DNA from: an uncultured delta proteobacterium
Lineage (GTDB): Bacteria; Desulfobacterota; Desulfobacteria; Desulfobacterales; B30-G6
Assembly (NCBI GenBank): GCA_963823335.1
Contig: CAWGLD010000001.1
Coordinates: 1,536,001 to 1,600,000, forward strand
DNA length: 64,000 bases
Direction: 5' to 3'
The translations under genes and the position numbers were made by a program. Positions 1-64,000 of this stretch are shown here, piece after piece; position 1 is the stretch's first letter, and every line of letters starts with the position of its first letter. Below the pieces are notes generated by a model. That model worked only from the letters and a program-made list of their open reading frames with translations, was not told the DNA's origin and ran no database searches.

Positions 1-626
1 AGGAGCCGGTGCAGAAAAACGAGAAGATCATCATAATCCAGGAGACTGTGACCTGATTTGTATTGCTGATAATCGTTGTGAAGATTTACCATGGTGTCCA
101 TGTGCTGACTCAGGTGAGGATGGTCTTCATAGATGATATCGTCCACGGATAGAACCTTGTTTACCGACGCGCTGAAAATACTGGCCAGGGTCCGGTTTTT
201 TGGAAATGAGCGGTCCTTTAGCCCGGCACCCGATTCCTTTTTGAGGATGCTGATCAGATTTTCCATGTCCACGCGATCGATGATGGTAAAGGCGTTGTCC
301 AGGCCGATGCAGGAAGCATATCTACGCAGAACCGCATTGGCAAACGAGTGGAACGTCCCGCCTGATACGTCTTCGCAGCGGTTGTCCAGAAGGTCGGAAG
401 CCCGCTTCAGCATTTCCTGGGAAGCCCTGCGCGTGAATGTCAGCAGCAGAATGGACGCGGGGGAGATGCCGTCTTGCACCATTCTGGCGACCCGGTAGGT
501 CAATGTCCGGGTTTTTCCGCTCCCGGCACCGGCAATGACGAGAAGGGGGCCGTCATCAAATGAAACAGCTTCGTACTGGGGCTGATTGAGGACATCTTTA
601 TAGGCAATCATTGATTTTTGGCTCAT
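1..626 (-). CDS. ATP-dependent DNA helicase, UvrD/PcrA family (N-terminal part; runs off the left edge)
   Basis: Manual translation from ATG 626: MSQKSMIAYKDVLNQPQYEAV...GPLLVIAGAGSGKTRTLTYRVA...LLLTFTRRAS...GGTFHSF...LDYDDLL, matching SF1 helicase motifs Q, I, Ia and Ib. Absent from the ORF track because it is truncated. Confidence 0.93.
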   Translation of the reverse strand, partial: MSQKSMIAYKDVLNQPQYEAVSFDDGPLLVIAGAGSGKTRTLTYRVARMVQDGISPASILLLTFTRRASQEMLKRASDLLDNRCEDVSGGTFHSFANAVLRRYASCIGLDNAFTIIDRVDMENLISILKKESGAGLKDRSFPKNRTLASIFSASVNKVLSVDDIIYEDHPHLSQHMDTMVNLHNDYQQYKSGHSLLDYDDLLVFLHRL

Positions 627-643
627 AGGGATTATGTTAGTTT

Positions 644-738
644 TAAGGTTTAAGATTTAAGCTGTAAGCGATAAGCTGTTTTCGGTTTACGGCTTAATGC
701 TTACAGCTTACTGCTTGTCGTTTACGGCTGACAGTTTA
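644..738. repeat. Inverted array of degenerate heptamers (TAAGCTG-type facing CAGCTTA-type)
   Basis: taaggtt taagatt taagctg taagcga taagctg ... ttacggc ttaatgc ttacagc ttactgc, between the divergent helicase and peptidase genes. Confidence 0.7.
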
Positions 739-850
739 TAGTCGAGAGCTTACGCGAATGTCAAAATAAAATCGCTTTGCGATGTTATCGTGCGCGGCTG
801 CGCCGCTTTTTTTTGAACTAGGTACGGAACACAGATGCCAGGATGGTCGA

Positions 851-3724
851 ATGCATAAGAAAATAATATTTTCCATTATTCTGCTGGTCGGATTTTTTGG
901 CCCTTTTTGCCCTCATGACGCCGTTACCCTCATGGCAGTCCGTCACGATGCCATGGCGGCATCACAGTCTGCCTGGCCACATGAAAAAAGTGATTTGCCC
1001 TTGGATCCTGCAATCGTTTTCGGGCGGCTCGACAATGGTTTCCGGTATGTGCTGATGCAGAATCAGAATCCCAAGGACCGGGTGAGCCTGCACCTGAATA
1101 TTCAGGCCGGTTCGGTTAACGAGACAGATAGCCAACAGGGTCTGGCCCACTTTCTGGAGCATATGCTTTTCAATGGTTCGGAACATTTCGAACCGGGTGA
1201 ATTGGTAACATATTTTCAAAGCATCGGCATGCAATTCGGGCCGGATGCCAACGCGCACACCGGTTTTTTTGAAACGGTGTACGATATTTTCCTGCCGGAT
1301 GGTCATAAAGAAAGCTTTCAACAAGGCCTTCTGGTAATGCAGGATTATGCCAAAGGGGCGCTGCTTCTGGAATCGGAAATAGAACGCGAACGGAAAGTCA
1401 TCCTGGCTGAAAAACGACAGAGGGATTCGGCCTCATATCGTACATTTGTTTCGGGGCTCATGTTTGAACTGCCCGACGCCCGGATCACCCGACGGCTTCC
1501 CATCGGCAAAGAGGAGATTCTACAGCAGGCAAGCCAGGCAGATCTAAAAGCGTACTACGATACCTGGTATCGGCCGGAAACAATGATGCTGGTGGCTGTG
1601 GGTGCCTTTGACATGGACATGGCAGCAGCCCTGATTTCGGACTACTTCGCATCCTTTTCCCCCAGGACGGCGGAACTACCGGAAGTCGAATTTGGCGATG
1701 TACAGCACAAAGGCGTTCAGGTGTTTCATCACCATGAAGGGGAAGCCGGCAACACAACGGTTACCATTGAGGTGTTGAGCAAGGAACCGTTAAGACCGGA
1801 TACGCTGGCACTTCGCAAAGAGCGTATCAAAAGACGTATTGCCGACCAGATCGTGCAGAATCGGCTCGATGTGCTTATCGGAACACCCAAGACGCCCGGC
1901 ACGGCGGCCGGGATCGGTTCGGGTCTTTTCTTAAAACAGATAGCCTACGCCATGATATCGGCCGATGGCGCGCCCCAAGAGTGGAAGGCACTCCTGGGAT
2001 TCTTAGAGCAGCAGTTAAGACAAGCCCTTGTTTACGGTTTTACGGCCTCGGAACTGGAAAGAGTGAAGAAGGATGTCATTTCCAATCTTGAACAGGCAGA
2101 CAACCAAAAAGGAACAAGGGACAGCCAGTCACTGGCCCGTCATATGATAGGGGCGCTTAATTCAGATCGTGTCATACTTTCACCCACGTATGAAAAAGAC
2201 CTCATGGTACCCTTTGTGACATCGCTTACAATCGACGATGTGAACCGTGCTTTTCAGGAAACCTGGGCCCAGCATCACCGATTGATACAGGTCACTGGAA
2301 ATGCGGATCTTTCCCGGGAGGGAATTGATCCGGCTTTAGCCATTCTGCAGTCATACCAGGAGAGTATTCAGAAAAGCGTCATGCCATCGAAGGGAAAACA
2401 GGGTATCCATTTCCCCTATCTGCCGGAACCTGTCGAAAGGGGCCGTATTGTCAAAAAAACAAGACACGACGACCTTGATATCATCCAGATCGACTATGAG
2501 AATGGATTTCGATTGAACCTCAAGAAAACAGACTACAAGGACAATGAGATTCTGGCGGCATTGTCTTTCGGGAAAGGGAGGTTCAGCGAACCTCCTGAGC
2601 TGGCCGGTCTTGCCGAACTTTCCATCGAAGTGGTGAATGAAAGTGGACTGGGTTCTCTCGACAGGAGAGCCCTTGAAGCCGCCCTGGCCGGAACCCAGAG
2701 CCAGGTTGTTTTCGGTATCGATGAGGCCATGTTCATGCTGAATGGGGAATCCATCCCGGAAGAACTGCCGCTGTTGTTCCAGCTTTTGTATGCGCACGTC
2801 AAGGATCCCGGTTTTCGGGAAGAGGCTTATGATCTGGTGATGAACCAGTTCGAGAATCAATATGAAACGATTTCACACACCCTCGACGGTGTTATAAGCC
2901 TTCAGGGAAAAAGATTTCTGGCCGGTGGAGACAGCCGTTTTGGGTTGCCCCCCCATGATGGGTTCAAGAAACTGGGTCTAAATGATGTGCGCGATTGGAT
3001 CGGCAGGGCTCTGTCCGGCTCTGATTTTGAACTGTCACTTGTGGGTGATTTTGATGTGGACACGGCTATCCAGCTGGCCTCACAATATTTCGGTATGCTG
3101 CCTCCGGCAGAAAATATGATCCACGAAAGAACCGCGGGACCTGTTTTCCCTTCTGGGGAGCACCTGCGTGTGGTTGTTGACACCAAAATACCCAATGGAC
3201 TGGTGTATGTTTCCTATGCCACCGACGACATATGGGATATTCGCAAGACCCGTCGACTGAATGTTCTGGCAGATGTGTTTTCGGAAAGGATGCGGGTTCA
3301 AATCCGGGAAAAGCTAGGCGAAGCGTATTCGCCTTTTGCATACAACATGGCCAGCCGCATCCATAAGGGGTATGGTGTTTTCAATGCCGTTGTCGAAGTT
3401 GTTCCGGCCAGGGCGCAACTGGTTGTGGATGAGATTCAAAAAATTGCCCGGGACCTGTCCTCGGGCGGCATTTCACCGGACGAGATTGCCCGGAGTCTGG
3501 GGCCTACCCTGAACAGCATCAAGGATATGCGGCAGCGGAACGGCTACTGGCTGAAAACGGTTCTTGTGGGATCCAAACGAAACCCCGAAAAAATCGAATG
3601 GAGCCGATCCATTCTCTCCGATTATGGCGCCATCACATCGGAGGAACTGGAAGGTCTTTCAAAGCGATATCTGGTCAATGACAGCGCTGCTTTTATCATA
3701 GCACTCCCCACTGCTGTGGACTGA
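851..3724 (+). CDS. M16 family zinc peptidase (PqqL/insulinase-like), probably exported
   Basis: Inverted zinc motif GLAHFLEHMLFNGS, G...NAHT, RLPIG, and IREKLG..YS in the C-terminal half; hydrophobic N-terminus. Start uncertain (782/851/931). Confidence 0.92.
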   Translation: MHKKIIFSIILLVGFFGPFCPHDAVTLMAVRHDAMAASQSAWPHEKSDLPLDPAIVFGRLDNGFRYVLMQNQNPKDRVSLHLNIQAGSVNETDSQQGLAHFLEHMLFNGSEHFEPGELVTYFQSIGMQFGPDANAHTGFFETVYDIFLPDGHKESFQQGLLVMQDYAKGALLLESEIERERKVILAEKRQRDSASYRTFVSGLMFELPDARITRRLPIGKEEILQQASQADLKAYYDTWYRPETMMLVAVGAFDMDMAAALISDYFASFSPRTAELPEVEFGDVQHKGVQVFHHHEGEAGNTTVTIEVLSKEPLRPDTLALRKERIKRRIADQIVQNRLDVLIGTPKTPGTAAGIGSGLFLKQIAYAMISADGAPQEWKALLGFLEQQLRQALVYGFTASELERVKKDVISNLEQADNQKGTRDSQSLARHMIGALNSDRVILSPTYEKDLMVPFVTSLTIDDVNRAFQETWAQHHRLIQVTGNADLSREGIDPALAILQSYQESIQKSVMPSKGKQGIHFPYLPEPVERGRIVKKTRHDDLDIIQIDYENGFRLNLKKTDYKDNEILAALSFGKGRFSEPPELAGLAELSIEVVNESGLGSLDRRALEAALAGTQSQVVFGIDEAMFMLNGESIPEELPLLFQLLYAHVKDPGFREEAYDLVMNQFENQYETISHTLDGVISLQGKRFLAGGDSRFGLPPHDGFKKLGLNDVRDWIGRALSGSDFELSLVGDFDVDTAIQLASQYFGMLPPAENMIHERTAGPVFPSGEHLRVVVDTKIPNGLVYVSYATDDIWDIRKTRRLNVLADVFSERMRVQIREKLGEAYSPFAYNMASRIHKGYGVFNAVVEVVPARAQLVVDEIQKIARDLSSGGISPDEIARSLGPTLNSIKDMRQRNGYWLKTVLVGSKRNPEKIEWSRSILSDYGAITSEELEGLSKRYLVNDSAAFIIALPTAVD

Positions 3725-3731
3725 TTTCCCC

Positions 3732-3760
3732 TTGACAAAAAAAGGAACACTATGTACTAG
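3732..3760 (+). promoter_or_regulatory. Putative sigma70 promoter of the qrc operon
   Basis: TTGACA (3732-3737), 17-bp spacer, TACTAG (3755-3760). Confidence 0.5.
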
Positions 3761-3834
3761 ATCGCAGGTTATTTGGGCCCATTGGTTTTTCCCATTCCTT
3801 TCAAAACCCATGGGCTCAAATCTCTTTGCCTGGG

Positions 3835-3956
3835 TTGAACCGCAACAGCGAGCGCATTTCCCGTGGGTTCTGCCGCGGGGCTAGCGAGCGAATCTAAATT
3901 AGACAGAATTCCTTACGGTCGAAGATTCCTCGCAGCTTGCTGCGAGGAATCTTCAA
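3835..3956 (+). repeat. ~120-bp non-coding dispersed element with TTGAA...TTCAA ends and two GC-rich hairpins (copy 1)
   Basis: Closely similar inverted copy at 28697-28815; hairpin ATTCCTCGCAGCTTGCTGCGAGGAAT. Confidence 0.8.
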
Positions 3957-4038
3957 TGTTTTACTTTGCAAAGGTTCAATTTAGGTTTGTCCCGAGAGCG
4001 TTGCTTCGATGTTTAACCACAGATTCAACGGAGTTTTC

Positions 4039-4701
4039 ATGAGCAAACAAGAGGATCAAACCACTGCGGTCGACGCCAAGGAGACCCAAAGACCCGCCGG
4101 ACCCGTTATCTTATTTTTTATCATCGGTTTTGCAGCCAGCCTCGTTGTCGGTTGGGGCATCTTCCCAAAACTGCTGTACTCCCAAAAACACCAGCCAGTT
4201 GAATTCAACCATGTTCTCCATCAAGAAGAGGTGAGTGATGGCTGTGAGAGCTGTCACTATTTTCGTGAGGACGGTTCTTTTGCAGGGATTCCGACCTTGG
4301 AAAGCTGTATGGAGTGCCATGAAGAGGCCCTGGGGGAAAGCGAGGCCGAAGAAACGTTCATCGAGGAATACGTGACACCGGAACGCGAAATCCCCTGGCT
4401 GGTCTATTCCAGACAACCCGCCTGTGTATATTTTCCACATGCCGCCCATGTCATTAAAGCGGAAATGGCCTGTGAAACATGTCATGGGGATATTGGAGAT
4501 TCCGATCACATGAAAGTGTATGAAGAAAACCGTATCACGGGCTACAGTCGTGATATCTGGGGTAAAAACATGATCGGTTTGAAAAAGAACACATGGGATC
4601 GGATGAAAATGGATGATTGCTCGGCGTGCCACGTCAAAGAGAACGTCCGCCAGGGGAGTGTCCAGACCAAAAAGGGCGGATGTTTCGTATGCCACAAGTA
4701 G
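4039..4701 (+). CDS. qrcA: Menaquinone reductase QrcA, membrane-anchored multiheme cytochrome c
   Basis: One TM helix followed by five CxxCH motifs (CESCH, CMECH, CETCH, CSACH, CFVCH); GGAG RBS before ATG 4039; first gene of a QrcABCD-type arrangement. Confidence 0.9.
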   Translation: MSKQEDQTTAVDAKETQRPAGPVILFFIIGFAASLVVGWGIFPKLLYSQKHQPVEFNHVLHQEEVSDGCESCHYFREDGSFAGIPTLESCMECHEEALGESEAEETFIEEYVTPEREIPWLVYSRQPACVYFPHAAHVIKAEMACETCHGDIGDSDHMKVYEENRITGYSRDIWGKNMIGLKKNTWDRMKMDDCSACHVKENVRQGSVQTKKGGCFVCHK

Positions 4702-4784
4702 TCTGCGGTCTATTCGATCTTGAGCGGGCAGGGATAATTAATTGATGGCGATACAGATTCCTTTTTCACTTTAGGGGAAAATTT

Positions 4785-7001
4785 ATGAAAATTGACAGAA
4801 GATGTTTTTTGTCCTTGGTAGTAGGCGGCGCCGCTGGAACGGCGTTGACACCCATGCCTTGGAAACTGACGGACGACAGTTCCATCTGGTCACAGAATTG
4901 GCCTTGGACGCCTGTTGTTGCAAAAGGTGAAACATTTTATGAAACATCCGCATGCACCCTCTGTCCCGGCGGATGCGGTATTACCGTTCGCATGGTCGAT
5001 GACAGAACAATCAAGATTGAAGGCCAGCCAGGTCATCCTGTCAATGACGGCGGTGTGTGTGTGCTGGGATTGTCCGGGCTGCAGCTCCTCTACAGCCCCA
5101 CTCGTGTGACGAAGCCCATGAAACGCGTCGGTAACAGGGGCGGTGGTAACTGGGAATCCATTTCGTGGGATGATGCCATTGGCGAGATTGTCGCCAAACT
5201 ATCCGATCTGAGGGCTAATGACCAACCACAAAAGGTCGGATGTATTTCAGGGGACCGATACGGCACCATATCCGAACTTTTCAAACGCCTGATGACGGCC
5301 TACGGGTCACCCAACGCAATGACGGTTCCATCCCTGCAGGACTCCCTCCAGCTTACCATGAAAATCATGCAGGGGTCCGATGCCGTGTTCGGGTATGATC
5401 TTGAAAATGCAGATTTTATTTTAAGTTTCGGTAGTGGTCTTATCGAGGGCTGGGGCTCTCCGGTGAGGATGTTCAAAGCCAACAGCGGATGGAAGGAGAA
5501 CGGTATCGAGATCGTTCAAATCGAACCGCGTCTGTCCAACACGGCAGCCAAGTCAGATCAATGGATCGCCATCAAGCCTGGAACAGAAGCCGCCTTGGCC
5601 ATGGGGCTCATGCATGTCATGATCAGCGATGGCCTTTACGACAGTAATTTTATCGAACAGCATGCCGGCGGGTTTTCCGGTTGGAAAGCCCTTGTCATGG
5701 AAGATTACACCCCGGACAAAGTCAGTGCAATAACCGGTGTTCCGGTGTCCGTGATTCAAAAACTGGCCATACAGTTTTCAGAGGCTGCCCGTCCATTGGC
5801 ACTTTGCGGAAGGGGTCAGGGCGATGAACCGTTTGCCTTGAAAGAGGCCATGGCCATACATGCCTTGAATGCCTTGGTGGGAAATCTCAATCAGCCCGGA
5901 GGTCTGTGGGCGGTTCCGAAACCGGATTACATTGATTGGCCTGATGCAGCAATGGACAATGTCTCCGAAAACGGCCTGGCAGCCCAACGAATCGATGGTG
6001 CCGGCAGCGCTAAATATCCTCTGGCATCCTCGTTGCTGAATCGCCTGCCCGATGCCGAGAGCGCCTACTCTCTGGAAGCGCTGTTGATATCCAATGCAAA
6101 TCCATATTACACCATGACCAATGCCCGATCTTTTCAAGAACAAATAGAAAAAATACCCTTTGTGGTCAGTTTTTCATCTTATATGGACGAGACTGCCATG
6201 TATGCGGATCTCATATTACCAAATCATTGTTTTCTCGAGCGTTACGAAGATGTTCCGGTTACGGCCGGTCTGTCACGGCCGCTTATCGGCCTGGCTCGAC
6301 CTGTTGTCGACCCCTTGTTTGACACGATGCATGTCGGGGACGTGATCATTCGGATAGCACAAGAGCTGGGGGGCAGCATTGCGGATTCATTTCCGTGGGA
6401 AAACTATGAGGCCTGCCTCGAAGAAACCCTGGGGGAGAAATGGGAAACTCTCGATGAAGAGGGTTTCTGGGTGGATGAGGACTTTCAGGCTGCAGCCTGG
6501 GAAGATGCATTTACAACGGAATCGGGAAAATTTGAATTCGGTTATGCATCTCTGGACCTTTCTCCTGGATACAACGGTCTAAGCCCGGAAGGTGACGAGA
6601 CATCGTATCCCCTGATACTCATCCCATATGACTGCATGCGTCTGGCCAACGATGCCGTCACCAACCCGCCGTTTGTCATGAAAACCGTCGAGGATACGGT
6701 TTTAAAGGGCAATTTCGGCCTGGTGGAAGTGAATCCTGAAACGGCCAGATCCCTGGGACTTTCGGAAGGAAGTGTTGCCCAGCTAAAAACACCCAAAGGT
6801 GAGTCCAGGGTAAAAATTCACCTTTATCATGGTATTATGCCCGGTGTTGTGGCCATGCCCAAAGGCTTGGGCCATCATACCAAAGACCGGTTTACGGCAG
6901 GCAAAGGAAGCAACATTAAAGAGCTCATGGGTCCGGTTGAGGATCAGGCTTCTGGTTTGGATGTCGCTTGGGGAATTCGGGCAAAGCTGACAAAAGCCTA
7001 A
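4785..7001 (+). CDS. qrcB: Menaquinone reductase QrcB, molybdopterin-oxidoreductase-like subunit
   Basis: Tat signal DRRCFL; WSQNWPW motif; CTLCPGGC...C; MopB-type body and C-terminal domain; synteny. Confidence 0.9.
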   Translation: MKIDRRCFLSLVVGGAAGTALTPMPWKLTDDSSIWSQNWPWTPVVAKGETFYETSACTLCPGGCGITVRMVDDRTIKIEGQPGHPVNDGGVCVLGLSGLQLLYSPTRVTKPMKRVGNRGGGNWESISWDDAIGEIVAKLSDLRANDQPQKVGCISGDRYGTISELFKRLMTAYGSPNAMTVPSLQDSLQLTMKIMQGSDAVFGYDLENADFILSFGSGLIEGWGSPVRMFKANSGWKENGIEIVQIEPRLSNTAAKSDQWIAIKPGTEAALAMGLMHVMISDGLYDSNFIEQHAGGFSGWKALVMEDYTPDKVSAITGVPVSVIQKLAIQFSEAARPLALCGRGQGDEPFALKEAMAIHALNALVGNLNQPGGLWAVPKPDYIDWPDAAMDNVSENGLAAQRIDGAGSAKYPLASSLLNRLPDAESAYSLEALLISNANPYYTMTNARSFQEQIEKIPFVVSFSSYMDETAMYADLILPNHCFLERYEDVPVTAGLSRPLIGLARPVVDPLFDTMHVGDVIIRIAQELGGSIADSFPWENYEACLEETLGEKWETLDEEGFWVDEDFQAAAWEDAFTTESGKFEFGYASLDLSPGYNGLSPEGDETSYPLILIPYDCMRLANDAVTNPPFVMKTVEDTVLKGNFGLVEVNPETARSLGLSEGSVAQLKTPKGESRVKIHLYHGIMPGVVAMPKGLGHHTKDRFTAGKGSNIKELMGPVEDQASGLDVAWGIRAKLTKA

Positions 7002-7020
7002 CAGATTATATGAGGGACGA

Positions 7021-7836
7021 ATGAAAGAAGCACAGATGCACAATGAAGCCAAAAAGTATGGCATGGTTATCGATTTGGATAAATGTACCGGGTGCGGCGC
7101 ATGCATGGTGGCATGTATGGCTGAAAACAATGTCCCTTTCCGGGATGACGAGACGGACAAACTGCTCAGCGTCGCCTGGATGCGTGTATTCAAGATGACA
7201 AATGGAAAAGCCTTTCCGGATACGGATATCTGCTATATTCCCAGACCCTGCATGCACTGTGAAGGTCACCAGGGGCATTCGCCTTGTGTGTCGGTGTGTC
7301 CTGCCACTGCCACGGACTACGACAACCTCACCGGTATTGTCAGTCAAATCTATACCCGCTGTTTCGGATGCCGGTATTGCATGGCTGCCTGCCCATACCA
7401 TGCGCGTGTTTTCAACTGGTGGGACCCGGTCTGGCCGGCTGGCATGGAAAAAACCTTGAACCCCGACGTTTCGGTTCGTATGCGGGGTGTCGTAGAAAAA
7501 TGCAGTTTCTGTTTTCACAGATATCAGAGAGCCATGGAAACGGCGCACTATGAAGACCGTACAGAACTGGAGGAAGACGAGTACAAAACATCCTGCACAC
7601 AGGCGTGCCCGGCTGGTGCCATTACCTTTGGCGATTTGAACAACCCGGACCATGCGGTAAGCCAGCTTGTAAAACCGGATAACCAGCATGGCGGAAAGCC
7701 TAAAAGCCCGAAGGCCTTCAGGCTTCTGGAAAGACTGGGTACCAACCCGAAGGTCTACTATCTTTCGAGTCGTGAGTGGGTTCGGAAAGCCGGGGACAAC
7801 TATGTCAAAAATGAAAAAATGTCCGGCGGACACTAA
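7021..7836 (+). CDS. qrcC: Menaquinone reductase QrcC, 4Fe-4S subunit (NrfC/DmsB family)
   Basis: CTGCGAC..C, PCMHC..PCVSVCP, CFGCRYCMAACPY, KCSFC...CTQACP. Confidence 0.92.
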   Translation: MKEAQMHNEAKKYGMVIDLDKCTGCGACMVACMAENNVPFRDDETDKLLSVAWMRVFKMTNGKAFPDTDICYIPRPCMHCEGHQGHSPCVSVCPATATDYDNLTGIVSQIYTRCFGCRYCMAACPYHARVFNWWDPVWPAGMEKTLNPDVSVRMRGVVEKCSFCFHRYQRAMETAHYEDRTELEEDEYKTSCTQACPAGAITFGDLNNPDHAVSQLVKPDNQHGGKPKSPKAFRLLERLGTNPKVYYLSSREWVRKAGDNYVKNEKMSGGH

Positions 7837-7874
7837 TATATATCTTTAGATCATCTAAATAAGTTGATCTAAAA

Positions 7875-7963
7875 AAAGATTCGAGGATTCCAGGGGTCCA
7901 GGATTCGAGTGACTGGAAAACAAACACTTGGAGCCTTGAATCCTCGACCCCTGGAACCCTTTC
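7875..7963. repeat. REP-like inverted repeat built from octamers (GATTCGAG/GGTTCCAG type) between qrcC and qrcD
   Basis: gattcgag gattccag gggtccag gattcgag ... cttggagc cttgaatc ctcgaccc ctggaacc; a left-arm copy lies at 28675-28698. Confidence 0.7.
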
Positions 7964-8016
7964 TCACAACTCGTTGGGAGAAGAGCCAAATATTTTTATT
8001 GAGGAGCACTTGACTT

Positions 8017-9348
8017 ATGGATTCTGCATTAATACCCGATGGCGTTAAACGATGTCCCATCTGGCAGTTTGGCTTGGCCATAGCCATAGTGGGGGGGGTT
8101 TTACTTTGGGGCGTATTTGCCATGCTGCTGGTTTGGATCAAGGGATTGAACCAGACCAACATGAACAATGCCTATGGATTTGCGTTGTGGATATGGGCGG
8201 ATCTTGGGGTCATTGCCCTTGGTGGCGGTGCCTTTTTTACCGGTCTCATGCGATATGTGTTCGGTAAGGAAGAGCTCAAATATATCATCAACTATGCGGT
8301 ATTGATCGGATTTATCTGCTACAGTTCGGCATTGCTGATCCTTGCTATCGATATCGGCCAGCCCCTGCGCGGGTGGTTTATCTTCTGGCATGCCAATGTT
8401 CACTCCATGCTGACGGAAGTGGCCTTCTGTCTGACATGTTATTTCGGCGTACTGTGTGTTGAATATTTACCATTGATTCTCGAAAACAAGCAGGTGGACA
8501 GGGTTCCCTTTTTTCATAATTTGAGTCACAACATGCACGAAATCATGGTTGTTTTTGCTGCGACCGGTGCTTTTTTATCTTTCTTTCATCAGGGATCTCT
8601 GGGAGGCGTTGCGGGCGTGCTGTTTGGACGGCCCTTTGGATATCGTGAACATATCTTTATCTGGCCCTACACCTTTTTTCTTTTCACCTGGTCAGCGGCA
8701 GCCTGTGGCCCCTGTTTTACCATCCTGGTAACCAAACTGACCGAAAAGATTGCCGGCAAGAAGCTGGTCAAGGACAATGTTATTGAGCTTCTGGCCAAGA
8801 TTGCCGGATGGATGCTGGCCACGTACGTCATTGCCAAGCTCATCGATACCTGGTACTGGGCGACCGTTACGGCGCCGTCCAAAGGCTATGTTCTGATGGA
8901 TTTCTACACCAACAACCCGGATTCGGTTTACGGCATCTGGATACTGATTCTCGAAGTCGGTGTGTGCGGGGTTCTCCCGGCCCTCATTCTCATTACGGAT
9001 AAGGGGCGTAAAACACCGGCAACTTTGTGGACCGCCGTGATACTGGCTTCTCTGGGGGTTCTTTTGAACCGGTGGGTGATGGTCCTTCAGGTGCTTGCGG
9101 TCCCCGTTATGACATTTGAAGCCTGGTCTACCTATTTTCCGAGCTGGCAGGAAATTGCCACCACGATCCTGCCCGTGGCCTACGGTGTGATCCTGGTCCT
9201 GATATCATACCGGTATCTGCCGATATTTCCCCAGGAGGCCGAACTGAACCCCATCGAGGAGCCGGCACCACCCGTGGAAATAGCGGAAGTAACGGAAAAG
9301 GAAGATGGCGAGGTGGCTGCTCCGGAAGGGGAGCTGTCGCCGGCATAA
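8017..9348 (+). CDS. qrcD: Menaquinone reductase QrcD, NrfD-family integral membrane subunit
   Basis: Many TM helices; WIWADLGVIALGGGAF, DIGQPLR, HQGSLGG, YFPSWQE motifs; GAGGAG RBS. Confidence 0.92.
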   Translation: MDSALIPDGVKRCPIWQFGLAIAIVGGVLLWGVFAMLLVWIKGLNQTNMNNAYGFALWIWADLGVIALGGGAFFTGLMRYVFGKEELKYIINYAVLIGFICYSSALLILAIDIGQPLRGWFIFWHANVHSMLTEVAFCLTCYFGVLCVEYLPLILENKQVDRVPFFHNLSHNMHEIMVVFAATGAFLSFFHQGSLGGVAGVLFGRPFGYREHIFIWPYTFFLFTWSAAACGPCFTILVTKLTEKIAGKKLVKDNVIELLAKIAGWMLATYVIAKLIDTWYWATVTAPSKGYVLMDFYTNNPDSVYGIWILILEVGVCGVLPALILITDKGRKTPATLWTAVILASLGVLLNRWVMVLQVLAVPVMTFEAWSTYFPSWQEIATTILPVAYGVILVLISYRYLPIFPQEAELNPIEEPAPPVEIAEVTEKEDGEVAAPEGELSPA

Positions 9349-9449
9349 CAGGCACTAAAGACGTCAACTAATTCATTGGCAGACGGAAATTGTCGGCCTT
9401 AGGTTGCTCGCTCCCTTTGCTTGTTTCATAGGGCTGTATATTTTATAAA

Positions 9450-9490
9450 GCGACAATGTCGCGTTTGATAAAATCGTCAAACGATTTTAT
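9450..9490. repeat. 41-bp double-hairpin repeat (copy 1)
   Basis: GCGAC-aat-GTCGC plus ATAAAATCG-tcaaa-CGATTTTAT; similar copy at 61482-61522; second hairpin alone at 33389-33412. Confidence 0.6.
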
Positions 9491-9503
9491 AAGGAGAAGC
9501 ATC

Positions 9504-9665
9504 ATGTTTCCGGTTATCAGTTTTGAATGGATTTGGGATATGAGCCACATCGTGTTTCACGGTGGTCTCTGGTATGCACTGTCGATTATCGGTATGGGGA
9601 TGACCTACTGCATTATCAAAGCAGCGTATGACACCTGTAAAGGATCAGGCGGCGACCATCACTGA
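9504..9665 (+). CDS. Small single-TM membrane protein (53 aa) after qrcD
   Basis: AAGGAG RBS at 9491-9496; MFPVISFEWIWDMSHIVFHGGLWYALSIIGMGMTYCIIKAAYD...; lies before the terminator. Confidence 0.75.
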   Translation: MFPVISFEWIWDMSHIVFHGGLWYALSIIGMGMTYCIIKAAYDTCKGSGGDHH

Positions 9666-9684
9666 TCCTATGTATTTGAAAAAC

Positions 9685-9734
9685 AAATAAAGCGCTTCTT
9701 TTTTTTGGGGAAAAGAGAAGCGCTTTTTTATTTT
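9685..9734 (+). terminator. Intrinsic terminator of the qrc region (possibly bidirectional)
   Basis: AAAGCGCTTCT...AGAAGCGCTTT stem flanked by A-tract and T-tract. Confidence 0.75.
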
Positions 9735-9932
9735 CTATGGATAACAATCCAACCCAACTTTGTGATAATAAAAGATGGATCGAAAACTAAAATAGGTCTT
9801 GGTTTCTCGAACCCATTGTGCCCTGTTCTTCCCGTGCTTGACCCTCAGATCAGTATATGGTTAAAGTGAAGCCATCCGATAGTAAGATCTATACTTTGAA
9901 CCGCAAAAAATCTCCTGGAGAACGGATAATCA

Positions 9933-11186
9933 ATGGATAAAATCATCGTTAAAGGCGGCAAGCGTCTAACGGGTGATGTCAGGGTCAGTGGTGCCAAAAA
10001 TGCGGCATTGCCGATTCTGGTGTCTGCACTCCTGACGGATGGATGGAATACTTTCAGCAATGTTCCGAAACTCATGGATATTGAGAGCACCAAGAAGTTG
10101 TTGTCTACACTTGGTGCGCAGGTAACCGCTGAAAACGGCTCTGTTCGCATCAATTCGAGCGGCCTCAACAGTCATGAAGCACCATACGATCTGGTTCGAA
10201 AAATGCGGGCTTCCATACTGGTTTTGGGACCGTTACTGGCCAGGCTTAAAAAGGCGCGGGTATCGCTGCCGGGCGGCTGTGCCATTGGTGCGCGACCCAT
10301 CAACCTTCATTTGAAGGGATTGGCCAGTCTGGGGGCCAAAATCGACCTCAAGCACGGATACGTGGAGGCGTCTGCATCACGCCTGGTGGGCAGTGATATC
10401 TATCTCGATATTCCCACCGTGACCGGTACGGAAAACCTGATGATGGCGGCTGCTCTGGCGGAAGGTAAAACCACTCTGCGGAATGCGGCCTGTGAGCCGG
10501 AGGTGGTCGCCTTGGCGGACGTTCTGAACCAGATGGGTGCCGATATCCGGAATGCCGGCAGCACCCTGGTGACCATTCATGGTGTACCTGTTCTCAGCCC
10601 GGTATCCACATCGATTATACCGGATCGGGTCGAAGCGGGTACGCTGATGACCGCTGCCGCACTGACCCGTGGCGTGGTCAACATATCAGGATGCGAGCCG
10701 GATCATCTCCAGGCAGTCATCCACAAGCTGAGACTGGCCGGGGCTATTATCGATATTGATGGGTCTATCATACGGGTTTCAGGACCGGAAGAGATCACGA
10801 GTGTCGATCTTAAAACACAGGTGTATCCGGGATTTCCTACGGACATGCAGGCCCAGTTCATGGTTCTGATGTCTGTGGCCGGGGGGTTGAGTATTCTTTC
10901 GGAAACCATATTCGAAAATCGTTTCATGCATGTCAGTGAACTCAAACGGATGGGGGCGGACATTACCATCTCCGGCAATACCGCTCTGATTAAAGGGGTG
11001 CCAGCCCTTTCCGGCGCACCGGTAATGGCATCGGACCTCCGGGCCAGTGCATCCCTGGTTCTGGCCGGGCTCGTGGCCAAAGGGACCACCGAGATCAATC
11101 GGGTGTATCATCTGGATCGGGGATACGAAGCACTCGACCAGAAATTGACCGGTCTGGGAGCGTCGATAAAACGGGTACGTGTTTAG
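9933..11186 (+). CDS. murA: UDP-N-acetylglucosamine 1-carboxyvinyltransferase
   Basis: [46 protein letters not shown]. Confidence 0.98.
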
Positions 11187-11339
11187 ACATGCGGGCGACA
11201 TTTGCGTTTCGCACGATATTTATCCTTCGGATGTAATTAATGGTCATTTACCCTATCGGGCGTCATTCATTGTTGCTCTTAGCCGAACCTAAAACATAAC
11301 ACCTAAAACCTTAAACGCGATCTGTGTTTCCTCGGACTC

Positions 11340-13847
11340 TTGAACCCTATGTTCCAGCCCATCTATCGCCCCATCATTTGGCTGACGATTGCGATGATAT
11401 TCGGAATCCTTGCGGGTGAAGCCTTTCCAGGTTATGATAAATGGATTTTCATGCTGGCGATGGCAGTCGTTCTGGTCCTGGTGATCGGCCTAAAACGGAA
11501 ATTGTCGGTTTGTTTGCTACCGCTTTTTTTATTTGGCAGTATCGGTTATCTTTCTATCCAACCCTGGGTTGCGCCGCGCTTCCCGGAGCATCACATTCGG
11601 CATTTTGTTGATTCAAAGACCTGTAAAATAACCGGCATTGTCCTGGACGAACCTGTTTCTGACCCTAACAGAACCCGGTTCGTTATGGAGGCAGGCGCCA
11701 TCGTCCGGAACGGGAAGCCTGTCCCAGTCTGCGGACGTGTGCGCGTTACGGTATCCAATGGACCCATTGCCCTGGTAAAGGGAGACAGCATCTCTTTTTT
11801 CGGGCGCATCCGCTCTATTCGGAATTTCAATAACCCCGGTAGTTTTGATTACGAGCGTTACATGGCTTTTCAGCATATCTGGGTCCGCAGCTACGTTGTT
11901 GCAGAAAAACTATCTGTCCGGTCAGGGGCAGAGACATCCAACCGGATGGCTGTTTTCGATGAACGCCGGTCCAGAATTTCTGAAATGATCGATGGCCTTG
12001 GGACTGAGGCTAAGGGAAACGCACGGGAAGTCAAGGCGGTGTCAAGGGCACTATTGATCGGAGACCGTAAAGGGATTGATAGTGCCTTACGCGAAAAATT
12101 CAATCGCGCCGGTGTGGGACATCTGCTTGCCATATCGGGACTTCACATCGGCATCGTGGCCACCGTGACGTTTGCAGTCTTTCGCTGGATTGTAGCATGG
12201 ATTTCACCTGTTTTATGGATAGGCTGGACTAGAAGAACCGCCGCCATCCTGACCTTTGTACCGGTACTGGCCTATGGTTTTCTGGCTGGAATGTCACCTT
12301 CGACCCAGCGGGCGGTTATCATGGTAGGTGTTTTTCTATTGACCCTTCTTTTTGACAGGGAACAGGACCTGATCAACACCATTTGTATTGCCGGTATGCT
12401 GATCCTGGCCATCAATCCGCCTGCGCTTTTTTCCATATCGTTTCAACTCTCTTTCACGGCCGTGATCGTTATCGTGTTGGGCATGTCATTGATACAAGCT
12501 GTTCTGAAGAAACCGAAAGGCATCGCGGTCACCCTGGTCACCAAAGGGGCTGCTTTCATGGCTGTAACTCTTTTTGCCACCGTGGGTACGGCACCACTGG
12601 CTATGGCCTATTTCAACCAGGTTTCACTCATCGGCGTTGTCGTGAATATGGTCGCCATCCCGCTGGTGGGGTTTTTGGCCGTGCCTCTGGGATTGTTGGC
12701 TGTTTTTATCCAGGTGTTCAGCATGGGTGCCGCGTCGGCATGCCTTCAACTGAGCCACTGGGTTCTTGAAAAAGCACTTCTGGTCATCGATTTTTTTTCC
12801 GGAATTCCCGGCTCCGCCCTGGAAACCATTACACCCAGTCTGGTTGAAATCAGTCTTTTTTATCTGATGCTTCTGGGTGTCTTTATCTGGCTTTCCACAA
12901 GGCGTCAGGAAAAACAGTCCAATCAATCCGTTGGCCTGGGACAGAACCTTGCCTATGGGTTGCTTCTCTTGGCTGCTTTTGGATGGGTACTGGATGTTGG
13001 TTACTGGATGCATCTGCGATTCTGGCACAAAGATCTTCGCGTCATGATATTTGACGTGGGCCAGGGAAGTGCCGCGTTGCTGGAGTTGCCCGGAGGTCGC
13101 AACCTCCTGATCGATGGGGGCGGCTTTGCGGACAATGCTGCTTTTGACACCGGTAAAAGTATCATCGCCCCATACCTCCTGCGAAATAAGATCAAAACCA
13201 TCCATACTGTTATTTTGTCACATCCCAACAGTGATCACTTAAATGGCTTGATATATATTGTCGAGCATTTTAATGTAAAGCAGGCCATCACAAACAATGA
13301 GTCCTCCCCGACCATGGGGTATCAATTGTTTGTCGAAACGCTGAAAAAACATGACATTGATACACCGGAGTACCGGGCGTTGGAACCTACTACGACCGTT
13401 GCGGGTACCAAGATAGACATTCTCTATCCCGCTGAAGATTTTTTGGAAAAAGTCTTTAAAGAGAAATGGCGCAACAAAAACAATAACTCCCTGGTGGTCA
13501 AGGTGTCCCATGGTCAGCATGCATTTCTTTTCCCGGGTGATATCATGGCCATGGGCGAAAAAGAACTGGTTGCAGCAGCCGGAAATAATCTGAAGAGTAC
13601 GGTTCTGATAGCACCCCACCACGGGAGCGGTTCTTCGAGTACACCCCTTTTGATCGAACAGGTGAATCCGGAGATTGTGGTGGTATCCTGTGGCTGGGAG
13701 AATCGTTTTAAGTTTCCTGATAGAGCTGTGTTGCAGCGATATGAAACCATGGGGGCCGGGGTCCTGCGAACTGACATTCATGGTGCGGTACAGATCTGGA
13801 CGGATGGACAGGAAATGAGAATGCGAACAGCAATAAGCACGCACTGA
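11340..13847 (+). CDS. comEC: DNA uptake competence protein ComEC/Rec2
   Basis: NPGSFDY, HLLAISGLH, SFQLSF, and metallo-beta-lactamase motifs DVGQG, SHPNSDH, NNNS, PHHGS. Confidence 0.95.
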   Translation: MNPMFQPIYRPIIWLTIAMIFGILAGEAFPGYDKWIFMLAMAVVLVLVIGLKRKLSVCLLPLFLFGSIGYLSIQPWVAPRFPEHHIRHFVDSKTCKITGIVLDEPVSDPNRTRFVMEAGAIVRNGKPVPVCGRVRVTVSNGPIALVKGDSISFFGRIRSIRNFNNPGSFDYERYMAFQHIWVRSYVVAEKLSVRSGAETSNRMAVFDERRSRISEMIDGLGTEAKGNAREVKAVSRALLIGDRKGIDSALREKFNRAGVGHLLAISGLHIGIVATVTFAVFRWIVAWISPVLWIGWTRRTAAILTFVPVLAYGFLAGMSPSTQRAVIMVGVFLLTLLFDREQDLINTICIAGMLILAINPPALFSISFQLSFTAVIVIVLGMSLIQAVLKKPKGIAVTLVTKGAAFMAVTLFATVGTAPLAMAYFNQVSLIGVVVNMVAIPLVGFLAVPLGLLAVFIQVFSMGAASACLQLSHWVLEKALLVIDFFSGIPGSALETITPSLVEISLFYLMLLGVFIWLSTRRQEKQSNQSVGLGQNLAYGLLLLAAFGWVLDVGYWMHLRFWHKDLRVMIFDVGQGSAALLELPGGRNLLIDGGGFADNAAFDTGKSIIAPYLLRNKIKTIHTVILSHPNSDHLNGLIYIVEHFNVKQAITNNESSPTMGYQLFVETLKKHDIDTPEYRALEPTTTVAGTKIDILYPAEDFLEKVFKEKWRNKNNNSLVVKVSHGQHAFLFPGDIMAMGEKELVAAAGNNLKSTVLIAPHHGSGSSSTPLLIEQVNPEIVVVSCGWENRFKFPDRAVLQRYETMGAGVLRTDIHGAVQIWTDGQEMRMRTAISTH

Positions 13848-13878
13848 ACACCAAACACCAAACACAATATACAAAGAT

Positions 13879-15267
13879 ATGAATCCGATATTTGAACAGA
13901 TAGAGACCTTGTTTCATCCCCGTTCAGTGGCCATTGTGGGGCTGCCCAGGGGTTTGAAAACAGGTAAGCTATTTCTTCTGGCGCTTCAGGACCAGAAATT
14001 TGCCGGGGACATCTACCCGGTGAATCCGAATGTGGACCAGATAGACGGTCTCAAAACCTATCCCAGCGTATCGGCCATTCCAGGACCTGTGGACCTGGCG
14101 ATTGTGCTGGTCCCGAGTCAATACACAATGCCGGTTATCAAGGAATGTGTAGAGAAGGGTGTCAAGGGTGCCATCCTGTTTACTGCAGGATACAGGGAAA
14201 CAGGTACTCAGGAGGGGATCGATCTGGAAAGGGAGATTGTCGCGGTCGCCCGTTCAGGGGGTATGCGGATCATTGGACCGAATGGTATGGGGTTTTACGT
14301 GCCCAGGTCCGGGTTGTCTTTTTTCCCGGAACTTTCCAGGCGGTCGGGAACTGTGGGGATGATATCCCACAGCGGGTCCCTGACCAACATCTTAGGACGC
14401 ATGGCATCGGAAAAGGGCGTATACTTCAGCAAGGTGGTGAGTATCGGCAATGCGTGTGATCTCTCCGTAACGGACTTTCTGGGTTATTTCGCAGCTGATC
14501 CTGAGACGCACGTCATCGGGGGCTATATAGAGGGTATTCCCAATGGCCCGGTCTTTTTGAGTACTCTCAAAAGCGCTTCCCTCAATAAGCCGGTTATTCT
14601 GTGGAAGGTAGGCATGACCCCGGAAGGTTCCCGGGCGGCAAGGTCTCATACCGGCGCTTTGGCCGGATCACGGCAAATCTGGCAGGCTGTGATCCAGCAG
14701 GGGGGAGCGGTGTTGGTTGCCGGGTTCGAGACTTATCTGGATGCCCTGATGACATTCTCCCTCCTGCCCCCGCAGGTCGGGGATCGGCTCGCCATTCTTT
14801 CCGGACCGGGCGGGCTGGCCGTGTCTGCTTGCGAAGCCTGTGGTAACGAAGGACTCAAGCTGGCCGAATTGCTGCCTGAAACTCAGAAAGCTCTGAAGAA
14901 GATGATTCCGCCAACCGGCACGAGTTGTAAAAACCCGGTGGATGTGGGACTCATGGCCTCACTGGATATCGATATATATATTGATGCTGCCCGGGAAATT
15001 GCCCGGGACCCGGGTGTAGATACACTGGTGGTCATCGGAGCAGGCCTGACGCCTGAAACAAACGAAACCTATACCTCGGGGCTTATTCAGGCCCAAAAGG
15101 AATCGGGCAAACCATTTCTACTGGTAAAAATACCCGGTTTTGACAAAAATCTGGCTCAGCGATTCTGCGAGTCGGGCCTCCCCTTTTTCGATTCGGCCGA
15201 GCGCGCTATCCGGACCTATGCGTCCGTGAAACATTACCGGGACTGGCAGCAACGGCAGATGTCGTAA
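13879..15267 (+). CDS. CoA-binding protein, acyl-CoA synthetase (ADP-forming) alpha-subunit type
   Basis: LFHPRSVAIVG, YPVNP, RIIGPNGMG, SHSGSL, SHTGALAG (phospho-His), NPVD; no ATP-grasp domain. Confidence 0.88.
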   Translation: MNPIFEQIETLFHPRSVAIVGLPRGLKTGKLFLLALQDQKFAGDIYPVNPNVDQIDGLKTYPSVSAIPGPVDLAIVLVPSQYTMPVIKECVEKGVKGAILFTAGYRETGTQEGIDLEREIVAVARSGGMRIIGPNGMGFYVPRSGLSFFPELSRRSGTVGMISHSGSLTNILGRMASEKGVYFSKVVSIGNACDLSVTDFLGYFAADPETHVIGGYIEGIPNGPVFLSTLKSASLNKPVILWKVGMTPEGSRAARSHTGALAGSRQIWQAVIQQGGAVLVAGFETYLDALMTFSLLPPQVGDRLAILSGPGGLAVSACEACGNEGLKLAELLPETQKALKKMIPPTGTSCKNPVDVGLMASLDIDIYIDAAREIARDPGVDTLVVIGAGLTPETNETYTSGLIQAQKESGKPFLLVKIPGFDKNLAQRFCESGLPFFDSAERAIRTYASVKHYRDWQQRQMS

Positions 15268-15327
15268 GGGTTTCAGTATCAGGGAGTAAGTAAATAAATA
15301 AAGAACGTCCCCTAAATTGGAGACCTG

Positions 15328-16617
15328 ATGCGTCTAAAAACGAAGCGTGCTGTTTTCGATGAAAAAAGAAAAGCTATTGAATTTTTCCGTGAGCATGTGT
15401 CTTCGGGAAAAGCAAAGTTTTTCAGCGACCTGGGTATGGATATGGTTATGGGTGACCGGGAAGGGGCGTTTCTGGCAGATATGGATGGACAGAAGAAGTT
15501 GTTCAATCTGCACTGCAACGGGGGTGTTTTCAACCTGGGCCATCGAAACCCTGAGCTGATAAAACTTCTCATCGAGAGCCTGGCTACATTTGATATCGGC
15601 AACCACCATCTCATGAGCCGGGTGCGGGCCGGGCTTGCAGAACGGATATCAGCGTCCATGCCCGGCGATTTGAACTACACCGTTTTCGGAGTCGGGGGCG
15701 GTGAGGCCGTCGATCTGGCCATCAAGGTCGCCCGGGCATGGTCCGGTCGAAAAAAAATCATCTCAGCCAGGGGTGGGTACCACGGGCATACCGGTCTTGC
15801 GGTGGCAACCGGGGACAGAAAATACAGTGAACCTTTTGGCGTGTCGTCGGAAGGTTTTGTCCAGGTTCCCTTCGGGGACCTTTCGGCTCTTGAAAACGCA
15901 ATGGATGATGCGGCTGCCGTCATTCTCGAAACGATTCCCGCGACCTTGGGCATTGTCGTTCCATCCCAGGAGTATCTGCCGGCTGTGCGTGACTTGTGCA
16001 GTAAAAAGGGCTGCCTGCTTATCCTGGATGAGATCCAGACCGGACTGGGACGTACCGGTAAGTTATGGGGGTTTGAGAACTTCGGTGTGATCCCGGACAT
16101 GGTTGTTCTGGGCAAAGGTCTTTCAGGGGGCTTGTACCCGATTGCGGCGACGGTGATGCGCACACCCCTCGAACAGGTGTTTCACGCAGACCCTTTCATT
16201 CATATATCGACATTCGGTGGCGCTGAACTGGGGTGTTGTATCGCAAAACGCGTGCTCGAGGTTTCTGCGGATCAGGTATTTCTCGACAGGGTCAACAATC
16301 TTGCCCGGGTCTTTGCCATGCACATCAAGGTGTTGCAGACTAAATACGCGGATTTCCTGGTCGGTTTCCGGCAGATCGGCCTGATGATGGGCCTGGTTTT
16401 CGAGAATGAACTCGCAGGCCCCCTGATGACGAAAACAGCCTATGAAAACGGTCTGCTGATGATTTACGCCAACAACGACACCACTGTCTGCCAGATGCTG
16501 CCACCCCTGATAATGGAAAAAGATCAGGTCCCCTGGGTCATGGAACGGTTGGACAGGTCTATCGCCGCCGCCCGGGAATTGTGCGGTGAAATTAATCCGA
16601 AGCAGAATACAGAATGA
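15328..16617 (+). CDS. Class III PLP-dependent aminotransferase-fold enzyme
   Basis: GVFNLGH, GGEAVDLAIK, GYHG, LILDEIQTGLGRTG, PDMVVLGKGLSGG, STFGG. Confidence 0.93.
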   Translation: MRLKTKRAVFDEKRKAIEFFREHVSSGKAKFFSDLGMDMVMGDREGAFLADMDGQKKLFNLHCNGGVFNLGHRNPELIKLLIESLATFDIGNHHLMSRVRAGLAERISASMPGDLNYTVFGVGGGEAVDLAIKVARAWSGRKKIISARGGYHGHTGLAVATGDRKYSEPFGVSSEGFVQVPFGDLSALENAMDDAAAVILETIPATLGIVVPSQEYLPAVRDLCSKKGCLLILDEIQTGLGRTGKLWGFENFGVIPDMVVLGKGLSGGLYPIAATVMRTPLEQVFHADPFIHISTFGGAELGCCIAKRVLEVSADQVFLDRVNNLARVFAMHIKVLQTKYADFLVGFRQIGLMMGLVFENELAGPLMTKTAYENGLLMIYANNDTTVCQMLPPLIMEKDQVPWVMERLDRSIAAARELCGEINPKQNTE

Positions 16618-17537
16618 AGATCGACACAGACCTTTTATACAGCTTCGAGAAGGGCTTGAATCCCCAGCAGATAGAACAATCCAGGATTCCGGCCTCGATA
16701 CTGGGGTATGGTGAGATATCCACCATCTTCAGGATCCAGGGTGACCATCGGACCGCTTATAAACGGATGCCGCTGTTCTCGAATCGGCAGTCGGCTGAAG
16801 ACTACGTCCTGCTCTACAGGGAGTATAGCCAGCGCTTGATAGCGGCCGGTTTGAACCTCCCGGACCACAATGCCGTTATCGTCAGTCTTCCCCGGCGGCC
16901 TGTGGTGGTGTACATCGCACAGGAGCGCTTGCCTTCGGACCGTTTCGGGCACGCGCTCATCCAAACCGGCGATCATCATCGCTGTATGCAGCTGATCGAA
17001 CAGGTAGCGCTGGAAATATCAAAGGTGTGGCACTACAATGCCTTGTCCGCTCCGGATGTGGCGCTTGCTCTGGACGGTCAGATATCCAACTGGGTATGTA
17101 TGGAAGGGGAGGGTGCTTTTACGATGGTCTACATCGATACCAGCACACCGTTTCTCCGGAGAGAGGGTATTGAACAGCTGGACCCCGAGCCGCTCTTGAA
17201 AAGTGCCCCTTCTTTCTTGAGATGGATCCTGAGATGGCTGTTCCTGGATGACGTGATGAACCGTTATTACGATTCCAGGCAGGTCTTTATCGATATTGCC
17301 GCCAACCTGTTCAAAGAACAGCGGAAAGATCTGATTCAGGGAACCATCGACATTTTCAACCGGCATCTTACAGACGGAGAGACACCCCTGACGGTTTTGG
17401 AAGTAGAAAAATACTACATAGAGGACAAACGGATCTGGACACTGTTTCTTGCTTTCCGGCGAATGGATTGCTGGCTGACAACCAGACTATTGCGCCGGCG
17501 TTATGAATTTATCTTGCCCGGGAAGATAAAGCGTTAG
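16614..17537 (+). CDS. Uncharacterised protein resembling DUF6206, with kinase-like motifs
   Basis: ATGA overlap with the aminotransferase; LGYGEIS..F, AYKRMP, DGQISNW, YIDTSTP. Family assignment is from memory and was not searched. Confidence 0.7.
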   Translation: MKIDTDLLYSFEKGLNPQQIEQSRIPASILGYGEISTIFRIQGDHRTAYKRMPLFSNRQSAEDYVLLYREYSQRLIAAGLNLPDHNAVIVSLPRRPVVVYIAQERLPSDRFGHALIQTGDHHRCMQLIEQVALEISKVWHYNALSAPDVALALDGQISNWVCMEGEGAFTMVYIDTSTPFLRREGIEQLDPEPLLKSAPSFLRWILRWLFLDDVMNRYYDSRQVFIDIAANLFKEQRKDLIQGTIDIFNRHLTDGETPLTVLEVEKYYIEDKRIWTLFLAFRRMDCWLTTRLLRRRYEFILPGKIKR

Positions 17538-17579
17538 AGGACTGCCGATATTTGGACGAAAGGATTCCGCACTGAATTT

Positions 17580-17682
17580 TATAGGGGTTGTCAGAAAAAC
17601 GTTCCGATTGAGGACCTTTTTTCTGCTACAACCCCTTATGCCGCCATCCTATTTTCGGAACATTATTATGACAAGCGCTATA
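17580..17682. mobile_element. 103-bp MITE-like element with TA ends and ~28-bp imperfect terminal inverted repeats (copy 1)
   Basis: TATAGGGGTTGTCAGAAAAACGTTCCGA ... TCGGAACATTATTATGACAAGCGCTATA; 3 mismatches to the copy at 61580-61682. Confidence 0.8.
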
Positions 17683-17698
17683 AATATGGGGAATAAAT

Positions 17699-19030
17699 AT
17701 GTGTGACACCTTTATAGCCATGCCGTCCAGCACCGCGGATGGGTCTGTTCTGTTCGGTAAGAACAGCGACCGGGAACCCAATGAGGCCCAGGCGCTGGAA
17801 TACCATCCGGGTTCCGCGCATCCTCCGGATTCCCGGGTGACATGCACGTATATCCAAATTCCTCAGGTGGATGAGACCTATGACATCCTGATCTCGAGAC
17901 CCTTCTGGATGTGGGGAGCCGAGATGGGGGCCAACGAGAAAGGGGTCGTCATTGGAAACGAGGCCGTTTTTACCCGTATGCCCATGGAACACGAGGGGAA
18001 GCTCACGGGTATGGATATCCTGCGGCTGGCACTGGAGCGCTCTGAAACGGCGGACAGGGCGCTGGAGGTTGCGATTCAACTCTTGTCGGATCACGGCCAG
18101 GGTGGTATCTGTGGGTATAGAAACCGCAAAATGGTCTATCATAACAGTTATATAATTGCAGACCCCGATAGGGCCTGGATCCTGGAAACAGCGGGTCCCA
18201 TGTGGGCTGCAGCCAGGATAAAGAAAACCTACAGCATCAGTAACGGTTTGACCCTCGGCGAGTCATTTGAAGAAAGTCATCCGGAGCTCATAACGCTTGC
18301 CAAAAAGCAGGGCTGGCTCAAAAGAGGTGAGACCTTTCATTTTGCACGCTGCTATTCAGACTGGCTTTATACGACCTTCTCAGCCAGCCGCAGGCGAAAA
18401 AGCAGATCGTCCCATCTGTTGAATCAGGCTTTGGGCACCCTGGTGCCGAGGGGCGCCATAGGGATTCTTCGGGATCACGACACATCCATGTATCGACCGG
18501 GAGGACACTTTTTGCAGGACCGTCTCTGCGCGCATGCTGCCAACAGCCTTACCAGAGATTCGGCCCAGTCCACGGGGTCTTTGATGGCTCATCTTACGCC
18601 GGGGCTTCAGACATACTGGGTCACAGGGACGTCTGCCCCCTGCACGGGCATCTTCAAACCCGTATGGTTTAACGACCGAGTTCTGCCGGATATAGGCCCT
18701 GAACCCGGTGATGCCTATGATCCCCGTTGCCTGTGGTGGTTTCATGAAGACCTTCACCGGGCAGTGCTGGAAGACTATGAATACAGGGTGTCGCTTTTTC
18801 GCGAGGAACGGGATGCCCTGGAAGACCGGTTTCTCGAGAGGGCCTCAAACCAGGGCGCTGAAAAACAGTATGACATCTCTCTGGCGGCCTTTGAGGAGGC
18901 CAGGATAAACACCGAGAAATGGATCAAGCGGGTAAAGGCCGCCGGCGTGCGGAACAGGGAAAACTGGGTGTACCGGCGTTACTGGAAAAAGCAGATCCAG
19001 CGTTCGATATCTACTGCGCTGGCGAAGTGA
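17699..19030 (+). CDS. Peptidase C69/secernin-family Ntn-hydrolase
   Basis: N-terminal nucleophile MCDT, FGKNSDREPNE, WMWGAEMGANEKGVVIGNEAVF, GMDILRLALER, YHNSYIIAD. Confidence 0.92.
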   Translation: MCDTFIAMPSSTADGSVLFGKNSDREPNEAQALEYHPGSAHPPDSRVTCTYIQIPQVDETYDILISRPFWMWGAEMGANEKGVVIGNEAVFTRMPMEHEGKLTGMDILRLALERSETADRALEVAIQLLSDHGQGGICGYRNRKMVYHNSYIIADPDRAWILETAGPMWAAARIKKTYSISNGLTLGESFEESHPELITLAKKQGWLKRGETFHFARCYSDWLYTTFSASRRRKSRSSHLLNQALGTLVPRGAIGILRDHDTSMYRPGGHFLQDRLCAHAANSLTRDSAQSTGSLMAHLTPGLQTYWVTGTSAPCTGIFKPVWFNDRVLPDIGPEPGDAYDPRCLWWFHEDLHRAVLEDYEYRVSLFREERDALEDRFLERASNQGAEKQYDISLAAFEEARINTEKWIKRVKAAGVRNRENWVYRRYWKKQIQRSISTALAK

Positions 19031-19104
19031 ACCGAAAAAGGGAGCGCATTCTCCGCAGGTTCTGCCGTGCAGCAGTGCTTCGCATGCTGCGAGGAATCGT
19101 CAAT
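19027..19104 (+). repeat. Degenerate copy of the TTGAA...TTCAA element
   Basis: gtgaaccg..gagcgcatt..ggttctgccg...tgctgcgaggaatcgtcaa aligns with 3835-3956; it supplies the TGA stop of the C69 gene. Confidence 0.6.
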
Positions 19105-19175
19105 TCATCATGATTTGTCGGGGCCACGGGATTCTTCAATGCCCCATCTCAATCTATGCTTAAGGAGGAATATCA

Positions 19176-19499
19176 ATGCGAATCGAACTCAACAAAAACA
19201 TTGTGGCATTTACGCCCGAAGCCGATTATGAGAAAACCATGTTGGAAGGACTTTGGCGTATGCTTGTGGATTGTGCTCGTTTTAACCAGAAACTGGTGCC
19301 GATAGGCGAGTATGTTCCTGCAAAAAACAACTCAGCTCAATTTGCAGTTGAAGGTGAAAAGGGTGAAGAAGAATATCCAGTGGTCTATGTGGACAAAGAC
19401 GTCACCTGCTATTGCCAGACATGCAACAAGTACGTTAATCTCAAAGCCGGCGACCGCATTCCACCGTGTTGTGGTAAGTTGATGGAGTTGTTGGACTAG
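19176..19499 (+). CDS. Hypothetical protein with a C-terminal desulforedoxin-like CxxC...CC motif
   Basis: AAGGAGG RBS; C-terminus YCQTCNKYVNLKAGDRIPPCCGKLME. Confidence 0.8.
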   Translation: MRIELNKNIVAFTPEADYEKTMLEGLWRMLVDCARFNQKLVPIGEYVPAKNNSAQFAVEGEKGEEEYPVVYVDKDVTCYCQTCNKYVNLKAGDRIPPCCGKLMELLD

Positions 19500-19519
19500 A
19501 TTAAAGGATCGACAGAACC

Positions 19520-20884
19520 ATGCAGAGCTCTTTTTCGTTCGATGGCATGATTGTTTTTGGTTGGCTGTCATTTATGCTTCTGGCCGGTGTGCTGTTGAGA
19601 TCAAGGATACCTTTTTTGCAGCGGTTTCTTTTCCCCAGCTGTTTAACCGGCGGGATGCTGGGCCTGGTTCTTACCCAGACCGGCGTTGTCCAAATCGACC
19701 CGGGTGTCCTGGAAACCTATGCCTATCATTTTTTTAACATCTCCTTTATTTCCGTGGGGCTGACCGCTGGAACCTCCGGCTCGCCCCAGCCGGCACAAAA
19801 CAGGGAGTACGTCAAGGGTCCCGCCTGGATGGCCCTGATACAGGGATCCTGTTTCGGGTTGCAGGCATCCTTGGGCGGGGTGCTCGTTATTGTATTTGGA
19901 CTTCTGGGTTATGAGCTATTTCCGACCTTCGGTTTTCTCGTACCACTGGGTTTTGAAGAAGGTCCGGGTCAGGCACTCTCTGTCGGTAAAGTCTGGGAAA
20001 GCTTCGGATTCGCTCACGCGGCAACCATCGGTCTGACATTTGCCGCCATGGGTTTCTTTTTTTCATTTTTTGTGGGGGTTCCTCTTGTCAACTGGGGCAT
20101 CCGAAAGGGGTTTTCTGCAGCCGGCCCACGAGTTCTGACCAAAGAGATGCTCACCGGTATTCTTCCCAAAGATGGACCTTCAGAATCTGCCGGTGCGTTG
20201 ACGCTTCACCCGGGAAACATCGACACCCTTGCCTTCCAGGCTGCCCTGGTTGGGCTGGTCTATATCATTTCCTATGGTCTTGTTACATCTGCCGGCATGT
20301 TTCTACCGGGTGATGCCGCTAAGATATTATGGGGTTTTTTCTTTATCATCGGACTGGTGATCGCCATTTTTATCCGCCGGCTTATGACCAGCTGGGGTTG
20401 GGTGCATCTGATCGATCCCGGGATCCAGCGTCGCGTAACAGGGTGGGCAATTGATTTTCTGATTGTCTCCACGGTGGCGGCCATACAACTCACGGTTGTT
20501 TGGCGGTATATTCTACCCATCAGCGTGCTCGGACTTGTTAATGGCTTAATGACAACGCTGCTGGTGGTATACCTGGGCCGGAGGGTATGGGCGTATAATC
20601 TCGAACGAACCGCCGCCGTTTATGGCGCCGTAACCGGAACGGTTTCTTGCGGTCTTTTACTGCTGCGTATCGCCGATCCGGAATTTGAAACACCGGTGGC
20701 CGTTGAAATCGCCATAATGAATGTTTTTTCCATCGTTCCCATCGGCATATGTCTCATGCTGGTCAACGGGCCTGTATGGTGGAACTGGGGCGTTGGCAGG
20801 ACATCGCTGATTTTTCTGGGAGTTATGTGCTTGTGTCTGGCCACGCTCCGGATGCTCAAATACTGGGGAGCGCCCAAATTTTGA
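19520..20884 (+). CDS. Sodium:glutamate symporter (GltS/ESS) family transporter
   Basis: About 12 TM helices; LQRFLFPSCLTGG, GFEEGPGQA, YGAVTGTVSCGLLLLRIADP. Confidence 0.88.
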   Translation: MQSSFSFDGMIVFGWLSFMLLAGVLLRSRIPFLQRFLFPSCLTGGMLGLVLTQTGVVQIDPGVLETYAYHFFNISFISVGLTAGTSGSPQPAQNREYVKGPAWMALIQGSCFGLQASLGGVLVIVFGLLGYELFPTFGFLVPLGFEEGPGQALSVGKVWESFGFAHAATIGLTFAAMGFFFSFFVGVPLVNWGIRKGFSAAGPRVLTKEMLTGILPKDGPSESAGALTLHPGNIDTLAFQAALVGLVYIISYGLVTSAGMFLPGDAAKILWGFFFIIGLVIAIFIRRLMTSWGWVHLIDPGIQRRVTGWAIDFLIVSTVAAIQLTVVWRYILPISVLGLVNGLMTTLLVVYLGRRVWAYNLERTAAVYGAVTGTVSCGLLLLRIADPEFETPVAVEIAIMNVFSIVPIGICLMLVNGPVWWNWGVGRTSLIFLGVMCLCLATLRMLKYWGAPKF

Positions 20885-20994
20885 CAAGGAACCGCCTAAT
20901 AATCAGGTCACTTTAAGCTATCAGCAGCTTAGAGCTAATTGCTTACAGCTATAAATCCCGTGCTTCTGTAGCGCGGGATTTATTTGGAGGACTC

Positions 20995-22323
20995 ATGGGA
21001 CAGAAGTCGCTACCATTAAAAGGTATGACCAAGGAAGCCATCTTTGAAGAATTCAGCACCTTGAAATCCCAGGATGCAGATTGGCATAACGGGCAAATGT
21101 TCGGTCTGATTTATGAAGCGGGCCAGGATGTAGAAGATCTGGTGAAGGCCGCCCAGGCGGAGTTTACGATTGCCAATGGTCTCAATCCCATGGCTTTCCC
21201 AAGTCTTGTGAAGATGGAAAACGAGATCGTTTCCATGGTAATCTCGCTTAGTGGGGGAGATGACGCCGTGGCGGGAAGCGTAACCACCGGAGGGACCGAA
21301 AGCATATTCATGGCCATGAAGGCGGCACGGGATTGGGGTCGTGCAACACGACCGGAGGTCGAGAAACCTGAAATGATTGTCCCGGTTACGGCGCATCCTG
21401 CCTGGAACAAGGCCGCCCATTACCTGGGCCTCAAGCTAGTGACAGTCCCGGTTGGTGCAGACTTTCGCGCCGATGTCGCGGCCATGGAGGGCGCGATTAC
21501 CGCCAATACGATTATCCTTGGGGGTACTGCCGTGACGTATCCCCATGGTGTCGTGGATCCCATCGACAAACTGGGGAAACTTGCTCAGGCACATCATTTG
21601 TGGCTGCATGTGGACGCCTGTCTTGGCGGCTTGATCCTGCCTTTTGTCAAGAAGGCAGGATACGAGATACCCGTGTACGGTTTCGATGTCCCGGGTGTGA
21701 GTTCGGTGTCCGCCGACATCCACAAGTATGCCTACACCCCCAAGGGAATTTCCATCGTCATGTATCGTGACGTGTCCCTGCGCCAGTATCAATTTTTTGT
21801 ATACACGGATTGGCCGGGTGGCGTGTATGCCACACCGGCCCTGAGCGGGGGACGAAGCGGTGGTCTTATTGCGGCTGCCTGGGCTGTTTTTCATTACCTG
21901 GGGGAGTCGGGTTTTGTGCGGCTCGCCAAACAAGCCAAGGAGGCAGCCAACAGGCTTATGGCAGGCATTGAGGCCATACCGGAACTTCATATCCTCGGTG
22001 ATCCCGAGGCTACGGTCTTTGCCATCGCTAGCGATCAGATCAATATTTTTGAACTTGGTGCTCAAATGAACGACCGCGGCTGGCACATCGAGACCCAGCA
22101 CCTTCCAGCGAGCCTTCACATGACAATTTCCCCGGTCCACATCGAAACAGCGGATCGATTTCTCTTTGATTTAAAAACCGCTGTTCCCAACATTCCACCG
22201 GTGGATGCGGACGCATTGTCGGATCAGGCCGCCCTGTATGCCATGATCGGCACCTTGCCGGACCGTAAAATGGCCAAAGAACTGGTGCTGCAGTATTTTA
22301 ATGATCTGTACCGGCTCAAGTAA
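20995..22323 (+). CDS. Sphingosine-1-phosphate-lyase-like PLP enzyme (group II decarboxylase fold)
   Basis: NGLNPMAFPSL..ME.E, TTGGTES, TAHPAWNKAAHY, HVDACLGG, SADIHKY..PKG.S, DWPGGVYATP..SGGR.GG. Confidence 0.85.
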   Translation: MGQKSLPLKGMTKEAIFEEFSTLKSQDADWHNGQMFGLIYEAGQDVEDLVKAAQAEFTIANGLNPMAFPSLVKMENEIVSMVISLSGGDDAVAGSVTTGGTESIFMAMKAARDWGRATRPEVEKPEMIVPVTAHPAWNKAAHYLGLKLVTVPVGADFRADVAAMEGAITANTIILGGTAVTYPHGVVDPIDKLGKLAQAHHLWLHVDACLGGLILPFVKKAGYEIPVYGFDVPGVSSVSADIHKYAYTPKGISIVMYRDVSLRQYQFFVYTDWPGGVYATPALSGGRSGGLIAAAWAVFHYLGESGFVRLAKQAKEAANRLMAGIEAIPELHILGDPEATVFAIASDQINIFELGAQMNDRGWHIETQHLPASLHMTISPVHIETADRFLFDLKTAVPNIPPVDADALSDQAALYAMIGTLPDRKMAKELVLQYFNDLYRLK

Positions 22324-22403
22324 ATGCTTAACACGGGATCTGACACCGGGACAGAAAATCAGGCAACATTCCGGGAGTCGAGATTCTCTTTTTGCCCTGA
22401 GAA

Positions 22404-22925
22404 TTATTTTTTCAATATGACCGGTTCCGGTTTGTAGTCGCCCGAAGTTACCCGGTTCCAAAAAGTTTTTTCGTCCTCCATCCATCGCGAGCCGAAGTTC
22501 TTTTTGAAGACCCCCCCCAAGCGTTGGAACATGCGCTTCAGGCCTGAGCGGTGCTCCATGGTCAGGAGGTCTTCCAGAAAATCGGCGATGTCCACCATTC
22601 TTTCTTTTGGAATATATGCCCGGGCGCCCATTTCAATTGAACGCTTCAGGTCTTGCACGGAAAATGCGTGGGCTGTGAGCATGGCGGTGGGAAAGCCCAG
22701 ATGGACCGATGCATTGAGAAGGTCAAATCCGCGGACACCCATGATATCTAAAATCACGGCATCATACGTCCAGGATCTGAGTAGATGGTAGCCGGCTTCA
22801 TAATCTGTTGCCCGGTCGAAAACAAGGTCCTCATAGTCCTCGAGAAGATCCGCCAGTGTTTCCAGAACATCGGGTTCATCGTCGACGGCCAGTATCCGTT
22901 TACCATTTAAAATGTGTTCTGACAT
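22404..22925 (-). CDS. Stand-alone response regulator (receiver domain plus short tail)
   Basis: ILAVDDEPD, ILDIMGVRG, MLTAHA, AYIPK. Confidence 0.88.
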   Translation of the reverse strand: MSEHILNGKRILAVDDEPDVLETLADLLEDYEDLVFDRATDYEAGYHLLRSWTYDAVILDIMGVRGFDLLNASVHLGFPTAMLTAHAFSVQDLKRSIEMGARAYIPKERMVDIADFLEDLLTMEHRSGLKRMFQRLGGVFKKNFGSRWMEDEKTFWNRVTSGDYKPEPVILKK

Positions 22926-22947
22926 TTTATGTGCCTCTTCATGCGTG

Positions 22948-23517
22948 TCATATATAGTTGGTTTTCTCCTTCACATCTTTTCTGGGAACTGCCGCCATGG
23001 CGCTTTTGGGTTTGCCGATGCATACCAGAGAGATGGGGGTTTTGTTTTCGGAAATATCGAGTATTTTTCTCATTTGAGGCTTGTCGAAAAAGGTGAACCA
23101 AAGACCCCCCAGTCCCAATGCATGAGCGGCCAGGAGCATATTTTGAATAGCTGCCGCACAGGCCAGCTGATAGCCGGCGCTGCCCTCTTTTTGAAACATG
23201 TCCACACCGGTCTTTTGCGGGTCTCCTATCACAGCGATGATCACCGGCGCCTCCTTTAGAAAGTCGGCCTTATATTTGTTCAGCCACGTCCAGCCGCTTT
23301 CTTCGATGGCCCAGCTCCGGCATCTTTCAGCTTCTGAAAACAATTCATTTTTCTTGTCATCGCTTGTGATGATGATAAATTGCCATGGCTGGGTGTTCAG
23401 GGGCGACGGCGCCCATGCAGCCGCCTCGAGCACTTTTTCGATGGTTTTGCTATCAACGGGTTCGTTTACAAAGTTTCTGCAGCTTCTTCTGTCTTTGATT
23501 GCTTTAAAAAGATCCAT
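22948..23517 (-). CDS. Nitroreductase family flavoprotein
   Basis: IKDRRSCRNF, AAWAPSPLNTQPW, AAIQNMLLAAHALGLG; AAGGAG RBS before ATG 23517. Confidence 0.92.
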   Translation of the reverse strand: MDLFKAIKDRRSCRNFVNEPVDSKTIEKVLEAAAWAPSPLNTQPWQFIIITSDDKKNELFSEAERCRSWAIEESGWTWLNKYKADFLKEAPVIIAVIGDPQKTGVDMFQKEGSAGYQLACAAAIQNMLLAAHALGLGGLWFTFFDKPQMRKILDISENKTPISLVCIGKPKSAMAAVPRKDVKEKTNYI

Positions 23518-23518
23518 A

Positions 23519-25198
23519 TCATGCTCCTTTGGAACCAAATGTTTTATTGTCTTTTGACATTCGCCGAACCTCATCATCCCTGACCTCCCGCCGAAGAAGC
23601 TTACCCACCTTTGACTTGGGCAGCATATCTCTAAATTCAACGTAGGATGGTACTTTGTAGGGAGCCAGGCGTTCACGGCACCATGCGATCAATTCAGCGC
23701 CGCCCACACCCCTGGCATCTTCTTTGAGCACGACGATGGCCTTGATTCTTTCACCCACTTTGGGGTCCGGAATACCTACGACACAGGCACCGATAACCGT
23801 GGAATGGTCCTGCAGCACAGCTTCGACTTCTGAAGCTGAAACGCGGAAGGCTTTGTGTTTGATGATATCGGCCGATCGTTCCATATATATCAGCTCACCC
23901 GTGGGAAGGGCACTGACAAAATCACCCATACGGCACCATATCTTTCCCTGGATCTCGATATAGGTTTTGCGCGTTTCTTCGGGCTTGTTGTAGTATTCCT
24001 TCAGAGTATAGGGAGAGGTGATCAGAAGTTCTCCGCTCTGGTTTCCGGAAACCGGCTCCAGGGTTTCAGGGTCGACGATCATGCACTGCCTGCTTTTCAG
24101 CGGGAACCCGATGGCCCTCGGGCTCGGTTCGACCCCGATACGGCTGTAAGTCACATGCCCGACTTCGGTGGACCCGTAGACTTGATAAATAGGGATGCCG
24201 CAGTGTTTGCGCCAGCGGTCCTTCACCTCTTCCGGCAGGACATCGCCACCGCAATAGCAATAGGTCAGGGAACTTAAATCGTATCGGTCGAGGCGATCAT
24301 TTTCCAGAATCATCCGGTATAGGGCCGGCACACCGAGGATCCATCGAACCCGGTATCGCTGAATGGATTCCAGAATCGCATCCACCTGAGGGATCGGCAT
24401 CAACAGGACGGTGTTGCCCTTGTTTAATCCGACAGCCATGAACAATCCCAGGGCCATGATATGAAACAGCGGATTGATGGCGATATAGGTGTCCTCGCCC
24501 TCCTTGAGGTGATCGCCGGCGACATCTTCCGTAACGTCGTTCACATAAGATGTCATGCCGATGTGTGTTCCGGGAACACCCTTGGGAAATCCGGTGGTAC
24601 CACCGGTATAGAGGATGTAGGATAAATCCTTGACAGGATCGATGTCTGCGTTCTTCTGAATGGGGGAATGCTTGAGCAGGGATCGAAATTTCTTCACACG
24701 ATCGTCCCGATCGACTTTCCCGGTGGGGATCTTGTCGAATAAAACACCCAGACAACGCTTCCAGACCGGCAGGAGATCCACCATGTTGGTCACAACCACC
24801 TGTTTGAGATCGGTTTGCGACAGCGCTTCTTTAACATAGCAGAAATTGGTGTCCGTGCAGATGATCGAGTCGACGCCGGCATCCTTGATCATGTAGATGA
24901 TCTCATGAGACGTGTAAATCGGCGCAACCGGCACGATAACGGCACCGATTTTCTGGATACCCAAAAATGCGACCACCCATTGAGCGCAATTGGGGATATA
25001 GATCATCACCCGGTCACCTTTACGCACACCCATGTCGGACAAGCCGCCGGCAAACCGCTCAGATAAATTTTTCAGACGGCGATAGGTGAAATGTTCTCCC
25101 AGATAGATCAAGGCGCTTCGGTCCGGGTATTTTTCACTCATCTGATCAAAGCGGGTGAATGTCAGTTCTTTTTCCAGTGTATCAACGGTAGTGCTCAT
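23519..25198 (-). CDS. AMP-forming acyl-CoA synthetase (FadD-like)
   Basis: YTGGTTGFPKG, QVYGSTE, RMGD, LAPYKVP, LPKSKVGK. Confidence 0.93.
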   Translation of the reverse strand: MSTTVDTLEKELTFTRFDQMSEKYPDRSALIYLGEHFTYRRLKNLSERFAGGLSDMGVRKGDRVMIYIPNCAQWVVAFLGIQKIGAVIVPVAPIYTSHEIIYMIKDAGVDSIICTDTNFCYVKEALSQTDLKQVVVTNMVDLLPVWKRCLGVLFDKIPTGKVDRDDRVKKFRSLLKHSPIQKNADIDPVKDLSYILYTGGTTGFPKGVPGTHIGMTSYVNDVTEDVAGDHLKEGEDTYIAINPLFHIMALGLFMAVGLNKGNTVLLMPIPQVDAILESIQRYRVRWILGVPALYRMILENDRLDRYDLSSLTYCYCGGDVLPEEVKDRWRKHCGIPIYQVYGSTEVGHVTYSRIGVEPSPRAIGFPLKSRQCMIVDPETLEPVSGNQSGELLITSPYTLKEYYNKPEETRKTYIEIQGKIWCRMGDFVSALPTGELIYMERSADIIKHKAFRVSASEVEAVLQDHSTVIGACVVGIPDPKVGERIKAIVVLKEDARGVGGAELIAWCRERLAPYKVPSYVEFRDMLPKSKVGKLLRREVRDDEVRRMSKDNKTFGSKGA

Positions 25199-25246
25199 AT
25201 TCAATCAGACTCCTGAAAAAAAAATATTCTTCACAAAGGATGGGAA

Positions 25247-25993
25247 TCAAACACCGAAATAAGCAGCGCGCACATCCGGATTGTCCATCAATTTTTCGCG
25301 ACTGCCCTCGAGAACGGCGGAACCGTTTTCGAGAATAAACGCATAGTCAATGATGGGCAGAACCGGACGTGCATATTGTTCGGTAACGATGATGGAAATG
25401 TGGCGTTCATCCCGGATTTCCCTGGTGGTGCGCATGAGCATGGCTTGCATCAGGGGGCTGAGCCCCAGCAAGGGCTCGTCCAGGAGCAAAATTTTCGGCT
25501 GGGCCATGAGGGCCCGGCCAATGGCCAGCATCTGCTGCTCGCCCCCGCTTAAAAAACCACCCAGCCTGTTTTTCAGTTTTTTCAGCGCCGGGAAAACAGT
25601 GAAAACATAATCCAATGTCTCTCTGGCCTGGGCAGGGCTGGCAAGGTACCCGCCGATTTTCAGATTTTCAAGAACCGTGCTTTCCTTAAAAATGCGCCGC
25701 CGTTCCGGGCACAACACGATACCCATCCTTGCCCTCTGGCTGGGTTTTATGTCGCTCACTTCCTGGTTTTGATAACGAATACTTCCGGTCAAGGTGATAC
25801 GTTCACCACCGGACATTTCTTCTTTTTTGCGGATATCGAGCATGATGCCGGAAAGGGTATACATGAGGGTCGATTTACCGGCGCTGTTGGCTCCGAATAC
25901 GCCGACAATCTGGTTTTTTTCACAACGGATACTGACATTGTTCAAGGCCAGCATGTTCTCGTAAAAAACCATCAGTCCGCTCGCTTCAAGCAT
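25247..25993 (-). CDS. HAAT/Liv-type ABC transporter ATPase (LivF-like)
   Basis: GANSAGKST, PERRRIF, LSGGEQQMLAIGRALM, LLLDEP. Confidence 0.92.
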   Translation of the reverse strand: MLEASGLMVFYENMLALNNVSIRCEKNQIVGVFGANSAGKSTLMYTLSGIMLDIRKKEEMSGGERITLTGSIRYQNQEVSDIKPSQRARMGIVLCPERRRIFKESTVLENLKIGGYLASPAQARETLDYVFTVFPALKKLKNRLGGFLSGGEQQMLAIGRALMAQPKILLLDEPLLGLSPLMQAMLMRTTREIRDERHISIIVTEQYARPVLPIIDYAFILENGSAVLEGSREKLMDNPDVRAAYFGV

Positions 25994-26774
25994 GGCTCAT
26001 CACCTCCTCGACCTTTTCCGATCCAAAATAGGCTTCCCGGACCCGTGGATCGGCCATCACTTCCTCAGCGGTTCCTTCCACCAGTTTTTCACCGAAGTTG
26101 AGCACCATGATCCGGTTGGCTACCTGAAACAGCTCCCGCAGCCTGTGTTCGATCATAATCAGGGTAATGCCTTCCATTTGAAGGCGTTCGATCAATGGTA
26201 CCATGCTGGCGATTTCGCTCATGCTCAGACCCGAGAAGACTTCGTCACAGATGATCATCTCAGGTTTCAGCGCTAGACACCTCGCCAGTTCCAGGCGCTT
26301 GAGATATCCGGTAGGCAGGGTGGACGTCATTTTGTATGGTACGTAGGAGTCACGCTCAAAACCGATCTCTTCCAGGATGTCGATACTGACGGTGTTTCGG
26401 TCTCCAAGTTTGCCGCCGCCTCGCCAGCCGCCTGTCCGCCGCGCCCGCGGAGAGAAAAGCGGGATCACCAGATTTTTATAAGCAGGTAAACTGTAATAAG
26501 GGCGCATGATCTGGAAGGTGCGGGTGACGCCGATATCGGCAATTTTATGGGGCGGTTTGCCGGTGATATTTTTGCCATTAAACAGGACGGTACCCGAGGA
26601 AACCTTGATAAACCCGGTAACACAGTTCACGATGGTTGTCTTGCCGGATCCGTTGGGCCCGATGATGCCCAGAATATCTCCTTTGTTGACATCAAAACTG
26701 ACCCGGTTGAGGGCGATGATACCGCCGAACGTTTTGGTTATTTCTTTTACCTGAAGAATCGCTTTTCCGGTCAT
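25986..26774 (-). CDS. HAAT/Liv-type ABC transporter ATPase (LivG-like)
   Basis: GPNGSGKTT, RTFQ, KRLELARCLA, IEH, VREAYFG; ATGA coupling with the upstream permease. Confidence 0.92.
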   Translation of the reverse strand: MTGKAILQVKEITKTFGGIIALNRVSFDVNKGDILGIIGPNGSGKTTIVNCVTGFIKVSSGTVLFNGKNITGKPPHKIADIGVTRTFQIMRPYYSLPAYKNLVIPLFSPRARRTGGWRGGGKLGDRNTVSIDILEEIGFERDSYVPYKMTSTLPTGYLKRLELARCLALKPEMIICDEVFSGLSMSEIASMVPLIERLQMEGITLIMIEHRLRELFQVANRIMVLNFGEKLVEGTAEEVMADPRVREAYFGSEKVEEVMSHA

Positions 26775-27790
26775 ATTTTGGTCCACCTTTCAATTTGCTG
26801 ATACTTCCGCTGACCGTAAGCCATGAGGCCTTCACTTCGGAAAACAATAAAACCCAGCAGAATCAGGGAGTAAAAAACGATTCGGAGGGTACCGAAATCC
26901 CGAAGAAGTTCGGAAACCGGTACAAGGATGAGGCATCCGATCACCGGTCCCACCAGCGTGCCGCTGCCACCGATGACGGTTGCCGCAATGGGAAGTACCG
27001 AGAAATCGAGCGCAAAGGTCGAGATGCCTGCCCACATGTAAATGTGGACCAGACAGGCACCGGCCATACATCCAATGGAAGATGCGATGAGTACCGCCAG
27101 GGCCTTGTAATGGGTGATGTTGATGCCCGAGGCCCGCACAGCCTGGTCGTTGTCTTTGACGGCCCGTAAAACGAGTCCTATATCCATATTGACGAGTCGG
27201 CGGACAGCGAAGAGAAAAAGGAGCACCACGATGATGACCCAGTATTGTTCCAGCCATGCATTGGGGAAGCTGTCGATGCCCATGATACCGTCTGTTCCCC
27301 CTATAATGTCCAGCGCTTCGATGACGCGGGCCAAAAACAGGGGGTACATCAGGGTGACGATGGCAAAATAGACACCCCGTAACGGCAGGCAAGGCAATAG
27401 CAGCAGGGTGCAGAACATACCGCCCAGCAGGGTGGCACAGATAATGGCCAGAATGGGATTCATACCCAGACTGGTGTTCATAAGGGCTGTCAGATATCCG
27501 CCGGTTCCGACAAAAAGAGCACCGCCTAAAGAAACCAGCCCGGCATAATGGGCCAGAAAATCGAAGCTTATGGCCAGCAGGGCATAGATACAGACAATGG
27601 AAATCACCCGTTGCCAGTACATGCCCGGCATTACCTGGGGCAGGATCAGAAGCCCGGCAATCAGAACAAAACGGGGTGCGATCAGATACGTCATTTCTCG
27701 CCAGGACATCAAGGCATACAGTCCTTCGGTGCGAACCTTGATGCCCCTGTCGATTCTTTCCCTGCGACGTTGTTGTGTTCCTGCTTTCAC
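26771..27790 (-). CDS. HAAT/Liv-type ABC permease (LivM-like)
   Basis: GLVSLG, LRGVYFAIVTL, GGTDGI, AVKDND..A...GIN, IGG.GTL.GP; GTG start overlaps the upstream stop. Confidence 0.9.
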   Translation of the reverse strand: MKAGTQQRRRERIDRGIKVRTEGLYALMSWREMTYLIAPRFVLIAGLLILPQVMPGMYWQRVISIVCIYALLAISFDFLAHYAGLVSLGGALFVGTGGYLTALMNTSLGMNPILAIICATLLGGMFCTLLLLPCLPLRGVYFAIVTLMYPLFLARVIEALDIIGGTDGIMGIDSFPNAWLEQYWVIIVVLLFLFAVRRLVNMDIGLVLRAVKDNDQAVRASGINITHYKALAVLIASSIGCMAGACLVHIYMWAGISTFALDFSVLPIAATVIGGSGTLVGPVIGCLILVPVSELLRDFGTLRIVFYSLILLGFIVFRSEGLMAYGQRKYQQIERWTKI

Positions 27791-28653
27791 ACGCGTTCCT
27801 CCAATTCTTTCTGCTGACCGAAGAGACCCGATGGCTTGAGGATCAATGTCAGGATAATGGCCAGGAGCGCCACCATCATCTGGTAATGAGATCCTAGATA
27901 AACCACCGTTAAAATTTGGGCGAACCCGATCAGAAAAGCCGCCAGTACTGCACCCATCCAGCTTCCGATACCGCCGACAATGCAAACCGCGATGGCCAGA
28001 ATCAGAACATTGTAGCCGGACTCCACCACGATATTTCCTAGAGGCAGCAGCAGAATAGCGGCAAAGGCAGCCAGCATGGAGCCTATCCCCATGGCAACCA
28101 CAGCCATCAGATCAGAGTCGATTCCCAGCATGAGTGCCGCCCGTTCATCCTGGGCCATTCCTTTCAAGGCAAGACCAATGCGGGTATAACGGGTGAAGAG
28201 CCACAAACTTGCAACCAGGGCGGCCCCGATGATCACCACCAGCAGGCGCTGATAATCCACCGAGACACCGGCGATGTTTATGCTTCCTTCGATAAATGCG
28301 GGCAAGGTATAGGTCATGCCCTTGAACCCCCCCCATCTCAAGCCTTCCAGAATCGCCAGGGCGATGGCATAAGAGGCGATGATTTCAGAAATTTCCATAC
28401 CCCTCACCCGGATCAGGAAAAACTGGTAGATCAGCGCCCCTATGATACCCGTTATGATCAGGGAGAATATGATGCTGAAAAGATAATTCATTCCAAGGGT
28501 ATTCAGGGCACTCCAGACAATGAACCCGCTCAGGACATAAAGGGCGCCGTGGGCAAAATTCGGCAGACGGCTGATACCGTAGACCAGGGCAAAACCCAGT
28601 GCATAAAGGGCCAGTGCAACGCTGTTGATGGTTCCGTATATGAGAATTTCCAT
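27787..28653 (-). CDS. HAAT/Liv-type ABC permease (LivH-like)
   Basis: ALGFALVYG..RLPNFAHG, TRIG.A.....QD..AA.MLGI, GGIGS, KPSGLFG. Confidence 0.92.
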   Translation of the reverse strand: MEILIYGTINSVALALYALGFALVYGISRLPNFAHGALYVLSGFIVWSALNTLGMNYLFSIIFSLIITGIIGALIYQFFLIRVRGMEISEIIASYAIALAILEGLRWGGFKGMTYTLPAFIEGSINIAGVSVDYQRLLVVIIGAALVASLWLFTRYTRIGLALKGMAQDERAALMLGIDSDLMAVVAMGIGSMLAAFAAILLLPLGNIVVESGYNVLILAIAVCIVGGIGSWMGAVLAAFLIGFAQILTVVYLGSHYQMMVALLAIILTLILKPSGLFGQQKELEERV

Positions 28654-28696
28654 GCTAAAATCCGATTAAGTAACAAAGGGTTCCAGGGGTCAAGGA

Positions 28697-28815
28697 TTGA
28701 AGCTCCCCGCAGCAAGCAGCGGGGAATCTTCGACCTTACGGAATTCTGGCTAATTTAGATTCGCTCGCTAACCCCGCAGCAAGCTACGGGGAATACGCTC
28801 GCTGTTGCGGTTCAA
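28697..28815 (-). repeat. ~120-bp TTGAA...TTCAA element (copy 2, inverted), adjoining an octamer-REP left arm
   Basis: Reverse complement aligns over its full length with 3835-3956; preceded by aaagggttccaggggtcaaggatt. Confidence 0.8.
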
Positions 28816-28873
28816 TAACAAGATTGCCAATCGTCAGTTGACTTTCACGTAAATGATACGTGAATAGATCTGC

Positions 28874-30139
28874 TTACTTTTCCATCCATGGTGGAAGCTG
28901 AATGGTGCCCATGGCGATACTTTTTGGATATACCACCACGCGTTTGCCCGCCTGCCACTGCAGGATGCTGCCCACGGCACCTTCCTTGGGGTCGTTTGAC
29001 GGAATGACCTGATGATTTTTGGGGTCAAATCGAAGCCTTCCATAAACACCCATGACGTCCGTCTTTTCCAGTTCAACGACCACTTTATCGGAATCCAGGG
29101 TAGCTGCCCGCTCGATAGCATCTTTTAACACATATACGGCCATGTAGCTGCTGGAAGTACCCAGACCTTCGGGTTCAACACCCCATCTTGCCGTATACGC
29201 ATCATAGAATTTCATGGTCCACGGTGTGGCATTGGAAGGTGCATTGCCTGCGTTGACGACGTTGCACAGGGTATATTCACCTTTGCCGTCGGTGGCTTCC
29301 CAGAAACCTGGCTGCTCGGCAGCCGCCAGGGTGGATCCGAAAGGCAGCGCAGGAATCTTCATCTCATACCATTGCTTCAGAAGAATGGCACTTTCCGGCA
29401 TATCCATCCAGATGTTGATGATTTCCGTGTCCGTCTTTTTGGCTTTCAAAAGACCCATTGAAAAATCGGTGGCGCCGGTGGGATAGATTTCAAGACCGGT
29501 AACATTCCAGCCCTTTTTGGTGGCAATACTTTTGATGATTTCGGCGGCACCCCGGGCGTGGGAGACATCCTGGGCAATGATGAAGAGATTGTTGAAGCCG
29601 TATTTCTCTTTCAATTCGCCAAAATTAGCAAAGATTTCGCCCACCAGGTTCACGGCTTCACCATGAATTCGAAAACAGTACTTGAACTTGTCATATTGTT
29701 CACCGACCATGGCATGGTATTTGGGCGTCAGGGCACCGGTTGTGAGAATGGATACTTTTTTATATTTTGACAACAGTGACATGGCTGCCAGGGCCGCTTC
29801 GGATCTGACCGGACCGCCGATAAGAAAATCGGCTTTTTTGTCCAGAATCAATTTTTCGACCGCCAGAAGCGCTTCACTCACCGGAACACCGGGTTCGAGA
29901 TCCCGGGTATCGATCACCTCCACCTGGAAAGGGCGCATCTTCCCGTTGACATTCACCCCTCCCTTGGCATTGATTTCTTCAACAGCCAGTTTTACGCCTC
30001 TTTCCGCATCCCAACCGTAGAGAAACGCTGTTGAAAGCGGACAGCCGATGGTGATCGGATCTTCTGCCGATGCAGGTGTGCCGGACAAAACCAATAAAAG
30101 AACACCGAGCAATGCCAGCAGCATCTTTACGTTTTTCAT
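28874..30139 (-). CDS. HAAT-type ABC substrate-binding protein
   Basis: Sec signal (..ASA-ED); G..LAVEEINAKGG; type I periplasmic binding protein pattern; QWQ.GK..VVYP. Confidence 0.92.
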   Translation of the reverse strand: MKNVKMLLALLGVLLLVLSGTPASAEDPITIGCPLSTAFLYGWDAERGVKLAVEEINAKGGVNVNGKMRPFQVEVIDTRDLEPGVPVSEALLAVEKLILDKKADFLIGGPVRSEAALAAMSLLSKYKKVSILTTGALTPKYHAMVGEQYDKFKYCFRIHGEAVNLVGEIFANFGELKEKYGFNNLFIIAQDVSHARGAAEIIKSIATKKGWNVTGLEIYPTGATDFSMGLLKAKKTDTEIINIWMDMPESAILLKQWYEMKIPALPFGSTLAAAEQPGFWEATDGKGEYTLCNVVNAGNAPSNATPWTMKFYDAYTARWGVEPEGLGTSSSYMAVYVLKDAIERAATLDSDKVVVELEKTDVMGVYGRLRFDPKNHQVIPSNDPKEGAVGSILQWQAGKRVVVYPKSIAMGTIQLPPWMEK

Positions 30140-30344
30140 TTTTTTCCTCCTTCATTTTTTACCAACCGATTTTGAGTTAAACGCATTAGGTCGCAGGGTT
30201 TTGTTTCAACCCATGTTCTCTGATCTTTTGTCTGAGCTCTGAAATGGTATTCATAAGACATACGGAATTGCGATTCCTGCTGTTGATTGATCACGTGCCG
30301 ACAAAAAAGTAAAGGACATTTAGTCAATGAATTGCATTAATAAA

Positions 30345-30641
30345 TCAGGCAACATCCGGAGGGTCTGGATGTTCTTTTTTTGAGACGCACTCTTTTTCCT
30401 GGATATCGTCCTTGAGGAATTCGTAGAGGCTGCCGGTGTAGTTACACTGAATGGTCTCTTCGATTTTCTTGACAAGATAGGCCCTGGTTTCCGGTTCACC
30501 GTCCAGTTTGAGACGGAAGGCGATGATATGCTGAAGGTTCCGGTCTTGTTTGTCTTTTTCGGGAACCAGGAGCATGACTCTTTCCAGGATGGTGTGCAGG
30601 TCGTCGTCGCGGTCTTCGATGGTGATGATGTCTGCTGTCAT
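30345..30641 (-). CDS. Hypothetical protein (~98 aa)
   Basis: GGAGA RBS before ATG 30641; protein-like composition; no recognisable motif. Confidence 0.6.
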   Translation of the reverse strand: MTADIITIEDRDDDLHTILERVMLLVPEKDKQDRNLQHIIAFRLKLDGEPETRAYLVKKIEETIQCNYTGSLYEFLKDDIQEKECVSKKEHPDPPDVA

Positions 30642-30712
30642 TGTTTCTCCATGCAATAATATTTTCTACGATATGCCGGAGGCAGGGAGGGACTTCGTAG
30701 AAAATGTTTGGG

Positions 30713-31046
30713 TTAGAGGCTACCGGCCAACATGGCCGCTTCGCTGTCAGGCGCGATGGACATGGCTACTTTTCCAGACACATGATAGGCCGCATCCACG
30801 AGATCGAACGATTTGTCTTTTAAGAAGGCAATAATTGCATTTTCAGCTGTTTTACCATCGACTTCCCGGATTAAAACCATCATACGTGGTTTATGCATGG
30901 ATTCCAGAAGAAGTTTGAGCGCAGCCAGATCCGCTTCATTCGTAACCTTCCCTAAAAGCGTTATATGATTTTCTTATAGCACTGATTCTCTGGATTGATC
31001 AAGTGGCTCTTCCGAGAGAAAGGATTCCCCTGGCGGCAATTTTTTC
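30713..31046 (-). pseudogene. Remnant of an unknown gene, 5'-truncated with an internal TAA
   Basis: One frame reads KKLPPGESFLSEEPLDQSRESVL*ENHITLLGKVTNEADLAALKLLLESMHKPRM...; stop at 30974-30976. Confidence 0.45.
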
Positions 31047-31625
31047 GGACACGGCTTTTTTTTAAAAAAAATGGCCCGGAGAGGGTGGGCCGTGGAAGGT
31101 ATCGAAGTATCCGGGCCAGGACGGCAATATGCCAGAGAAACACTGGGTCTTTCCATCCATTCAAAGCGGTTGGAAGAGATGGACTTTCCAGAAGCATGTT
31201 TTGATGTGGTCACCTTGTTTTATGTCATCGAGCACGTTCATGATCCGGGGTTGATTTTAAAGGAAGTGTTTCGTATTCTCAAACCGGGTGGGATGGTTTT
31301 GCTTCGATGGCCGCACGCCACACCGGTGATAAAAATTCTGGGGCCGTTTGCAAAAAGGTTCGATATCTATCACACACCCTTTCACCTGTATGATTATAAT
31401 CCCCGGGCCATGCAGCGGCTTTTGGAGGTATCCGGTTTTACGGACGTTCGGAATATGATCGGTGGATTCACACTACCGGGGAAACGATTTTATCGCTGGT
31501 CCTCGGTGATCTTCGGAAAAATTGCCGAGGCTTTCTATTCATTTTCCGCCGGGAGACTTCTTCTGCCGGGTGTCAGCAAGACAACCATCGGGTTTAAAGA
31601 TGCAGAACACGATCTTGATCATTGA
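31047..31625 (+). pseudogene. 5'-truncated class I SAM-dependent methyltransferase
   Basis: GHGFFL...GW.VEGIE.S, FDVVTLFYVIEHVHDP, LKPGG, PFHLY; the LDVGC part of motif I is missing and an in-frame TGA lies just upstream. Confidence 0.7.
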
Positions 31626-32298
31626 AGATGATGCCAACACCGCAGCATTGATAACCCTTTACTGCGAGCGTGAAGGGTTTCGCGCGCTCAGGGCAGTCGA
31701 TGGAATGTCCGGTCTGGACAAGGCCGGCAAGGAACGGCCGGACCTCGTTATCCTGGACCTGATGCTGCCTGAAATGGATGGCTGGGAGGTGTGCCGGCGG
31801 ATCCGCCAGACTTCCGATGTTCCCATTATCATGCTCACCGCCCGGGGAGATGAAATCGACCGGGTGTCCGGGCTTTCATTGGGCGCCGACGACTACGTTG
31901 TCAAACCGTTCAGCCCCAGGGAGCTTGTTGAGCGGGTCAAGGCTGTCCTGAGGCGGGTCCAGCGCCCGCTTCAAGAGGAATCGCACCTTTTGTCTCATGC
32001 AACCCTCCGGCTCGATTTGAAAAAACGCCGGGTCAGCGTGAGGGGCCTGTCCGTGGATCTCACCCCCCATGAATACCGGCTGCTGGAGACGCTCATGACC
32101 TCTCCAGGCCGGATCTACACGCGCGATGAACTCCTGGACCGGCTCTATCCCATGGGCGAGGCTATGGTTATCGATCGCGTGGTGGATGTTCACATTGGGA
32201 AACTTCGTCAGAAAATTGAACCAAACCCACCGGATCCGCAATACATCTTAACCGTTCGGGGTGTCGGTTATCGATTTGCCGATCGCGTGACAACGTGA
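31600..32298 (+). CDS. OmpR/PhoB-family response regulator
   Basis: LIIEDD, LDLMLP, MLTARG, GADDYVVKPF, VDVHIGKLRQK, TVRGVGY. Confidence 0.95.
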   Translation: MQNTILIIEDDANTAALITLYCEREGFRALRAVDGMSGLDKAGKERPDLVILDLMLPEMDGWEVCRRIRQTSDVPIIMLTARGDEIDRVSGLSLGADDYVVKPFSPRELVERVKAVLRRVQRPLQEESHLLSHATLRLDLKKRRVSVRGLSVDLTPHEYRLLETLMTSPGRIYTRDELLDRLYPMGEAMVIDRVVDVHIGKLRQKIEPNPPDPQYILTVRGVGYRFADRVTT

Positions 32299-33392
32299 AG
32301 CGATATTTGATCCTCAAGCTTCTGGCCATCAATCTGGTGGTGATCGGTTTTGTCATGATTCTTGTCTGGGTGGCCATCGACACCCTGGCGGCCGGATATT
32401 TCGTGACGCTCATGGAGAAATACAATATTTCTCCAAAGCCGGCCCATGCCATGTTCGTGGATGCTGTTCACCGATACCTTTTGTGGGCGTCCCTGGCAGC
32501 GGTGATCCTGTCCGTCATTTTGAGTTATCTGATGATGCGCAGGGTCCTGGCTCCCCTGACCCAGATGAATGCGATTACCCGGGAAATTGCCGCCGGCAAC
32601 TTTGCCCTCAGGGTGCCCGCTGACACGGAGGATGAAGTCGGCCAGCTGGCCCGGGCTTTCAACCGCATGTCAGAAAGTCTGAAAAAGATTGAAAACCTGC
32701 GGCGCAACCTCATGATCGATGTGGCCCATGAGCTGAGAACGCCGCTTACAAATATCCGGGGCTATCTGGAAGCGCTGAACGACGGGGTTCTGCCACCATC
32801 CTCCAAAACCTTTTCCATGCTGCAGGATGAAACATTGCGCATTGTCCAGCTTGTTGAAGATGTTCTTCAGCTGGCCAAAGCAGACGCCGCCCATGATAAT
32901 TTGAGATTCGAAAACGTGGATGTGGGTGAGATGATCCGTGATATAGGCCATGCATACCACCACGTATTCGATGAAAGAGGTATTCATGTCCAGATGGACA
33001 TGCCTTCCGAGCCTGTGGTGGTGTCGGCAGACCGAAACCGTCTTGTGCGTGTTTTTCGCAACCTGGCTGACAATGTCGCCCGGTACACACCCCATGAGGG
33101 GAATGTCATGGTTCGCGTCGAGCCCGGTCCTGAGACGATCCGGATCTGTTACCAAAACCCTGCCGAAGGTTTGACCGCCAGTGACCTGCCGTATCTTTTC
33201 GAGCGGTTTTATCGCGGCGAAAAATCCCGCTCCCGACAGCATGGTGGTGCCGGGATCGGGCTTGCCATTGTCAAAGAACTGATCGAAGCTCACCAGGGCA
33301 CAGTCGATGCCGAACTCCAGGAAGACCACCTTTATATTTGCGTCGAACTGCCCCGCAAATCTCATCAAAAGGATGGGCGTCCCGCAGTATAA
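32295..33392 (+). CDS. HAMP-domain sensor histidine kinase (BaeS-like)
   Basis: Two TM helices, DEVGQLARAFN.M, HELRTPL, FERFYR, GAGIGLAIV. Confidence 0.95.
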   Translation: MKRYLILKLLAINLVVIGFVMILVWVAIDTLAAGYFVTLMEKYNISPKPAHAMFVDAVHRYLLWASLAAVILSVILSYLMMRRVLAPLTQMNAITREIAAGNFALRVPADTEDEVGQLARAFNRMSESLKKIENLRRNLMIDVAHELRTPLTNIRGYLEALNDGVLPPSSKTFSMLQDETLRIVQLVEDVLQLAKADAAHDNLRFENVDVGEMIRDIGHAYHHVFDERGIHVQMDMPSEPVVVSADRNRLVRVFRNLADNVARYTPHEGNVMVRVEPGPETIRICYQNPAEGLTASDLPYLFERFYRGEKSRSRQHGGAGIGLAIVKELIEAHQGTVDAELQEDHLYICVELPRKSHQKDGRPAV

Positions 33393-33411
33393 AATCGTTT
33401 CAACGATTTTA

Positions 33412-33449
33412 TTTACCAAATCTTTACATTTCCGTTACCTTTCCTTTAC
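33412..33449 (+). promoter_or_regulatory. Four tandem [T/G]TTAC boxes at 11-bp period; putative OmpR-family operator upstream of msrAB
   Basis: TTTAC 33412, TTTAC 33423, GTTAC 33434, TTTAC 33445. Confidence 0.65.
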
Positions 33450-33729
33450 AACGCTGTCTTACCTTAAATCTCAGTAGCGATTGCCGATCTTAGCGCATCT
33501 ACGGTGTCAGATGCCATACCGCATAGTGCACTATAGCGGAACGGCATCTTCCTTGTAGCTGCTGCAACCTCGACAATCGCTCGATTGAGGTTATATAGCC
33601 GCTGTTTGACGTTATTTGCCGGAGCAGTTTCAGAGCGCTATAACCCCCCGGTTGATCGTTTCACATTTTGAGCGGTCTTGACATCAGCTATAGCCTGACA
33701 CAGCTTATGTAAAAGAAGGAGGAAACATC

Positions 33730-34887
33730 ATGAAAACATTACACCTTGCAATGATTGTCGCCGTAAGCATATTTGCTTTTTCCACTCCGATCATCAGCAT
33801 GGACAATGACATGCAAAAAAAAATGACGGGTGCGTCCGATTCCATGAATTCGGCAGTATTTGCCGGGGGTTGTTTCTGGTGCACGGAATCCGATTTTGAA
33901 AAGATCGAAGGGGTCATGGATGCAATCTCAGGATATACGGGCGGAAGCATGGAAAACCCAACCTACAAACAGGTCTCATCGGGAAGTACCCGTCATGTGG
34001 AAGCCGTGAAGGTGCTGTATGATCCGCAGAGAGTGACCTATGCAAAGCTGCTGGAAGTATTCTGGACCCATGTGAATCCCACCGATGCCGGCGGACAGTT
34101 TGTGGACCGTGGCAGTCAGTATGTCAGCGCCATCTTTTATGCCGACGAGACAGAGCGGCGTTTGGCGGAAAATTCAAAACAAAAACTCATGCAGACCGGT
34201 GTGTTCGCGGCACCCATCGTCACGAAAATTCTGCCTTTGGGTCCGTTTTATACAGCCGAAGACTACCACCAGAATTATTACAAAAAGAACCCCCTGCGGT
34301 ATAAATGGTATCGGTCGGGATCCGGCAGGGATACATTTTTAAAGGAAACATGGACGGAGGCAAGCTTTCATTTTGACGCTACCATGGAAAACGCCTCCAT
34401 GGGCTCAATGGATTCAAAAGGCATGACACCCGAGGCCATGCTGCCCGTGGTGTATACCATTCCCGACGAAGAAGAGATTCAGCGCCGGTTGACACCCCTG
34501 CAATATCGGGTGACGCGTAAGAACGGCACCGAGCCCCCTTTTCAAAATACCTACTGGAATAATCATGACGCGGGCATTTATGTGGACATCGTTTCAGGCG
34601 AGCCTCTTTTCAGTTCCCTGGACAAATACGAATCGAAAACCGGCTGGCCCAGTTTTGTCCGGCCCCTGGCAGCGGAGAATATTGTAGAGGAGGTTGACCG
34701 CAGTTTTTTCATGGTCAGAACAGAGGTGCGCAGCAAACATGCGGACTCGCACCTGGGGCATCTTTTTGACGATGGCCCCCAGCCGACGGGTCTGCGCTAT
34801 TGCATTAATTCGGCTGCCCTTCGGTTTATTTCCGTGGTTGACATGGAAAGGGAGGGGTATGGGGCTTATCTCAATCAGTTTAAATAG
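33730..34887 (+). CDS. msrAB: Exported bifunctional methionine sulfoxide reductase MsrA-MsrB
   Basis: Signal peptide; MsrA FAGGCFWC and AEDYHQNY; Msr[28 protein letters not shown]. Confidence 0.95.
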
Positions 34888-34985
34888 AAATTGGCTGTGT
34901 GATGGCGGGCTATACCACTCAGCCACACTCTTATCTTGACGATCTTACAAATATTCCATACATCATGTTTATGGTTAACACTAAG

Positions 34986-36503
34986 ATGTCAAAAAGCATC
35001 ACTGATCTATATCAACCCGTCATCCAGCTTACCAAAGGGATTATTCTCATCCTTGACCAAGATGGGACGATCATCAGTTTTAATGATTTTTTGGTCTCAA
35101 CCACCGGGTATTCATATTCAGAGCTCACCCATAAAAATTGGTTTGATCTGCTCCTGCTGGAAAAGGAAAAGGACGCTGCAAAACGATACTTTCGGCGCTT
35201 TCTTCTTGGAGGCAAGTCGGCGGAAAAAATTGTCACCAGGATAATTACCCGTTCAGGCAGCGAGCTCTTTGTCGAATGGCTCCACAAGCGACTTGAGGAT
35301 GAATCCACTGGAGATGTCATCGGGTTGCTGGCAGTCGGTCAGGATGTATCGGAGCGCGTCATACAAGAAAAGCAGCTCTTGAATGAAAGAAATCAACTGA
35401 TCGAAAGAAACAAAGAGCTTACCTGTCTCTATAGCATGACAAAGATTGTGGAACAAAATCAACCTCTCCCCCATATGCTGGAATCCATTGCCGCTATAAT
35501 TCCTCCGGCATTTCAATACCCGGCGATCACTACGGCAATTATCCGACTGGACCAGCACTCCTATGGTGGTAGGGAAACGGCAATAGATGGTCCTGCTCTA
35601 ACCGAAAGCCTTGTTATCCAGAAGATTCCCCGGGGAAACATCGAGGTGCGTTGTGTACCTCCCATAAATGACCACACAGCGAGCAAGAATCCCTTTCTTG
35701 ATGAAGAACATGCTCTTCTAAGAACCATCGCTCACCATCTTGCACTGGCCGTCGAGAAAAAGGAATCAGTCGATCATAAAGCAGAGATCGAAAACCAGCT
35801 GCGGCATTCAGATCGACTGGCAAAAATCGGTCAGCTGACTGCTGGTGTGGCTCACGAGCTGAATGAGCCCCTTGGAAATATCCTTGGTTTTGCCCAGCTA
35901 TCGTCAAAGATCACAGGCCTTCCAGGTCAAGTTTCAGGTGATCTTAAAAATATCGTAAGGGCGGCATTGCATGCCAGGGAAATTATTAAAAAGCTGATGT
36001 TTTTCAGTCGTCAGACCCCGCCACGGGAAACCCTTGTGAACCTGAATCGTCTGATTGAAGACGGTATGTATCTGTTTGAATCACGATGTGCTAAAAATGG
36101 AATAACGGTGACAAAAAAACTCTGCCGGGATTTGCCGGCCATCAAAGCCGATTTCTCCCAGCTGCAACAGGTATTTACCAACCTGGTTGTCAATGCGCTT
36201 CAGGCCATGCTCCAAGAGGGTCGTCTGAATATTGAGACCTCGTTTGATGAGACCCACGTTTACCTGTTGGTAAAGGACTCCGGTATCGGTATGACACAAG
36301 AGACGTTAAAACAAATATTTGTGCCATTTTTTACAACCAAGGATATCAATCAGGGAACCGGTCTGGGGCTGTCTGTGGTTCACGGCATTGTTAAGTCTCA
36401 TGAGGGCAGTATTGACGTGCAGAGCCGCATCGACCAAGGTACCAGTTTCAGAATCAAATTTCCGCTGATGCGTTTGACCAAGGGGAAAAAAAATGAAGCA
36501 TAA
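34986..36503 (+). CDS. Cytoplasmic PAS-domain histidine kinase (NtrB-like)
   Basis: PAS domain, ER.KEL.CLY, GVAHELNEPL, QVFTNLVVNA, PFFTTK...GTGLGL; start uncertain (34899-34986). Confidence 0.92.
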   Translation: MSKSITDLYQPVIQLTKGIILILDQDGTIISFNDFLVSTTGYSYSELTHKNWFDLLLLEKEKDAAKRYFRRFLLGGKSAEKIVTRIITRSGSELFVEWLHKRLEDESTGDVIGLLAVGQDVSERVIQEKQLLNERNQLIERNKELTCLYSMTKIVEQNQPLPHMLESIAAIIPPAFQYPAITTAIIRLDQHSYGGRETAIDGPALTESLVIQKIPRGNIEVRCVPPINDHTASKNPFLDEEHALLRTIAHHLALAVEKKESVDHKAEIENQLRHSDRLAKIGQLTAGVAHELNEPLGNILGFAQLSSKITGLPGQVSGDLKNIVRAALHAREIIKKLMFFSRQTPPRETLVNLNRLIEDGMYLFESRCAKNGITVTKKLCRDLPAIKADFSQLQQVFTNLVVNALQAMLQEGRLNIETSFDETHVYLLVKDSGIGMTQETLKQIFVPFFTTKDINQGTGLGLSVVHGIVKSHEGSIDVQSRIDQGTSFRIKFPLMRLTKGKKNEA

Positions 36504-37851
36504 AAATGAGAAACATGCCGGATCCAAGATTCTGGTTGTCGATGATTCAGTGTTCACCTTGGAGGTTGTCCAAAGAAATCTCGAGGCGGGCGGCTATGAA
36601 GTCTTCACCGCAGCAGGTGTGGAACCGGCGATTACCTTCCTGGAGCAAAATGTGGTGGATCTGGTCATCACCGACATAAAAATGCCTAAAATCAGCGGCT
36701 TGGAGTTGCTTAAATATGTGAAAGAGAATGTAAAAGGAACGGAAATAATGATCATCACCGGCTACCCGTCCATTCAAGGCGCGGTGGAAGCGGTTAAAGA
36801 TGGTGCTGAAAATTATCTGGTGAAACCTTTTACGGATGAAGAGTTATTATCGGCTGTTTCCAAGATGCTCGAAAAGCTGGCAAACCGTCGTGCTATTGAA
36901 ACGAAACCAATGTTTGGCAGTCACCACATTATTGGAAATTCCCCGGGTATGCAGCACGTATACCGGCTCATTGAAAAAGCCGGCCAAACGAAGGTTAACG
37001 TGTTAATCACCGGAGAAAGTGGTACGGGGAAGGAATTGGTGGCACGTGCTATCCATTACAGCAGTAAATCTGTTTCCGGACCTTTCGTGACCATCAACTG
37101 TACAGCCATTCCGGATACCCTCCTTGAAAGTGAGCTCTTCGGTCATGTCAAAGGCGCCTTTACCGGTGCGCAAGCTTCCCGGGCCGGCTTTTTCCAGATT
37201 GCTGACGGGGGGACACTTTTTCTAGATGAAATCGGGGATGCCAGTCTGAATATGCAGGGGAAATTACTGCGGGCTATTCAGAACAAGGAAATTTTCATGG
37301 TGGGGTCCAGCCGTGTTCAAAAAGTTGACACACGAATCCTGGCGGCTACCAATATGGATCTTAACCATCTCGTCCAAAAGGGTCTCTTCCGGGAAGATCT
37401 TTATTTTCGACTGAACATTATTGAAATTTCAATACCGCCTCTCTGCGAACGTGGTGATGACATTCTGCCACTGGTTCAGCTGTTTATGGAAAAACTTTCC
37501 AAAGATATGAATCGCCCGGCGCCCCGTCTCTCTGACAAGGTTCTTCAGATTTTTAAAAATTACCGCTGGCAGGGCAATGTCCGGGAGCTTGAAAATCTGG
37601 TTCAACGACTGGTGGTGCTGGCCGAGACCGATGTAATTGATGTTGTGGATTTGCCCGAACAGATGCGCTTCAACATCAAAAAAGGCAAGGGTCTCAACCG
37701 GACCTTGATGGAAGTTGAGGCGGAATATATTTTAAATGTGCTTAAAAGTGTGAAAAACAATAAAACCCGGGCAGCCGAGATCCTGGGAATCGACCGAAAA
37801 ACGCTGCGGGCAAAAATTCAGAAAACGAACCTGTCAGGCAATATCGAGTAA
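36493..37851 (+). CDS. Sigma54-dependent response regulator (NtrC family)
   Basis: Receiver domain, GESGTGKE, ESELFGH.KGAFTGA, FLDEIG, GNVREL, C-terminal Fis-type HTH. Confidence 0.96.
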   Translation: MKHKNEKHAGSKILVVDDSVFTLEVVQRNLEAGGYEVFTAAGVEPAITFLEQNVVDLVITDIKMPKISGLELLKYVKENVKGTEIMIITGYPSIQGAVEAVKDGAENYLVKPFTDEELLSAVSKMLEKLANRRAIETKPMFGSHHIIGNSPGMQHVYRLIEKAGQTKVNVLITGESGTGKELVARAIHYSSKSVSGPFVTINCTAIPDTLLESELFGHVKGAFTGAQASRAGFFQIADGGTLFLDEIGDASLNMQGKLLRAIQNKEIFMVGSSRVQKVDTRILAATNMDLNHLVQKGLFREDLYFRLNIIEISIPPLCERGDDILPLVQLFMEKLSKDMNRPAPRLSDKVLQIFKNYRWQGNVRELENLVQRLVVLAETDVIDVVDLPEQMRFNIKKGKGLNRTLMEVEAEYILNVLKSVKNNKTRAAEILGIDRKTLRAKIQKTNLSGNIE

Positions 37852-38177
37852 TTTTATCCCACCGGGGTATTCTTCCCCGGTTTTCTGCCTTCCTCATTGA
37901 CGCTTTCCAACGGCGTGTCAGCTCCATTTCACCTCCGTTACTAAAATATATCTATAGCCGTTGCCGTTATCATACGTATGTTCCGTTTGGCTTTTAGCTG
38001 ACGCTTCGGCGGGTGACGGCAAACAGCCGGTCGCCTGCCTGAAGCAAATTAGGGGTCGTTAGAAAGACCAGAGGGCTGGATTGAATTTATAGTAATCAAG
38101 GGCAGGTAAGCCTATAAACGCATCTTGATATTTTGGCACTGGTGTTTCTTGCGAACGCTTATTTGCAAGTTCGAGCG

Positions 38178-38234
38178 GTTGTTTGACGTTATTTGCCGAA
38201 GCAGTTTCGGAACGTTATTCTGACAAAGAGTATA
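38178..38234. repeat. Fragment related to the TA-flanked MITE family
   Basis: Ends in TCGGAACGTTATTCTGACAAAGAGTATA, resembling the TIR of 17580/61580; its internal 31 bp recur at 33601-33631. Confidence 0.55.
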
Positions 38235-38299
38235 ATTGGAGTTTAAGGTATTTCTTTTTAGTACTTAACGTATCGTCGTTTTCCAACCTTCTCTTAATT

Positions 38300-38316
38300 C
38301 TGGCATGCGGATTGCT
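38300..38316 (+). promoter_or_regulatory. Sigma54 (-24/-12) promoter
   Basis: CTGGCATGCGGATTGCT, with GG-N10-GC spacing, downstream of an NtrC-type activator gene. Confidence 0.8.
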
Positions 38317-38379
38317 CTATCAACGTGCAGCAATCACGCATTTTTTTTAAAACAAACCTAAAAATAAAGGAGAAAACAA

Positions 38380-38691
38380 ATGCAAACCCAATCTCAACCT
38401 ACGAGGATTTGTCAATCCTGTATTTATGAATCTGAATGTGGTCACTGCCAACTCAGCCAAAACACGGGCAAACCAATTTGGTTTTGTGAAGATTTTGACA
38501 GTGGAATTTTTCTGCAGTCGGTTGTAAACCAGAAGATTAATTCCCATGAACGGTCGACCCCATCTTCCAACCCCGGTACTGAGCTGATTTCAGGAAGGAT
38601 GACAGGCTTGTGTATCAGCTGTGCCGACCGAGTTTCATGTATGTTCCCGATCATAGAGGGGGGCGTTTGGCATTGTGAAGAATACTGTTAG
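38380..38691 (+). CDS. Small Cys-rich protein with a duplicated CxxC-x5/6-C...WxCE[DE][FY] motif
   Basis: AAGGAG RBS; ICQSC..C..IWFCEDF and GLCISC..C..VWHCEEY. Confidence 0.8.
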   Translation: MQTQSQPTRICQSCIYESECGHCQLSQNTGKPIWFCEDFDSGIFLQSVVNQKINSHERSTPSSNPGTELISGRMTGLCISCADRVSCMFPIIEGGVWHCEEYC

Positions 38692-38752
38692 AAGCCATCT
38701 AAAAAAAACTTTTTTGAGATAGCTTCTGGATGCAGACAAACAATAGGAGAAT

Positions 38753-40132
38753 ATGACAATGTACAATACCGCAATAAAAATCAGCGAAAATTCAAGCTCT
38801 TACATACAAAATATATCACAAATGATAAAAAGAAAATACCCTTGGGAAAGAGAGTATATTCAGGCTGTCGATGAGATTCTTTCTTCCTTGAGTCTGGTGT
38901 TTGATCAGGAACCCCTCTATCAGCACGAGCGTATCCTGGAAAGGATAGTCGAACCCGAGCGGATCGTCATTTTCCGGGTGCCTTGGCGAGATGATACCGG
39001 TACCATTCAGGTGAACACCGGGTATCGGATAGGGTTTAACAGCGCACTCGGACCCTACAAAGGCGGCTTGCGCTTTCACGCTTCGGTGACACTGAGCATA
39101 TTGAAATTTCTCGGTTTTGAGCAGGTGTTTAAAAATGCCCTGACCGGTTTGCCTCTGGGTGGCGGGAAAGGCGGCAGCGATTTCAGTCCCCGTGGTAAAA
39201 CCGATGTTGAAATCGAAAAATTCTGTCAGAGCTTTATGGTTGGGCTGTACCAGCATATTGGTCCCAATACCGATGTGCCTGCTGGTGATATCGGTGTAGG
39301 GGCCCGGGAAATAGGATACTTGTTTGGTCATTATAAACGGATTAAAAATGTATTTGAAGGCGTGTTGACCGGAAAAGGCGTCGACTGGGGTGGTTCTGTT
39401 ATTCGACCGGAAGCCACAGGATACGGTGCCGTATATTTTGCAGAAGAAATGCTGAAGACGCGCAAAGAAAACATGGAAGGTAAAAGAGTGGCAGTCTCAG
39501 GATTTGGAAATGTCGCCTGGGGTGTCGTCAAAAAAATTACGGGATTGGGAGCCAAGGTCATCACGCTTTCCGGTCCGGACGGGTTTATCTATGACAAAGA
39601 TGGTGTCCAGGGTGAAAAGATCGATTATCTGTTGACAATGCGTTCCAGCGGCCGCGACCGGGTGCAGGACTATTCCGATAAGTTTAAGGTTGATTTTTTC
39701 CCGGGCAAACGCCCCTGGGATGTCGACTGCGATATCGCCTTTCCTGCTGCTTGTGAAAATGAGATGGATGTCCAGGATGCCAAGGCTCTTGTCCGCAATG
39801 GGTGCATGTGCGTTACCGAGTGCGCCAATATGCCATTGACCCCGGAGGCTATCGCATTCTTAATTGAAAACAACATTCTCTACTCTCCCGGAAAAGCATC
39901 CAATGCCGGTGGTGTTTCCTGTTCCGGATTTGAAATGGCGCAAAACAGCACCAAAATAAAGTGGACAGAGGAAGAAGTCGATCAAAGATTGCGGCAAGTG
40001 ATGACCGACATCCACCGGAACTGCCTGCAGGCGGCTGAAAGGTATGGCGAGCCAGGCAATTATTTCTCCGGGGCAAATATTGCGGGATTTTTGAAAGTGG
40101 CAAATGCGATGATCGACCAGGGCAACACGTGA
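38753..40132 (+). CDS. gdhA: NADP-specific glutamate dehydrogenase
   Basis: GPYKGGLRFH, GGGKGGSDF, DVPAGDIGVG, RPEATGYG, PGKASNAGGV, GANIAGF.KVA. Confidence 0.96.
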   Translation: MTMYNTAIKISENSSSYIQNISQMIKRKYPWEREYIQAVDEILSSLSLVFDQEPLYQHERILERIVEPERIVIFRVPWRDDTGTIQVNTGYRIGFNSALGPYKGGLRFHASVTLSILKFLGFEQVFKNALTGLPLGGGKGGSDFSPRGKTDVEIEKFCQSFMVGLYQHIGPNTDVPAGDIGVGAREIGYLFGHYKRIKNVFEGVLTGKGVDWGGSVIRPEATGYGAVYFAEEMLKTRKENMEGKRVAVSGFGNVAWGVVKKITGLGAKVITLSGPDGFIYDKDGVQGEKIDYLLTMRSSGRDRVQDYSDKFKVDFFPGKRPWDVDCDIAFPAACENEMDVQDAKALVRNGCMCVTECANMPLTPEAIAFLIENNILYSPGKASNAGGVSCSGFEMAQNSTKIKWTEEEVDQRLRQVMTDIHRNCLQAAERYGEPGNYFSGANIAGFLKVANAMIDQGNT

Positions 40133-40218
40133 TCTTAATACATGAACCATCGGATTTTTGGCAGAAACCCGGTCACTTTTAACATTGACAATGGCCAGGC
40201 TAAGTGCCAAAAGCCCCT

Positions 40219-41400
40219 ATGGCAAATCCTAAATCAAGAACCCATTGGAAAATTATCATCGCCCTCAGTCTGGTGCATTTCAGTGGGGATTTCTACAGTT
40301 CTTTCATCAACCCGCTGTTTCCCGTGTTTATGGACAGGATGGGGCTGAGTCTGACCCAGGTGGGTCTTCTGGCCGGGGTTTCCCGTTTCTTGATGTTCAT
40401 TGTACAGCCCATGTCCGGCTATTGGTCGGATCGCCATCCCTCGCGCAGTTTTCTTTTGATCGGGTTGCTCATGCCTATCCTTTTCATTCCTTTGACGGGA
40501 ATGACAACCGGTTTTTACAGTTTGCTTTTGTGTATTGTCATCGGCTCTACAGGGTCTTCCCTGTTTCATCCGCCGGTCACGGGTATGGTGCCCGTGTATG
40601 CCGGTGGAAAACTCGGACTGGCCATGTCCATTTATAACACCGCCGGCACCCTGGCTTTTGGGGTGGGGCCCATCTTTATCACGTTGTACGTGGCCCGGTT
40701 CGGTCTTGGCGCGATGCCGGCGACCATGGTCATGGGCCTTATAATCTGGATGTATTTCTATCGGGTCATTCCCAAACCCCAGGGAAACGACATGGCCCAA
40801 TATGGCTTTCTGGAGACCCTCAGACAGACCCTGGGCAGTGTCTGGCAGCCGATCCTGTTGATCTGGATTGCAATGGTTTTGCGATCGGTGGTGGGTCAGT
40901 CCCTGATGACCTTCATGCCGGTGATCTGGGTGCAGAAAGGACATAGCATCGTTTCCGCCGGTATTCTCTTTTCCATCTTTACCATTTCAGGGACGGCGGC
41001 CGGCATCCTCTGTGGTCATCTTTCGGACCGTATGGGATACAAACGCCTGTTGTGGATTACCCACGGTCTCATGACGCCCTTTCTACTCCTGTTTTTGCTG
41101 GTTCCCGGCAACTGGATTTATCCGGCCACGATATTGGCCGGCGGATTCAATATGGCGTCACTGCCCCTTGGTGTGGTGATGGCCCAGAAAATCGCCCCCA
41201 GGGGCCGCTCCATGGTCGCCAGTCTGATGATGGGCCTGGCCTTTGGAATCGGTGGGGTTCTTTCCCCCATCGTCGGTAAGTTGGGTGACATCTTTTCCAT
41301 TCATAGTGTACTCCTGATTATTGTCTGCATTCCCCTTATTTCTCTGATTCCAATTTATTTTATTCCTGAGGTAGGGAATTACACGGATCAACAATCCTAA
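40219..41400 (+). CDS. MFS transporter (Fsr-like)
   Basis: About 12 TM helices; HF..D.Y, QP.SGYWSDR, SLFHP, GHLSDRMG. Confidence 0.9.
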   Translation: MANPKSRTHWKIIIALSLVHFSGDFYSSFINPLFPVFMDRMGLSLTQVGLLAGVSRFLMFIVQPMSGYWSDRHPSRSFLLIGLLMPILFIPLTGMTTGFYSLLLCIVIGSTGSSLFHPPVTGMVPVYAGGKLGLAMSIYNTAGTLAFGVGPIFITLYVARFGLGAMPATMVMGLIIWMYFYRVIPKPQGNDMAQYGFLETLRQTLGSVWQPILLIWIAMVLRSVVGQSLMTFMPVIWVQKGHSIVSAGILFSIFTISGTAAGILCGHLSDRMGYKRLLWITHGLMTPFLLLFLLVPGNWIYPATILAGGFNMASLPLGVVMAQKIAPRGRSMVASLMMGLAFGIGGVLSPIVGKLGDIFSIHSVLLIIVCIPLISLIPIYFIPEVGNYTDQQS

Positions 41401-41618
41401 CACGCCACATCAACAGTCGGCACTATGCCAAAAAAAAGCTTTCGATTTTCAGATTAGTAGCCCAAAAACGTCATTACGTGTACTAACTTTTTGTCCAGTT
41501 TAAATTCACTAAAAATGATCCTCATATAGCCCATAAGCATCTTTAAAGGTCTATGTGCGGACCAAAATCTTCTTGACAAGCTGGTAAATATTTAATATCT
41601 CTGGTTCACATAAAGATC

Positions 41619-41640
41619 ATAAGCCCGATTTATGGCTTAT
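41619..41640. promoter_or_regulatory. Palindrome ATAAGCC-N8-GGCTTAT; candidate antitoxin operator
   Basis: Perfect 7-bp arms with an 8-bp spacer just upstream of the HTH gene's RBS. Confidence 0.5.
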
Positions 41641-41661
41641 ATACAAACCAAAAGGAAAACT

Positions 41662-42000
41662 ATGCCAAGGTCCATTATACGCACCTACTCACGCTATAAC
41701 CGTGATGCGGCTGCCTTGCTCGGCTCGTTGATCCGCGAAGCACGACATGAGCGCAAACTAACGACTCAGGAATTGTCCAACCGCGCTGGTATTTCCAGAG
41801 GACTGCTGCAACGCATCGAAAAAGGCAATCTTAAGTGCGAAATCGGAGCCGTGTTCGAGGTGGCAACCATCGTTGGCGTCAAGCTGTTTGATGCCGATGA
41901 AAGTACGTTGACGAAATACATACGGCAAACCAAGGAAAAGCTGACACTCCTGCCAAAGTCTGTTCGAAATAAATCCAAAGTGGTGCGCGATGATTTCTAA
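41662..42000 (+). CDS. XRE/HTH antitoxin (HipB-like)
   Basis: IREARHERKLTTQELSNRAGISRGLLQRIEKG; overlaps the downstream HipA-family gene. Confidence 0.88.
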   Translation: MPRSIIRTYSRYNRDAAALLGSLIREARHERKLTTQELSNRAGISRGLLQRIEKGNLKCEIGAVFEVATIVGVKLFDADESTLTKYIRQTKEKLTLLPKSVRNKSKVVRDDF

Positions 42001-43249
42001 AACGGAGAAAGAAGCCTTTGTCTGGATATGGCTGCCTGACAAAACCGAACCTATCGTGGCTGGACGGCTTGAAGCTGATAACGGCAATGTTCTGTTCAAC
42101 TACGGTAAAAGCTACCTGAATCGTACTGGTGATAGCAAACCTGCGATTGCGATTTACGAACCCGAATTGCCGCTTAAGACAGGGATGCTTCCCTTACCCG
42201 AGGGCTTGGCTATGCCCGGCTGTATCAGGGATGCCGCGCCCGATGCATGGGGCCGGCGTGTGATTATCAACAAAAAGTTGGGGTTGAAGGGCTCAAGCAC
42301 AGATACAGCCGAACTGGATGAACTGACCTACCTGCTGGAGTCAGGCTCGGACCGGATCGGTGCGCTTGATTTTCAGCGTTCCCCTACAGAGTACGTGCCG
42401 CGTACAGCTACTAACGTCAATATTAAAGAATTGATTGAATCCGCAGAACGGGTTGAAAAAGGAGTGGCCCTAACGCCGGAACTGGATCAGGCGTTGTTCC
42501 ATGGCAGTTCTATCGGCGGTGCTCGTCCTAAAGCCTTAATTCAAGAGCAAGACAAAAAATACGTGGCCAAATTCTCATCCAACACAGATCTGTACAGTGT
42601 TGTTAAAGCTGAATTCATCGCAATGCGGTTAGCTAAATTGGCCGGGCTGAATGTTGCGCCGGTAAAGCTGGCTAAAGCGGCAAACAAAGATGTGCTCTTG
42701 ATCGAGCGCTTTGACCGTGTGCCAAAAGGTGAAAAGTGGGCACGAAAAGCCATGGTCTCTGCTCTAACTCTGCTTCAGTTAGATGACATGATGGCACGGT
42801 ACGCCAGCTATGAAGAATTATCAGAAATTATCCGCCACCGTTTTACCGATCCGAAGCATACGCTGAAAGAGTTTTTCTCTCGGCTCGTCTTCAATATTCT
42901 GTGCGGCAATACCGACGATCATGCGCGAAACCATGCGGCGTTTTGGGACGGCAAAGCACTTACCCTGACGCCTGCTTATGATATTTGTCCGCAAGGTCGC
43001 ACAGGCAATGAAGCCTCACAAGCCATGCTCATATCTGGCGACAACAATCTGAGCCAACTCAAAACGTGCCTTGAGACCGCGCACAACTTCCTTCTTTCTG
43101 CGGAAGAAGCCCGTGAAACATTCGGTAACCTGACTGCCACTATCGAAAAGCATTGGGAAACCGTCTGTGAAGAAGCTGAGTTGAATGAAGTGGACAAGAA
43201 CCTTCTTTGGAGACGGCAGTTTCTAAACCCCTATTCGCTTGAGCAATAG
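41990..43249 (+). CDS. hipA: HipA-family toxin kinase
   Basis: DAAPDAWGR, SIGGARPK, AKF, LLIERFDR, GNTDDHARN, LTPAYD. Confidence 0.93.
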   Translation: MISKTEKEAFVWIWLPDKTEPIVAGRLEADNGNVLFNYGKSYLNRTGDSKPAIAIYEPELPLKTGMLPLPEGLAMPGCIRDAAPDAWGRRVIINKKLGLKGSSTDTAELDELTYLLESGSDRIGALDFQRSPTEYVPRTATNVNIKELIESAERVEKGVALTPELDQALFHGSSIGGARPKALIQEQDKKYVAKFSSNTDLYSVVKAEFIAMRLAKLAGLNVAPVKLAKAANKDVLLIERFDRVPKGEKWARKAMVSALTLLQLDDMMARYASYEELSEIIRHRFTDPKHTLKEFFSRLVFNILCGNTDDHARNHAAFWDGKALTLTPAYDICPQGRTGNEASQAMLISGDNNLSQLKTCLETAHNFLLSAEEARETFGNLTATIEKHWETVCEEAELNEVDKNLLWRRQFLNPYSLEQ

Positions 43250-43370
43250 GAATCATCTTTGAAAAAATGGGGTCCGTTCTTAACTCTTTTCCGTGAAATG
43301 AAAATCCCGGTACTTTCGGTAAATAATAATGGGAATTGACTTTATAATCGTGCAAAAGGTATTTACTGCC

Positions 43371-44879
43371 ATGAGACTCTCGATGAAGGCTAACTCCAAT
43401 CCGATATTACGCCTTGCCTTGGTTCTCGCTCTGCTCATCCTATTACCTAGTAACACTATTTTTGCGCAAACCGTCCGCAAACCAGTCTGGGCCGGGCAGT
43501 TCTATGAAGATAATCCTTCCGAGCTGGGACGGAACATCGATCAACTCATCAGAGACGCACGGAAAACCAGTCTTCAACTTCCCAAAAACAAACGCCTTAG
43601 AGCGATTGTTATGCCCCATGCCGGCTATATATACTCGGGATGGACCGCAGCTCACGCAGCCCGGGTTTTATCGGCCGGTCAATTTTCCAAGGTAATCCTG
43701 CTGGGCCCCGATCATCGTGTGGGCTTCAAAAGCGCAGCCGTCTGCGACGTCACTGCCTATGAAACCCCCCTGGGAAAAATCGATCTTCACGAAGATGTCG
43801 CGAAATTGCGTCTGCAGCCGGAGCTGTTTCAGTCCTGGCCGGTATTCCAGGACAAAGAACATTCACTGGAAGTGATCCTGCCTTTTTTACAACGCAGCCT
43901 CGATACGTTTCAACTGGTACCGGTTATGATCGGTCAGGCGGACGTGCCACGAATATCAAGGGCCCTGGAATCGATTATTGACAACGCTACCCTGCTGGTG
44001 GTCAGTTCTGATCTTTCGCATTTTCTTCCCTATGCAGATGCGGTTGTCAGGGACCGCGAAACCATTGACGAAATCATAAACCTGAAGCCGGATAAGCTGA
44101 TCAATAGGGACAACAGGGCCTGCGGAAAGGTTCCGCTTTTAATTTTAACGGAAATGGCCCGGCATAATGACTGGCAGCCGCTGCTTCTCCACTATGCCAA
44201 CAGTGGCGACACGGCGGGTGATCGATCACGGGTAGTGGGATATGCCGCCCTGGCCTTTTTTGAAGAGCGATCCATGGAAAACAAAGGGAATGCCGGTATG
44301 CAATTCACTGAAGCGCAGGGGCAGGTTCTGGTGAAACTGGCCCGCAAAACCATTCTGGACAAACTGGGACTCGATGACGCCGAGCCCGCTTCCGAAGACC
44401 TGTTTTTAGCCCTGAAAGATGACTACTTTGGATTAAAGCGCGGAACGTTTGTCACACTCAAGATGAAGGGGCAATTGCGAGGCTGTATCGGCAACCTGAC
44501 CTCCACGGAAACCGTTATAGAAGGTGTCCAGCGCAATGCAATCAACGCGGCTTTTCATGATCCCCGCTTTGCTCCTCTGGCAAAAGAGGAACTGGGACGG
44601 ACAGAAATAGAAGTCAGTATATTGACGGAGCCTCAGCCACTTGTGTACAGGGATTGGCAGGATCTGATCAAAAATCTTCGTGTCCATGTTGACGGGGTCA
44701 TCATTCGCAAAGGACATGCCAGCGCCACTTTTTTACCCCAGGTATGGGAACAATTACCCAGACCTGAAGAATTTCTTGCCCATCTGTGCATCAAGGCCGG
44801 CTTGTCATCCCAGGCCTGGAAAAATTCAGAATTGCAAGTTTTGACTTACCAGGTTCAATATTTTGAAGAGAACCGATGA
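43371..44879 (+). CDS. amrB: AmmeMemoRadiSam protein B (MEMO1-like) fused to protein A (AMMECR1), with an N-terminal signal peptide
   Basis: VRKP..AGQFY, PHAGYIYSG, LGPDH, EHSLEV, SSDLSH, ACG, NSGD...VVGY; then FVTL...LRGCIG, DPRF, EVSIL, ATFLPQVW, LC.KAG. Start 43371 or 43383. Confidence 0.93.
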   Translation: MRLSMKANSNPILRLALVLALLILLPSNTIFAQTVRKPVWAGQFYEDNPSELGRNIDQLIRDARKTSLQLPKNKRLRAIVMPHAGYIYSGWTAAHAARVLSAGQFSKVILLGPDHRVGFKSAAVCDVTAYETPLGKIDLHEDVAKLRLQPELFQSWPVFQDKEHSLEVILPFLQRSLDTFQLVPVMIGQADVPRISRALESIIDNATLLVVSSDLSHFLPYADAVVRDRETIDEIINLKPDKLINRDNRACGKVPLLILTEMARHNDWQPLLLHYANSGDTAGDRSRVVGYAALAFFEERSMENKGNAGMQFTEAQGQVLVKLARKTILDKLGLDDAEPASEDLFLALKDDYFGLKRGTFVTLKMKGQLRGCIGNLTSTETVIEGVQRNAINAAFHDPRFAPLAKEELGRTEIEVSILTEPQPLVYRDWQDLIKNLRVHVDGVIIRKGHASATFLPQVWEQLPRPEEFLAHLCIKAGLSSQAWKNSELQVLTYQVQYFEENR

Positions 44880-46968
44880 TCGTGCCATAATTCGGGTGGT
44901 CATTGCCACGGGTGTTTCCTCTGTGGTTACCCAGTTATTAACCATTCGGGAATTTTTAACGCAATTCCAGGGCAATGAAATCGTGATCGCCCTGATTCTT
45001 TTCAACTGGCTGCTTTTGGGTGGCATCGGCACCCGGATGGCCCGGGTTATTGTCAAACACGCGCACAAACCCACGGCCGACATTCTGGCCCGGCTTTGCC
45101 TGGTTTTAAGTGCCCTTGCCCTTCTGCAAATTCTGGCGATTCGCCTGTTACGTGACATCATCTTTACCCAGGGAAGTTCGGTGGGATTCTATCCCACCTG
45201 GCTGTTCGGCCTCCTGACCATTGCCCCATACTGTCTGCTATTGGGCCTTGTGCTGCCGTACAGCCTTTTTGTTCTGCGTATTGACACGGCGGACTATCCC
45301 GGTGCCCGCATTTATCTTACCGACAACATCGGAGATATCTGTGGCGGTGTCTTATTCTCTTTTATCCTGGTTTTTCTGGTAAGCCCTCTGATGGCGCTGT
45401 TTCTGGCGCACCTGCCCTTGCTGGTGTCGAGCTATCTTCTTTTTGCTCCCTCCCGCAGAAACAATCCCCGCGTTTTAACTGCTGTCGTCTTTGTGGCCGT
45501 GCTTCTGGGGGGCGGCACCGGGCTTGAAAGCATTTCTCTGACGCCCGCTGAAGGCCGGCTGGTTTTCCATCGCGAAACCCGATACGGCCGAATTGCAGTC
45601 CATCAGGACCAGGACCAATTCACCTTGTTTGAGAACGGTGTGCCCATGTTCAGCAATCAGAACCTGAGCGCTGCGGAAGAAACGATTCACTACCCTTTAT
45701 CTCAGCTGGATGCCATTCAACATGTGTTGCTGATTTCGGCCGAAGGGGGTGTTATGAGCGAGCTGGAAAAATATCCCACGCAATCAGTCGATTACGTGGA
45801 GATGGATCCCGATGTTGCCGCAGTGAAATTTCGCTATGGGATGATTAAGCGGATCAGGGGCTTAAATGTTATTCATCAGGATGGCCGGGCTTATTTGTCT
45901 CGATCCAAAAAAAACTACGATGCCATTATTGTCAATCTGGCCGAACCCGACACATTTCAAGTCAATCGCTTTTACACGGATGTGTTTTTTAAAATGGCAA
46001 GTAAACACCTTGTACAGAACGGTGTGCTGAGTTTTTCCATGCAGGGGTTTGACGCCTATCTTGCGGAGCCCCAGCGTCAAAAATTATCCTCTCTTTACAA
46101 TACCGCCAGAACGTATTTCAAGCATGTGTTGCTGCTACCCGGCCGGAAGATAGTCTTTCTGTGCAGTGACGGTAGAATGAACACAGATATCCCGACTGCC
46201 CTGGAACAAAAAGGAATCGCCAGCGCATATCTCAGCGGATTTTTTTACGGCAATGTGTCACCTGAGAGAATCCATCGCTTGAACACGCTTTTGGATCCTT
46301 CAACACCTCGCAATGTTGATACCTCACCCTATTTGATGCGTTTGATGTTTTCCCAGTGGTTTGCAAAGTTTCAAACATCTCCGACCGGGTTTTTTGTCGT
46401 GATCGCTATTCTTTCTGCACTATACCTGTTTCGTGTTACCAGGGAGGAGTTTGTTCTGTTTTCAAGCGGGGCCATGACCATGGGCAGTGAAGTATTGGTT
46501 ATCTTTGCATTTCAAATTTATTTCGGCTATGTTTATCTTCAAATCGGAATCATTGTCACGCTGTTTTTAACCGGTCTGTTACCCGGTGCCTGGCTCGGTA
46601 ACCGGTTGTGCCACCAGGGCAAGCCGATCCTGGTTATGACCGACGTGTTCCTGATTGCTTCCCTGACGCTGTTTATTCTGGCCGTTTCAAATATTGGAGA
46701 CCGTCTTCCATTTGTTTTTTACCTGGCCTTCGGCTTTGTGGTATCGCTGGCCTGTGGTTTCCAATTTCCGGTGGCACTGTATCTCGGGGGCAGTGACAAC
46801 AAGGCTGCCACCCGCTCTTTTTCCGCGGATCTGATGGGGGCTGCCTGGGGTACCTTGTTGACCAGTGTCATTCTGATTCCCTATGCAGGGATTCTTTGGA
46901 CGGCGGGGGCTTTGATCGGCTTGAAAACGATCAGCTTGATTGTGATCGGCACGAGCAGGAGCCGTTGA
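44863..46968 (+). CDS. Polytopic membrane protein with an internal spermidine-synthase-like (SAM-binding) domain
   Basis: N- and C-terminal TM blocks around ETRYGRIAV, EETIHYP, VEMDP, DGRAYL, YDAIIVN, RFYT. Confidence 0.85.
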   Translation: MKRTDDRAIIRVVIATGVSSVVTQLLTIREFLTQFQGNEIVIALILFNWLLLGGIGTRMARVIVKHAHKPTADILARLCLVLSALALLQILAIRLLRDIIFTQGSSVGFYPTWLFGLLTIAPYCLLLGLVLPYSLFVLRIDTADYPGARIYLTDNIGDICGGVLFSFILVFLVSPLMALFLAHLPLLVSSYLLFAPSRRNNPRVLTAVVFVAVLLGGGTGLESISLTPAEGRLVFHRETRYGRIAVHQDQDQFTLFENGVPMFSNQNLSAAEETIHYPLSQLDAIQHVLLISAEGGVMSELEKYPTQSVDYVEMDPDVAAVKFRYGMIKRIRGLNVIHQDGRAYLSRSKKNYDAIIVNLAEPDTFQVNRFYTDVFFKMASKHLVQNGVLSFSMQGFDAYLAEPQRQKLSSLYNTARTYFKHVLLLPGRKIVFLCSDGRMNTDIPTALEQKGIASAYLSGFFYGNVSPERIHRLNTLLDPSTPRNVDTSPYLMRLMFSQWFAKFQTSPTGFFVVIAILSALYLFRVTREEFVLFSSGAMTMGSEVLVIFAFQIYFGYVYLQIGIIVTLFLTGLLPGAWLGNRLCHQGKPILVMTDVFLIASLTLFILAVSNIGDRLPFVFYLAFGFVVSLACGFQFPVALYLGGSDNKAATRSFSADLMGAAWGTLLTSVILIPYAGILWTAGALIGLKTISLIVIGTSRSR

Positions 46969-46996
46969 TAAACTCCCGGGGAGCACTTTATTCGCC

Positions 46997-48220
46997 ATGA
47001 ACAAATTATCCAGACGTCAGTTTATCTGTGGCAGCGCAGCCTGTTTCACAACGGCCATTGCTTTGCAATGTTTTGGTCCATTTGGACCTGATTTCTGTGC
47101 GGCCGATATCAACGGCGACATTCGCGGCAGTGTGTTTAAAGGCGATGCGCCTGAAAAGCTCTGGAAATGGTCTCATGAAGGCTTTCTATATAAAAAATTA
47201 AAAAACGATAAAGTGATCTGCGGTATCTGCCCCAACCGCTGCATCCTGGCACCGGGGGATCGCAGTATCTGCCGCTCCAGGGTTAACCTGGATGGCAGAT
47301 TATACAGCCTGGCCTATGGCAATCCCTGTTCGGTGAACACCGACCCCATTGAAAAAAAACCGCTCTACCATTTCAAACCGCACACAAGGGCTTTCTCTCT
47401 TGCCACCACCGGCTGCAATTTCCGCTGCCTGAACTGTCAGAACTGGGAAATATCCCAAGCCAAGCCCCATGAAGTAGCGCCTATCTACGACCTTTTTCCG
47501 GCTGATGTCATTGACGCCGCTAAGAAGGCCCAGGCCCGATCAATTGCCTACACGTACTCCGAGCCCAGCACTTTTTTTGAATACATGATCGATATTGCCC
47601 GTCTGGCCAGAAAATCAGGCCTGTATAACCTGTGGGTGTCCAATGCGTACATTAACACCGAGCCGCTTCTGGCGCTCTGCAAGGTTCTGGATTCGGCCAC
47701 ATTGAATATCAAGGCTTACAATGACGGAATTTACCGTAAACTTAACGGTGGCCGTTTGAAGCCCGTGTTGAACACGTTTAAGACCCTGCACGAACAGGGT
47801 GTTCATTTCGAAATGATCAATCTGGTGGTGCCCGGTTATACGGATGATGAGGACATGGTCAAAGCCATGTGCGGATGGATTTTAGAAAATATCGGCCCTG
47901 ATTATCCGCTGCATTTCCTGCGGTTTTTTCCGAGTTACAAATTGGACCGGCTGCCCCCGACCCCGGTGTCCACCTTGACCCGCTATCGGGAGCTGGCCAT
48001 GCAGCAGGGGATTCATTATGCCTATGTCGGCAACGTCGCCGGTCATGAAGGCAACAACACCTACTGTCATAACTGTAAGAAACTGCTGATCGAGCGACAG
48101 GGATATACCATTCCCAGCTATAACCTGGTTGGCAATCATTGCAAGTTCTGTGACACGCGCATTCCCGGGGTATGGCATGAGACGTCTTGGCCCAAAGAGC
48201 GACACGGTCGCGTCCTATAA
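46997..48220 (+). CDS. amrS: AmmeMemoRadiSam radical SAM enzyme with a twin-arginine-like leader
   Basis: SRRQFI leader; DPIEKKPLYHF; GCNFRCLNCQNWEISQ; IAYTYSEP; PLHFLRFFP.YKL; Y.GNV. Confidence 0.95.
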   Translation: MNKLSRRQFICGSAACFTTAIALQCFGPFGPDFCAADINGDIRGSVFKGDAPEKLWKWSHEGFLYKKLKNDKVICGICPNRCILAPGDRSICRSRVNLDGRLYSLAYGNPCSVNTDPIEKKPLYHFKPHTRAFSLATTGCNFRCLNCQNWEISQAKPHEVAPIYDLFPADVIDAAKKAQARSIAYTYSEPSTFFEYMIDIARLARKSGLYNLWVSNAYINTEPLLALCKVLDSATLNIKAYNDGIYRKLNGGRLKPVLNTFKTLHEQGVHFEMINLVVPGYTDDEDMVKAMCGWILENIGPDYPLHFLRFFPSYKLDRLPPTPVSTLTRYRELAMQQGIHYAYVGNVAGHEGNNTYCHNCKKLLIERQGYTIPSYNLVGNHCKFCDTRIPGVWHETSWPKERHGRVL

Positions 48221-48235
48221 AAACGTGAAACGATT

Positions 48236-48520
48236 TTATTCAAACTCGTAAATTTCGTACTGGGTTTCCTGCTCCAGCAATTGATCGATCTGTTTTTGAA
48301 TTTTCGCCCTTTCAGTACCCTGCAGCCAGGCATTCCAGTAATAGAGTGATTGCCATTTGGTGACCACCAGGCTTTCTTCGGGCTTGTCAACCCGTTTCAG
48401 GGTTTCCCCGGTGATATACCCCGGAACGCCCATGGTGATAGCTCGCAGCTGATTGATGAGTACCAGCAATGCTTCTTTTTTTTCTTCGGGCACGTTTCTC
48501 TTGATATGGACCCTGATCAT
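48236..48520 (-). CDS. Antibiotic biosynthesis monooxygenase (ABM)-domain protein
   Basis: PGYITGETL, LVVTKWQS...WNAW...ER; GGAGG RBS; ATGA coupling to the MMPL gene. Confidence 0.85.
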   Translation of the reverse strand: MIRVHIKRNVPEEKKEALLVLINQLRAITMGVPGYITGETLKRVDKPEESLVVTKWQSLYYWNAWLQGTERAKIQKQIDQLLEQETQYEIYEFE

Positions 48521-51068
48521 TTTCGACCCTCCTTTTGATGTTTTTTTCTGCGGCGGTCGCGTATTTCAAAGATGGCCGGCATGAAGATGATGCTGCCGAA
48601 CAGACAGCCGGCAATACCGATGACCGCGACAATTCCCATGCTTTTCAGCCCGGGATAATGGGACAGGATGATGGAACCAAAGCCGGCGATGGTGGTCAGG
48701 GACGTCAGCACAACCGCCCTGCCGGTTTGATACCAGCCCCTCAACGGGCTGTGGAAATCCGGATGTTTGAAAGTGTTGGTAAAATGGACACCATCATCGA
48801 TACCGATACCGATAATCATCGGTAGTACCATGATATTCAGGAAATTGAAGTCCACCCGAAACAGGGTCATGAATCCCATCAACATGGACATTCCGATAAA
48901 AAGCGGCAGCATCGAGAAACAGAGATATCTAATGTCGCGATAGTAGACCCAGAGGATAACCACGATGCACAAGCTTGCCAGACCCAGGGATGTTTTGAGG
49001 TTCTGAAGGATCAGTCGTTTAAGATCGCCCGTGAGGATGTTGGCCCCGGTTAAATAAAAGGAGCCAGGGTCCACACCTGCTTGCGACAGGTGCTGGATGA
49101 GTCGATCTTTGAACTGCATTGTATCCTTATAGGACCAGAGATCCACCCTCGGATGGATGTAGATGATGGCGGTAAATTGATCGTTTTTCTGGAAAGCAAG
49201 GCGCTTTAGAATCGAACCCAGGTCAGATGCGCGCAGATGTGATGGGAGCAGCACAGTCTGGTTGGAAAAACCAGCCCCAAGCTGTTCGACATAGCGATCA
49301 TACAGACCGTTGGTTCTAAACCCGTATTTTTTCAAAGAACTCTCGAGATTTTGCCGTATTCGATCCAGATCGAAGGTTTCCGGATGTGACTGCATCCAGG
49401 CGATGTTATGTCTCTGCATGACCGGTGACAAGAGAAACCGGCTCGTGGAAGTGATCTTGGATATGTATCCCTGTTCTTGCATGGGTTGCAGAGACTGAAC
49501 CATGAATGCTTCGCGATCCATGACGTCTTCTTCGGAAGATCCGGTGATCGTCAACAGAACCGTGCCGGTGGAGTCACCGAGCCAGGTGGTGACCTGGTCC
49601 TGCAGCTGCAAAACGCCGCTGTCACGTGGTCTGAAGTTTTTCAGGTTGTCGTCGAAGCGCACCTGAAAACCGGCGATCAACAGTCCACCTGTGCAGAGAG
49701 TGGCCAGTATCAGTGTTCGTCCGGGATGGCGCTTTATGGAAGTAAATAAAGGGGTCAGAAAAAAACCAGCCAGGGTCGCCTTCTTTTGGAACCGCCCGGT
49801 GGACGAAGTCCAGACGAGGCAGGCCGGCAGGAATACCAGCATGGCCAGGAGACAGAACAGAATACCCGTTCCGGTTAAAATGCCGAGTTCCCTGAATCCT
49901 TTGAAATCAGAGAAACCCACCGCATAAAAAGCCATGGCAGTGGTGAGGCCGCCGATAAATATCCCCGTTCCGGCCTCTTTAAATGTGGCTTCCAGACGTG
50001 ACAGTTCGTCCAGATCTGCCACCTCAGGATCGAAAAATCGATTGACCACATGGATAGCAAAATCGATGCCCAGCCCGATCAGGACACAGGCGAACAGGCA
50101 GGTCAGAATATTGAGATGCTGAAACACTATTCCGGCAAACCCGATGGTCCAAAAAAGACTCATGACCAGAGGTACACTGACCAGAAGAAGAACACCGGGG
50201 GTTCGAAATGATATGAAAAACAGGAGCATGACACAGACAAAAGAGGTGATCAGGGTGACCTTGATATCCAGACGGGTAATGGCTTCATCTTTGACGGCAA
50301 TGGGGTAGCCGCCGGTGTGTCGAACCTGGATGGCTGTTTCCGATAAATTTCGAGATGTTTTGAAACGTCTGCCAACACCTGTTTTTCCATGGCAGCGACT
50401 TCCTGCATCAATTTCTTACTGAAAGCGATGTCCTGTGGGGGTTCTGTGGGAGTCAGAAACATGAAATAGGTGCGCTTGTTTTTTGTCCGGTACAGACCGG
50501 TTTCATCGAATCCGCCTTTCTGGTGAAAAGGAATTTGAAGGGCTGAAAAAAGCAGGTCTCCCACACCCAGGGGGTCCAGGGCAATCATACGTTTGCCTGC
50601 CTGGCCCAGCGGCGTCATGAGAAGCTGCCTGTTTTCACGAATTTTTTGCTCGATATTCTCGCTGGTCAGGTTTTCCGTGAGTGTTTGCATGTTTTCCGCT
50701 GTCAGGAGCAGGGGAATATGGGCCAGAAGGGTGTCGAACCAACCCAGGACCTGCTCAGGGTCGTGTTGATAATCCACCTTGGAAATCATGGGGAATTGGG
50801 CGTATTGTCCAGCCAGAGTGCCCAGGAATTCGGTGATAATAGACAGATCCAGTGTTTCATCCACCGTAATGACCGATATTAAAAGCGATTGAAATCCAAC
50901 CTCTTCGGTGATCTCAAAAAAGCGCTGAACTTCCGGACGGCCTGATGGAAGCAGGGAAAAGAGACTGAGGTTCAACTTGATCCGCAGGGCAGCCATGATC
51001 GATATCCCTGTGAGAACCAGTGCCAGGAGGATGATGGCCTTATGAAAACGGTGGATGAATTGAGACAT
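48517..51068 (-). pseudogene. MMPL/RND-family lipid exporter split by a frameshift near 50345
   Basis: ORFs 50250-51092 and 48517-50229 join in a shifted frame (..AIQVRHTGGYPIAVKD..); GLGIDFAIH and GIGIDDGVH motifs. Confidence 0.8.
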
Positions 51069-51380
51069 GTTTGCTGAACCCCGATGATCCATCTTTTTGA
51101 ACGATATCTGATTTATACACTGTATTTATGGGAAAGTAAAAAGAAAGGGTCTGAGGGTTGAAGGGTTGGAGGGGAAGCCCTTAAGCTTTTAGCTCTTTGT
51201 CAGAGAAGAGCCAAGGGCAAACAGCTGATACCGTATGGTATTATAGGAATGTGCAGTCTGTAATACACGAAACTGTATTTGAAAATAGCCTTTTCTTTGG
51301 TTGCCCTCCACACCTTCAACCCCATCTATCTTGTTCCCCCGGTTTTTATAGGTCTTCTAAAATGTGTTGGTCAAAACTTT

Positions 51381-51608
51381 TCAGCTCTTCAGAAGTATCT
51401 CCCTCAACCCAAAAAGGATGCCGCATCCAATGATGCTTCCCAGAATCAGAAGCAGATAGACCTTTGTTTTTGGAAGCTGAAGGAGTTTGGACAGGATAAA
51501 ACCGCTGAGAATTCCGCAACCTTTCAAAGGCAGGGTGGTAATGACGATCACACCGGGTGCTCCTAGCGCCTGAACCCATTGGAAAAGGCGGGTATTCAGT
51601 CGCGCTTT
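51381..51608 (-). pseudogene. 3' remnant of a small membrane protein, resembling the small multidrug export family
   Basis: Frame KARLNTRLFQWVQALGAPGVIVITTLPLKGCGILSGFILSKLLQL...REILLKS* has no recognisable 5' part. Confidence 0.45.
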
Positions 51609-52490
51609 CGCATGTCAATATCGAAACGGAAAAAGTGGATTATATCAATGCCCACGGCACGGCAACAAAGGTCAACGATCACATGGAGGCACAGGCCATC
51701 CAACGGCTGTTTGGAAAGAAAAACCTGGCGCGCATAACTGTCAGTTCCACCAAATCCATGGTAGGCCACTGCCTGGCGGCCCGGTCCGGTGTCAAGCCGA
51801 TCACCACATTCGATACAGAGCCCTATAGCGCCAACGTGGCGGCATGTGTCGGTGATTTCAAGCCGGCCAAATTCATGTCACTCATGACCTACCGTCGGAT
51901 GAGCCGTATTTCGAGAATGGCTGTTGCTGCCAGCATCGAGGCTGTCGAAGACAGCGGACTCTGCCTGGAGGGGATGAACAGGGAGCGGGTGGCCGTGGTC
52001 ATGGGGACCGCCTATGGCAGCAGTTCCCATGTGGACGGATTCTATCGCAGGCGGTGTTGCCGTCATGGGCCACTATGCAACACAAGGGCAACCCATAGCC
52101 AGGACTATCGTTCGTTGCATGGAAAAAGCTGGCATTCAACCGGTCAACATCCAACAGGTGAGTGTGTCGGCTAACTGCGCCAAAGAATTGGACATCCTGG
52201 AGCTGGAGCAGATCGTCAGCTGTCTTAAATTTCCCGACAGGGATTTGTGGGTATCGCCCTTGAAATACCTGATAGGCGATTTCGGCGCTGCAGGAACCAC
52301 GCGTGCTGCTGCTGTTCTGCTCAGCCTGTATCACCAGATTTTTTTGCCGGCGATTCCTGTTTCAGTGTTGAAAAGGACAGAGAAAACGCCCATTGAATGG
52401 GGACCTTGTCAACTTGAAATCATTGACAATGCGTTGATGACCAGCACCACGTTTGGAGGGGGGACAGTCAGTATTATCTTTTCCAGATAG
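51602..52490 (+). pseudogene. Mosaic of beta-ketoacyl-ACP synthase fragments (FabF C-terminal piece plus pieces of a second KAS/CLF-like gene)
   Basis: VDYINAHGTAT..ND..E..AI, SSTKSMVGHCL | SGVKPITTFD, RRMSR..MAV.A..EA..D, GTAYG | different frame: LK..IGDFGAAG, TTFGGG. Confidence 0.8.
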
Positions 52491-52507
52491 ACCGCCAGCG
52501 ATGTTGT

Positions 52508-52672
52508 TTACTGCTTCGAGTTCCTTAAAAATGCATCCAGCGCTACGATCATAATGGTGTTTAGGTCGGTGGCTGTTTTCTCTCCATATTTACGAACCCG
52601 GTCTACAAGTTCACAGGGGATGGTAACTGCCAAGTCCTCACATTCATTTTCTGTAGATTTCTTCATCATCAT
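52508..52672 (-). CDS. Small ribbon-helix-helix-like protein (54 aa)
   Basis: Manual translation MMMKKSTENECEDLAVTIPCELVDRVRKYGEKTATDLNTIMIVALDAFLRNSKQ*; AGGA RBS; shorter than any ORF in the supplied track. Confidence 0.6.
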   Translation of the reverse strand: MMMKKSTENECEDLAVTIPCELVDRVRKYGEKTATDLNTIMIVALDAFLRNSKQ

Positions 52673-52710
52673 GTCAATTCCTGACCAGTTGGTATCGTTT
52701 TGTTCGGATT

Positions 52711-53760
52711 TCAGTACCCCGTGGATACCTTTTTCCCGAAGCGTTTGTTTACCAGCGTTTCAATGTCGGCCTGTCGATGGCAGGCTACCTTATGATCATC
52801 TCCGATATCTTCCAGGGCCGGGTCCTGGTTTCGGCACAGATCCATAACAAACGGGCAACGGGTGTGAAAACGGCACCCTGCCGGTGGATTCAAGGGGCTG
52901 GGCACATCACCGGATAGAACAATTCGTTCTTGCTTGTGTTCGACATCGGGAACGGGAATGCCCGAGAGCAGCGCATGGGTGTAAGGGTGGCGTGGATAAC
53001 TGAAAATGTGACCGGTTTTAGCAATTTCCACAATTTTCCCGAGGTACATGACTGCCAGCCGATGGCTGATGTATTTTACCACCAGAAGATGGTGGGTTAC
53101 AAACAGATAGGTTAAGTTTAGTTTCAGCTGCAAGCCATGCAGGAGGTTGAGTATCTGGGCCTGGACCGACACGTCCAGGGCGGAGGTCGGCTCATCGAGA
53201 ACCAGAAAATCCGGATTTGTGGCGATGGCACGTGCTACGGCGATACGCTGTCTTTGTCCTCCTGAGAATTCATGGGGGTAACGGAGGTAATGATCTTTTG
53301 TAAGACCGACCAGGTTCAAGAGTTCCATCACGCGATTTTCCAGATCACGACCTCTGAAAAGGTGCTGTGCTTTCAATGGCTCGGCAACAATGTTTTTTAC
53401 CAGCATGCGGGGATTCAATGACGTGGTGGGGTCCTGAAACACCATTTGCAGTTTGCTGCGTATCCCCAGCTGCTTCAATGATTTTAACGAAATCTTGGCA
53501 ATGTCGATCCCGGATGTGGTGTCCTCCTCTGACGGATAATAAACGATTTTACCGTGCGTGGGTTTGTGCAGCCGGACAATGGCTTTGCCGGTGGTGGTTT
53601 TGCCGCAACCCGATTCACCCACAAGACCCAGGCATTCACCCCTGTATATATCCAGGTCAACACCGTCCAGAGCTTTGACGGCATCCACCTGTCTTCGAAA
53701 TACACCACCGAATACAGGATAATGTTTTTTCAGATTTTTCAGTTCAATAATTTTTTTCAT
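52711..53760 (-). CDS. Oligopeptide/dipeptide ABC ATPase (OppF/DppF-like)
   Basis: GESGCGKTT, YPHEFSGGQRQR, DEPTSALDVSVQAQ, PSP.NPP.GC.FH.RCP; alternative TTG start at 53784. Confidence 0.94.
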   Translation of the reverse strand: MKKIIELKNLKKHYPVFGGVFRRQVDAVKALDGVDLDIYRGECLGLVGESGCGKTTTGKAIVRLHKPTHGKIVYYPSEEDTTSGIDIAKISLKSLKQLGIRSKLQMVFQDPTTSLNPRMLVKNIVAEPLKAQHLFRGRDLENRVMELLNLVGLTKDHYLRYPHEFSGGQRQRIAVARAIATNPDFLVLDEPTSALDVSVQAQILNLLHGLQLKLNLTYLFVTHHLLVVKYISHRLAVMYLGKIVEIAKTGHIFSYPRHPYTHALLSGIPVPDVEHKQERIVLSGDVPSPLNPPAGCRFHTRCPFVMDLCRNQDPALEDIGDDHKVACHRQADIETLVNKRFGKKVSTGY

Positions 53761-53780
53761 ATTCTCAAAAAATAAAACAC

Positions 53781-54950
53781 TCAAGAGTTGTTGCGGGGTT
53801 TTTCTGTATATAAAAAACAGGCAACCTGGTGATTGTTTCCGACCTCTGTGGATTCCGGAAATGCTTCTTTACAAATCGCTTTGGCATCCCTGCAACGCGG
53901 GTGAAACCGACATCCGGACGGTGGATTGACAAGATTCGGAACATTTCCTTCGATGCTTTGAAGTTGCCCTTCATGGGAAAATCGGGGAACGGCATTGAGC
54001 AGTGCGCGTGTATAAGGATGCCGGGGTTTGTTGAACAAGTCCTTTACATCGGCCACTTCACACAGGTTGCCGGCATACATTACACCAACACGGTCACAGG
54101 TTTCAGCGACAATCCCCAAATCATGCGTGATCAGGAGCACCGATGAGATGACCTTCTGTTTGAGATCTTTTAAAAGATCCAGAATCTGAGCCTGAATCGT
54201 GACATCCAGGTTGGAAGTGGCTTCATCGGCAATGAGCAACAAGGGATTGCAGGCCAGTGCTATGGCGATAACGATACGCTGCTTCATACCACCGGAAAGA
54301 TTGTGCGGGTAGCGTCGGGCGATTTCCTGGGCATGAGGAATACTGAGCTTGGCAATCATTTCAACAGCGCGTCTCATGGCCTCTTTTTTTAAACGGTTTT
54401 CCCATAACTTGAGCAGGGGTGTTTTGCTGAAGAGCCTCAGTATCAGCGCTTCCGGGCGGATCGCAGCGAGCCGGTAAAGCGCTATCAGAAGAATTCTGAA
54501 TGGATTGGTCTTTGGGATGCCATGCTCCATATCCATCAATATCTGTTGGCACATCTCTGCTCTGCGATGGAAAAGAAAACTCTCTGCAACCTGTTCACCG
54601 ATACTCATGATGGGGTTCAAGGCCGCATTGGGTTCCTGAAAAATCATGGAGATTGTGTCCCCCCGTAAGCCCTTCATGGCGGTTTCGGACAGTTGCAGCA
54701 GATCGATAGGCGTCTGGCTTCCATTGTTTTCCGGATAGAACAGAACCTGACCACCGTCGATTTTTCCCGGTTCCTGGATTATGCGCATAATGGAACGAAC
54801 TGTGACACTTTTTCCACAGCCGGATTCACCTACCAGACCAAAGGTGCAACCATGATCCACAGACAGACTGACTTTGTCCAGGGCCTTTACCACACCCTCA
54901 TGGGTATAAAAATTGGTTACCAGGTCAATGGTTTCGATGAGTTTGGACAT
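53781..54950 (-). CDS. Oligopeptide/dipeptide ABC ATPase (OppD/DppD-like) with an internal insertion
   Basis: GESGCGKS, MIFQEP, YPHNLSGGMKQR, HPYT, GCRFHPRC. Confidence 0.94.
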   Translation of the reverse strand: MSKLIETIDLVTNFYTHEGVVKALDKVSLSVDHGCTFGLVGESGCGKSVTVRSIMRIIQEPGKIDGGQVLFYPENNGSQTPIDLLQLSETAMKGLRGDTISMIFQEPNAALNPIMSIGEQVAESFLFHRRAEMCQQILMDMEHGIPKTNPFRILLIALYRLAAIRPEALILRLFSKTPLLKLWENRLKKEAMRRAVEMIAKLSIPHAQEIARRYPHNLSGGMKQRIVIAIALACNPLLLIADEATSNLDVTIQAQILDLLKDLKQKVISSVLLITHDLGIVAETCDRVGVMYAGNLCEVADVKDLFNKPRHPYTRALLNAVPRFSHEGQLQSIEGNVPNLVNPPSGCRFHPRCRDAKAICKEAFPESTEVGNNHQVACFLYTEKPRNNS

Positions 54951-55005
54951 CAGGCTTTAGTACCTTAATGGCTGCTTCTGTGCGTTCTATTAAAAAACAA
55001 AATCA

Positions 55006-55069
55006 ATCACGAAAGCACGAAATCTGGAAAACACGAAAGCTTTGAAGATCCTTTTCGTGTTTTCGTGAT
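55006..55069. repeat. REP-like inverted repeat (CACGAAA units) between the oppC-like and oppD-like genes
   Basis: atcacgaaagcacgaaa...acacgaaa ... tttcgtgttttcgtgat. Confidence 0.6.
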
Positions 55070-55117
55070 AAAAATCATTTTCTTTTCCACGGCTGCTTAC
55101 GGCTTACAGCCAATTGT

Positions 55118-56026
55118 CTATCGTCTTCTCTGCTTGGGATCGAACGCGTCTCGCAGCGCGTCGCCGATCAGGTTCCAGGCCAGAACAAAGAGCACAATAC
55201 ACGCCCCGGGTATGGCAATGGCATGCCAGTACTTAAGGGGATCATCTACCGGCCCGACGATATAATTACGGGCCAAAGCGACCATCTGGCCCCAATCAGC
55301 GTAACCTTTGGGAGCGCCCAGGCCTATGAAGCTCATGAACGCAGCAACAATCACCATGGACCCGATATCCATGGAGGCCATGACCAGCACGGGATATATC
55401 CCGTTGGGCAGGATATGTTTTCTCATGATGGTAAAATTGGAGACACCCATGACACGGGCTGCCTGGACATAATCCAGTTCCCGCAATGTCAAAATACTGG
55501 ATCGCATGACGCGCACATAATCTCTCCATTTTACAATTGCCAGGGCAATCATGACCTTGTCCAGACCCCGGCCGAAGGCAACAACGATGGCCATGGTGAG
55601 CACCAGCAGCGGCACAGCGAAAATGATATCCACCACACGCATGATGATTTCGTCGATGATTCCGCCATAGTATCCCGATATAATTCCCAGCGAAACACCG
55701 ATGATCAACGCAAAACCGATCACAAACATGCCGATCTTGAATGCCGTTCGTGTTCCCCACACCGCACCGTAAAAAATATCGTATTGGCCGGAGGTCGTGC
55801 CGAAAATATTGATTGAACTGGGCGGTTTCGGTGTTTGGGAATAGCCTTTATGGGGCATCATGTAGGGATTGTAGGCGTATTTTGGCGGTGCGATATAGGG
55901 TGCCAGTACTGCTACCGTCACAAAAATGAAGAGCAGCGAGAAACCGATGATAGCCGACGGATTTTTAAAAATCCTGTGCAGGGTATATTTCAGTTCTCTG
56001 ATTCGGGGATGCTGTTCTTTGTTCAT
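55118..56026 (-). CDS. Oligopeptide ABC permease (OppC/DppC-like)
   Basis: FGT...YDIF, EAA-like loop YVQAARVMG....I..KHILPN, WGQM, GDALRDAFDP. Confidence 0.94.
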   Translation of the reverse strand: MNKEQHPRIRELKYTLHRIFKNPSAIIGFSLLFIFVTVAVLAPYIAPPKYAYNPYMMPHKGYSQTPKPPSSINIFGTTSGQYDIFYGAVWGTRTAFKIGMFVIGFALIIGVSLGIISGYYGGIIDEIIMRVVDIIFAVPLLVLTMAIVVAFGRGLDKVMIALAIVKWRDYVRVMRSSILTLRELDYVQAARVMGVSNFTIMRKHILPNGIYPVLVMASMDIGSMVIVAAFMSFIGLGAPKGYADWGQMVALARNYIVGPVDDPLKYWHAIAIPGACIVLFVLAWNLIGDALRDAFDPKQRRR

Positions 56027-56036
56027 ACCATCCTCA

Positions 56037-57068
56037 TCAGTTGAGTCTTATCCTGGGATCAATATAGGCGTAGAGGATATCCAGAACGAGATTAATGGTC
56101 ACATACACCAATCCAAAAAACAGGCAGATACCCATTAATACGGGGAGATCCAATGAGATGGCGGCGTTTGCCAGCCACCATCCGATACCCTGGCGGTTGA
56201 AGATGTACTCTACGGCGATGCTGCCCTCCATGGAGTATGCCGCCAGCCAGCCGGCAACCGTTACCACCGGAATCAATGCATTTTTACGTGCATGTTTGAA
56301 ATAAATGGTATGGTAGTCCGCGCCTTTGGCCAGGGCGGTGATGATATAGTCCTTGGAGATTTCTTCAATCATGCTGGAACGCATGACCCGCAACAAAATG
56401 GCCACAATGACCACAACCTGGGTAAAGACCGGCATCACAAGCCGCGAAATTGCATCGCGTGCAATATCCAGTCTGCCGTTCAAAAGACCATCGAGTGTGT
56501 ATAGATAGGTATAGCGTTTGAACTGATCTGGATTTTCACGAATCCAGACGTTGAACCCGTCGTCGATGATACCCGGAGGGAAGATGTTGAAATACCCGTA
56601 AAAAAACATCAGGATAATCAAAGCGAATAAAAAGGTAGGCAGAGACCAGCCGACAATGGCGAATATACGTGTGGAATGGTCTACCCAGGTATCCCGGTGG
56701 ATTCCGGACACCGTTCCCAGCCAGATGCCGAAAATGATGATAATCGGTATGGTGTACAGGTTGAGTTCCAGGGTGATGGGAAAGTAATACCAGAACGCAT
56801 CCCAGACCGGCATGGCCGCCACAAAGGAATAGCCCCAGTTGCCCGAAGAAACCTGCCGTATCCATCGAACATATTGAATGTGAAAGGGATCGTCAAGCCC
56901 CAGCTGCTTGACGATGATGGGCAGGTCCTTTACCTGCTGGGGGGATTTGACATAGGCCATAGCCCTGCGCTCCGGGCTGAAGGTCATGAGAATAGAAAAA
57001 ATCAGGACCGAAACGCCGAAAAGGACAAAGGCCAGAAACAGGAATCTTCGAATAATATAAGTTGTCAA
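56037..57068 (-). CDS. Oligopeptide ABC permease (OppB/DppB-like)
   Basis: YIIRR, LGLDDP..QY, DYI.TA.AKG, KHARKNALIP, D.LYAYIDPRIR; TTG start. Confidence 0.94.
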   Translation of the reverse strand: MTTYIIRRFLFLAFVLFGVSVLIFSILMTFSPERRAMAYVKSPQQVKDLPIIVKQLGLDDPFHIQYVRWIRQVSSGNWGYSFVAAMPVWDAFWYYFPITLELNLYTIPIIIIFGIWLGTVSGIHRDTWVDHSTRIFAIVGWSLPTFLFALIILMFFYGYFNIFPPGIIDDGFNVWIRENPDQFKRYTYLYTLDGLLNGRLDIARDAISRLVMPVFTQVVVIVAILLRVMRSSMIEEISKDYIITALAKGADYHTIYFKHARKNALIPVVTVAGWLAAYSMEGSIAVEYIFNRQGIGWWLANAAISLDLPVLMGICLFFGLVYVTINLVLDILYAYIDPRIRLN

Positions 57069-57089
57069 GGAAGTCCCGTCATATGAACG

Positions 57090-57131
57090 TTTGATTTCTG
57101 CCTGTCGTCTAGGCGACAGGCAGAAATCAAA
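57090..57131. terminator. Perfect 18-bp stem-loop between the oppA-like and oppB-like genes
   Basis: TTTGATTTCTGCCTGTCG-tctagg-CGACAGGCAGAAATCAAA. Confidence 0.7.
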
Positions 57132-57194
57132 TTGGATTAAAAGTTTTTCACCAAGAAGCGATACCGTCGCGATGTATAAATTTGTGAAACAAAT

Positions 57195-58934
57195 TTATTT
57201 GGTAATGTTCCAGAAAAATTCAACGGTCTGCGAGAACATGGGATTGCGGTCGTATCCTTTTACATAGTCACGATAGACAAACAGCTCCAGGGGTTGGAAC
57301 AGGGCGATGCCCAGGGCATCCTCGTACCAGATGTTTTGCAGTTTGTCATAGGCTGCTGCACGCTTGTCCGGCTCGACGTTTTCGATTCCGGCTTTAAGGA
57401 GTTTGTCCACGTCCGGGTTGTTATAGCCCATGTATTTGCCGTATGTCCCGTTGGAGCTCATGTAGGGATACATGAAGTTGTGGGGGTCTGGATAGTCGGC
57501 GCCCCATCCGATGATGAAAATGGGATAACGGAATTGACGGATGGCCGGCATATAATCCTTCCAATCCACATTACGAACCTCGATCTGGAATTTGGGATTC
57601 AAGGATTCGATATTTTCTTTCAACATCAGGGCTGCGGCTTCCCGTTCTTCCCGGCCGGTATTGTGGGTGATGATCATCTTGAAACCCTTTTCCCAGACAG
57701 CGCCTCCCCAGGCTTTTTTCATGTATTCTTCAGATTTTTTCAGATCGAATGCGTACATGGGCATATCTTTTTTATATGCCAGCCCGCTGATCAGGGGTGT
57801 TCCCGGGAGTGAGCCCAGACCATTGAGCACTTCTTTGAGAAAGGTATCCCCGTCGTAGGCGTGCATGAAAGCCTTGCGTACGTTGATGTCACTGAAGAAA
57901 TCGGGTGGAATGCCTTCGCCGTCCAGTTTTCCGCTTCCGATACTGGGGTTGCCCGTGGGATCTATTTTCTGGCAAAACAGCGCGCCGGTAACCGCCAGCT
58001 GGGGCAGTTTTGTAATCTTGACCCCTTGCATGCCTTCGACTTCATGCAGAAAGGTTTTGCCCACGTGGATACGGTCGGCATCGCCGGCCTTGAGCATCAG
58101 CATACGGGTGGCGTGCTCGGGGACATATTTGACGATGGCGGTCTTGATGGTCGCTTTGGGGCCCCAGTATCCGTCGAATCTTTCAAATACAAACTGTTTG
58201 GACGTTTCCCAGAGTCTCAGCTTGTAAGGTCCGGTACCGTTCGCTATGGCTCGCAGGGGCTCTTTGCCTTCGGCCGGCTTGTTGTATTTGGCAGCGTTGG
58301 CGATGTTGCCGTCCCAGCATCCATTGGCAATGGCCCATTCCTTGTCAATTACCGCGGCTGAGGAATAGCAGAGGATGCCCAGCAGGGGAGGGTACGCTTT
58401 GGGCAGGTGAAGAATCACCTTGTCTCCCTTGGCTTCCACGGCCTTGTCGATTTTTTCGAAAATGCCGGGCACTACCTGGTCGTCTTTTCGGGTGGTATCG
58501 TCACCGGTCAGGGCTTCCAGCATCATCCACATGGGGCCACCTGCAGGATCGCTGATCATGGCCCTTTTAAAGGAATACACCACATCCTCGGGTGTCAGGT
58601 CGCCGCCTTCATGAAACTTCACACCCTTGCGAATGGTGAACGTGTAGGTTTTACCGTCAGCGGAAATACCCCCGTTTTCCACACTGGGAACTTCGGTGGC
58701 CAGGATCGGGGAAAACTGGTCCGTATAGGGATCTTTGAAGAAAATCAGATTCTGGTAAATGACGTAAAGTTTGGCTGCGCCGGCATTGTCATAGACCTTG
58801 GCCGGATCCAGTGTCTCAACGGAGCCGATATCCGCCAGGACAAATGTGTCTGGATTTTTCACCTGTGCGTAAGTAGCCGTGACCCCCATGACAAAAACAA
58901 GACTAAGAACCAGGATGAATAATAATCTTTTCAT
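57195..58934 (-). CDS. Family 5 ABC substrate-binding protein (OppA/DppA-like)
   Basis: Signal peptide (..TYA-QV); TLDPA, YTFTIRKGVKFH.G...T.EDV.YS, GTGPY, GWGADYPDP. Confidence 0.94.
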   Translation of the reverse strand: MKRLLFILVLSLVFVMGVTATYAQVKNPDTFVLADIGSVETLDPAKVYDNAGAAKLYVIYQNLIFFKDPYTDQFSPILATEVPSVENGGISADGKTYTFTIRKGVKFHEGGDLTPEDVVYSFKRAMISDPAGGPMWMMLEALTGDDTTRKDDQVVPGIFEKIDKAVEAKGDKVILHLPKAYPPLLGILCYSSAAVIDKEWAIANGCWDGNIANAAKYNKPAEGKEPLRAIANGTGPYKLRLWETSKQFVFERFDGYWGPKATIKTAIVKYVPEHATRMLMLKAGDADRIHVGKTFLHEVEGMQGVKITKLPQLAVTGALFCQKIDPTGNPSIGSGKLDGEGIPPDFFSDINVRKAFMHAYDGDTFLKEVLNGLGSLPGTPLISGLAYKKDMPMYAFDLKKSEEYMKKAWGGAVWEKGFKMIITHNTGREEREAAALMLKENIESLNPKFQIEVRNVDWKDYMPAIRQFRYPIFIIGWGADYPDPHNFMYPYMSSNGTYGKYMGYNNPDVDKLLKAGIENVEPDKRAAAYDKLQNIWYEDALGIALFQPLELFVYRDYVKGYDRNPMFSQTVEFFWNITK

Positions 58935-59097
58935 AATATCTCCTTTTCTCTTTATGATTCAGGATCATGTGGCCCAGCGAGTCAAGGCCGGCTTTTATTT
59001 CGAATCCCTGTCAGCGAACCATCAGGGAGGGTTTTATATGGAGATGCTTGTTCTACCGATCAGTCAAGGCGGGTTGCAGCCCGGTCTCGCCGTGAGT

Positions 59098-59159
59098 TTG
59101 AACCACAATGCGAGCGAATTAAAACGAGACAGTATTTCTTGGTGTCGAAGGTTTTCCGC
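59098..59159 (+). repeat. Internally deleted, degenerate copy of the TTGAA element
   Basis: ttgaaccacaat-gcgagcgaatt..agacagtatttctt..gtcgaag aligns with 3835-3956 minus the first hairpin, which lies between two GCGAGCG repeats. Confidence 0.55.
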
Positions 59160-59362
59160 CCCTATTCGACTGAGATCGCCGAAGTCCTGATGCTAAGTTC
59201 TTGAACTATAATCTTTATTGATGTTGAATGTTTGTGTCAATACTAAATCACAATTCAGTTGCGAAGTCCACAGCTCTTCTGCAGGCTGTCCTTGTAAGCT
59301 GCCTTGATGTGCTCGGCATTTACATTCACAGGACAACTTGACAATCGTGCCGGAACCGGTAT

Positions 59363-59716
59363 ACCGATGCCATGATGAAACAGATGGGTAAGGACGTTAC
59401 CCTGGAAGACATGATTCAGGCCTCCAAGGTTTGCCACAGTTCAGGGCTGTCCTTCTGCCATTCCCTTCTGATCGGCGGGCCTGGTGAAACCATGCAGACG
59501 GTCCAGCGCACCTTTGATGCCATTCTGGACATGTCGCCCACGGCCGTTGTCTGTATGGTGGGGATTCGTATTTTTCCGGGAACACGGTTGTATGAGATTG
59601 CCAGAAAAGAAGGCAGCATCCAGGCGGGTCAGAATCTTCTGGAACCCTGTTTTTATCTGTCGCCTGGGAGCCAGGGGACCCTTGTGGGAATATATGAGAA
59701 TGGGGCAGCGCTTTAA
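59363..59716 (+). pseudogene. C-terminal fragment of a radical SAM protein (B12-binding class-like)
   Basis: TDAMMKQMGK...I..A...C...G..FCHSLLIGGPGET..TV..T...GIRIFPGT.L...A...G; no CxxxCxxC and no 5' part. Confidence 0.7.
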
Positions 59717-59720
59717 ACGA

Positions 59721-59830
59721 TAGACTGTTAGCATGATAGGCTGTAGGCTATTAGGTTGCTCACAGTTAACAACCTACAGCCTAACAGTCTAACAGTCTAA
59801 TAGCCTAATAGTCTACAGCCTAAACAACCT
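59721..59830. repeat. Inverted array of 7-8-mer repeats (TAGGCTG / CAGCCTA, AACAGTCT)
   Basis: tagactgttag..taggctgtaggctattagg ... cctacagcctaacagtctaacagtctaatagcctaatagtctacagcc. Confidence 0.7.
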
Positions 59831-59849
59831 AATATTAAGGAGTACATTC

Positions 59850-61463
59850 ATGAGTACGTTCAAATTTCAGGAAATGTTTCCGCTGAAGGAAGATACCACC
59901 GAATACCGTCTTCTGAGCACTGATCATGTATCGGTTAGCCGCAATGCGGATGGGGAATTTGTCAACATAGCACCGCAGGCCTTGTCCCTGCTAGCAGCGG
60001 AGGCCTTCAGAGACGTGTCCCATCTGTTGAGAACCTCGCACCTGACAAAGGTCTCGGCCATCCTGGACGATCCCCAGGCGTCTCAGAACGACAGGTTTGT
60101 AGCGCTGGAAATGCTGCGCAATGCCGTGATTGCATCTGACGGTGAATTTCCCATGTGCCAGGATACCGGCACCGCCATCGTCATCGGTAAAAAGGGTCAT
60201 CGTGTGCTGACCGACGGTTCGGATGAGGAAGCATTGTCGTACGGTGTGTTCAACGCCTACCAGAAGAACAATTTGCGTTACTCCCAGAATGCACCCCTTA
60301 CCATGTATGAAGAGAAAAACACGCTATGCAATCTCCCCGCCCAGATCGAGTTGTACGCCACCAAAGGTGATTCATACGGGTTCCTGTTCGTGGCCAAGGG
60401 GGGCGGGTCTGCCAACAAAACCTATTTGTTCCAGGAGACCAAGGCACTCCTGAACCCGGAATCTTTGGTGGCCTTTATGAAAGCAAAAATGAAGATGCTT
60501 GGTACGGCGGCCTGTCCACCTTATCATCTGGCATTTGTCGTGGGGGGTACATCTGCCGAATTCACTCTTAAGACCGTAAAACTGGCGAGTGCCGGATATC
60601 TGGACGGACTCCCGACCAAGGGGAGTGCTTCCGGGCATGCGTTCAGGGATAGGGAACTCGAGGATGTGATCCAGGTCTTGTCCCAGGAGTTGGGTATAGG
60701 CGCACAATTCGGCGGTAAATATTTCTGTCTGGATACCCGGGTAATCAGGCTGCCACGGCACGGGGCCTCCTGCCCGGTGGGAATAGGTGTCAGCTGCAGC
60801 GCTGATCGCAATATCAAGGCCAGGATATCGCGTGAGGGTATATTTCTCGAAAAACTGGAAACAAATCCCGCAAGATTTCTTCCCCAAGTGATTTCCACGG
60901 GAGAGACAGCCGTACCCATCGATCTTGACCAGCCCATGAAGAACATTAGGGCTGAGTTGCGTCGCTATCCGGTCAGGACACCCCTGCTTCTCTCCGGTAA
61001 GATTATCGTCGCCAGAGACATTGCCCACGCAAAGCTCAAAGAACACATAGACCAAGGCGGTGCATTGCCACAGTATTTCAAAGATCATATTGTTTATTAC
61101 GCCGGACCTGCCAAGACCCCTGCAGGATATGCTTCCGGCTCCTTTGGCCCGACCACGGCGGCCAGAATGGATCCCTATGTGCCCCTTTTTCAGAAACTGG
61201 GTGGCTCTCTGGTGATGCTGGCAAAAGGAAACCGTTCCAGAGTCGTCACCGACGCATGCAGGGAAAATGGCGGTTTTTATCTCGGTTCCATCGGTGGGCC
61301 GGCTGCCAGACTTGGCCGGGACTGTATCACCGCCATGAAGGTACTCGCCTACGAGGAACTCGGTATGGAGGCGATCTTTGAAATTACGGTAAAAGACTTT
61401 CCGGCATTTATCCTGATCGACGATAAGGGCAATGATTTTTTTGAGGCACTGCTGGGTGATTAA
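59850..61463 (+). CDS. Class I (Fe-S) fumarate hydratase
   Basis: [65 protein letters not shown]. Confidence 0.96.
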
Positions 61464-61481
61464 TTTGGACTATCAATAAAT

Positions 61482-61522
61482 GCGACAACGTCGCGTCAAA
61501 TAAAATCGCGAAGCGATTTCAT
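61482..61522. repeat. 41-bp double-hairpin repeat (copy 2)
   Basis: GCGAC-aac-GTCGC plus ATAAAATCG-cgaag-CGATTTCAT; compare 9450-9490. Confidence 0.6.
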
Positions 61523-61528
61523 TGGGTA

Positions 61529-61556
61529 TTTACAAACCCTTCTAAATTGGTATAAT
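61529..61556 (+). promoter_or_regulatory. Putative sigma70 promoter of the PFOR gene
   Basis: TTTACA, 16-bp spacer, extended -10 TGgTATAAT. Confidence 0.55.
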
Positions 61557-61579
61557 CTGAAAAATTCTTTTGGCATAGC

Positions 61580-61682
61580 TATAGGGGTTGTCAGAAAAAC
61601 GTTCCGATTGAGGACCTTTTTTCTGCTACAATCCCTTATGCTGCCATCCTATTTTCGGAACATTATTATGACAAGCGGTATA
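61580..61682. mobile_element. 103-bp MITE-like element (copy 2)
   Basis: 100 of 103 positions identical to 17580-17682, with unrelated flanks. Confidence 0.8.
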
Positions 61683-61734
61683 AAATATAAAATTACAAAG
61701 ACGATGGATACCAAGCGGTTCCAATACAATCTAA

Positions 61735-64000
<2,266 letters not shown>

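Follow-up and report, generated by a model that had tools for sequence, protein, structure and literature searches.

Canonical AmmeMemoRadiSam systems combine AmrA (TIGR04335), AmrB (TIGR04336) and AmrS (TIGR04337), and are recognized by A and B being encoded with a radical SAM gene in which the CX3CX2C motif is intact. The system has human relatives linked to disease, and a 2019 study of the Memo superfamily by Burroughs et al. in J Biol Chem is said to link Memo to nucleotide-base and isoprenoid modification. Its usual form, in our description and not by a curated rule, consists of leaderless soluble proteins of the cytoplasm. Radical SAM enzymes in general are taken to be cytoplasmic, since they need SAM and a strong reductant.

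The Tat pathway carries proteins across the membrane in the folded state, with their cofactors in place. Tat-exported Fe–S proteins such as hydrogenase small subunits and NapG/HybA-type ferredoxins carry an S-R-R-x-F-[LI] leader and acquire their Fe–S fold before export, features that recur in the AmrS described here; unlike AmrS, none of them is a radical SAM enzyme. In the literature searched, mostly without full text (including PMC10924467, PMC7159879 and PMC13128918), we found no description of an exported radical SAM enzyme, and radical SAM chemistry outside the cytoplasm has apparently not been described before.

Operon structure and paralogy

The window, by which we mean the whole stretch of 64,000 nt that was analysed, stems from a sulfate-reducer-type bacterium and contains three coupled genes on the + strand. 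They run from a Memo–AMMECR1 fusion (AmrB–AmrA; 498 aa, 43383..44879, stop included) over a 701-aa membrane protein (44863..46968) to an N-terminally extended radical SAM enzyme of the AmrS type (407 aa, 46997..48220, stop included). Open reading frames and profile matches bear out the preliminary description, which had claimed three linked + strand genes with a SAM-fold membrane protein between fusion and AmrS; the middle protein is polytopic and matches PF01564. All three AmmeMemoRadiSam families match above their cut-offs, with 237 bits for TIGR04336 (cut-off 26) and 194.1 bits for TIGR04335 (cut-off 99) in the fusion and 334.4 bits for TIGR04337 (cut-off 220) in AmrS, and A and B are encoded with a radical SAM gene whose CX3CX2C motif is intact. 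Unlike the canonical system and its usual leaderless form, the window operon has A and B fused, leaders on both soluble proteins and a transporter gene for 701 aa inserted.

Leaderless AmrS, AmrA and AmrB are present elsewhere in the same genome, which makes the window operon a paralogous, export-tagged copy. The canonical AmrS of this genome has the radical SAM and flanking Cys motifs in common with the window AmrS and is 40% identical to it over residues 61–392. In a tree of 51 AmrS rows, 16 leaderless rows fall on one side of a 100/100 branch and 35 rows, all 31 leader-bearing ones among them, on the other; four leaderless rows nest within the leader clade, which counts against the reading proposed below. 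A start with RR or KR was found in 0 of 20 short-frame AmrS. Among solved structures, pyruvate formate-lyase activating enzyme (3c8f/3cb8) comes nearest to the AmrS core (E = 8e-16) and has the same CX3CX2C site; unlike AmrS, it is cytoplasmic and leaderless and has neither the N-terminal nor the C-terminal Cys motifs, and the NCBIfam PFLA model gives AmrS 51.2 bits against a cut-off of 231.75.

The flanking HipA/HTH, ABM and RND transporter genes were considered as parts of the system and dropped, because their conservation stops at the closest relatives. Between positions 42900 and 48600 no Rfam family matched at E ≤ 1, so that this region offers no riboswitch clue, and promoter-like sites did not exceed those in shuffled sequences. 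Contigs from four metatranscriptome runs extend, at an identity of at least 95%, over the codons of the Tat leader and over both junctions between the genes.

Leaders of the two soluble proteins

Orthologue alignments place the start of the fusion 12 nt downstream of position 43371, at 43383 (ATG; MKANS...), and its leader is unaffected by moving the start. The Sec-type signal peptide (28 aa, 43383..43466, + strand) is composed of an n-region with K2 and R10, the hydrophobic core LALVLALLILL with a hydropathy of 3.51 and the c-region TIFA, and the mature protein would begin with QTVRKPVWAG. We rated the positive n-region, the hydrophobic core, the small residues at −1/−3 and the conserved mature start of a Sec signal as present; a strict small-x-small rule is failed by the window's own fusion because position −3 is Ile. 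A crude n-h-c rule is passed by 49 of 54 fusion orthologues, in which the leader sequence varies while its pattern is kept: before the mature residue R32, M1 and A28 are the only near-invariant positions of fusion alignment A3. The leader is followed by a Memo domain (43482..44252; PF01875, 164.5 bits; profile match to human MEMO1 7kq8, E = 4.9e-34) and an AMMECR1 domain (44331..44864; PF01871, 164.8 bits; profile match to 1wsc, E = 2.9e-42) with the conserved RGCIG motif, of which R366, G367, C368 and G370 are invariant among the fusion orthologues.

The TIGR04337 match to AmrS is confined to residues 65–397, which leaves about 60 surplus residues at the N-terminus. They begin with a twin-arginine leader of ~36 aa (46997..47104, + strand) that reads SRRQFI (residues 5–10), then GSAACFTTAIAL, then CAA, after which cleavage is probable as read from the alignment. 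The RR motif (RR-x-hydrophobic-hydrophobic) is kept in 118 of the 120 closest AmrS homologues, and R6, R7 and F9 are invariant across 44 aligned orthologues. Among all open frames of at least 150 aa in the genome (n = 5532), [ST]RRxF[LIVM] with a hydrophobic stretch beside a start occurs in 11, AmrS included, and the remaining ones resemble usual Tat substrates; judged by this rarity of the motif, the leader is not a chance occurrence. Sequence features of a Tat substrate, namely RR consensus, h-region, small-residue c-region and a true N-terminus, are all found in AmrS, and the genome encodes tatC (228 bits, cut-off 132.7). A lipoprotein reading of the leader was rejected, since its Cys residues are not conserved as a lipobox.

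The mature enzyme would start with a conserved extension (DIRGxVFKGDAPxKLWKWSHEG, 47105..47176) in which D41, I42, G44, D50, A51, P52, W56, K57 and W58 are conserved among the orthologues. This extension is missing from leaderless AmrS, and the leaderless paralogue begins at the equivalent of residue 61. The cluster-binding residues C140, C144 and C147 of the CX3CX2C motif (47414..47437) are invariant in the 44 orthologues, and the leaderless paralogue has the motif as well. In the AmrS model (mean pLDDT 63) a helix at residues 6–22 is followed by a low-confidence stretch. Both leaders thus read as the preliminary description had proposed and are kept in orthologues, and the downstream true starts that it had named as an objection are not used by them.

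Fold and topology of the membrane protein

The membrane-protein gene has a TTG start and overlaps the end of the fusion gene by 17 nt. Its AlphaFold model (pLDDT 87.5, pTM 0.87) contains 14 helices in two sets of seven, the first at residues 4–220 (4–34, 39–66, 72–100, 109–141, 147–172, 175–193 and 202–220; 44872..45522) and the second at residues 508–696 (46384..46950). A spermidine-synthase-like Rossmann domain (residues 222–502; 45526..46368) is inserted between TM7 and TM8 and sits on the outer end of the central helical hairpin. Short loops carry 17.7 K + R inside and 1.0 outside, with the inside count exceeding the outside count in 55 of 55 orthologues, and the domain lies on the side opposite to the K/R-rich loops. 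It is therefore predicted to face outward, into the periplasm.

Twelve core helices of the model superpose on DHA1/SLC18-type MFS transporters (SotB 6kki, VMAT2 8xob and NorA; Z 28.6 to ~22, rmsd 3.4–4.3, ~340 residues), so that the model shows the twelve-helix MFS fold. In VIA-align, SotB 6kki scores Z 28.6 (rmsd 3.4, 342 residues aligned) and VMAT2 8xob 27.6, and dozens of MFS chains lie above Z 21, the matches extending from 28.6 to 21 over ~340 aligned residues; cation exporters and transporters are among the top structures (SotB, VMAT2, VAChT, OCTN2, NorA). Foldseek against the PDB returned the SpeE part only, and the MFS fold surfaced only in the wide VIA search. Neither PF07690 nor another Pfam MFS family matched the protein at E ≤ 0.001, and NF037959 ('fused MFS/spermidine synthase') reaches 31.2 bits against a cut-off of 40, over the soluble domain only, so that a curated MFS sequence match is lacking. 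PRK03612 aligns to residues 4–390, the N-terminal helices included. In contrast to NF037959 and PRK03612 proteins, the domain is inserted within the transporter and not at its end, and with its 280-aa soluble domain on the outer end of the central hairpin the protein differs from the DHA1/SLC18-type and 14-helix MFS transporters. Two extra central helices are present, as in 14-helix MFS such as the POT peptide transporters.

The inserted domain has the Rossmann fold and nucleotide-binding motifs of spermidine synthases (PF01564, 44.7 bits against 22.9 over residues 273–391; T. thermophilus 1uir, Foldseek E = 9.7e-10; human SpdS 2o05, profile match E = 2.3e-15) and retains the Gly-rich motif I, the acidic residue that closes beta2 and also the DG motif. 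It differs from these enzymes in its predicted outward position and in the Asp of the DSxDP motif (D-S-x-D-P) that we take, following the SpeE literature, to be catalytic: this position is N358 here and N/D/G/H/C/V across the wider family. All equivalog and subfamily cut-offs are missed (TIGR00417, 39.7 against 249.55), and with the catalytic Asp absent the protein does not qualify as a spermidine synthase. In the window's subfamily E361-P362 is kept, and the sequence of the Gly loop is SAEGG, acidic at the position by which true SpeE favours decarboxylated SAM; something other than SAM itself may therefore be the ligand, which we count against a role in SAM supply. A signature Q-x-NRF[YF]T is strongly conserved in the family, which comprises 3317 clusters at 50% identity (E ≤ 1e-30).

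Linkage across genomes

Counting only related loci with enough upstream DNA (at least 3700 nt), the trio is intact in 51 of 55, where Tat-bearing AmrS, signal-bearing fusion and membrane gene occur together; the co-occurrence that the preliminary description had proposed to test is thereby borne out. In a phylum sample, for which the AmrS list covered the best 150 of 486 matches, AmrS lies within 3 kb of at least 11 of 14 strong transporter orthologues, or at least 12 of 14 when one across a contig break is counted. At 20 distant loci with shuffled gene order, each of the 19 AmrS genes found has an RR or KR start. RR leaders also occur on long-frame members of a second radical SAM family, which reaches only 22 bits with TIGR04337; 16 of 34 such members adjoin the transporter or a leader-type AmrS, compared with 0 of 34 short-frame members. 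Of eight transporter relatives with a C-terminal extension, six carry a fused NapH-type Fer4_5 module, and NapH-like genes stand beside a transporter relative at two loci (L091 and L137).

Other observations count against a strict link. Among weaker transporter relatives, 51 of 73 are without an AmrS within 3 kb among the best 150 of 486 AmrS matches, so that the transporter family is wider than its link to AmrS, and most of 12 further relatives have other neighbours. Leaderless AmrS genes lie near a transporter relative at three loci (L133, L136 and L138), and Tat-AmrS copies without partners occur at three others (L048, L060 and L081).

An Atlas search returned unnamed clusters only, from several phyla, which we regard as leads.

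Discussion

By sequence and prediction, AmrS carries a conserved Tat leader and the fusion a conserved Sec leader, and the middle gene encodes a predicted MFS-fold transporter with a SAM-type nucleotide-binding domain on the periplasmic side of the cytoplasmic membrane. The best explanation overall is that the operon, a paralogue of the AmmeMemoRadiSam system tagged for export, forms an extracytoplasmic module, a reading to which we assign a probability of about 0.55. The earlier proposal that the system acts outside the cytoplasm thus gains support, at the level of prediction, from the conserved leaders, tatC and the outward-facing domain. Most likely, the radical SAM module would be extracytoplasmic and supplied with SAM by the transporter. 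The host would be a strict anaerobe, and the three proteins would cooperate on the periplasmic side of its cytoplasmic membrane. At somewhat less than even odds, the transporter would export SAM, which is a sulfonium cation, and the outward domain would capture it and hand it to the exported radical SAM enzyme. Electrons might come from a low-potential periplasm or from the membrane Fe–S partner that some relatives encode, and the substrate should be an envelope or exported molecule and not cytoplasmic RNA.

A more tentative generalization is that the membrane protein represents a dedicated SAM-supply device, in which an MFS exporter with an outward SAM-docking domain would serve at least two Tat-exported radical SAM families, some lineages adding a NapH-type membrane Fe–S module, fused or adjacent, for electrons. 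Several points weigh against the extracytoplasmic reading: SAM is not known to occur outside the cytoplasm, the radical SAM cluster requires a donor of very low potential, no electron carrier is encoded in the operon, and the AmrS model is too poor to be used beyond the leader. If the extracytoplasmic reading holds, a large conserved group with export signals on all soluble parts and a SAM-type domain outside would overturn the assumption of a cytoplasmic location, and the orphan Memo/AMMECR1/radical SAM system would gain a place in which to search for its substrate, the envelope. If the supply device holds, SAM would become an extracytoplasmic cofactor and the target of the system would lie in the cell envelope.

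The preliminary description had offered two roles for the membrane protein, supply of SAM or a second group-transfer step. We lean to cofactor supply because of the transporter fold, the lost SpeE catalytic residue and the link to two different export-tagged radical SAM families; the transfer step is less favoured. It belongs to an unlikely alternative in which the system is exported and the membrane protein is a pathway enzyme, its outward domain drawing on a SAM-type donor to place an aminopropyl, methyl or similar group on the system's own substrate, perhaps during the exit of that substrate through the MFS pore. The domain does belong to the aminopropyltransferase fold, the window's subfamily keeps E361-P362 and the acidic Gly-loop residue, the conserved Q-x-NRF[YF]T signature could be a new active site, and many transporter relatives have no radical SAM neighbour. 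Yet the position of the SpeE catalytic Asp varies, the equivalog models are missed by far the donor must still get to the periplasm, and the link to two exported radical SAM families with varying third partners suits a shared need better than one pathway step.

We consider it improbable that the radical SAM step precedes or accompanies export, with AmrS binding SAM and acting, or taking up a product or modification, in the cytoplasm before Tat transport, no SAM turnover outside and an unrelated transport role for the membrane protein. It is established that Tat moves folded, cofactor-loaded proteins, so that SAM could ride along. In the published pattern, exemplified by the HXS system (PMC13128918), the radical SAM enzyme stays in the cytoplasm and its product is exported. 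The fusion partner, however, travels by Sec, unfolded, and cannot meet AmrS before export, exporting an enzyme after one use would be costly, and this reading would not account for the outward SAM-type domain or for its tight coupling.

Quite improbable is an inward-working membrane protein that imports by-products (5′-deoxyadenosine, methionine) or a modified product instead of exporting SAM. MFS proteins can run in either direction, 5′-deoxyadenosine is established as an inhibitor of radical SAM enzymes and an outward adenosyl-binding domain would suit its capture; this reading leaves unsolved how SAM gets out, and the best structural matches are mostly exporters and antiporters, yet the fold gives no direction.

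Non-functional leaders, whether due to wrongly called starts or vestigial like the motif of NarG, would leave the soluble parts in the cytoplasm and have very little in their favour: translation of AmrS could instead begin at the GTG of V46, leader function in the window is a prediction and not a localisation, and other radical SAM enzymes are cytoplasmic, but 118 of 120 homologues, and distant relatives too, retain the RR motif, the hydrophobic stretch and the c-region, the partner fusion has an independent Sec leader, the membrane-protein domain is predicted to face out, a leaderless set coexists in the same genome, and RNA-library contigs span the leader codons.

Gene organization and linkage of the trio

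The three genes of the operon lie head to tail on the + strand. The first (43383–44879) encodes a Memo-AMMECR1 fusion that scores 237 bits against TIGR04336 and 194.1 bits against TIGR04335, each above cut-off. The second (44863–46968), whose start overlaps the end of the fusion gene 17 nt ahead of its stop, encodes a polytopic membrane protein of 701 aa, the sole Pfam match of which is a spermidine-synthase domain at residues 273–391. The third (46997–48220) encodes AmrS, which matches the AmmeMemoRadiSam radical SAM model with 334.4 bits from residue 65 on only. Both leader sequences read as given in the preliminary description, whereas the start of the fusion gene, placed there at 43371, moves to 43383 in orthologue alignments and leaves the leader untouched.

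We searched species-representative genomes with AmrS and obtained 80 loci at 62–89% identity, nearly all from Desulfobacterales-type MAGs. With at least 3700 nt of upstream DNA (55 loci), fusion, membrane gene and AmrS follow in that order at 51 loci, bearing out the co-occurrence of Tat-AmrS with a signal-bearing fusion and the membrane gene that the preliminary description had named as a check; the membrane gene stands alone at one locus (L076) and neither gene is present at three (L048, L060 and L081). With 300–3699 nt, the membrane gene is visible in 19 of 22 loci, and three loci with less than 300 nt are too short to judge. The exceptions are orphan AmrS copies amid unrelated genes, one of them an extra copy, as its genome holds the full trio as well. 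Flanking genes around the trio are not conserved in these close relatives.

In a phylum sample of 301 genomes, a membrane-protein profile detects relatives in 121 at E 1e-20 or better. Among the AmrS matches listed, AmrS lies within 3 kb of 11 of 14 strong orthologues and, across a contig break, of one more; for weaker relatives the count is at least 22 of 73 among the matches listed (150 of 486 AmrS). All of these 22 adjacent AmrS have open frames of at least 375 aa, and, among the matches listed, none of the 28 AmrS with frames of at most 360 aa adjoins a membrane-protein relative.

We examined 20 of the 22 distant AmrS–transporter pairs, picked by adjacency, irrespective of leaders. The genes vary in order and orientation, and the membrane proteins are 24–30% identical to that of the window. 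All 19 AmrS passing the ORF filter start with a twin-arginine (RR) leader, one of them as KR, compared to 0 of 20 short-frame AmrS. A fusion with a hydrophobic leader is found in 12 of the 20 loci. DUF362 proteins, one with its own RR leader, replace the fusion in three loci beside Tat-AmrS and transporter; DUF362 genes in the place of the fusion lie at L091:264-1154, L091:4435-5307, L092:1606-2505, L104:320-832 and L137:6-902. The linkage is tight and ancient. Three related genomes do not fit the simple rule that the transporter goes with exported AmrS: a leaderless AmrS (L133:7849-8886, L136:7855-8862, L138:7585-8820) lies ~1.5 kb from a distant transporter relative on the opposite strand, with two genes between and GAF and Slp-lipoprotein genes on the far side.

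Conservation of the export leaders

The two leaders are conserved in orthologues, a further check named in the preliminary description. RR-x followed by two hydrophobic residues is present near the N-terminus of 118 of the 120 best AmrS homologues (73–89% identical, 393–418 aa); the other two start partway through the hydrophobic stretch, which suggests mis-called starts. R6, R7 and F9 are invariant in 44 aligned orthologues. Throughout this genome, [ST]RRxF[LIVM] with a hydrophobic stretch beside a start occurs in 11 of 5532 open frames of at least 150 aa, including AmrS, and the other frames resemble ordinary Tat substrates. The same genome contains tatC.

The fusion's leader is free to vary in sequence, yet a positive start and a hydrophobic core persist, as do small residues ahead of the invariant mature start. 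Signal peptides evolve in this way, with free sequence and constant pattern. A crude Sec-signal rule is passed by 49 of 54 fusion proteins, the window's own included in the set; the latter fails solely because position -3 is Ile, and three further failures are start or contig-edge problems. In the distant fusions of L101, L106, L107 and L108, the leaders end in AAC or PAC ahead of Q and resemble signals of lipoproteins more than signal peptidase I sites.

A transporter with a predicted periplasmic SAM-type domain

An alignment of 55 orthologues served as input for an AlphaFold model of the membrane protein, which is confident (pLDDT 87.5, pTM 0.87). The model comprises seven helices, a soluble domain (222–502) and seven more helices. 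In short loops taken from the model, K+R average 17.7 on the side where both termini lie versus 1.0 on the opposite side, the former being richer in 55 of 55 orthologues, so that, by the positive-inside rule, both termini would be cytoplasmic and the soluble domain is predicted to be periplasmic. A structure search independent of Foldseek assigns the helices to the MFS fold, with Z 28.6 to the exporter SotB, 27.6 to VMAT2 and more than 21 to VAChT, OCTN2, FLVCR2, NorA and dozens of others, each over ~340 residues. The MFS core has twelve helices; we read TM7 and TM8 as the probable extra hairpin of the 14-helix MFS type, whose outer tip would carry the soluble domain. The family comprises 3317 clusters at E 1e-30 or better.

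The soluble domain is similar to spermidine synthases of known structure (1uir with Foldseek E 9.7e-10, human SpdS with profile E 2.3e-15) and retains the Gly-rich loop, the DG motif (D340) and the acidic residue ending strand 2 (E313). In the window's protein, N-L-A-E-P stands at the D-S-x-D-P motif. Across 20 distant relatives, the first residue of this motif varies (N, D, G, H, C or V), whereas the family signature Q-x-NRF[YF]T is constant. The preference of true SpeE for decarboxylated SAM comes from an acidic residue in the Gly loop. The wide family has GGG[VLI][SAE]G, which lacks a conserved acidic residue of this kind, and the window's subfamily has one in SAEGG. By these features, the domain resembles a binder of adenosyl compounds from which the SpeE catalytic base has been lost.

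Leaderless paralogues and further exported candidates

The same genome encodes a leaderless AmrS of 337 aa on a different contig, a separate AmrB and, just upstream of the window, AmrA. The window's AmrS and the leaderless one share 40% identity, starting at residue 61 of the former, and have all Cys motifs in common; the export-tagged system is a paralogue, not a replacement. Of the genomes sampled, at least six hold both leader-bearing and leaderless AmrS. We calculated an AmrS tree on core regions, with 51 rows. Leaders are present in 31 rows (that of the window, 11 close and 19 distant orthologues) and absent from 20; L111, where the longest ORF is not the gene, was left out. A branch with 100/100 support separates 16 leaderless rows from the other 35, all leader-bearing rows among them, and the leader label changes three times versus a shuffled mean of 16 (0 of 500 shuffles as low); the root is the midpoint, and we therefore claim no direction of change. 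The four leaderless AmrS on the leader-bearing side (L112, L113, L114 and L117) may be leader losses or a third type.

A second radical SAM protein (~358 aa, PF04055) with an RR leader lies beside a transporter relative at L142:2253-3320 (-) and L110:3285-4364 (+). The two are 55% identical and score only 22 bits against TIGR04337. This family occurs in 253 of 301 genomes, mainly in a leaderless form of ~315 aa. Among its 68 best rows, 16 of 34 frames of at least 350 aa lie near a transporter relative or a leader-type AmrS (within 3 kb: 5 and 12, respectively), compared to 0 of 34 short frames; related genomes are non-independent, so these figures are counts and not tests.

The transporter relatives in L091 and L137 are neighboured by a gene for a NapH-like membrane polyferredoxin (L091:5307-6830 and L137:907-2469). 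C-terminal extensions (900–1012 aa in total) are found in 8 of the 150 best transporter-family representatives. Six carry a NapH/NosR-type Fer4_5 module by Pfam (P0159, P0183, P0188, P0224, P0243 and P0253), in a seventh the same Cys motifs are recognizable by eye, and one of the eight looks frameshifted. Fused or next door, such modules may be an electron route for exported enzymes.

Mechanistic interpretation

The soluble parts of all three proteins are predicted to lie outside the membrane, and we put the probability that the system as such is exported at about 0.85. Exported radical SAM enzymes of different families would share a need for SAM and electrons. A transporter with an outside SAM-type pocket would be the simplest way to meet the first, and the NapH-type fusions and neighbours would fit the second. 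This shared need, together with the pocket, leads us to favour, tentatively and at somewhat less than even odds, export and presentation of SAM by the transporter. Against it stand the many transporter relatives without a radical SAM neighbour, the pairing with leaderless AmrS at three loci and the lack of an electron carrier gene in the trio operon.

Alternatively, the outward domain could be a real transferase acting in the pathway, which the spermidine-synthase fold would suit and the missing base would not. The radical step could also precede export. In the recently described HXS defence system, a radical SAM enzyme lacking a signal peptide is proposed to work in the cytoplasm, and its product is exported (PMC13128918). 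Our literature searches found no description of an exported radical SAM enzyme. Import of by-products by the transporter is a further rival reading. That the leaders are dead sits poorly with their conservation.

Transcription and neighbouring genes

At 95% identity or better, the operon is matched by contigs of four estuary metatranscriptome runs. One spans the fusion/membrane junction (44068–45356), and four cover the Tat-leader codons, three of which also span the membrane/AmrS junction (46326–47235, 46831–47328 and 46793–47088). Contigs are silent on strand and ends and on whether there is a single transcript, and RNA libraries can contain DNA; the contigs lend weak support to transcription of the AmrS leader in nature.

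Two overlapping genes directly upstream of the operon (41632–43249, +) encode an HTH antitoxin-like protein and a HipA-family kinase; neither is conserved next to the operon in relatives. Downstream, an HpnN/MMPL-type RND transporter gene (48517–51092, -) is split into ORFs of 280 and 570 aa by a frame change near 50349. Its relative in L009 is a single 887-aa ORF, and the split reflects either a frameshift or an assembly error. The end of the RND transporter gene is overlapped by a small ABM-domain gene (48236–48520, -).
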